Source: a virus
Lineage: Duplodnaviria; Caudoviricetes
Virus record (IMG/VR): IMGVR_UViG_3300017909_004016
Coordinates: 1-35,360 of that record
Direction: 5' to 3' (one strand)
DNA length: 35,360 nucleotides
Shown here piece after piece: positions 1 to 35,360 of the stretch; the stretch's first letter is position 1; every line of letters starts with the position of its first letter. The position numbers and the translations under genes were made by a program. The notes under the pieces are model-generated. The model did not search any database. It worked only from the letters and a program-made list of their open reading frames with translations, and had not been told where the DNA came from.

Positions 1-141
1 GATCAGATACAAGATTACATCAGCTTGAAACATTTTTTGATAGCAGCGGTGAGCGTACAGATACAAACTACTATAACACTTCAGTTTCATGCTATTCAGT
101 AGATTAAGAGGCAATTGTGACATATTTGAGAAGAAAAAAGA
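1..141. repeat. Terminal direct repeat (copy 1), identical to 35220-35360; marks a circular contig
   Basis: Bases 1-141 (gatcagatac...agaaaaaaga) match 35220-35360 exactly. The repeat cuts through coding sequence, and 141 is a common maximum assembly k-mer. Confidence 0.95.
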
Positions 142-569
142 TTCAAGGTTTGGAGACGTCCTTTACAGCTAATACTGCTTCTCAAGCAGTAAGTACTACT
201 GTTTTAGATGTATCCAATTCTGAGATAACATTTACACCGCCTGCGGGTAATTTTGAATATGTTGTTTTTGAATATACTGTGCAGTATGCAAATGATCCCG
301 ATAACAACAATAATATAAATTATGAGTTGCAAGAAAAAATCGGGGCGGGTTCATATGCTCCTCTCGGCAGTGGTTATAGAGTACAGGAAATAACGAGAAC
401 TGTACAATATCAAGCAACGCTTACCGGGCGTTTTATGATTCCAATTTTTTCAGGATCGAGAACTTATAAATTAACGGTTCGAACAAGTACAACCGCCCGA
501 GAAGTAACACTTAATAGAACTGATGAACCTCAAACCTATTCACCAATTTATCAAATGTATTGCATCTAA
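117..569 (+). CDS. Putative tail-fibre-associated / receptor-binding small protein (third 'MTY' paralog)
   Basis: GTG start with AAGAGG RBS. It follows 34814-35326 across the circular junction and shares the MTY start, the I(T/D)(F/Y)xP...YVV(F/Y)x(Y/F) core and a C-terminal aromatic motif with the two upstream ORFs. Confidence 0.6.
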   Translation: MTYLRRKKIQGLETSFTANTASQAVSTTVLDVSNSEITFTPPAGNFEYVVFEYTVQYANDPDNNNNINYELQEKIGAGSYAPLGSGYRVQEITRTVQYQATLTGRFMIPIFSGSRTYKLTVRTSTTAREVTLNRTDEPQTYSPIYQMYCI

Positions 570-577
570 GGTTTTTT

Positions 578-925
578 ATGATTCCATTTAATTTTAATAT
601 TGATTTTAAATCTCTCGCCTCGGTGCTCAACGGCCCCATCGGGTATGCCGTTTTATTAGTGATATATACTCTACTCATGATTTTTTTGGGGTACTCCTTA
701 GTAGATTATGATAAAGCTGCAATTTGCAGTAATGAGTTGATTACAATTGAGAGCCAAACAAGCTTGATTAATGAATTAGAGGCCGAATTGAGCTCATGTA
801 TTTCAAAGGGTGAAACCGATTGCATTGAGCGAGAGCAACGCATTTGCCGGCAAGAGAAAGAGGATATTAAGAAAAACTGCAATCTCTTGCTCAAGCAAAT
901 AGAAAAAGGGTTAAAGAATGATTAG
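578..925 (+). CDS. Membrane protein with coiled coil and several Cys; i-spanin-like candidate
   Basis: ATG at 578 with TAAGG RBS, preferred over TTG at 560. One N-terminal TM helix (GYAVLLVIYTLLMIFLGYSLV) is followed by a helical Cys-containing region. The function is inferred. Confidence 0.4.
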   Translation: MIPFNFNIDFKSLASVLNGPIGYAVLLVIYTLLMIFLGYSLVDYDKAAICSNELITIESQTSLINELEAELSSCISKGETDCIEREQRICRQEKEDIKKNCNLLLKQIEKGLKND

Positions 926-1343
926 CCTATTTGTTTTACCCTTAGTTTTTTTAACCGCCCCTCTCACATTAGATGATGGCCATCAAATTAAAGCCCCTCT
1001 TATTCAGGGCGGGCAAGTGAGCCCTGATACCGGGTTTCTTGTTTCAATCGGTGATATTGCTGATATACAAGCAACTCTTAACGGCAACTCATCTTTAGTA
1101 AGAATTGCTGAAATTAAAGATCGATTCGAGCAAGAGCAACGGCGATCAAGTGAGAGATGTAATGAGCGATTGAAAAACCTCATCAGTAAATTAGATGAGA
1201 GTGCATTGTTAAATGAAAGATTAAAGAGTAAGCTAGAAAAAGAGCAAGTTTTTTCAAAACGGCTGATTTATGGGGCAACTATAACCGGCTTTGTGCTTTC
1301 AGGTCTTTCTATTTATCTATATGCAAAAGGGGGCTCTCAATGA
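918..1343 (+). CDS. Exported/membrane coiled-coil protein; spanin-like candidate
   Basis: Hydrophobic N-terminal signal-like segment, central coiled coil and C-terminal TM (LIYGATITGFVLSGLSIYLY). Overlaps both neighbours. Confidence 0.4.
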   Translation: MISLFVLPLVFLTAPLTLDDGHQIKAPLIQGGQVSPDTGFLVSIGDIADIQATLNGNSSLVRIAEIKDRFEQEQRRSSERCNERLKNLISKLDESALLNERLKSKLEKEQVFSKRLIYGATITGFVLSGLSIYLYAKGGSQ

Positions 1344-1573
1344 GTGATATGATTTCAATTTCAGCAATCGCAAGCTTATTCGGCGTTGTTGGTGTAATCT
1401 TCACTATCATGAAAGAGAGGGCTCAACATGAAAGAGAGATGGGGCGTATTGAAGCCGAAACGGCGGCTTTAAAGGATCGGCTTGATAGACTTGATCAAAG
1501 ATCAAATAGAATTGATGAAAAGCTTGAGCAAATTATTGAAACCTTAGGCGAGCTCAAAGCAACGCTAAGATAA
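1340..1573 (+). CDS. Small single-TM coiled-coil protein (holin/XhlA-like architecture)
   Basis: ATGA overlap with the upstream gene. N-terminal TM followed by heptad repeats (LKDRLDRLDQRSNRIDEKLEQI). Confidence 0.45.
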   Translation: MSDMISISAIASLFGVVGVIFTIMKERAQHEREMGRIEAETAALKDRLDRLDQRSNRIDEKLEQIIETLGELKATLR

Positions 1574-1592
1574 TACGAAAAGGAAGAAAACT

Positions 1593-3593
1593 ATGAAAAT
1601 GAATGCCGAGGCGTTGGCCCTCGTTGCATTTGCCGCTCAGTATTCTCATGAGACTGAGAGCGGGCGAGAAACCCCAACTCAGGCAATGCAACGGGTAAAA
1701 AATATGCACCTCCAATTTTTTAAAGAAGAAGTGCACAATCATATAAATGAAGCGTTTGAGGATGTATTTGCAAAGCGTGTTTATCCATCACAACGCTCAA
1801 CTCAATTCGGCGGCAAAGCAATCTTAGATCGCAATATGCGTATTTATAACTGTACCGCCTCATATTGCGATCGGCCCCGCTTTTTTGCTGAATACCTTTG
1901 GTTGCTTTTGTGCGGTTGCGGTTGCGGGGTGAGCGTACAAAAGAGGCACGTCAATCAATTACCTGATCTCATCTCAAAAGAGGCTCAATCATCTCGCCCG
2001 GGGCGAGAGCATAAAATTATTGATTCTATTGAGGGTTGGTCGGATGCTGTACTTGATCTGATGAACTCTTACTTACCGCAATTTAAGGGCGATTCTGATG
2101 AAGAGGTTTTGTTTGATTATTCATTGATTCGGCCCCTTGGCTCTCCAATTTCAAGCGGGGGTAAAGCCCCGGGGCCCGAGCCCCTAAGAGTTGCCATTGA
2201 AGCGGTAAGGGATGTTTTAAAAAATGCGGTTTATTTAGATCAACTCAAGCTCAGGCCGATTGATTGTTTTGATATCTGTGCTCATTTATCAAAGGCGGTT
2301 TTGAGCGGGGGGGTACGCCGCTCAGCATCGATCATGCTTTTTGATAAAGATGATCATGAAATGCTAACCGCAAAAACTGATGATTGGTTTAGTAATTATC
2401 CAAACCGAGAAACCGCAAATATATCAGCGGTTATGCTTGGCAAGCCGAATCAAGCTGAGGTTTCATCAATGCTCGATTGGGCTCGAGCTTGGGGCGAGCC
2501 CGGGCAATATTGGATTGATTCACCTGAAATCATGACCAACCCCTGCGCCGAAATTGGTTTATTTCCTCAACTGCAGTTTGATGGAGAATCAGGGCGTTAT
2601 AGAGATTATATTTTACCTCATCAAATGAACTCAGTTGCGAATATCAGCGGTTGGCAGGCTTGTAATTTAACCGAGATCAATGTTGCTCAATGTAAATCCG
2701 TTGGCGAGTTTATCAGGGCTTGCCGCTCGGCGGCGATCCTTGGCACTCTTCAATCAATGTACACTCAAGAGGGGTATTTACTCTCAGTGAGTAGAATGAT
2801 TTTAGAGCGAGAGAGGTTGCTAGGTGTATCTCTTACCGGCATTTATAGTAATCCCTCAATTGCTCTTGATCCTGATGTATTAGAGCATGGTGTAAGAGTA
2901 ATCAGGCAAACGAATATTGAAGTTGCCAAGATGTTGAATATTGATTTTGCATCTCGGCTCACTTGTATCAAGCCAAGCGGCAATACTTCAACGGTTGCCG
3001 GTACATCGCCGGGGGCTCACCCTTGGCACGCTTATCAATATATTAGAACGATTAGACTGAGTTTGATGAATCCGGTTTATAAGTATTTATGCGAAAAAGT
3101 GCCGGATGCTTGCACTCAACTCAATCAAGATACCGGCTTGGTTTCATTTGCTGTACAAGCCCCGCCGGGCTCGATTGTAAGGGCTGATTTAGATGCCGTA
3201 TCTCATTTAGATGATATTGCTCTTTTACAACGGCATTGGGTTGGCCCCGGCTCATCCGATGGCTATAATAAAACCCCGGCGGTATCTCACTCAGTATCAT
3301 GTACTGTTACCGTACAGCCTGATGAATGGCAAAGTATTGCGGCTTGGCTCACTCAACACATGAATGAGAATGAAGGGCCTCAACGAATCAAAGGCGTTTC
3401 ATTCCTCTCATACTTTGGAGATCATTTATATGAGAATGCCCCGTATCAAACTGTACATGATGATTCTCTTGAGCGATTTAGAATGATTGCCGATTTAGAG
3501 ATTGATGAAGATGAGTTGTTTAAAATTGTTGGGTACTCACCTGATCGAGCAAAAGAAGCAGCTTGCTCAGGCGGGGCCTGTTTATTAGAGTAA
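1593..3593 (+). CDS. nrdJ: Ribonucleotide reductase, probably class II (adenosylcobalamin-dependent, monomeric type)
   Basis: RNR motifs YNCT, GCGCGVS, GGVRRSA, TNPCAEI, CNLTEIN, TCIKPSGNTS and a C-terminal CSGGAC redox pair. No beta-subunit gene is present in the genome. Confidence 0.88.
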   Translation: MKMNAEALALVAFAAQYSHETESGRETPTQAMQRVKNMHLQFFKEEVHNHINEAFEDVFAKRVYPSQRSTQFGGKAILDRNMRIYNCTASYCDRPRFFAEYLWLLLCGCGCGVSVQKRHVNQLPDLISKEAQSSRPGREHKIIDSIEGWSDAVLDLMNSYLPQFKGDSDEEVLFDYSLIRPLGSPISSGGKAPGPEPLRVAIEAVRDVLKNAVYLDQLKLRPIDCFDICAHLSKAVLSGGVRRSASIMLFDKDDHEMLTAKTDDWFSNYPNRETANISAVMLGKPNQAEVSSMLDWARAWGEPGQYWIDSPEIMTNPCAEIGLFPQLQFDGESGRYRDYILPHQMNSVANISGWQACNLTEINVAQCKSVGEFIRACRSAAILGTLQSMYTQEGYLLSVSRMILERERLLGVSLTGIYSNPSIALDPDVLEHGVRVIRQTNIEVAKMLNIDFASRLTCIKPSGNTSTVAGTSPGAHPWHAYQYIRTIRLSLMNPVYKYLCEKVPDACTQLNQDTGLVSFAVQAPPGSIVRADLDAVSHLDDIALLQRHWVGPGSSDGYNKTPAVSHSVSCTVTVQPDEWQSIAAWLTQHMNENEGPQRIKGVSFLSYFGDHLYENAPYQTVHDDSLERFRMIADLEIDEDELFKIVGYSPDRAKEAACSGGACLLE

Positions 3594-4277
3594 TTCTTTC
3601 AACTCTCTCTCTATTTGATCCGGCTTCATTCCCATCTCTTGCAGAGATCGAGTGAATATATACTTGAGGAACTCTTCGTTTGTTTTTGATTCATGTTTAG
3701 AGGGCCCTTTAATTCCATGTTTATCAAGCCAATACTTAACCGAGTAATACGAAAAAGGCCGCCCGGTACGGGGGCTAAGAATGCCCTCTTGCTCGCAAAT
3801 ACTCACAATTTTAGCAACACTATATTTTAATTTAGCAAGCTCTCTCGCTCTTTCAATGAGTTGAGTTGGCGGGTTTTTAGCATTTGCCAATTTAGGATTT
3901 ACTTTAATATTATATTCATAAAGCCAATACCTAACCGAGTAATGTGAAAAAGGCCGCCCGGTACGGGGGCTAAGAATGCCCTCTTGCTCGCAAATACTCA
4001 CAATTTTAGGCAAATTGTAATTTAATTTAGCGAGCTCTTTTACTCTCTCAATGAGTTGAGTTGGCTCTTTCATTTTTCTTCGTTTGTTTTTGATTTTAAT
4101 ATTATATTTATCAAGCCAATACCTGACTGATCCTTTTGAAAAGGGCCGCCCGGTACGGGGGCTAAGAATGCCCTCTTGCTCGCAAATGCTCACAATTTCA
4201 GGCAAGCTATAATTTGATTTAACCAACTCTTTTACTCTCTCAATGAGTTGAGTTGGCTCTTTCATAATATTAGCCAT
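3585..4277 (-). CDS. DNA-binding protein with three tandem recombinase-domain-like HTH repeats
   Basis: Three ~64-aa units PTQLIER.KEL....Y....IVSICEQEGILSPRTGRPFSxxSV(R/K)YWL. They resemble the 'S...IA..LN.EGI.T.RG..W....V..IL' DNA-binding domain of large serine recombinases. No catalytic domain. Confidence 0.65.
   Translation of the reverse strand: MANIMKEPTQLIERVKELVKSNYSLPEIVSICEQEGILSPRTGRPFSKGSVRYWLDKYNIKIKNKRRKMKEPTQLIERVKELAKLNYNLPKIVSICEQEGILSPRTGRPFSHYSVRYWLYEYNIKVNPKLANAKNPPTQLIERARELAKLKYSVAKIVSICEQEGILSPRTGRPFSYYSVKYWLDKHGIKGPSKHESKTNEEFLKYIFTRSLQEMGMKPDQIERELKELL
3710..4265. repeat. Three tandem ~192-195 bp intragenic repeats
   Basis: The 44-bp block ggccgcccggtacgggggctaagaatgccctcttgctcgcaaat is identical at 3757, 3952 and 4144. 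Confidence 0.95.
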
Positions 4278-5467
4278 TATTTTTTTGAAATGATGGTTTT
4301 AATATATCGAGCCATTGATTGATACTCACCCCAATGATTGGCAACAAGAATCAGTTTTCTCAATTCATCTCGCTCGGTTTCATCAATTTGATCATAATGA
4401 GTATTAAAGAGTTTAATTAGCTCAACTCGCCAAGGCATCGCCTGAGTTTTAACATAAGCGGCAAGGGCCTCTTTATAATCATCATCAATAATCTCAAGCG
4501 AGCAATGTTGATAAAACTCAGAAAACTCTTCAACAAGCGGGCGGGTATCTTCATCTCTAAAATTATTGATTGCCTGAGGATCTTCAAAATTAAAGCCTCG
4601 GGTTGCGAGGGGCCCGATTGAATAAAGATAATGTTGCCGCTCGATCATTTGAGAGGCGTTAAAGCCCTTTGCCTCAAGATTGCGTAAAACTTCCTTAGGG
4701 TTGCCGCCAAACTCTTCAACAAATGTTTGCCAACCCTCAAGCGTTTGAGTTTGCCGCCCGGCGGGGTTTGGCTCGGGCGGTGCCGCCGGTACATTTACAA
4801 CGGCATGAGGAGGGCGAGAGGGTTGAGAGGGGCGAGGTGATTGAGGAGGGCGAGAGGATCGCCGGGCCGGTTTTTCACCATTGGCCATCATGGTTACATT
4901 ATAGATTTCCTCATCATCATCTAACATCATCTCGGCAAGCTCATCGGGTGAATTTGCGGTGCCAATGATCTCAGGAAATACATTGCGACAAATAGCAGTA
5001 AGAGCTCGCTTACCACACATGACAAGCGGCATTTGTTGCCAAGTTGTGCGTTTAGCAACATCTCGCAAGATCGCATCTTTCATGGTATAAACCCATTCAT
5101 GTACCGGCGGTTGCAATCCATACTCTTTCGCAATCTCAAGCTCATCGGTACGCATTGCAACATATCGAATACCAACTTGCTCAGGGTTGTTTTTCCAATC
5201 GGTTTGCCCGGGGTTAATGACCTCGCATTTCAAAACGGCACAAAGCTTTTTTCCTGATGTTGGGTCAACCCAAGCTCGCACAATACCGCTCATTGCATCG
5301 GCATTTAAAGCGGGCTTACCCTTTAGACAATAGGTTTGAGCAATGCACGCCAATGGATTATAATTGAAGAGATGGCCAAATGTTAAAAAGCATTTGATGT
5401 TATTATCATAATCATGTTGGCTTGTTGAGTTTTGCCGGATAATTTCTTTTTGTTGATCAGTAATCAT
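4277..5467 (-). CDS. recT: RecT-like single-strand annealing protein with Pro-rich linker and C-terminal extension
   Basis: Motifs NPLACIAQTYCLKGKPALNADAM and TWQQMPLVMCGKRALTAICRNVFPEIIG...DEL are typical of the RecT/Red-beta-like superfamily. TATGGAGAAT RBS. Confidence 0.7.
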   Translation of the reverse strand: MITDQQKEIIRQNSTSQHDYDNNIKCFLTFGHLFNYNPLACIAQTYCLKGKPALNADAMSGIVRAWVDPTSGKKLCAVLKCEVINPGQTDWKNNPEQVGIRYVAMRTDELEIAKEYGLQPPVHEWVYTMKDAILRDVAKRTTWQQMPLVMCGKRALTAICRNVFPEIIGTANSPDELAEMMLDDDEEIYNVTMMANGEKPARRSSRPPQSPRPSQPSRPPHAVVNVPAAPPEPNPAGRQTQTLEGWQTFVEEFGGNPKEVLRNLEAKGFNASQMIERQHYLYSIGPLATRGFNFEDPQAINNFRDEDTRPLVEEFSEFYQHCSLEIIDDDYKEALAAYVKTQAMPWRVELIKLFNTHYDQIDETERDELRKLILVANHWGEYQSMARYIKTIISKK

Positions 5468-5492
5468 TTTAATTCTCCATAAAGTAAATGAT

Positions 5493-5774
5493 TTAAAGTG
5501 AGTGATTCAAGAGTTTAGAGTTAATATAATCCTCCTCAGAGATTGTAAGAAGGCGAGAAAAATCGAGTACAACTTGCTTTAAAAGGCCGCCGCTTGTTTT
5601 AGAGAATTTTGAGACTAGTTGTTGCTCAAAATTGAGATGATAAAAACCATAGGCATCAATGAGCTCAATGAGCTGATCAACTGATTCAATCTCTTGATCT
5701 TCAACCAAGGGCTCAAAATCTTCATAATTGATTTGCAAGCTTACACACACAGATAAATCAGTAAAATTAATCAT
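5493..5774 (-). CDS. Hypothetical protein (93 aa)
   Basis: ATG at 5774 overlaps the end of the upstream gene in the leftward operon. The longer 5861 start would overlap that gene extensively. Confidence 0.6.
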   Translation of the reverse strand: MINFTDLSVCVSLQINYEDFEPLVEDQEIESVDQLIELIDAYGFYHLNFEQQLVSKFSKTSGGLLKQVVLDFSRLLTISEEDYINSKLLNHSL

Positions 5775-5922
5775 TAGTTTGCTCAACTTTTGCTTGAGGG
5801 CCATCAATTGGGGCCGTTGGATCGCAATTTGAATCAGCCCAAGCCCACGCATAAAGGGCAATCAGTAAGCCGATAATTTGAGGAATTGAAGCTTTAATAT
5901 CTTCTCTTGCATAATAATCCAT
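5767..5922 (-). CDS. Small single-TM protein (51 aa)
   Basis: AAGGAG RBS precedes ATG at 5922. Hydrophobic segment IPQIIGLLIALYAWAWA. Confidence 0.65.
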   Translation of the reverse strand: MDYYAREDIKASIPQIIGLLIALYAWAWADSNCDPTAPIDGPQAKVEQTND

Positions 5923-5926
5923 TTGT

Positions 5927-6142
5927 TTACTCCTTTTTGAATTGATCAGCATTGTATTCAATGCCGGTTAATTTAGTTGCAGCCTCGGCAATTGCCTCGG
6001 CGGTTGTTGGTTTGGCGTTTCGATTGCCATTCACAATGCGAGAGAGCCCCGAGATTGTAATACCCGCCTCATTAGCAAGATGGGTAAAAGTATAACGGTT
6101 TGCTCTTAAATCTCGTTTTAGTTGTTCTCTGAGAGTTTTCAT
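5927..6142 (-). CDS. XRE/Cro-family helix-turn-helix regulator
   Basis: YTFTHLANEAGITISGLSRIVNGNRNAK is a typical XRE HTH. It is the first gene of the leftward operon. Confidence 0.85.
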   Translation of the reverse strand: MKTLREQLKRDLRANRYTFTHLANEAGITISGLSRIVNGNRNAKPTTAEAIAEAATKLTGIEYNADQFKKE

Positions 6143-6198
6143 TTAAATCTCAATCTCTCCATAATTTGAATGAATTGATAAAAACATATCTTAAATTA

Positions 6199-6221
6199 TT
6201 TGTCAAGAAATAATTGACAAA
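6199..6221. promoter_or_regulatory. Inverted repeat of back-to-back TTGACA boxes between divergent operons (promoters/operator)
   Basis: TTTGTCAA-GAAATAA-TTGACAAA lies in the AT-rich gap between the HTH gene and the initiator gene. The -10 matches are weak. Confidence 0.6.
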
Positions 6222-6268
6222 AAGATTAAAATAAAATAATTTGAGTTTATTAACTATGGAGAATCAAC

Positions 6269-6808
6269 ATGATTGATACATTGAAATTAATCAGATCAGT
6301 GATGAACTCAGATTTAAAACCGCCTGAGAAAATCACATTGATCGCCTGTATATATAAAGTAAGTTGGCAAAATTGGCGGGCTGATTACCCAATCTCAATC
6401 CAAAGCCTTTGCGATGAATCAGGATTGAGCCGGGCAACTCTTAAGCGAGCTCTAAAATCACTAGAGCAAAAGCAGCTCATTGAGCGGCTCGGTACATCTT
6501 ACCGGGGGGCAACCGGGGCAAGTACACTCTTTGTAAATGCAAATGAAATTATGAAGCAAAATCAGGGGGCTCAATTTGAACCGGGGGGGGCTCAAGATGA
6601 ACCGGGGGCGGTTCAAGATGAACCGGGGGGGGCTCAAGATGAGCCGCAAATCTATCCAAGTTACTCTACACCAATATACTCTAATGAGGGGGGCTCGATC
6701 TGTACCCCTGAATCTAAACCTAAATCAATCTCTCTTGAGGATCATGTAAGAAGAGCTCAAATTGAGCATGAGAGATGGATTAAGCAAAAAAGGAGAATCA
6801 CATTATGA
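6269..6808 (+). CDS. Phage replication initiator (lambda O-like; N-terminal winged HTH, internal iterons)
   Basis: wHTH motif YPISIQSLCDESGLSRATLKRALKSLEQKQLIER, internal 21-bp repeats, and position directly upstream of a DnaC-like ATPase. Confidence 0.8.
   Translation: MIDTLKLIRSVMNSDLKPPEKITLIACIYKVSWQNWRADYPISIQSLCDESGLSRATLKRALKSLEQKQLIERLGTSYRGATGASTLFVNANEIMKQNQGAQFEPGGAQDEPGAVQDEPGGAQDEPQIYPSYSTPIYSNEGGSICTPESKPKSISLEDHVRRAQIEHERWIKQKRRITL
6565..6648. repeat. Four 21-bp palindromic iterons, putative replication origin
   Basis: GGGGGCTCAAGATGAACCGGG-type units at 6565, 6586, 6607 and 6628, each containing the dyad GG(C/T)TCA-nnn-TGA(A/G)CC. A degenerate fifth copy lies at ~6689-6708. 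Confidence 0.85.
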
Positions 6809-7752
6809 ATAATTTAAAAGAGGCTTTAAAACCTATTGAAGATATGCTTAAGCAATTGAGAGAGAATTGCCCCCCCTCAATGCCAATTGAAAAACCTCAA
6901 TCAATCAATGCCGGTGATCTTGAAGATTTTGGTTTGATCTCTCAAAGTGTTGTTGCCGGGCAACCGCAGCTTAATGTACATTTTCTTGATGCTTGCGAGT
7001 ATAACGGCTGTACCCCGAGTGATTCAGGTATGCATTCAGTTTCATATATTGATGAGCATATTGATTTCATTCAACCAATGGTAAGAGATGATCGGGGCAA
7101 ATGGATTCGCAAGATTGATGAGAATAAAGAGCCCGTTTTTGAGCAAATCATTCGGCGTTATTCAACTGCCAAAAAATGCCCGTATTGCGGGGCGGTTAAT
7201 GACAAGCTGCTAAAATTGAAAAACTCAGGTATTGGGGCCGATTGCGTTGATAAGCATTTTGCTAATTATGAGTTTGAATCAGATTTACTCAAAGCAAAAG
7301 TTGAGCAATTTATTGCCGGTGATTTACGGGGCGGCATATTATGGGGCCAACCCGGTAACGGTAAAACTCATCTACTCTCAGCAATTGCAAGAGAGTTGGT
7401 CTTTCAGGGCAAATCTGTTCGTTATGTATCTCATCAGCATTTACTTGAAACAATCAAACGCTCTTTTGATGGCAATGAGATTGATCCTCGGTTGAGATGG
7501 CTAGATAGTAAGAGTTATATTTTATTTGATGAGCTCGGTTTTTGCCCCCGTACCGATTGGGCCCGGCAAACAACTAATGAGCTCATTCATGCCGCTCATG
7601 CCGCCGGCGTTAAAATTTTATTTGCATCTAATCTCTCACCTCAACAACTCAAAAGTAAATTGCTCGATATGAGAACATCAAGCCGAATGGGCGAGATTGT
7701 TGGCCAATTTGTATACAATATGAGGGGGGCTGATCGCCGGGGCGGTTTTTAA
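6805..7752 (+). CDS. dnaC: DnaC/IstB-like helicase loader ATPase
   Basis: Walker A GQPGNGKT, Walker B ILFDELG, ASNL sensor, upstream CPYC, C-terminal GADRR. ATGA-coupled to the initiator. Confidence 0.85.
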   Translation: MNNLKEALKPIEDMLKQLRENCPPSMPIEKPQSINAGDLEDFGLISQSVVAGQPQLNVHFLDACEYNGCTPSDSGMHSVSYIDEHIDFIQPMVRDDRGKWIRKIDENKEPVFEQIIRRYSTAKKCPYCGAVNDKLLKLKNSGIGADCVDKHFANYEFESDLLKAKVEQFIAGDLRGGILWGQPGNGKTHLLSAIARELVFQGKSVRYVSHQHLLETIKRSFDGNEIDPRLRWLDSKSYILFDELGFCPRTDWARQTTNELIHAAHAAGVKILFASNLSPQQLKSKLLDMRTSSRMGEIVGQFVYNMRGADRRGGF

Positions 7753-7775
7753 AAGAATATATTTTTGATTTATGG

Positions 7776-7784
7776 TGTTATTAT
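7776..7784 (+). promoter_or_regulatory. Extended -10 promoter element for candidate sRNA
   Basis: TG-T-TATTAT matches TGnTATAAT with one mismatch. The predicted start is at ~7790-7791. Confidence 0.5.
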
Positions 7785-7789
7785 AAAAG

Positions 7790-7866
7790 TGCCGATTCTC
7801 CTTTTGTTGGCATTCTCCATAAAGGCAAGGCCCGCCCATTTGCGAAAATCGGCGGGTTTTGTTTAT
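7790..7866 (+). ncRNA. Candidate small RNA carrying two anti-RBS seeds
   Basis: The 5' hairpin TGCCGA/TTGGCA exposes TTCTCCTTTT, a second seed reads ATTCTCCATAAAG, and a terminator follows. The seeds are complementary to early-gene RBSs. Confidence 0.55.
7827..7866 (+). terminator. Intrinsic terminator
   Basis: CCCGCC-C-ATTT-(GCGA tetraloop)-AAAT-C-GGCGGG followed by TTTTGTTTAT. Confidence 0.85.
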
Positions 7867-8126
7867 TTATCAAGCTTTGCTCTTACCTCAGCAATCCTCA
7901 TCCTTTCTTCATTCACAATCTCCCATATTTTAACCCGCCCCTCTCGGCAGTTGGTTTCAATGCCCTCAATGTTGCTCTCAAGTTTGGTAAGCCGTTGGCA
8001 AATTGATTCAAGCTTATCAATCCGAGATCGAATTGCGGCAAGTTGATTCGCCATATACCAAACGAAAGAAAGAACCGTTGTTAAGAGTGTAATTAACTCA
8101 AAAATAATCTCACTTGTTAATTGCAT
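7863..8126 (-). CDS. Small single-TM coiled-coil protein, isolated on the minus strand
   Basis: GAGG RBS and ATG start. TM segment IIFELITLLTTVLSFVWYMA followed by heptads. Confidence 0.7.
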   Translation of the reverse strand: MQLTSEIIFELITLLTTVLSFVWYMANQLAAIRSRIDKLESICQRLTKLESNIEGIETNCREGRVKIWEIVNEERMRIAEVRAKLDK

Positions 8127-8175
8127 TTTATTACCTCATTTTTTTTAGGTTATATCATTTCTTGAAAAATAATAA

Positions 8176-8188
8176 TACTTGACAAGTA
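8176..8188. promoter_or_regulatory. Palindrome containing TTGACA (operator/-35 candidate)
   Basis: TACTTG-A-CAAGTA between divergent genes. It shares CTTGACAA with the reverse complement of 6200-6207. Confidence 0.55.
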
Positions 8189-8213
8189 AATAAAGGTTAG
8201 GTGTGTTTATTAT

Positions 8214-8282
8214 ATGCCCGCCGTTATTCTTTAATTTCTTTTCAGTTTAGATAATTATTGGTTTATTTTTTTAGGCGGGCAT
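8214..8282 (+). promoter_or_regulatory. 9-bp GC stem closing a 51-nt U-rich loop directly 5' of the ssb RBS
   Basis: ATGCCCGCC (8214-8222) pairs with GGCGGGCAT (8274-8282). Confidence 0.55.
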
Positions 8283-8298
8283 TTATGGAGATCTAAAA

Positions 8299-8634
8299 AT
8301 GCTAAATCACATTACTCTGATTGGTAATCTTGGGCGAGATGCCGAGGTACAAGCCGGCGGCAAAATGCTGAGAGCTCGAATTGCAACAACTGAGCGATAC
8401 AAAAATAAACAAGGCGAGTATGTTGAAAGTACAGAATGGCATACTATTAAATATTGGAGTGATTACGCCGGGCAAATGATCGAGCGATATAGAAAAGGTG
8501 TACGGGTTGTTGTTGTTGGCTCAATCGCCTATGAAGAGTACAACGGTAAAAAAGAAGCAATTGTTAAAGCTAAAACAATTAAAACTCTTTCATCGGCACT
8601 CAATCGCAATACTGATCAATGGGATAATCAATAA
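8299..8634 (+). CDS. ssb: Single-stranded DNA-binding protein (short, OB-fold only)
   Basis: MLNHITLIGNLGRDAE, IATTERYK...ESTEWH and KGVRVVVVGSI are classic SSB motifs. Confidence 0.95.
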   Translation: MLNHITLIGNLGRDAEVQAGGKMLRARIATTERYKNKQGEYVESTEWHTIKYWSDYAGQMIERYRKGVRVVVVGSIAYEEYNGKKEAIVKAKTIKTLSSALNRNTDQWDNQ

Positions 8635-8646
8635 AAGGAAAAAATT

Positions 8647-8808
8647 ATGAAAAAAGTAATTGATAGATTACCTAAAAGATTTCAATTTACTATTCACAAT
8701 CTCATTGCTCATCCATTAATGGAAATCTTTTATCAACTCGGTTTGAGTAATTTGGCTACATGGATTCATGAGAGCACTTGCCCCTCAGATCCGGATCAAT
8801 CTCTTTAA
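8647..8808 (+). CDS. Small hypothetical protein (53 aa), absent from the ORF track
   Basis: AAAGGA RBS. Translates as MKKVIDRLPKRFQFTIHNLIAHPLMEIFYQLGLSNLATWIHESTCPSDPDQSL. The stop overlaps the next start (TAATG). Confidence 0.8.
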   Translation: MKKVIDRLPKRFQFTIHNLIAHPLMEIFYQLGLSNLATWIHESTCPSDPDQSL

Positions 8809-9062
8809 TGATTTGCGATTTTTGTTTAGTTGATAATCGATCAGTTACGCAATTATCAATCAGTATCACTGAGTACAATGAAATCACTCATGAGCCGAGC
8901 AATGTTTGCTCAACGTGCCTGAATTGTATTAGAGTTGAATTGATAGGAGTGAGAGATCTAAGAAGGGTTTCAACCTCATTCAACTTTAACAGAGATTTAC
9001 ATAAGAGTTTTATAGATGCCAAGAAAAGCAAAAAGTCAAAAAACAGACAAAATAAAAAATAG
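8808..9062 (+). CDS. Putative zinc-binding protein
   Basis: TAATG coupling sets the start at 8808. Two CxxC motifs (CDFC, CSTC) and a basic C-terminus. Confidence 0.55.
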   Translation: MICDFCLVDNRSVTQLSISITEYNEITHEPSNVCSTCLNCIRVELIGVRDLRRVSTSFNFNRDLHKSFIDAKKSKKSKNRQNKK

Positions 9063-9486
9063 AGAAAAACATTGCCCGCTTGTTTCAACTGCAATGATGA
9101 GCGTATTTGATCATATAGCTAAAGGCCATCATATAAAATATGCTTGCATTTTGGGCGGCGTTGGTAAATCTGATTTTTATCGGTACATTGATGAGGCTCG
9201 CAATGAGAAACCGGTAAACTATGCAACCCCTGATCAGCAAAAACAGTTTCTAGCAAATGTTGAGTTGGCAAATGCTTCATACGTTGATAATCGTCTTGAT
9301 GCTCTCAAGGATATGAGAGAGGGCAATTTAAACCCCTCAATCTTTAGGCAAGTGCAATGGGAGCTCTCAATAAAAGATAATGAGGTTTACAGCCAAGCCG
9401 CCCGCACTCAACTCGAAATCAAGAATCAAACCAATCCACTTTTGGAAGTTTGGCAATCAATACTTAATCAAAAGGAAGAAGATTAA
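9016..9486 (+). CDS. Terminase small subunit-like HTH protein
   Basis: IAKGHHIKYACILGGVGKSDFYRYI...FLANVELANA...WELS pattern and 156-aa length fit the HTH-type TerS family. It is not adjacent to terL. Confidence 0.55.
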   Translation: MPRKAKSQKTDKIKNREKHCPLVSTAMMSVFDHIAKGHHIKYACILGGVGKSDFYRYIDEARNEKPVNYATPDQQKQFLANVELANASYVDNRLDALKDMREGNLNPSIFRQVQWELSIKDNEVYSQAARTQLEIKNQTNPLLEVWQSILNQKEED

Positions 9487-9489
9487 TAT

Positions 9490-10542
9490 ATGGAGAGATT
9501 AACACAAAAAAGGATGAATTTTTTACATGATATTACTCTCAGTGATTTAGAGAGATGTATCATGAGCAATGAGCGTTTTTTTTGGGAGCATTCAACCGAG
9601 GTAATTTTGCAGTTGCAAAAACCTGAGAAGATGCCCGGGCGAGATCTATTGATTTTCAGGGGGCCAACTCAAACCCCTGATGACAATGGCCGGCTAAGAA
9701 ATACAAAAGCGTATCAAGGAGATCTTGAGCCCCTCGCCAATATCGAGCTTAAAACATGTACAACCCCGGCAAATATAAACCGTCAACTCTTTGAGGCAAC
9801 ATCAGATTGCCTGAGGTTTGGCAGTTGGGGTATTAGAGGGTATAAAGATCGGCCTATGCCGTTTAAATATAATATCGGCATTGTATGCTATATTGATCAA
9901 CATGAGGCCCTTGAGTTTGCCGCCGTTTCAATTAATTATCGTCAAGAGGTTTATCAACTCGGTGAGAATCCTGATGTTAAAATTTTTAATACATATTACA
10001 GCATGAGCGAGTTATGCAAGGGCATCAATTTTCTAATCAATGTAATTTCAAATGATCAAGGGGCCCCGGATCTCATTAACTCTCTCGCTAAATATGATGG
10101 CACTAATTTGCAAATTGATTTTAATCGATTCGCTCTTGATCCTCGGGTTAATCAATTTAGCTCATTGCCCTCGCCTGAAATTGAAGAGCCGCCGCCCGAG
10201 CCTATTCATGATCAAACTGAATTAGGCGAGCCGCTGCCACTGCTTGATACACCGCCCGCCGAGCGTACAAAGATCGAGCGAGATGTTGAGGCATCTAAAC
10301 TCACTCAACGCACTAAAGATTTTTTTGCTCTATTGTACCCAATCATAAAAGAAAATGGCCAAACATTTAAACTTTATGAATTAGAAGAGCAATTCGATTT
10401 ACATTTAAAAACAATCAGGCGCTATTTAGATTTTCTTGAAATCGCCGGGTTTATACATTTAGATATGATTAAGAAAAAAACGGGCTCAAGCCGGGCCCGA
10501 TTAACTCAAATCTATATTGAATTGAATATTGTGAATGTATGA
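9490..10542 (+). CDS. Hypothetical protein: PD-(D/E)xK-like N-terminus, Pro-rich linker, C-terminal winged HTH
   Basis: GRDLLIF...NIELKT, then PSPEIEEPPPEP, then FKLYELEEQFDLHLKTIRRYLDFLEIAGFI. Confidence 0.5.
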   Translation: MERLTQKRMNFLHDITLSDLERCIMSNERFFWEHSTEVILQLQKPEKMPGRDLLIFRGPTQTPDDNGRLRNTKAYQGDLEPLANIELKTCTTPANINRQLFEATSDCLRFGSWGIRGYKDRPMPFKYNIGIVCYIDQHEALEFAAVSINYRQEVYQLGENPDVKIFNTYYSMSELCKGINFLINVISNDQGAPDLINSLAKYDGTNLQIDFNRFALDPRVNQFSSLPSPEIEEPPPEPIHDQTELGEPLPLLDTPPAERTKIERDVEASKLTQRTKDFFALLYPIIKENGQTFKLYELEEQFDLHLKTIRRYLDFLEIAGFIHLDMIKKKTGSSRARLTQIYIELNIVNV

Positions 10543-10742
10543 AACCTGAGCATTTAAATGAGCATTTAAACGAATTAGCCCAATGTGTATCCGATGGATT
10601 GGATATAAGAAAAGCATTGAAGCGGTGCCCGCCCCAATTGATCAAGCAACATCCAAGGCTTGAGTTTATTGTTGAGGGCCTGTATGAGCTCGCTCATTGG
10701 TTTGAGCCGATCTTAGAAGATGATGAAGATGATGAGGCTTAA
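10539..10742 (+). CDS. Hypothetical protein
   Basis: ATGA overlap with the upstream gene and an acidic C-terminus. Confidence 0.65.
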   Translation: MKPEHLNEHLNELAQCVSDGLDIRKALKRCPPQLIKQHPRLEFIVEGLYELAHWFEPILEDDEDDEA

Positions 10743-10814
10743 TATTCACTAAAGAGCCAATCGATCAAATACGCAAATATAACAATCACTGTAAATACTA
10801 ATAAATCATTTACC

Positions 10815-11045
10815 ATGGCAAGATACCTCACTACTCAAGATCTGATTTTTCATAATCCTAAGTATCAACGTTGGCCTGAGTTGCCAAGCGGTTTTTTTAC
10901 TATACCCGCCGGCTCTCAGGTGTATCGGTGCAAGCGTACTCAACAAGAGGTACTCAAGTTTAAAAAGCGAGGTGTTGATTTTTGGGTAGTAAGTTGGTTT
11001 GGCCAACGGATTTATTTAGAAAGTAAATATATCAAGCGAGTATGA
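10815..11045 (+). CDS. Hypothetical protein
   Basis: Co-oriented ORF filling the gap. The RBS is weak. Confidence 0.55.
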   Translation: MARYLTTQDLIFHNPKYQRWPELPSGFFTIPAGSQVYRCKRTQQEVLKFKKRGVDFWVVSWFGQRIYLESKYIKRV

Positions 11046-11061
11046 GTAATTAAAAGAGGAA

Positions 11062-11161
11062 TTAAAAAAAGCCCCTTGAGAAGATACATAAACAGTCTTC
11101 AAAATATTTACTCTACATGATTAAAAATAATGTAAATAAAAAGGCAATTCTCTCGGGGCTT
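11062..11161 (-). terminator. Terminator-like structure for terL with an unusually large structured loop
   Basis: AAGCCCC..GAGAA (11069-11082) pairs with TTCTC..GGGGCTT (11148-11161), and the T7 run on the minus strand corresponds to A7 at 11064-11070. It lies between convergent genes. Confidence 0.45.
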
Positions 11162-11198
11162 GGTATTCAATCTTACTGATTGATCTCAAAAGATCAAG

Positions 11199-12566
11199 CT
11201 AAAACCGCCCGGGCAACTTTTTCTTTAAAGCTCGGTTGCGTTTCTCCCTTACCTTGCCCCGTTTAACATCAACCGGCTTATCTCTCCAATGCCAATTGAT
11301 TACATGGTACCTGAGAGCATCAATGCAATGCTCTAAATCGTTTTTCTTGGGCTTTCCATTCTGATCAAAGGCATAAGTAGTAATACCCCTTGAAAGAGAG
11401 TGAGAAGACGAATTAAGGCCCTTATCCCATAATTCTTTGCTTAGGTACATTTGCCCCCGCTCAAAAACATCTCTTAAGCGAGAGAGCCCGTTGAGTATAT
11501 CAACCCGTATCGGATCGGTTGTATATCTGATCGGCATACCCAAGCCCGCCGGGGGCAATGCCCGCCCCATTGTACGAAATGCACTCAGGGCGGTTTGATC
11601 TGATCGAGCGGCCCCGGCTTTATCACCGCTCGCCGCGTCAATCCATATAAAATCCTGATGAGGGGCTAAATGCTGATGAGCCCGGGGCCAAACCTTTTTA
11701 AGCATGAGTTTAGTGAGCTCGCTTATTGTTATCTCGGTTGGCGTAAACTCTAAATGAATTACATCAGCATTAAGAGAGTCATCATGAGAGATTACTAAAA
11801 CCGCCGGCTTTCTAAAACCCCAATCTATTGCTAAGTAAGTACTCATCTCAGGCGAGTATTCCCAATCGGCTAAAACGTGTTTAATTGGATCAAATGTTGA
11901 TACCGCCAAGCCCGCCGGCGGCGTTGGCTTATTATTAATCATTGCCTCATATTCCTCGGCGGGCAATGTTTTCTTAGCAACATCAAACCACTCTTTAGAG
12001 AGATTTTCTTGATTTACGAAAGAGGTTGCTCGAATCACCGCCCCGCCAATCTCCTCAGTTGAGTTTACCCACCAAGCCCCCCAAGTTGGCAACCCGCAAA
12101 TGATCAAGCGGGGGCCAATATCCTCAGCCGATCTAATTCGCCCGAGGGCTTTATGCATAACCTCATCTTGCATTGTTTGAGCCTCATCAATACAAGCAAA
12201 CCCGCAGTCTATACCCTCAAGGCTATTTTGATCAGCCGAGCGAGTGCCGGGGCGAAAGTAAGCCCGACACCATATAATATGGCCATTGGGGGCAACCCAT
12301 TTATTTTCAAGTGAATTATAAGACCAATCCACACCGGTTAGGCGGCTAGTCCATTCGCTTAAAGAAGGATGTACAACCGTTCTATAACGGGGGGCCGAAT
12401 CAGTAATATATAAACTTGCACCGCCGGGGTGAGCCATTGCATGAGAGATAATTGCCATTGAGAGGGCGGTTGTTTTACCCGAGCCCCAACCGGCAACAAC
12501 CGCAATTATCGGCTCTTTCAGGTACGCCGATAATAGTTTAGTTTGTAATTGATTAGGTTTTATCAT
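11199..12566 (-). CDS. terL: Terminase large subunit
   Basis: Walker A GWGSGKT, Walker B ACIDE, nuclease motifs AIDWG and DLEHCIDALRY. Confidence 0.93.
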   Translation of the reverse strand: MIKPNQLQTKLLSAYLKEPIIAVVAGWGSGKTTALSMAIISHAMAHPGGASLYITDSAPRYRTVVHPSLSEWTSRLTGVDWSYNSLENKWVAPNGHIIWCRAYFRPGTRSADQNSLEGIDCGFACIDEAQTMQDEVMHKALGRIRSAEDIGPRLIICGLPTWGAWWVNSTEEIGGAVIRATSFVNQENLSKEWFDVAKKTLPAEEYEAMINNKPTPPAGLAVSTFDPIKHVLADWEYSPEMSTYLAIDWGFRKPAVLVISHDDSLNADVIHLEFTPTEITISELTKLMLKKVWPRAHQHLAPHQDFIWIDAASGDKAGAARSDQTALSAFRTMGRALPPAGLGMPIRYTTDPIRVDILNGLSRLRDVFERGQMYLSKELWDKGLNSSSHSLSRGITTYAFDQNGKPKKNDLEHCIDALRYHVINWHWRDKPVDVKRGKVREKRNRALKKKLPGRF

Positions 12567-12592
12567 ATTTATAAGAAGTCCTTTCGCATATC

Positions 12593-12627
12593 CCCCCGCC
12601 TTGGTTTAGGGTGAGCCAAGGCGGGGG
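12593..12627. promoter_or_regulatory. Strong GC hairpin in the divergent terL/portal gap
   Basis: CCCCCGCCTTGG (12593-12604) and CCAAGGCGGGGG (12616-12627) form a perfect 12-bp stem, followed by CTTTATAT on +. Confidence 0.7.
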
Positions 12628-12706
12628 CTTTATATCGCTTTTAAAAATAGTTATGATTTTTATAGAAAATTATATATACTATAGCTAAATAAGTCTTGAG
12701 GATAAA

Positions 12707-14113
12707 ATGAAAAGAAGAGTCTCAAAGCATCTCAAAGCACAAAGCCCCTCTTTTAGAGAGCGGGGTATTTCAGGCACTCAACTCAATAGCGGGTATATCA
12801 CCGGGTATGAGAAAAACCCCTCCTTTACCGACCCCGCCCGATGGGCTGAGGAATGTATTGAGATGTATCGTACGGATCCGGTTGTACGCCGATCTTTCAA
12901 CATACTCAAGCAAACTTTACTTAGTGCCGCTTGGCGATGGGTACCCGCTGATCAAGATGATGAGGATTGTTGCGAGTATGCTCGATATGCTAACGAATGT
13001 TGGGGCCTTGATGGATATTCCGGGCAAATGTCTCAATCTTGGGAATCACAATTAAACTATTTATTTGAGTACCTAAAGAACGGATTCAGGGCAGCTGAGG
13101 AAATATACAAGATTGATCAAGATGAGTTTGGCCGTACAATGATATTCTTAGACCACTATGCCGATCGAGAGCCAACCTCAATTTATAAGTTTATCTCAAG
13201 CGATGATCAAAACTTAGACGGTATTATGCAATGGGGTGTAAATGGATTGCATCCCGATCCAATACCCGCCAATAAAATGATTCTTCTTACCCTTGGTAAA
13301 ACCGGCTCAAATTTCGCCGGCGATGGCGGTTTTTTTCGCCCTTGTCATTTTTATTGGAGATCTAAACAACGGGCTCTCTCTTTGCTGATGATAGGCATTG
13401 AGCGGTTTACCTCACCAACTCCGATTGTAAAGGTTGATCGATCTCAAGCCGAATCGCTTGGCATGACTGATGAAGATATAAATGCCGCCGTTGATGAAGC
13501 TGAAAGCCAAGCCCAAGCATATACAGCTCATGAGGCGGCTTACTTGGTTACCTCGCCCGCTGTATCGTTTGAGGCATATGGCGGCACCGCCTCGGGTTTT
13601 AATCCTGATATGGCCTTAAGCGTTGTACGCGAGGCTGATCAGCAAATCTCAACTGCATTTCTTGCTCAAATGCTTGAGCTCGGGCGGGTTGGTAGTGATA
13701 CCGGCTCAAGAGCGGTTGGTGAGGTTCATATGAGCCTATTCAGGCGATCAGCCTTGAATATTGCTGATTATGTTGCGAGCGTTGTGAGCGGTAAGGATAG
13801 GAGAGGAGCGGGCACAATTGGCCGTTTGATTAAATTCAATTATGGCAATGTATCGCCCTCTAAATTGCCCCGTTTAACTCATACCGGTTTGGATGTTGAT
13901 GCACTTGCCGAAAGCTTGGCAAGTTTGCCCTTGCTTGTACAATCCTCTCTCTTAACCCCCGATGATGAGCTTGAGCGATTGATTAGGCAACGAGTTGGGG
14001 CGGGCGATTTACCTGAGGAGGCTGAAAGATCGGCAACTGATCGCTCAATGAGCACCGTTGGCAATTCATCGGCCCTTGGTGAATATTTAAAAAGGAGGGT
14101 AAAGAATGGCTAA
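12707..14113 (+). CDS. Portal protein (Mu gp29/DUF935-like)
   Basis: 468 aa, first gene of the head operon. Motifs MYRTDPVV, GFRAAE, IERF..P, DQQISTAFLAQ.L and GSRAVGEVH. Confidence 0.88.
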   Translation: MKRRVSKHLKAQSPSFRERGISGTQLNSGYITGYEKNPSFTDPARWAEECIEMYRTDPVVRRSFNILKQTLLSAAWRWVPADQDDEDCCEYARYANECWGLDGYSGQMSQSWESQLNYLFEYLKNGFRAAEEIYKIDQDEFGRTMIFLDHYADREPTSIYKFISSDDQNLDGIMQWGVNGLHPDPIPANKMILLTLGKTGSNFAGDGGFFRPCHFYWRSKQRALSLLMIGIERFTSPTPIVKVDRSQAESLGMTDEDINAAVDEAESQAQAYTAHEAAYLVTSPAVSFEAYGGTASGFNPDMALSVVREADQQISTAFLAQMLELGRVGSDTGSRAVGEVHMSLFRRSALNIADYVASVVSGKDRRGAGTIGRLIKFNYGNVSPSKLPRLTHTGLDVDALAESLASLPLLVQSSLLTPDDELERLIRQRVGAGDLPEEAERSATDRSMSTVGNSSALGEYLKRRVKNG

Positions 14114-16064
14114 GAAGCGTACTCAGGCTCAAACCCCGGCACCTAAGAAAGATCAAATCAAAGGCTCAAAGGTAAACCCCAAGGGCTCGGCAAGCGGTAC
14201 CCGGGGCGGTATTCAGATCTCTGATAAGAATGAGAAGACGCTTGAGCGGTATCGAGATGAGCACAATGATAAATATAAAGCTAAAAGCAAACAAGTAAAC
14301 CTCGGTATGCTTAAAGCGGTATTCAGGCGAGGGGCGGGGGCATTCTCAACAAGTCACCGGCCAAACGTATCAAGCCGAGATCAATGGGCTCTTGCTCGGG
14401 TTAAAGCTTTCTTGAAATTGGTAGGCACCGGACAACGTAAAAAAGCATACAATACAGATCTCGATTTATTACCCAAGGGGCATCCTCAAAGATCCGAGAA
14501 AACTCAAACCGAATTACTTGCCCCGGCTAAATATGATCATATTGATTTTACACCGCCCAAGGGGGCTCAACAAGCCGCTGAGAGAGCTCTTGAGGTAAGA
14601 GCAAGCAAGCCGCCTTCTCAACGGGGTATGACCTCGGTAGGCATTGCCCGGGCAAGAGATCTCGCCAATGGTAAAACCCTCTCACCTGATACCGTACGCC
14701 GAATGAAAGCCTATTTTGATCGGCATGAGGTTGATAAAAAAGGGTCAACTTGGAAAGATCAGGGCAAAGGTTGGCAAGCTTGGCAAGCTTGGGGCGGCGA
14801 TGCCGGCCAATCTTGGGCGAGTAAGATTGTTGCTCAGATGAATAAAGCTGATGAGGCTGTAAAGATGAATGAAATTATCTCAGGCAATGCGATTGCCTTA
14901 AATGAGGATATTCAAGAGCATGATGGGCTTTATGTTGGTAAGCGTTTTAAAACGCTCGCATTGGGGCCCGTATCATCTCGGCAAACCGGCGATATAATTG
15001 CAACGGTTTCTAAAGAGCTGCTTGATGAATTTGTAAGAGTATTCAATGAGCGAAAAGATTTTGATCCGGTTATTATCGATTGGAATCATAATTCAAGCCC
15101 TTTTGCCGATGGCGATAAAACCCCCGAGGCAAGCGGGGCCCTTGGTAAAATCATTGAGATCTCTTGCGATGATGAGGGGCTTTACGTTGTACCCGCTTAT
15201 ACTGAGAAGGGGCGAAAAATTGTTGAAGATCATCAGGGCATATTATACTCATCACCTGAGTTTATTACCGGTGAGGTTTTCTCAAGAGACGGGGGCAACC
15301 TCATCTCAAAATTAGGTCAATTGTTGGCGGTTACACTTACCCCAAGGCCCCAACAACAAGCCGATCGAATTGATACTATAACTCTTTCTGAATCCGAAAG
15401 GTATGAAATGATGGATAAAGAAGAATTGAAGAGCATGGAATTAGATCAGCTCATTGATCTACTCATGCAAAAAGATGAGATGGTTAAACGGCTTGAGGCC
15501 GATATTAACAAGATCAAAGAGGATCATGCAAAAATGCTTAATAAATCCGAGGGCTCCGATTTAAAGGAGGATGAGGATAAAAAGGAAATGAAAGAGCATG
15601 ATGATGATAAGAAGGAAATGAAAGAGCATAAAGATGAGGATAAAAAGGAAATGGGTGAAAAACGCTATTCAATGAGCGAGGCCGTTTCTTTATCTGAGTT
15701 TAATGCCCTGAAAGAGCAAGTTGTACAACTCAAAGCCGAAAAGCAAAAGATTGAGCGAGATAATGCAGTAAGCACTCTACTCAATGAAGGTCGTATTACC
15801 CCGGCTGATGTTGAGTATGCCAATCATGCATATGAATGCTCGATCAATGGAGATCCTACCCATTGGGCTCGCCTCTCTTCTTTGCCCGCCGTTGTACAAT
15901 TCAAAGAGCTCGGTCATGGTAAAACTCACGAGGCTCTTAATGAGCAAAATGCTCATGAAAAAATTATGGCCCGGGCAAAGGCTGATAACATCACTTTTGC
16001 CGAGGCAATGAAGCGAGAATATTCAGATAACCCCGCCTTGAAAAATATCATTTTTGGGAGATAA
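14106..16064 (+). CDS. Mu I-like prohead protease/scaffold with ~250-aa N-terminal extra domains
   Basis: Motifs VIIDWNH, ASGALGKI, GLY...YT..G, YSSPEF and LLAVTLTPRP. The C-terminus is an acidic coiled-coil scaffold with DKKEMKEH repeats. Confidence 0.82.
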   Translation: MAKKRTQAQTPAPKKDQIKGSKVNPKGSASGTRGGIQISDKNEKTLERYRDEHNDKYKAKSKQVNLGMLKAVFRRGAGAFSTSHRPNVSSRDQWALARVKAFLKLVGTGQRKKAYNTDLDLLPKGHPQRSEKTQTELLAPAKYDHIDFTPPKGAQQAAERALEVRASKPPSQRGMTSVGIARARDLANGKTLSPDTVRRMKAYFDRHEVDKKGSTWKDQGKGWQAWQAWGGDAGQSWASKIVAQMNKADEAVKMNEIISGNAIALNEDIQEHDGLYVGKRFKTLALGPVSSRQTGDIIATVSKELLDEFVRVFNERKDFDPVIIDWNHNSSPFADGDKTPEASGALGKIIEISCDDEGLYVVPAYTEKGRKIVEDHQGILYSSPEFITGEVFSRDGGNLISKLGQLLAVTLTPRPQQQADRIDTITLSESERYEMMDKEELKSMELDQLIDLLMQKDEMVKRLEADINKIKEDHAKMLNKSEGSDLKEDEDKKEMKEHDDDKKEMKEHKDEDKKEMGEKRYSMSEAVSLSEFNALKEQVVQLKAEKQKIERDNAVSTLLNEGRITPADVEYANHAYECSINGDPTHWARLSSLPAVVQFKELGHGKTHEALNEQNAHEKIMARAKADNITFAEAMKREYSDNPALKNIIFGR

Positions 16065-16067
16065 ATT

Positions 16068-16454
16068 ATGTCATATCAAGACAACCAATTTTTAAAAACG
16101 TTTAAGTGCAATGCCGCCGTTTCCAAGTATGCACTGGTAAAGATCAATTCTTCAAATGAAGTACTTGAGTGCTCGGCGAATACTGATGTACCAATGGGAA
16201 TCGCTCAACGAGGCGGTGCCGCCGGAGATTTCATTGAAGTATGCCTTGAGGGCCCTTCTTTTGCGTTGGCCGGTGCCGCAATCACTCTCGGTACTCATCA
16301 TCTTTTGATGCCAACTGCCGACGGCAAATTGATTCCTGTTGATACTACTCAAGCAAACACTAATTATAGTGTTGCTCAATTCATTCATAACGAAACCGCC
16401 GCCGATAATGATGAAGTACTTGTCTATTATCGAGGTGCATCAATTCAAGGATAG
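16068..16454 (+). CDS. Head decoration / capsid cement protein (DUF2190-like)
   Basis: 128 aa between protease and capsid. Pattern GIAQ...AAGD..V..EG....LAGAAI..G..L.P.ADGK. Confidence 0.75.
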   Translation: MSYQDNQFLKTFKCNAAVSKYALVKINSSNEVLECSANTDVPMGIAQRGGAAGDFIEVCLEGPSFALAGAAITLGTHHLLMPTADGKLIPVDTTQANTNYSVAQFIHNETAADNDEVLVYYRGASIQG

Positions 16455-16464
16455 GAAATAAATA

Positions 16465-17511
16465 ATGGCTCAACAATTTAGCAATTTACATCCTGTAAAT
16501 GAGATTCTTTCTCAGTTTGCAAGCGAGGCGGCATCTCAACTTGATGCTCAATTGATTCATCAAGATCTTTTTGAAACTGTAAAAGTTCCCAAAAATATGC
16601 GATCAGGTACAATCTTGATCGAGAATAATAATCAATATATGGGTACCGCTCTTGATCTTAAGCGTAATCCGGGCTCAAGCCGGGTACGCCAATCTTCATT
16701 TGATTTTGAGAGCACTACTTACCGCACTCTTATCCGTGGTATTGAATCCTCAATTGCTCTTGAGGATATTGATGATAATCAATACCCAATCGATTTATTA
16801 CAACGTGAGATTCGTAAGGTTACTCGATCTCTTATGATCGATCGAGAAAAAGAAGCAGCTGATACTCTTTTCAATTCGGCAAATTGGACTAATTACGAAA
16901 ATACTTTAAGCACTTTCAATACTGCTGTAAATACCGATGCAAACGGTACTGCATGGAATGCCGCCGGTGCCGAGCCTTTAACTGATTTATTGGCTCTCTC
17001 TGATACCGTTCGTAAAAACTCATACGGCATGAGCTCAGAGATGCAAACGCTTGTACTTGGCTATGATTGCTTTTTAGCTTTACAACGCAACCCTGAGTTG
17101 CGTGGTTATCTTGGAAGCACAAGCAATGGACTTGCAAGCGGCTCTCGTATCTTGCCACAACCTGAGGTAATTAGTATCATCAAGGGCATTTTCGGCTTTA
17201 AGGATGTACGAATTGCCAAGGCTCGCAACAACTCAGCAAACCCCGGGCAAACTCAAACAACCGCCGATATTTGGACTTCAAGCAGCCTTTTCTTAGGTGT
17301 TTTGAAATCCCCCGATGGGGCGGTTGTTGGTAACAGTGGCTCGGTTCAAACCTCACCGGCATCAGTTCTCTGTTTAGAAGTTGAGGGAATGAAGAGCGGG
17401 CAATATGATTCACCTGATCAAGTACGCCGCCAAGTTTGGGTTGAGCATGAATACGTTAATAAAGTAATCAAGCCTGAGTTTGGTTACTTATTGCGATCTG
17501 TAACTGCTTAA
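16465..17511 (+). CDS. Major capsid protein
   Basis: 348 aa in the capsid position. Motifs REKEAA..LF, W....AEPL.DL, LVLG...F.AL..NP and C-terminal GYLL are typical of HK97-fold lambda E/Mu T-like capsids. Confidence 0.88.
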   Translation: MAQQFSNLHPVNEILSQFASEAASQLDAQLIHQDLFETVKVPKNMRSGTILIENNNQYMGTALDLKRNPGSSRVRQSSFDFESTTYRTLIRGIESSIALEDIDDNQYPIDLLQREIRKVTRSLMIDREKEAADTLFNSANWTNYENTLSTFNTAVNTDANGTAWNAAGAEPLTDLLALSDTVRKNSYGMSSEMQTLVLGYDCFLALQRNPELRGYLGSTSNGLASGSRILPQPEVISIIKGIFGFKDVRIAKARNNSANPGQTQTTADIWTSSSLFLGVLKSPDGAVVGNSGSVQTSPASVLCLEVEGMKSGQYDSPDQVRRQVWVEHEYVNKVIKPEFGYLLRSVTA

Positions 17512-17523
17512 TTAAGGCGGCTC

Positions 17524-18441
17524 ATGTTTTGTTTAGCTTGCAATCAATCTCATATATCATTAAGTGAGCATGAGCGAGGCGATAAGCTCGCAATTGATGA
17601 TCTCACTCAGCAAGCTAAAAAAGCACCTAAATCATTGAGGGGTTTAATTAGAGCTCGGCGGAATCAATTGAAAGCCGAGGCGAGTGCCGTTGCTTCAATG
17701 CGTAAAGCGTTGGGCGTGGCAAACCAAGCTCTCATTGATGCAATTGAGCGGGCTTACTTTACGGGGGTAAGCCCGGCTTTACTTGATATCTCTCAAGAGG
17801 AATTGGCGAGCTTTATTTTAAATAATGGCTTGGGCGTTGCTCTTGAGGGCTTTACAGGTTCTCAGGGTGAGATCTTAGATGCTTTAATTAAAGTTATCCA
17901 AGAATCCGAGCCAACTTTTAGGCTCGATCAATTGCCCTCGGTTATATCCATACAAGAGAGAACCGTTAAAGCGGTTTTTGAAGATGTAATCATACCCGAT
18001 CAAAAGAGAGCGTTACGGTTTGCATTAACTAACCTTGTATATACAAATGATGTTGATACAACAATTGATGCTCTTTCTCAGCAATTAAAACAATCAACGG
18101 GGCGGCAACTTACTGAGGTAAGAACGCAGCTCGGCATTATGGGGCGGCAACTTACCGCCGATGCGGGCGAGGCGGCGGGGCTTGATCTATTTTATTATAG
18201 CGGGCCTCTTGATGGGCTTACCCGTAAGTTTTGCATACCTCTTGTTGATAAAGTTTTAAGTAAATCTCAAATAAATGAGTTAAATAATAAAAGCGGCCTC
18301 GGCTCTCCTTTGAGAAGCGGGGGCGGTTATAATTGCCGGCATTCATTCTCGCCAATCTCCTTTGGATTGATGAAAGCCGCCGGCATGAAAAGAGCAACCC
18401 AAGCCGATATAAATGAGGCGAATAAAGGAGCGGGCAAGTGA
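17524..18441 (+). CDS. Minor head morphogenesis protein (MuF/SPP1 gp7-like)
   Basis: C-terminal YSGPLDGLTRKFC...GGYNCRHSF motif. Confidence 0.75.
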   Translation: MFCLACNQSHISLSEHERGDKLAIDDLTQQAKKAPKSLRGLIRARRNQLKAEASAVASMRKALGVANQALIDAIERAYFTGVSPALLDISQEELASFILNNGLGVALEGFTGSQGEILDALIKVIQESEPTFRLDQLPSVISIQERTVKAVFEDVIIPDQKRALRFALTNLVYTNDVDTTIDALSQQLKQSTGRQLTEVRTQLGIMGRQLTADAGEAAGLDLFYYSGPLDGLTRKFCIPLVDKVLSKSQINELNNKSGLGSPLRSGGGYNCRHSFSPISFGLMKAAGMKRATQADINEANKGAGK

Positions 18442-19388
18442 GAAAAGCCGTATATGATCAAAGCTATCTTTTTCAATGGAATGCCCCGCACTCGGTAAGC
18501 GGTACCCCGATAATTACATGTAAATTATCCTCAGGCGATGTAACTGCAAACATGACTCAAGGCCGATCAACCGCAACCGTATCGGCAATCTCTAATGATC
18601 GGCGTACCCTTACAACTGATAATCAAATAACCGGGCTCAAGAATGATCAAGGGCAAGCGTTTTTGATAACTGCCAATGATCAGGTTTTTAATGTTAATGT
18701 TGTACGCATTGTTGGTACAACCGCAATCCTTGCCGATACATTACCAAGAGAGATCGATTTAAGTGCCAATGCTTCTTTAGAGTTTGCTCTTTGGAATCGA
18801 ACGGTAACAACCGCAGTAACCGGCAATATCGGTACTTTTGCGTATGAGATTACTTATGATGAGAATACAGGGGCCTCAACAAGAGAGCGAATCTCAAAGG
18901 GGTATTTAAAGGTATGCCGCCGCCCCTTCTCAACGGGTTTAGATCATGATGATCTAGTAAGAATGTTTACTCAATTTGCTGATCTCATCCCCCGGCGGCA
19001 AACCGATTTTAAACCGCAAATCAATCGAGCCGGTGAAGAATTAATTTTAATGATTCGAGATAGCTTGTTGCATCAATCTCTTACTGAAGATGAAGTATTC
19101 AACCCTGAATCTTTTAGCAATGCTCATGCATATTTTACAGCGGCTCTCATTCTTGAGACTCAAAGCCGGTTTGATGAGGCAACATCAATGAGAGATCGGG
19201 GCATTGAGCTTTACAATCTAGCAATGAGATCGGTTGCCCTTGATATTGATGGCGATGGCATAATTGATGATGGCGAGCTTGATCAACGGGTAAGCGGCGT
19301 TAAATCTGATATGCGAGGCAATTTCAAAGATCGGCAAAAAACCGATTATGAAGAAACATTCGTTATCAAGCGGGGCATGAGGTTTTAA
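18438..19388 (+). CDS. Putative head-tail adaptor with N-terminal beta-rich extension
   Basis: GTG start with AAGGAG RBS. Position, and a helical C-terminal half ending in the DIDGDG..D motif. Confidence 0.5.
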   Translation: MRKAVYDQSYLFQWNAPHSVSGTPIITCKLSSGDVTANMTQGRSTATVSAISNDRRTLTTDNQITGLKNDQGQAFLITANDQVFNVNVVRIVGTTAILADTLPREIDLSANASLEFALWNRTVTTAVTGNIGTFAYEITYDENTGASTRERISKGYLKVCRRPFSTGLDHDDLVRMFTQFADLIPRRQTDFKPQINRAGEELILMIRDSLLHQSLTEDEVFNPESFSNAHAYFTAALILETQSRFDEATSMRDRGIELYNLAMRSVALDIDGDGIIDDGELDQRVSGVKSDMRGNFKDRQKTDYEETFVIKRGMRF

Positions 19389-19897
19389 TGTCATTTACAG
19401 TAAATATACAAAACCGCTTGAGAATGCCCGTTGTATGGACTTCTCAAAATAATCAAGTACATGCCCTCAACTCAATCGCATTGATCAAGCGGCGTACAAT
19501 GAGGGGTATTGATGCCAAGGGCAACGGGTTTAAAGGCTACTCAACCAAGGGCATTTACATCTCATTTAAAGGGGCCCGATTAAAGCCCAAGGGCGGGCGG
19601 CTCTCTCGCTCTCGTAAAAGTATGTACTTTGAAGGCGGGTATAAAGAATATAAGCAAAAATCAAGGCGGGGTAATATTCAAACCGCTGAGGTTGATCTTG
19701 TGTTGAGCGGTATATTGATGAATAGTATACAAGTGCTCAACTCAACCGGCACCTCTTATACAATCGGGCTCGCTCGCCAAGGGCGGCATTATGGGTACCA
19801 TGTTAATCGTACAAGAGAGTTTTTAGGTTTAACCCGGCGAGAGCAAGAAATTATTGTTGAAGCCGCCGCAATCGATATGAGGAGAAACCTAAGATGA
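19388..19897 (+). CDS. Neck / virion morphogenesis (tail completion) protein
   Basis: Basic protein with G.D..G..F..YS, VDLVLSG.LMNSI and REFLGL motifs. Confidence 0.7.
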   Translation: MSFTVNIQNRLRMPVVWTSQNNQVHALNSIALIKRRTMRGIDAKGNGFKGYSTKGIYISFKGARLKPKGGRLSRSRKSMYFEGGYKEYKQKSRRGNIQTAEVDLVLSGILMNSIQVLNSTGTSYTIGLARQGRHYGYHVNRTREFLGLTRREQEIIVEAAAIDMRRNLR

Positions 19898-20358
19898 GCA
19901 AGGGTATTAAAAAATCATTAGATCATTTGATTGATCGAATTGAGGCACTTACACCAAAAACCGATACGCATTCAGGGTATACAAGAATGAGAGACGGGGC
20001 CGGGCTCACTCAAATGATTGATCAACAATACCATACAATGCGGTATTTTGATTTTAAACCGATCGCAATGCCTGAGGATGATGGAATGCTTGGAATATCA
20101 ACACGCAAGCGGGCGGGCATAAGCTTGAGAGTGTTTTACGGTTTACCCGGTGATGTCGGTTATGTTGAACGGGTTGCTCTTGAGGATTGCTCACAATTGA
20201 TTGAGAGTTTAAAACAACCCGAGTATAATACAAACACAACGGGTATTATTAGCCTTGTTGTAAAACCGGCTCTCTTTCAAGAGATTACCAATGAACTCGG
20301 CGAGCCGAGAGCCCATTTATTAAATATAGATTTTGATCTGATGTATTTGGAGGATTAA
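19894..20358 (+). CDS. Putative tail terminator
   Basis: 154 aa directly before the tail tube gene. Positional inference. Confidence 0.5.
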   Translation: MSKGIKKSLDHLIDRIEALTPKTDTHSGYTRMRDGAGLTQMIDQQYHTMRYFDFKPIAMPEDDGMLGISTRKRAGISLRVFYGLPGDVGYVERVALEDCSQLIESLKQPEYNTNTTGIISLVVKPALFQEITNELGEPRAHLLNIDFDLMYLED

Positions 20359-20363
20359 CTAAT

Positions 20364-21668
20364 ATGACTGCAACACATAGAAGCATTTCAATTGCTGATG
20401 AAAGTGTTTTCGGCTCAATCGATAGTACAACCGGGCGGCCCTCGCCAAGCGGTTTAACATTTATCTCTTTACCCGCTGAGAGAGATCCGGTTGTGATTTT
20501 TGGAGAGGCCCCAATTACCGAGCGGCCTGATTTACGAGATGGCCCCTATGGGTATCAACCTGAGCTTGATACCGTTTGGGATTCTTCAAACCGTATTCAA
20601 AAGCGTACCGGTGAGATTACCGTACGAATTGATTTTACAACGGGCTCGGGGGCATATACCGCAACGGGGCTCGGCTTGCTTTTACAAGCGGGCTTAAAGC
20701 GGGTTGCTCATACCGCAACTTCATCGGATTCAGTAACCTCAACAAGCGGCAATCAAATTACCCCAACTGATGAAAGCCAATGGGCGGTAGGCGGTTTAAT
20801 CTCATCAATCATTAACGGGCGAGCCGAATATAGTGCTCTTACTTCTAATGATCGAGCGGGGGCGGGTACTGATATCGGAGTAAGCCCGGCATTCTCAGCA
20901 GGGCCAACAACGATTTATCCAATGGATACATTTTATTTACCAACCGGTACTGCAAGCGGGGCGGTTGGTACCTCGGTTGCCTTTCGCATTGATGGCGTTA
21001 ATTTCCGTTCTTATGCGTTTGGTTGTAAACTCTCATCTCTCGCTATCTCATTAGAAGGCGGGCGGGTAATGGGCGATTTTACTTTTCAAGCGGCGATGAT
21101 CATTGATGATCATGATGATAGCTTTTACAGTACAAGCATTGCCCTTGGGCCCGTTGAGCCTGTATTTTTATCAGGGGCCCCGGCTCATTTCAGGGGCTCT
21201 TATGTTGTGCTCTCATCAGCGGCACCAACAACCGCAACCGATAAAAGCGGTACAACCGGCGATGAATTAGCCCGCACCGCAATCGATTGCGAATCTTTTG
21301 AACTCACTCTTACAAATGAATTAACCCCCAAGGGCTTTTCTAATGATATTTTAGGAATGAGTGATATGGAAGTAACCAACGCTACTATTGAATGCACTCT
21401 TACCCTATCTTCACCCGCATCTCTTGTATTGAATGATTTTAGAGATCGAGTATCAAGGCAAGTGTTAATCGGCACCGGGCCAACCGGCACCGGCAAAGGG
21501 GCGGCTTTCTTTATTCCCTCGGCTTTCTTAATCAATGATCCCTCGGCTTATGATGTAAGCGGCGAAATTGTTAAGCAAACTCTTACATATAATCAAGGGC
21601 GATTCGGCGGCGATGTTGGTACCGGCGATGCCAAAAACTCTCTTTTTCGTATCGGTTTAGGTGTATAA
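20364..21668 (+). CDS. Major tail tube protein with inserted domain
   Basis: Ser/Thr/Gly-rich. N-terminal E..FG, GCKLSSLAIS and ESFELTLTNEL motifs. Lies upstream of the chaperone and tape measure genes. Confidence 0.75.
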   Translation: MTATHRSISIADESVFGSIDSTTGRPSPSGLTFISLPAERDPVVIFGEAPITERPDLRDGPYGYQPELDTVWDSSNRIQKRTGEITVRIDFTTGSGAYTATGLGLLLQAGLKRVAHTATSSDSVTSTSGNQITPTDESQWAVGGLISSIINGRAEYSALTSNDRAGAGTDIGVSPAFSAGPTTIYPMDTFYLPTGTASGAVGTSVAFRIDGVNFRSYAFGCKLSSLAISLEGGRVMGDFTFQAAMIIDDHDDSFYSTSIALGPVEPVFLSGAPAHFRGSYVVLSSAAPTTATDKSGTTGDELARTAIDCESFELTLTNELTPKGFSNDILGMSDMEVTNATIECTLTLSSPASLVLNDFRDRVSRQVLIGTGPTGTGKGAAFFIPSAFLINDPSAYDVSGEIVKQTLTYNQGRFGGDVGTGDAKNSLFRIGLGV

Positions 21669-22186
21669 TGGCTTTACGTTTTTCCAATACCGCTGATATT
21701 GAATATACTGTTTATTCAACCTCAGATGAGAGCGTAAAATGCTCACCTGAGCAAGCTCAACGCTATTTATCCGAGGGTGATGATGTAGGGTTTGAGATTA
21801 GTGATGAGGCAACGGCTTTTATTATCAAGCCTCTCTCTTTGCAAGATCGAGAGCGAGCCGAGATTAGGGCGGGCTCTCATACTAGATCGGAGCTCGGGCG
21901 GTTGCTCAATGATCAAAAACCGATTGAGCCCGAGGCGTTTGCCCGTTGGCAACACGCTCTCACCGATGATGAAAAGCGGGCCCTTGCAACTTATCAAATG
22001 TATGTTAATCAATGTTACTATGAGATTGTAAAAAGCGGGCTTGTAAAGATTAAGGGAGTTGAGGGCGATGCCTTTGAGGCATTGATGCAAGTACAACCTG
22101 AATCCGTACGGATTGGTACTTTGATGGAATTAGTATGCCATATTCAAAGAGTATCGATTTTAAAAGAAGACGAAAAAAAAAACTAG
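21668..22186 (+). CDS. Tail assembly chaperone (G-like)
   Basis: Sits between tube and tape measure genes and ends in the slippery sequence GAA AAA AAA AAC TAG. Confidence 0.8.
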   Translation: MALRFSNTADIEYTVYSTSDESVKCSPEQAQRYLSEGDDVGFEISDEATAFIIKPLSLQDRERAEIRAGSHTRSELGRLLNDQKPIEPEAFARWQHALTDDEKRALATYQMYVNQCYYEIVKSGLVKIKGVEGDAFEALMQVQPESVRIGTLMELVCHIQRVSILKEDEKKN

Positions 22187-22596
22187 AGGCCATTATTTGG
22201 CTTAATCATGCCGGCGGGCGGGCTTGGCGTTGCGAAACGTGTACAACCTCTCAACGCCGATTAAGAGGGAATTGCGGGGGCTCATTTAAGCCCGGGGTAA
22301 AACATGGTATTCAAGATGAGCGGGGGCGGGTATATGTACCCGGGTACCGGATCGCCCCTGATTCGGATCCTGATTGGGCTGATTATCACTTTTACTCATG
22401 CCCGGTTGCCGGGGCAAATCAAGCGGCGGGCATTTTAAACTATTATCATTATACAAAAAATAATATGATTAGTATTGCTGATGTAATACCAAACCCAACG
22501 CCCGCCTTTTTAGATGCAATTGCAGTTTTAAATAATGCGAGCGAGTTGAGAGAATTACGCATAAGAAAACAAAATGAGGATTTAAATAATGGCTAA
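22171..22596 (+). CDS. Frameshift extension of tail chaperone (T-like part of G-T fusion 21668-22596)
   Basis: In the -1 frame relative to 21668. No convincing RBS of its own. The stop overlaps the tape measure start. Confidence 0.72.
   Translation, partial: RKKKLEAIIWLNHAGGRAWRCETCTTSQRRLRGNCGGSFKPGVKHGIQDERGRVYVPGYRIAPDSDPDWADYHFYSCPVAGANQAAGILNYYHYTKNNMISIADVIPNPTPAFLDAIAVLNNASELRELRIRKQNEDLNNG
22177..22183 (+). other. Programmed -1 ribosomal frameshift site A AAA AAC
   Basis: X XXY YYZ heptamer within a 10-A run, in frame with the chaperone. The -1 frame stays open to 22596. Confidence 0.8.
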
Positions 22597-24730
22597 TGGT
22601 GGACAAATAGATATTAAAGTAAACTTCATTGGTTTAGATGATCTCAACCGCATTTTGCAACAATCAGGGCAAGGGGCAACGCAAATCGGCAATCAAGTAA
22701 ATCAAGTCTCAAGGGCTTTTGATTCTATGGTTGATGAAGCAACCGAGGGGCTTGGCGAGTATGCTGAGGGCGTTGATCGAGTTGGCGAGAGTGTATCGGG
22801 GCTCAATGATGGATTAAATAGAAATCGGCAACGCCAAAAACAAAGCAACTCAGAATCACAAAAATCAATTGATATTTTTGGGGCATTGAGCACCGCAATC
22901 GGCCAAACGGGCGGGGCGTTTGGTACTATGAATGATAGATCCTCTCAGGCAATGGGCTCTTTAATTACATCCTCAGGGGCAGCAGTTGCCTCATTAGGTC
23001 AAGTTGCAACCGCCGCAAAAACGGCGGGCGGCTCTTTTACGGCGATGTTGGGGCCGATCGGCTTGGTAGCACTCGGGGTTTTTGAATTAGTAAAAGCTTT
23101 CAGAAATTATCTTGATACACAAGACAAAGTACAAGCCAAGGTTGAAGCATACAAAGCATCTTTAAGTGAGATGACAACAACCTACGAGATTTTAGCGGCG
23201 AAACAAGTTGAAGTTTCTAAAGAGGAAATGAGGGAATTACAGCGGCTTAATAATGAGGGTAAGATTAGGATTGAGCTTGCTCAAGAGTTGAGAGAAACCC
23301 AAAAAAATGTATATGCTCGATTGGCCCGAGCTCAAGCAAAAGCCGAGAAACAACAAAAAGAGCTAAATAGAATCTCAAGTTTAGCTCTCTCAAATGATAA
23401 AAAGAGAGCACTTGCCGCCGGCCCGCTTGAAAAATTATCAGATATCAGAAAAGAAGAGCTTAAATTAAAAAAACAATTAAATGAGATTGATGAGAAGGCT
23501 CTTGAGATTGCAAAAGAAGGTTATCCTTTTCGATTAAAGTTTGAACAAAAATTACTTGAATTAGAGCAACGCAGCCCGCTCATTGCAAAACAAAGGGCTC
23601 AAGCCGAGCAAGCTTTAATTATGCAACTTGAGCAAACAAAGAATAAAGCTTTTAATCAATCATATGAAACCCGGCTCAAGGCTTATGAGCTCGAATATGA
23701 AGCAAGAAAAGCTCAACTTAAAAAAATGACTTTTACAGATGAGGCATATTATGAAAAAGCGTTGTATCTTGCCGGGCAAATATATGATGAGCAAGTATAT
23801 CGATTGAATCAACAAGAGGATGATTTAGCAAAAGCCCGAGCCCGAGCCCGGGCAAAAGCAAGAAAGCAACAAAAGGCAAAAGAATTGGCTGATTTACAAA
23901 GAGCCGAGCAAGAGCGACTTAATTTTGCTTTTCAAGCAATTCAAAATAATATCAAGCTTACTGAATCAGGGTTTACTCAAGAGCGGCAATTGATTGAGAC
24001 TCAATATGCTCAAAAAGTTGCTCTTGCAAAAGATAATCATCAAAAGCTTTTACTTGCTGAGCAAGAGTACCAACTTGCATTGAATGCCCTGAATGCAAGA
24101 CAAGAGGAAAAAGAGAGAGCTGATTTTGTTAGGCGGCGGGCTCAAAGTATGAAAGAGAGCCAAGATCTTGTAAGAGCTGAAATGAAAAAAGCCAACGCAA
24201 TCAGGGCGGCTCAAGATCAGATTATTCAGGGGGCTCAAGATACGGCCTTTGCAATGGGTGAGAGTGCTCTTGCTTCAACGGTTGCAAGTATCGCCGCCGG
24301 TGAATCGATCTCAAATGTATTAGGGCAAACGCTTGAGGCTCTTTCAACCGAGGCGGCTGTACAAGCCGCAATGCACGGAGCAAAGGCCATCGGAGCGGCG
24401 GCAATGGGCGATTTTAAAACGGCTTCATTAGAGGGGGCGGCGGCGGCGGCTTTTGCCGGGGTTGCGGCTCTTGCCGGTACGCTTGGCGGCGGTGCCGGTG
24501 CCGGGGCTTCAACAACCTCAACAAGCGGGGCAAGTGCATCGCCAACCGGGGCCCCTCTTGTTTCAACCCCTGAGAGAGAGCAAGATCGAAATGAGAGCCA
24601 ACCTATTGTATTTAATATTTCAATGGGTACAGTATACAGCACTGAGGAATCAGCCCTAACCGCCTTAACCAATGCAATTACAAGAGAACAAAACCGAGTG
24701 AGAAGAGGAGCCCCAAGAAATGCCATCTAA
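22589..24730 (+). CDS. Tail tape measure protein
   Basis: 713 aa, Ala/Gln-rich helical, with hydrophobic segments and a canonical position. Confidence 0.88.
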   Translation: MANGGQIDIKVNFIGLDDLNRILQQSGQGATQIGNQVNQVSRAFDSMVDEATEGLGEYAEGVDRVGESVSGLNDGLNRNRQRQKQSNSESQKSIDIFGALSTAIGQTGGAFGTMNDRSSQAMGSLITSSGAAVASLGQVATAAKTAGGSFTAMLGPIGLVALGVFELVKAFRNYLDTQDKVQAKVEAYKASLSEMTTTYEILAAKQVEVSKEEMRELQRLNNEGKIRIELAQELRETQKNVYARLARAQAKAEKQQKELNRISSLALSNDKKRALAAGPLEKLSDIRKEELKLKKQLNEIDEKALEIAKEGYPFRLKFEQKLLELEQRSPLIAKQRAQAEQALIMQLEQTKNKAFNQSYETRLKAYELEYEARKAQLKKMTFTDEAYYEKALYLAGQIYDEQVYRLNQQEDDLAKARARARAKARKQQKAKELADLQRAEQERLNFAFQAIQNNIKLTESGFTQERQLIETQYAQKVALAKDNHQKLLLAEQEYQLALNALNARQEEKERADFVRRRAQSMKESQDLVRAEMKKANAIRAAQDQIIQGAQDTAFAMGESALASTVASIAAGESISNVLGQTLEALSTEAAVQAAMHGAKAIGAAAMGDFKTASLEGAAAAAFAGVAALAGTLGGGAGAGASTTSTSGASASPTGAPLVSTPEREQDRNESQPIVFNISMGTVYSTEESALTALTNAITREQNRVRRGAPRNAI

Positions 24731-25907
24731 TGATAATAGCCCTAATTTTGCTCTCTTGAGTGAGTTTGATGCTTCTCAATGGAGCGGGCAAAACTTATTT
24801 ACTCAAGGCTCAACTCAAATAACAATGCCAACCTTTTCGCAAGGTGCGGGATTTTATTTAGATGCTTTGATCTTTTTAAACGGGCGGGCAACTGAGAATG
24901 ATTTAAGCTTGGCTGAGCAGCTTGCCGATGCCGCAACATTCGGCTCAAGTTGGAAATTGAACCTTGATGCAAATGATAAGATTTATGTTGAATCAAGTGT
25001 TGATTTTGAAATTGAGCCTGTTACCTCATCTCAAGATTTCTTAGGGTTTGGCGGTACAGTTAATGCAACCCTCTCAGGCTCAACATATCGAGCAACGGCG
25101 GTTAATGAATGGACTCGGGGCAATATAAATAACGGTACATATCGAGTTAATGAGGTTGGCGGCTCGGGTACTTTTACATTCAATAAAGTGCAAGCGGGCG
25201 GGCAAGATGTTTTGAGCATGATTCGATCGAGTACAGATATTGATAATGTTGCCAATACACTGCAAAAGATACACTCTGCGGCAGTTTCTGATGATGATCT
25301 GAGATGGCTTATTACTGATGAGGGATATGTACAGATCAAATATAAAACAAGCTTAGGGGCTTTTTCTTGGGATTCAACAAGCTTTCGAGATCGGCTCGGT
25401 TTTACCGGTAATGAATCGGCAAGTACCTCAATTGTTGTACCAACATTTGATACAATCACCGCAACTTACCCTTTACCCGGTGCTCTTTTTCCATCTCGCC
25501 CGATTGAGAATCATCATTTAATGAGTGAGAGTGTAAGCGATTTTAACCGAATCATTGGAGGCGGTTATACATCAAACTCAAGAGGCGTTTATACCTCATC
25601 AGTATTGCGATTTCATCTTGATGCATCTCAAGACCAAAAAGATTTATATCGTCATTTTACCGATCAATTCTTGCCCTATGTAGGCACCGGTGAAAAGATT
25701 ACATTTTATCAAGAATGGGGCGATTCTCGGCGATCAAGTACAATTGTTGATCGATCAGGTGAATATAGCACTCTTTATACAATTGAAGATGATGGATATA
25801 AAGGGCGAATCATCGGGCACCTTACCGACCCAAAAACCTTTGATTTAGTATACCCAACTCGAATCCGGCGGCGGGTACCGATCCAAATGAGAATAGAGCA
25901 TGAGTAA
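24720..25907 (+). CDS. Tail tip protein (distal tail-like)
   Basis: First gene after the tape measure; beta-rich. Positional inference. Confidence 0.5.
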   Translation: MPSNDNSPNFALLSEFDASQWSGQNLFTQGSTQITMPTFSQGAGFYLDALIFLNGRATENDLSLAEQLADAATFGSSWKLNLDANDKIYVESSVDFEIEPVTSSQDFLGFGGTVNATLSGSTYRATAVNEWTRGNINNGTYRVNEVGGSGTFTFNKVQAGGQDVLSMIRSSTDIDNVANTLQKIHSAAVSDDDLRWLITDEGYVQIKYKTSLGAFSWDSTSFRDRLGFTGNESASTSIVVPTFDTITATYPLPGALFPSRPIENHHLMSESVSDFNRIIGGGYTSNSRGVYTSSVLRFHLDASQDQKDLYRHFTDQFLPYVGTGEKITFYQEWGDSRRSSTIVDRSGEYSTLYTIEDDGYKGRIIGHLTDPKTFDLVYPTRIRRRVPIQMRIEHE

Positions 25908-26955
25908 TACATATACAGCAGCATTGAGTTTGCCTGATCAAGATTCAGCAATTTCAGGCGGGCAAATCTTTGCAACCGATATTAAAAAAACCGTTGATTC
26001 TCTCAATTGGGCTCATGCTCATGTTGGCACCGGTACGCTTTACTCAGGGGCCTTCTCTGATCGAGTGTTTCAAACTGCTGATACAACTTCATCAAGCGGG
26101 GCAACCTTGAGAGTTAGAATACCTGTTATTTCTTCTCATCATACCATACTGCAAGTTTTAACAGTACATTCAGGCGGCGGCACTCTTGATCTATCAATCA
26201 ATAATGGATCAAGTACAACAGTCTCAAATATTACGTTGAGCAATACAGGCTCTCTCTCAACATCAGCAATTAATACAAATGAATTAACGGGGCTCACACT
26301 CGGCTCAAATGGGTATTTAACTCTTGAAGTTGGTTTAACGGCGGCAAGTGCATCGCCGAGCCATCTCAGAGTAAACAATATTACTTTTAGATGGAAAGCA
26401 TTGGCGAGCCCATTGCCAACAACTCAAGCAACCTTAGGCTCAAATACTTATACCCCATTTGCCCCGGCTCGGTTTGATTCTGATACCGCTTTACCTTCTT
26501 TTCTCGGGCATACCATGATTGATAACATCAAAACCCTGAGAGAGCGGCCCCGAGTGTATTACAATTTTTGCGGGCTTGGTACAATTTATAATCGTATTGA
26601 AAACTCAATTTTGGTTGAATCATCATCTTTTAGGGGATTAACAAGAAATAGCTCGATCTCAACTCGATCTCTCGATTATATATTTCAAAATGCTGATGAT
26701 TTTGATGATAAGTTGCAAGTACATTTATATACGAAAAACTTTTCATCCTCATTTAGTGTGAGGATATGCGGGCATTTAGTAACAGTATCAAGCGGCGGTT
26801 GGTCTAATTATGAGATTGATTTACCCTTAAGAACCTCAGAGTATTCAAGTGAGATCGGGTTGCCGGTGTATGAGTTTGGCCCGAGCTCAAGCCAAGGTTT
26901 GCCAACGGTTACAACCGGGGCAATTATTCAATCTTTAGCAATATGGGGCCCCTGA
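25900..26955 (+). CDS. Minor tail / baseplate protein
   Basis: Ser/Thr-rich and translationally coupled within the tail operon. Confidence 0.5.
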   Translation: MSNTYTAALSLPDQDSAISGGQIFATDIKKTVDSLNWAHAHVGTGTLYSGAFSDRVFQTADTTSSSGATLRVRIPVISSHHTILQVLTVHSGGGTLDLSINNGSSTTVSNITLSNTGSLSTSAINTNELTGLTLGSNGYLTLEVGLTAASASPSHLRVNNITFRWKALASPLPTTQATLGSNTYTPFAPARFDSDTALPSFLGHTMIDNIKTLRERPRVYYNFCGLGTIYNRIENSILVESSSFRGLTRNSSISTRSLDYIFQNADDFDDKLQVHLYTKNFSSSFSVRICGHLVTVSSGGWSNYEIDLPLRTSEYSSEIGLPVYEFGPSSSQGLPTVTTGAIIQSLAIWGP

Positions 26956-27575
26956 TGACTTTGATTAGATCTTACCAACCTTATTTAAATAAAAAGACTG
27001 TTAAAACCGGTGTACCCGTTGTTGGGGGGGCGGTTGGTCAATTAATGGCCTCAACAAATCAGCTTTCTAAATGTAAAGTTTTAAACCGTACTCATATCAG
27101 CTTGCTTTATGAGTATTTTGGTTTAAACGGGCAAGCTCTTGAGGTTGATGTTTTTGGATTCAGTTTTACTCAAGCCGATCCTTTAAACTTTTTTATACCA
27201 ACCTCACCCGAGGCAACTCACCTCGCTATTATTTTCAGGTATTACGGGCAATCAAACTCAGATAAAAATATTGATAACGTTGATATTAAAGTTGAACTTT
27301 TTGATTCATCATCAACCTTGATCGATATCGGTATGGATTTTGATTACGCATCTCATTTGCAATTGAGCGGCTCGGGCTTGTTTGCAATCAATGTACAAGA
27401 GAGTTTTACCGGTGCCGATCAATATGAGCCCCCAAGCGGGGGATATTCAGCCCGCACAACGCCCCGCCCGTTGTATATCCCATCGGCCAACCGGGGCGAA
27501 AATCTTTTGATCAAAGTAACATCACCTTATATGAACTTCACCGGGCTTGATGTATTGGAGTTAGTAGTAGCATGA
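26955..27575 (+). CDS. Minor tail / baseplate protein
   Basis: TGATG coupling places the start at 26955. Confidence 0.5.
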   Translation: MTLIRSYQPYLNKKTVKTGVPVVGGAVGQLMASTNQLSKCKVLNRTHISLLYEYFGLNGQALEVDVFGFSFTQADPLNFFIPTSPEATHLAIIFRYYGQSNSDKNIDNVDIKVELFDSSSTLIDIGMDFDYASHLQLSGSGLFAINVQESFTGADQYEPPSGGYSARTTPRPLYIPSANRGENLLIKVTSPYMNFTGLDVLELVVA

Positions 27576-30500
27576 GCATCTCTCAAAATAATGCAAGCCG
27601 AGTTTTTGTACTTGAGATTAAAGGTTTGCCGGTTCGATATTATAGCGGCCCCGAGCCAACAACACTCGCAACTCATATCGATTCAGGCTCTCAAATTGCA
27701 TTTACCAATATAAGAGCAATTACAAATATTAGCCCGTATCAAGCTCAACTTGATCCCTCGGGCGGCGTTGCTGAATATTCGCCTGTAACCGTATCTCTCG
27801 CAATGGATAAAAAGCGAGGGGGCTCAAATGATCCTCATGTTATTTTTGAGCGGTGCGGTTTAAGATCAAATATTACAAAAGCTAAGATTGAAGAAAATCT
27901 AAATCATGATGATACCGGCTCTTTCTTCCTTGATATTGATACCGATTTATCAAGCTTATCTTACCCGAGAATCATGCATATTGGGGCCGAAAGTGTAAAA
28001 GTTGGGGCTTATACATCGGGTAATTTATTGATTAGTGAGAGAGGGGTTGCGGGTACTCCGATTCAATCTCATGTATTGCAAAATGAGGGAATTAGTACCC
28101 CTGAGATTACAACGGATATAACAACATTTAGGGGGCGGCGGGCTTCATTATGGGTTGCCAATCAGTATAAGGATGGCACTGTATCAAACTATACTGAACT
28201 CATTAACGGCTTTATTGAGTCTTCACCGGTTGGCGATGGGCGTACAATCTCTCTTAATTTGTTGCCCTTGGTTTGCTTAGTTGATTCTAATGTTTTACCC
28301 CGAGCAAGCGAAACGGGGCTTTTACATGACTTTCATTATTTTGAAGCGGGGCGAGCGAATCAGATTGAATACATGGTTTCAAATGTAAATCGCATTTCAA
28401 TCAGCCCGGTAATTGATAATAGTAATAATCATGTTGATTTACCCGAGGGGGGAATTGAGTTTGATGATTTATTTGATATCACTCTTACCGATGATAACTC
28501 GGATAAAATATATTATCACCCTCGCTATCCATCATTTATTAGAGGTGATGAACAAGTTTTTGCTGAGAGTTATAGAGATCCTAATTCAAATGGGCGTAAT
28601 CAAGGCTTTTCATATCTCGATAGCCTTGGCGAAATTACAGCATTGCCCCCGAGCCCAAGCGGGCAAACCCCAACGGGTATGGGTGCCGGTACTCGAAGAG
28701 AGCTTAAACGTATTGAGATCGCAAGTGATGAGGTTGTGCAATGGCCCCGGGCTTTTAGAGATGCAATCAATACTAATTCACCAACCGCAATTAATGGTCT
28801 TGCCGGAGCTTGGGGCCGATTCAGTATTGTACCTAGGGGCGATTCTGATGAGATTTTAATCTCATCTCATGTATCTCAAGAGATCGGCATTGCTATTGAG
28901 TTTTGGAATCATACCAATACTTACCGTACTTCTATAACCTCAGATTTTGACCCAACGGTTATACCCGGTATGTATTGGGAAAACGGGGGCTTTCCTGAGT
29001 GGCATATACCTGATTTTGAGCGTTTGCATTATGGCTATGATTTTCAATCGATTGATTCAGATGAGTACCCATTTGAGCCGGTCTTGCCTCAAGAGTTTAA
29101 TCGAGTAACAAGAGCAACGGGGCGGGGCGGTTTCTCTCGCTATGAAAATACTAATCAAGAGCTCTCAGTATCATCATATAGAGTGAGAGGGGCGGCAAAG
29201 GGTTTTTATCAATTGTTTGAAAACTCAATCTTAGTGAGAGACTCTTTAGACTTGCCAACCTCAGCGGGCTCGGCAGTGTTTACTCTAAAGGTTGAATATT
29301 ATGATAGGCAAAATGATGAGATGAAGAGCCAAACTTTTTTGGCAACTCATCAAACCGCCGTTTCTTATGATGGCTCAAGCATTGGTTATAGAATCCATTT
29401 AAAGAGCCAATTCAACAATGATAATCGATCATTTGGAGATTGGCCAAACTTGCCGCCGGCGGTTATATCAATTGCTGATCGATATAGCTCGATCTCAGGC
29501 AATGAGGTTCTTTTGAGGATTTTGCAAAACGGGGGCGGCTCCGAAATCAACGGGGCCTTTGATCTCGGCGGCGTTGGGTTAAATCTCAAAACAAGCGATA
29601 TCAATTTACCCTCATTTGAGCAATTCTCAAATCTTTCAGGCATCTCGGCTTTTGATGGCGATATTGATAACACTATCAACTTGAGAGATGTTGTTGACCC
29701 TATTTTAAAATCAATGGGTGCCGCAATGGTTATGAAGAGAGATTTAACCGGTAAAAGCAAAATTACCCTTGTACCCATCGGGCTTGAGCAAACCGCCGGG
29801 GCCCTTGGTGATTTCAATGATACATCTCACATTTACGCAAGCCCGGCCCCGCTCTCGCTCATTTATGAAGATATTGTTACAGCAATCAACTTTAAACTTG
29901 ATTATAGAGAAGGCGATTTTAAACAAGAAATACTTGTAAATAATGCCGAGGCAATTGCTCGATATAATGAAGAGCAAAGAGAGATTACACTTGAATTGAG
30001 AGGGGTGAAAACCGAGGATATTGGCAATACATATCAAGAGATTCTTAATTTCTTTAAGCCGATTTTTGGGCGAATCTTTAGATTATTGAGCAACCCTCTC
30101 AGATTATGGCGTTTTAATGTTGGTACCGGTATCAGTATAAATACTGATCTCGGCTCTTATTATCGAGTTACATCAGATCATTTGAAAGGGTATGGTGATA
30201 CATACGGCATTTCAAGCTCAATCGGCATGATTCGCTCAATCAATCAAGACTTACTTGGCGAGGGTTGTGAACTTGAGGTCTTGCATACTGATTCAAGCGT
30301 TGTTGGTTGGCATGATTCAGGCATTATTTCAAGTGTAATTGATCTTGATACAGTTGAATTAAGTGCCAATGTTTATAGCGAATATGATCAACTTGGCAAC
30401 TCTACTCAAGATGCAAGTTGGTTTAGTGCCGGTGATAAAGTGCTTTATTATCCGATTGCAAATCAAGCAAATACAACTCAATTAACTATTGATTCAATAA

Positions 30501-30670
30501 GCGGTAATCAATTAACTTTTACCGCTAATCATGGTATAACAAGTACAGGCGGCATAATTACCCCTGATGTTGCGGGCAATGCAACATCAACTCAACTTGA
30601 GCAGGCTTATATGGCAAATGCATCAACCGGCTTGCTCAACGGATCTTTACAACCTCAGGAATATGTATGA
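27572..30670 (+). CDS. Large tail tip / baseplate hub-like protein
   Basis: 1032 aa in the tail operon. It has the IGAE......Y.....L..S.RG..GT...H motif common in phage tail proteins. Confidence 0.6.
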   Translation: MSISQNNASRVFVLEIKGLPVRYYSGPEPTTLATHIDSGSQIAFTNIRAITNISPYQAQLDPSGGVAEYSPVTVSLAMDKKRGGSNDPHVIFERCGLRSNITKAKIEENLNHDDTGSFFLDIDTDLSSLSYPRIMHIGAESVKVGAYTSGNLLISERGVAGTPIQSHVLQNEGISTPEITTDITTFRGRRASLWVANQYKDGTVSNYTELINGFIESSPVGDGRTISLNLLPLVCLVDSNVLPRASETGLLHDFHYFEAGRANQIEYMVSNVNRISISPVIDNSNNHVDLPEGGIEFDDLFDITLTDDNSDKIYYHPRYPSFIRGDEQVFAESYRDPNSNGRNQGFSYLDSLGEITALPPSPSGQTPTGMGAGTRRELKRIEIASDEVVQWPRAFRDAINTNSPTAINGLAGAWGRFSIVPRGDSDEILISSHVSQEIGIAIEFWNHTNTYRTSITSDFDPTVIPGMYWENGGFPEWHIPDFERLHYGYDFQSIDSDEYPFEPVLPQEFNRVTRATGRGGFSRYENTNQELSVSSYRVRGAAKGFYQLFENSILVRDSLDLPTSAGSAVFTLKVEYYDRQNDEMKSQTFLATHQTAVSYDGSSIGYRIHLKSQFNNDNRSFGDWPNLPPAVISIADRYSSISGNEVLLRILQNGGGSEINGAFDLGGVGLNLKTSDINLPSFEQFSNLSGISAFDGDIDNTINLRDVVDPILKSMGAAMVMKRDLTGKSKITLVPIGLEQTAGALGDFNDTSHIYASPAPLSLIYEDIVTAINFKLDYREGDFKQEILVNNAEAIARYNEEQREITLELRGVKTEDIGNTYQEILNFFKPIFGRIFRLLSNPLRLWRFNVGTGISINTDLGSYYRVTSDHLKGYGDTYGISSSIGMIRSINQDLLGEGCELEVLHTDSSVVGWHDSGIISSVIDLDTVELSANVYSEYDQLGNSTQDASWFSAGDKVLYYPIANQANTTQLTIDSISGNQLTFTANHGITSTGGIITPDVAGNATSTQLEQAYMANASTGLLNGSLQPQEYV

Positions 30671-31371
30671 GTTTAACTAAAAGAGAATTGATCGAACAAA
30701 AGAGAAAGCTTGAGGATGAGTTGAGGCGTACTGAGAGGGCCCTTAATTCATTAGCTCTTGATCTCAATTTAGAATATACCCCACCGAAAAGCGACCGCTT
30801 AGGCGTTGCTCAAGCCCCCGAGCAAGTTTTGCAAATCGCTGAGGGTGAATGGGCTTCAAATGTATCCGAGCCGCCCAAGGGTGAAGAGATGCCCCGCATT
30901 GATGGGTATATACGCTCAAATCTCGGCTTGGGTTGGTCAAGTGCTGATGTAAATCATTTAGATAAACCCGCCCCATATACTCGAGATTCTTTTAGTTGGT
31001 GCGGGGCATTTGCCGCTTTTTGTTACGGTAATATCACACCGCTCGCCCTGAGAAAAAAAGTCTTTCCATCTACTTATCGAATGTATGCCAATTGGGCTCA
31101 ATCAAGCCGCAACCGAGGCCGCTCAGATATTCAACCCGGCGATATTTTAACAGTATGGACAACCTCAAACTCATCAGTAAGAGGCAAATTCCATTATGGT
31201 CAACATATTGTACTTTGTGAGTATGTTGATGGAGATGAGATTTATACGATTGAGGGCAATGCAAAGGGAGAGTTGGGCGATGGCTCAACCGGTGAGGGCG
31301 TAATTAAACGTACTCGATCGATCAAGGATGTTGCTTATGTATACCGCTTATTAGGAGAGGATTTATGTTAA
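30667..31371 (+). CDS. CHAP-family endolysin / peptidoglycan hydrolase
   Basis: SWCGAFAAFCY (catalytic Cys), QPGDI, GQHIVL (His) and TIEGN. Confidence 0.85.
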   Translation: MSLTKRELIEQKRKLEDELRRTERALNSLALDLNLEYTPPKSDRLGVAQAPEQVLQIAEGEWASNVSEPPKGEEMPRIDGYIRSNLGLGWSSADVNHLDKPAPYTRDSFSWCGAFAAFCYGNITPLALRKKVFPSTYRMYANWAQSSRNRGRSDIQPGDILTVWTTSNSSVRGKFHYGQHIVLCEYVDGDEIYTIEGNAKGELGDGSTGEGVIKRTRSIKDVAYVYRLLGEDLC

Positions 31372-31556
31372 AGTTAATTGGAGGGCGTAAAATGCTCGCC
31401 TTTTTCGCTTGTTTGATTGCCGTTGTTGGGCTTGCCGCTTTTGATAAAGCAGAGTCTCATGTACTTACCTCAATTGATGGCTTATTGCTTTTTTTAGTAG
31501 GCTCGAATGTAGCTTCAAAACGTGTTTCAAAACCTGAGGATAAAACGAATGAATAA
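31365..31556 (+). CDS. Holin (two TM helices)
   Basis: 63 aa with GGRK followed by two hydrophobic helices and a charged C-terminus. Adjacent to the endolysin. Confidence 0.7.
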   Translation: MLKLIGGRKMLAFFACLIAVVGLAAFDKAESHVLTSIDGLLLFLVGSNVASKRVSKPEDKTNE

Positions 31557-31935
31557 ACTAAAATCTCAATATCCAATTACAACCGGACAATTTATCGGCT
31601 CTTATAATGCATCAAGCGTAAATGATACTGATTGGCATGATTTAAGCTCAACCGACTTTTATGATACATCAACGGGCTCTCAATTCCCTTCAACACTACG
31701 TTTTTCAAATATTGCCGTTTATTCAAGCAACTCATCTCTTTTGAGTTATGTAAAGTTTCGAGCTCGGGTTGCCGCCGGTGATGGCGTTGCCAATACCGAT
31801 GGAGTTTTGCCGGTTGCCTCTTCCTTTGTGTATGACCTTCAAACGCTTGAAGCTGATAACCCCGCAACAATCGCATATAAAAAAGCGGCGGGCGGTGATA
31901 CATTTACAATCATTGCGAGCTTTGTGAGAGTGTAA
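31549..31935 (+). CDS. Hypothetical virion protein upstream of the fibre
   Basis: GAGGA RBS supports ATG at 31549. Beta-rich. Confidence 0.55.
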   Translation: MNKLKSQYPITTGQFIGSYNASSVNDTDWHDLSSTDFYDTSTGSQFPSTLRFSNIAVYSSNSSLLSYVKFRARVAAGDGVANTDGVLPVASSFVYDLQTLEADNPATIAYKKAAGGDTFTIIASFVRV

Positions 31936-31936
31936 A

Positions 31937-34321
31937 ATGAGTATAAAAATTGATGGATTTCCACCGAGTACTGCCGGTGTAACCGGTGCCCTTGTTTACA
32001 AAGGCTCTCTTGATCCGGCGGCATTGCCCGGTGATATCACCTCAGCAAACAAGGGCGATTTCTATATTATTGAGGCGGCGGGTACAATTGCAACCGTTGC
32101 AGTAAATATTAATGATCACATTGTTTTCAATCGAGATGCCTCAAACCCATTAACTGCGGCAATGTTTGATAAAATTGATAATACCGAGCCAACGGCAAGC
32201 GAAACGGTTGCCGGTATCATTGAGATTGCAACCGATGTTGAGGCGGCGGCGGGTACTGCAAACAATAAAGCTCTTGTACCGAGCAACATTGATAATATTA
32301 AGCTCAATCAGTTGAATGATGTTGCGTATACCCCTGATGTAAGTATTGATGATTATATTTTAACATATGATCACAGTACAACATCTTGGGGAGCCGAGGC
32401 GGCACCAACGGCGGCGGCGGCAAGTACAACCGTTGCCGGTGTAATCGAGATTGCAACGAATGGCGAGGCAACGGCGGCAAGTGCTCTCGATAAAGCCCTT
32501 GTACCGGGCAATCTTGGCTCAATCAATATCTCAACATTCAACAATGATTCAGGGTTTATTACTTCATACACCGAAACCGATACTCTTAATGATGTTGTTG
32601 GGCGAGGGGCAACAACCGCAACGGCCATCCAAACGGGCGGGCTTACTGTGAGCGGTGACATTGATCCGAGTGCAAATAATACTCACTCGATCGGCGATGA
32701 ATCAAACCGCTTTATTTCATATTATGGAGATGTAAACGGGGCATTGAGATTCAAAGCTAAGAATGATTCAGGCGGCCAATTGACAAAAGGTCAAGCTGTA
32801 TACATTAAGGGCATCTCGGGTACTGTACCAACGGTTGATAAGGCCCGGGCAAATGCCGCCGGCACAATGCCCGCTTTTGGTTTAGTATATGCAAATGCAA
32901 ATGATCAAGCTGAGGTACAGATTATTACATTCGGTAATTTAAGCGATTTTAATACCTCATCATTTACCGCCGGTGATACTGTTTATATTTCATCAGCAAC
33001 CGCCGGGGCTCTTGTAAATACGCCGCCAACCGGTGAGAGCAATTTTATTCAAAATATCGGGCGAGTATTAAGAAGCGATGCAAGTGCCGGTATTATTAAA
33101 GTTGGCGGGGCGGGGCGTACCAATGCAACCCCCAATCTTGATCAAGATAAAGTATTTCTAGGCAATGCATCAAATCAAGCCGCATCAACCGCTTTAAGCT
33201 CAATTAACCTCTCATCATTCAACAATGATTCAGGGTTTATTACAGATATTGCGGCGGCAAGCGAAACGGTTGCGGGTAAGATCGAGATTGCAACCGATAC
33301 CGAGGCGGCGGCGGGTACAGCAACCGATAAAGCCCTTGTACCAAGCAACATTGATAATATTAAGCTCAATCAGTTGAATGATGTTGCGTATACTGCCGGG
33401 GCGGGTATTGATAACTATGTATTGACATATGATCACAGTACAACATCTTGGGGTGCCGAGGCGGCACCAACGGCGGCGGCGGCAAGTACAACCGTTGCCG
33501 GGGTGATTGAGATTGCAACGAATGGCGAGGCAACGGCGGCAAGTGCTCTCGATAAAGCGCTTGTACCGGGCAACCTTGGCTCAATCAACATTTCAACGTT
33601 AAACAATGATTCAGGGTTTATTACAGATATTGCGGCGGCAAGTACAACCGTTGCCGGTAAGATCGAGATTGCAACCAACGGCGAGGCAACTGCGGCAAGT
33701 GCTCTTGATAAAGCTCTTGTACCGGGCAATCTTGGCTCAATTAATATCTCAACGTTAAACAATGATTCAGGGTTTATTACAGATATTGCGGCGGCAAGCG
33801 CAACGGTTGCCGGTAAGATCGAGATTGCAACCGATGTTGAGGCGGCGGCGGGTACAGCAACCGATAAAGCCCTTGTACCGAGTAACATTGATAACATTAA
33901 ACTCAATCAGTTGAATGATGTTGCGTATACTGCCGGGGCGGGTATTGATAACTATGTATTGACATATGATCACAGTACAACATCTTGGGGAGCCGAGGCG
34001 GCAACCGGCGGCGGCGGCGGCTCTCGCCCGGCTGTAACTGAGATTACAAGTACACCGTACACAATTTCAAACCCCGCAGCCTCGGTTTTAGAAGATGTAT
34101 ATCTTTGTGATTCAGGTGCCTCGGTTGTGAATCTACCAACTGCAGTTGGTAATGAGGGCCTCAAGGTGCAGGTTAAAAACCGTATTTCATCAGCAATTAC
34201 AGTAAACGCACCAAACCCCGGTACTCAACAAACAATTGATGGCTCAAATTCTGTTTCAATCACAACTCAATATGAGTCACTTACATTTATTTCAGATAAT
34301 ACGAATTGGAATATAATCTAA
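31937..34321 (+). CDS. Tail fibre protein with modular repeats
   Basis: Six AS.TVAG.IEIAT..E fibre repeats, NNDSGFIT motifs, and a C-terminal VNLP.A....G....VKN...TIDG...W domain. Confidence 0.85.
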   Translation: MSIKIDGFPPSTAGVTGALVYKGSLDPAALPGDITSANKGDFYIIEAAGTIATVAVNINDHIVFNRDASNPLTAAMFDKIDNTEPTASETVAGIIEIATDVEAAAGTANNKALVPSNIDNIKLNQLNDVAYTPDVSIDDYILTYDHSTTSWGAEAAPTAAAASTTVAGVIEIATNGEATAASALDKALVPGNLGSINISTFNNDSGFITSYTETDTLNDVVGRGATTATAIQTGGLTVSGDIDPSANNTHSIGDESNRFISYYGDVNGALRFKAKNDSGGQLTKGQAVYIKGISGTVPTVDKARANAAGTMPAFGLVYANANDQAEVQIITFGNLSDFNTSSFTAGDTVYISSATAGALVNTPPTGESNFIQNIGRVLRSDASAGIIKVGGAGRTNATPNLDQDKVFLGNASNQAASTALSSINLSSFNNDSGFITDIAAASETVAGKIEIATDTEAAAGTATDKALVPSNIDNIKLNQLNDVAYTAGAGIDNYVLTYDHSTTSWGAEAAPTAAAASTTVAGVIEIATNGEATAASALDKALVPGNLGSINISTLNNDSGFITDIAAASTTVAGKIEIATNGEATAASALDKALVPGNLGSINISTLNNDSGFITDIAAASATVAGKIEIATDVEAAAGTATDKALVPSNIDNIKLNQLNDVAYTAGAGIDNYVLTYDHSTTSWGAEAATGGGGGSRPAVTEITSTPYTISNPAASVLEDVYLCDSGASVVNLPTAVGNEGLKVQVKNRISSAITVNAPNPGTQQTIDGSNSVSITTQYESLTFISDNTNWNII
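32193..34003. repeat. Near-identical A (~75 aa) and B (~49 aa) repeat modules in the fibre gene, order A-B-[unique]-A-B-B-A
   Basis: ~32193-32563 recurs at ~33255-33623. Module B recurs at ~33636-33782 and module A at ~33792-34003. Boundaries are approximate. Confidence 0.9.
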
Positions 34322-34812
34322 TGACGTATCTTACAACGGCATTAACTGATCAAAAAACAAATCTCAGTTTTCAAAAAACAACGGTTACAGCTCTTCAAAA
34401 TGTAACAACAACTTATACTTTAGTTGAGGGCGGGCAAATGACGTATACACCGAGCTCATCAAGTGCTGAGGTAATGATTGAGTTTAGTACTGCATTTTGT
34501 CGAAAAGATGCCGATAATTCAACTCTTTTTAGAGTGCAAATAGGCGATACAGTTGCAACCCTTGGGGATGTAGTGACCGATAATACTGATTATTTCAACG
34601 GATTCGGCGGCACTACAGCCTCATTTATTGTAAATACCTCAGATTTAATTACATTGAAATATAAATTAGCCGGTTGGAGCGGTGCCAAAATTATTCAAAT
34701 TCAGTGCAAATGTATTGCGGGTAATTTAGAGAGCGCAGTAAATGCAACCCGAGATAGATCAACATCAACTGCAAAACTCTATAATCCATTTATGATCATG
34801 TATGAGGTATAA
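34321..34812 (+). CDS. Putative tail-fibre-associated protein (first 'MTY' paralog)
   Basis: TAATG coupling to the fibre gene sets the start at 34321 (MTYLTT...). Confidence 0.6.
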   Translation: MTYLTTALTDQKTNLSFQKTTVTALQNVTTTYTLVEGGQMTYTPSSSSAEVMIEFSTAFCRKDADNSTLFRVQIGDTVATLGDVVTDNTDYFNGFGGTTASFIVNTSDLITLKYKLAGWSGAKIIQIQCKCIAGNLESAVNATRDRSTSTAKLYNPFMIMYEV

Positions 34813-34813
34813 T

Positions 34814-35326
34814 ATGACGTATCAAATTCAATCGACTTTTGATGATAATTTCAAAATTATAGCTAATACAAGCCCAACGGCATTAACGTTAAATACGAGT
34901 TATCAAGCCATTCTAGATTCAAATATAGACTATTTACCTTCTCCTAATTCGACCTATGTAGTCTATCAATTCTCAATGTATTTTGCTTCATCGGAAACCG
35001 GTGATACAGGCACTCTCGAAATAAATTGTTATGCAAAATTACAGTACAGTGATGATAATGGGGTAAATTGGAGTGATTGGGGTGATAATACTGATGTTTT
35101 TTTTGGATCGCCGGCAGCTGATGTAAGCCAACGCTCTACTATTGATTTAAAATTTGCGTTAAATGCGAGCGGTTGGTCATCAGTGAAACGATTGAGAATT
35201 GCTGCAAGAAATGAAACCGGATCAGATACAAGATTACATCAGCTTGAAACATTTTTTGATAGCAGCGGTGAGCGTACAGATACAAACTACTATAACACTT
35301 CAGTTTCATGCTATTCAGTAGATTAA
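34814..35326 (+). CDS. Putative tail-fibre-associated protein (second 'MTY' paralog)
   Basis: GAGG RBS before ATG at 34814 (MTYQIQ...). Same layout as its neighbours. Confidence 0.6.
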   Translation: MTYQIQSTFDDNFKIIANTSPTALTLNTSYQAILDSNIDYLPSPNSTYVVYQFSMYFASSETGDTGTLEINCYAKLQYSDDNGVNWSDWGDNTDVFFGSPAADVSQRSTIDLKFALNASGWSSVKRLRIAARNETGSDTRLHQLETFFDSSGERTDTNYYNTSVSCYSVD

Positions 35327-35360
35327 GAGGCAATTGTGACATATTTGAGAAGAAAAAAGA
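35220..35360. repeat. Terminal direct repeat (copy 2)
   Basis: Identical to 1-141. Confidence 0.95.

Follow-up and report, generated by a model that had tools for sequence, protein, structure and literature searches.

A candidate trans-acting small RNA complementary to early-gene ribosome-binding sites in an uncultured marine phage

Genome setting of the locus

The stretch of DNA analysed here (referred to as the window) is a complete phage record of 35,360 nt with direct terminal repeats; its sequence is present in seawater runs, among which no RNA run was listed (a result that speaks neither for nor against transcription), and the phage is uncultured and marine. A leftward unit consists of an XRE gene, two small ORFs and recT, and a rightward unit contains the replication initiator and dnaC genes, with a convergent 87-aa ORF and ssb on the 3' side of dnaC. 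Terminase and Mu-like head genes follow downstream of ssb. The features of the locus, which lies at the junction behind dnaC, and of its putative targets are listed in Table 1.

Table 1. Predicted features of the RNA locus and the sites complementary to it in the window
Feature	Position	Strand	Remarks
Extended -10-like motif, TG-n-TATTAT	7776-7784	+	Sequence present; no -35
Upstream mimic of the RBS tag, 8/9	7769-7777	+	Would hide seed 2 when transcription reads through from dnaC (prediction)
Predicted small RNA, about 76 nt	7791-7866	+	5' end inferred from the -10 box
5' hairpin	7788-7814	+	9-nt loop holds most of seed 1 (predicted fold)
Seed 1	7794-7805	+	12/12 complement of the dnaC RBS; duplex -17.4 kcal/mol; predicted unpaired 0.75
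Seed 2	7812-7824	+	Complement of the recT, initiator, ssb and XRE RBSs (13, 10, 10 and 9 nt)
Terminator-like hairpin, GCGA loop	7823-7864	+	At the stop of the convergent 87-aa ORF
Convergent 87-aa ORF	7863-8126	-	Function unassigned; kept at the post-dnaC junction across the family
Target: RBS of dnaC-like helicase loader gene (6805-7752)	6788-6799	+	Seed 1, 12/12
Target: RBS of recT-like annealing protein gene (4277-5467)	5472-5484	-	Seed 2, 13/13; duplex -18.2 kcal/mol
Target: RBS of replication initiator gene (6269-6808)	6255-6264	+	Seed 2, 10/10
Target: RBS of ssb (8299-8634)	8282-8291	+	Seed 2, 10/10; directly behind the 9-bp leader stem
Weaker target: RBS region of 71-aa XRE gene (5927-6142)	6156-6164	-	Seed 2, 9/9
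Possible target: start codon of ORF 9490-10542	9489-9496	+	8/8
Possible target: RBS of 51-aa ORF (5767-5922)	5930-5937	-	Seed 1, 8 nt; duplex -9.8 kcal/mol

Five further observations were made on the genome: 1) G-rich direct repeats within the initiator gene (6570-6645, + strand) are likely replication-origin iterons, and the contigs of close relatives break there. 2) The gene for the terminase large subunit (11199-12707) has minus-strand orientation and diverges from the portal gene, with a strong G+C hairpin between the two, whereas they are co-oriented in many relatives. 3) ORF 8647-8808 (region 8594-8808) is missing in close relatives (three runs). 4) ORF 3585-4277 (- strand, 230 aa) encodes a Recombinase DNA-binding domain and a MerR-like helix-turn-helix; a catalytic recombinase domain was not found in it. 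5) ORFs 1340-1573 (+ strand) and 7863-8126 (- strand) are small, with a hydrophobic start and a coiled-coil-like end, and are possibly lysis-related, the former having a weak match to XhlA below the cut-off.

No S24-type peptidase repressor, ParA or CsrA was detected in any of five complete genomes (the window and four relatives), and the statement of the initial annotation that the phage has no CI-type repressor holds as far as tested. Tyrosine integrases and resolvases were found neither in five relative genomes nor among the 42 ORFs of the window, for which PHROGs gave weak partial matches to integrase or transposition proteins with ORF 3585-4277 and the XRE gene. Searches for the host yielded only distant ATPase-domain matches among prokaryote genomes, no match of the capsid protein among cultured phages and a best match of at most 38% identity for the reductase; Atlas and cluster look-ups returned viruses only.

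Complementarity to the ribosome-binding sites of early genes

Six seed matches had been listed in the initial annotation, and all of them were found where they had been placed and with the lengths given. In the whole 35,360-nt genome, seed complements of at least 10 nt occur at the RBSs of dnaC, recT, the initiator and ssb only, i.e. 4 of the 43 gene starts carry a perfect complement of this length. Four starts were reached by none of 5,000 dinucleotide-shuffled controls, nor by any of 20,000 in which both UCUCC cores were held fixed. Since three of the targets share one tag, these amount to nearer two independent matches than four, and because the window alone offers only about two, relatives were examined (see below). 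In a 76-nt scan sliding along the whole genome, four-match segments were confined to the RNA locus, the strand opposite two gene starts themselves and, in one case, the strand opposite portal coding DNA.

Among the 43 starts, the recT and dnaC duplexes ranked as the top two when energies were calculated with RNAduplex, i.e. without accessibility. By duplex energy alone, the non-target starts of ORF 1340, the tail fibre and the head protease (-15.3 to -13.1 kcal/mol) rank among the targets, and the duplex of the 51-aa ORF lies within the non-target range. The recT RBS has no change among the differences listed in two close-relative contigs covering the site; in one close relative, 235 unrelated letters stand in place of the stretch upstream of the XRE gene (6148-6166).

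The leader of ssb (8215-8281, + strand) contains a 9-bp inverted repeat that closes a U-rich stretch of about 50 nt and ends right before the RBS, and an arm of this repeat resembles an arm of the terminator hairpin at the RNA locus. Two other uses of the locus were considered and rejected: a small ORF on the minus strand, as the tags were seen by eye to have no start codon at RBS spacing, and a type I toxin-antitoxin pair with the convergent ORF, with which there is neither overlap at the ORF start nor a seed match.

Predicted structure and conservation of the RNA

The fold predicted for 7776-7870 consists of a hairpin with a 9-nt loop, an open seed 2 and the GCGA-loop terminator (z = -4.3), and none of 200 shuffled sequences was as stable. 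It agrees with the earlier description of a hairpin whose loop exposes most of seed 1. That the features favour the + strand, as had also been proposed, is borne out by the fold energies of the locus (-31.0 kcal/mol for the plus strand versus -23.0 kcal/mol for the minus strand) and by the number of G-U pairs, 6 on the plus-strand fold versus 0 on the minus.

Three contigs of 92-93% identity, probably representing one lineage, cover the RNA element. Each differs from the window in these 79 nt (7788-7866) by one substitution, G7825A, which falls outside both seeds and keeps its stem pair by turning G-U into A-U. The flanks are more variable, with 23 changes in 265 nt versus one in the 79 nt of the element in X5 (Fisher p 0.022) and 17 changes in 217 nt versus one in X6 (p 0.050).

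The two ends of the putative transcript are less clear-cut than initially described. For the terminator, annotated as a GCGA hairpin with a U-tract, the hairpin is clear but the U-tract is interrupted, and a scanner for promoters and terminators reported neither element on the + strand of the window. As for the extended -10 motif, its sequence is present but the -35 position matches at only 2/6, and its 3' half varies among the 92-93% relatives, in which 7781-7787 is the most variable stretch (4-6 substitutions or indels), TG and TA of the motif being kept and the last T not. This variability weakens an internal promoter as a candidate in the window's lineage.

Seed 2 is predicted to be 0.86-0.98 unpaired in the short form. 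When the RNA is folded from the dnaC stop, 7770-7775 pairs with seed 2, which is then 0.16 unpaired, seed 1 remains at 0.75, and 7781-7787 falls in an unpaired linker. This suggests that a dnaC read-through form would hide seed 2, which the short form is predicted to expose. No change was listed at 7761-7780 in the close relatives.

Covariation of seeds and RBS tags across the family

From a 43-sequence dnaC alignment, 117 loci were fetched, 40 of which (window included) had a dnaC of at least 39% identity with a start, a stop and sufficient downstream DNA. Removal of near-duplicates left 25 loci, and L063 was left out because its contig stops short of the junction, giving 24 members; the junctions of six loci were redefined manually on the basis of ORF coordinates. 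The terminase relatives (L001-L015) do not extend to the RNA locus, and scans of viral contigs with the two-seed pattern, dnaC, a close-clade dnaC alignment and the reductase gave no matches. The family keeps the gene order of dnaC operon, junction and convergent operon, the last often carrying thyX and dCMP deaminase genes as well.

For each member, the RNA strand was picked by folding energy alone and scored by its longest perfect complement in the start region (-22 to +3) of early genes (dnaC, recT, initiator and ssb) and of control genes (terminase, portal, reductase and the convergent ORF). Matches to the early genes of the same phage averaged 8.6 nt, reaching at least 8 nt in 49 of 75 pairs and at least 10 nt in 22, whereas those to control genes averaged 6.0 nt (3 of 62 pairs with at least 8 nt, none with at least 10) and those of the opposite strand 5.6 nt (4 of 75 pairs with at least 8 nt, 1 with at least 10). 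The own-phage mean also exceeded the cross-phage mean of 6.8 nt, with 0 of 100,000 permutations as extreme. When the members were placed in 9 groups by dnaC identity, the means were 8.49 nt (own) versus 6.31 nt (cross), with a permutation p of 1.5e-5; other groupings gave p values of 5e-6 (16 groups), 0.041 (4 groups) and 0.17 (3 groups), the last two tests having little power and p values at the floor for so few groups. Covariation between seeds and RBSs in related phages, which the initial annotation had named as a check, is thus positive across lineages.

At the post-dnaC junction of 19 of the 24 members (window included), predicted-exposed seeds match the early RBSs of the same phage. Lineage tags matched by their own seeds are TATGGAGAAT in the window, GGAGAACAC in L017, L019 and L020, and GGAGAGAAG in L036, L038, L039 and L066. 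Other own-seed matches comprise 15 nt to recT in L058, 12 nt in L044, 13-14 nt in L030 and 11 nt in L023, and separate seeds in L018, L019 and L020 match CAAGGCAC, which lies just before the ssb start and is not a Shine-Dalgarno core. Outside the early genes, 9-nt seed matches occur at the RBS of a gene located about 3.7 kb past the start of dnaC in L017 and L019 and of one located 4.7 kb past it in L020, which bears on ORF 9490-10542 as a possible target in the window.

The five members that do not fit are L040, L041, L042, L053 and L054. No early match of at least 8 nt was found in L041, L042 and L054; the ssb match of L053 sits in the terminator stem, and that of L040 is an A/T run in the tail. 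L053 and L054, both fitting poorly, are the nearest dnaC relatives of the window. A wider scan of L042, L053 and L054 gave scattered matches of 8-11 nt only. Long secondary matches in L036, L156 and L158 lie within coding DNA and were dropped as chance. The junctions of L053 (3571-3813) and L054 (8945-9360), both on the + strand, are longer and structured and have an 11-nt stretch in common, and that of L053 has a duplicated 21-nt element ahead of two RNA-like units.

The 21 members that do not belong to the window's clade carry the RNA on the opposite strand to dnaC, i.e. the cassette is inverted relative to that of the window, and its parts follow in the order of promoter motif, 5' hairpin, open seed and terminator, often with a seed in the terminator loop. 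The window cassette points the opposite way, and the strand favoured by folding and bearing the promoter motif is again the antisense one. That this strand is antisense in both orientations argues against a sense-strand decoy (see below). The homology of the window RNA with the inverted cassettes is positional only, without sequence support. Over 37 matches in the 16 RNAs with an inferable start, seeds are predicted to be 0.76 unpaired versus 0.37 for the whole RNA. In one clade (10 sequences, with L031 added), two-sided changes occur at 7 of the 8 pairs of the terminator stem and the loop is nearly fixed; as the structure was derived from this same alignment, the controls lean in its favour.

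A TGnTA motif lies 75-135 nt before the RNA 3' end in 17 of 24 family members, as it does in the window, versus 2 of 24 on the other strand and 6.0 +/- 2.1 (maximum 13) in 300 shuffles, this distance range having been fixed after the sequences were seen. Most relatives have a predicted promoter of the sigma-70-like type. TTGACT occurs at a spacing of 17 nt from the TGnTA motif in seven members and TTGACA at 16 nt in one; for 3 of 16 motifs, the TGA coincides with the stop codon of the gene upstream. In L032 (2430-2445, + strand) and at the junctions of L039, L036 and L038, the first hairpin has a 3' arm that reads like the 16S rRNA 3' tail. The small RNA of these four loci accordingly contains a perfect Shine-Dalgarno sequence that is not followed by a start codon.

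Comparison with known regulatory RNAs

The Rfam search proposed in the initial annotation placed the RNA in no family: there was no match over the locus at E <= 10 (window 5000-13000) and no gathering match in 8 relative loci. A literature search, with most subscription papers outside its coverage, found no description of this RNA family or circuit. Small RNAs that repress through a seed are a known kind, and the RNA described here would work like one. Features of the trans-acting class are the predicted-exposed seeds complementary to translation-initiation regions and the seed/target covariation (19 of 24 members); as regards a promoter and terminator of its own, the motif is enriched family-wide but variable in the window's lineage, and the U-tract is interrupted.

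The C4 RNA of phages P1 and P7, which has two short exposed pairing elements and a specificity that varies between relatives, and the CI RNA of P4 are phage RNAs that regulate genes of their own phage through pairing; the window RNA likewise has two predicted-exposed elements complementary to transcripts of its own phage. C4 controls ant expression in P1 and P7 (PMC8201110). It acts on the adjacent icd-ant antirepressor operon, for immunity, whereas the targets of the window RNA would be the RBSs of four or more replication/recombination genes in three transcription units, and its locus is the convergent junction after dnaC, not the head of an icd-ant type operon. No antirepressor family was detected among the 42 window ORFs. 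Assignment to the C4 / P4 CI class was rejected, as there is neither an Rfam match nor an operon of the icd-ant type.

Sar of P22 and OOP of lambda are small phage RNAs that lower the expression of a phage early gene and are transcribed opposite their target (in cis). They have one target each, whereas the window RNA is encoded away from its targets and would reach them through seeds of 8-15 nt. Sar blocks translation initiation of ant (PMC12197685). The cis-antisense class (Sar, OOP and type I antitoxins) was rejected for the window RNA, the targets of which are 0.5-2.3 kb away, only the terminator abutting the stop of the convergent ORF. Shut-off of early mRNAs at Shine-Dalgarno sites also occurs in T4, through the RegB endoribonuclease and the RegA repressor, but these are proteins, whereas the reader of the sites would here be an RNA. 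VpdS, PreS and StxS are trans-acting RNAs of 50-90 nt and of phage origin, with host genes, a toxin transcript or mixed sets as targets, and VpdS and PreS are Hfq-bound (PMC12197685); none of them is described in the available text of that source as an RNA that recognises a private tag at the RBSs of a replication regulon.

Interpretation and alternative explanations

We propose, with a probability of roughly 0.7, that the locus encodes a small trans-acting RNA with two exposed seeds that blocks translation of dnaC, recT, the initiator and ssb by pairing over their RBSs. Direct support comes from the complementarity, its confinement to early genes, the covariation between lineages, the predicted exposure of the seeds, the stem compensation in one clade and the promoter motif on the antisense strand; from these we infer the transcription of the RNA, its pairing, the repression and its timing. 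The feature is real and probably a functional small RNA, and the trans-acting reading given in the initial annotation gains support from the covariation, the predicted exposure and the strand on which folding and promoter motif agree.

The RNA could be real and yet act chiefly against host mRNAs, as a general anti-Shine-Dalgarno blocker, with the phage early genes hit alongside. Its seeds centre on UCUCC/UUCCUUU and would be expected to pair with many bacterial RBSs, and cross-phage matches are longer than those to control genes (6.8 nt versus 6.0 nt). This explanation is nevertheless unlikely, for the seed flanks track the private tags of each phage, one of which lies outside the Shine-Dalgarno core, and host genes give no reason for this.

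The seeds might also be RBS copies without a function, which arose by duplication or gene conversion or remained from small genes since lost, and which covary only as recent copies. A route for gene conversion exists, as the phage encodes RecT; L030 has a start codon and a 5-codon ORF behind its tag copy, the junction of L066 holds an inserted gene with a similar RBS, and the seed-2 tag of the window is also found at the dCMP-deaminase RBS of L053. However, the copies sit in loops of compensatorily changing stems, different seeds match different operons while control genes are avoided, and the seeds are more conserved than flanking coding DNA, all of which makes inert copying improbable. Copying of RBSs may be the origin of the seeds but leaves their retention unexplained. 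The related suggestion that the motifs are RBS remnants of a decayed minus-strand gene, raised in the initial annotation, also lost ground.

If instead the opposite strand were functional, its GGA-bearing copies of the tags could titrate a protein that binds RBSs (CsrA/RsmA-like or T4 RegA/RegB-like), thereby relieving the repression of the early genes. ANGGA, the CsrA core, is contained in both tags, about 17 nt apart on the minus strand of the window, and most relatives have a tag copy in a hairpin loop on the sense strand right after the dnaC operon. Such a decoy is very unlikely. The strand picked by folding alone is the antisense strand (8.6 nt versus 5.6 nt) and carries the promoter motif, the minus strand of the window buries the first GGA and loses hairpin 1, and the second seed of the relatives lies beyond the sense-strand hairpin. 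An unchanging host protein would not be expected to keep pace with tags that differ from lineage to lineage, and none of the five complete genomes has a CsrA gene. Decoys of the CsrB/RsmZ type present several GGA motifs in hairpin loops; this class was rejected, as in all 16 predicted RNAs the GGA-bearing strand has the poorer fold and the first GGA is paired in the window. The two-site decoy on the minus strand, which had been offered as the alternative reading, has thus lost ground through the folding and the promoter motif.

It is extremely unlikely that the motifs are DNA operators of the XRE protein or the initiator, with the intergenic copies as further sites, for although both genes carry the motif upstream, the sites are non-palindromic and without exception keep the spacing of an RBS on the sense strand of a gene, and the additional copies fall within predicted RNA loops whose stems are G-U-biased.

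Putative role of the RNA in infection

As a trans-acting repressor, the RNA would most likely be made by the host polymerase from early in infection, would pair over the RBSs and hinder ribosome loading, and would build up behind its terminator to exert, with some delay, a negative feedback bringing the replication/recombination phase to an end in a phage without an integrase or CI-type repressor. The host-type promoter and the terminator suggest a gradual build-up, hence a feedback that comes late and ends the early phase. The dnaC read-through form, exposing only seed 1, would serve for feedback on dnaC. Seed 2, and with it the regulon as a whole, would become accessible to a short form produced either by transcription from the internal promoter or by cleavage within the AU-rich linker. 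Other roles may be repression in a carrier state or exclusion of kin.

A more far-reaching idea, which we put forward tentatively and consider rather doubtful, is that in each lineage a private early-RBS tag and one cognate small RNA form both a timer and a lineage-specific immunity or incompatibility code replacing a repressor protein, that the cassette survives inversion, that the window adds an anti-seed switch between long and short forms, and that the same logic explains the Start-Associated Sequences (SAS) of cluster K mycobacteriophages. The SAS is a 13-bp motif over the RBS of a subset of genes, with one reversed copy per K1 genome located away from gene starts; in the available text of PMC3203893, its function is left open, as is whether its partner is an RNA or a protein. 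As far as that text describes it, it resembles the window system in having a private RBS motif on some genes and a reversed copy elsewhere, although the phages and the sequences are unrelated.

In Anaya (L160 29780-29960, + strand) we found the reversed SAS in a predicted hairpin loop, 0.75 unpaired, within a 385-nt intergenic gap, in a region common to 150 mycobacteriophage records. Of 8 aligned phages, four, which belong to K1, retain the loop, and changes in its stem seem by eye to compensate each other; the reversed SAS is absent in Yuna, replaced in Keshu and Pixie, and altered in Ekdilam without a change of the SAS, so that no covariation was seen in Ekdilam. A reversed copy was not found in the fetched right arm of TM4. 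The reversed SAS of cluster K is thus a partial analogue in culturable phages.

To the question of SAS function, as left in the available text of PMC3203893, the circuit proposed for the window suggests a testable answer. Cultured K1 mycobacteriophages would accordingly offer a partial test system for an RNA circuit of this kind. The shut-off of early replication and recombination in phages is understood mostly through protein regulators. One RNA that silences several operons by way of co-evolving private RBS tags would be a compact switch made of RNA only, and it predicts that each RNA would repress solely the RBSs of its own lineage.
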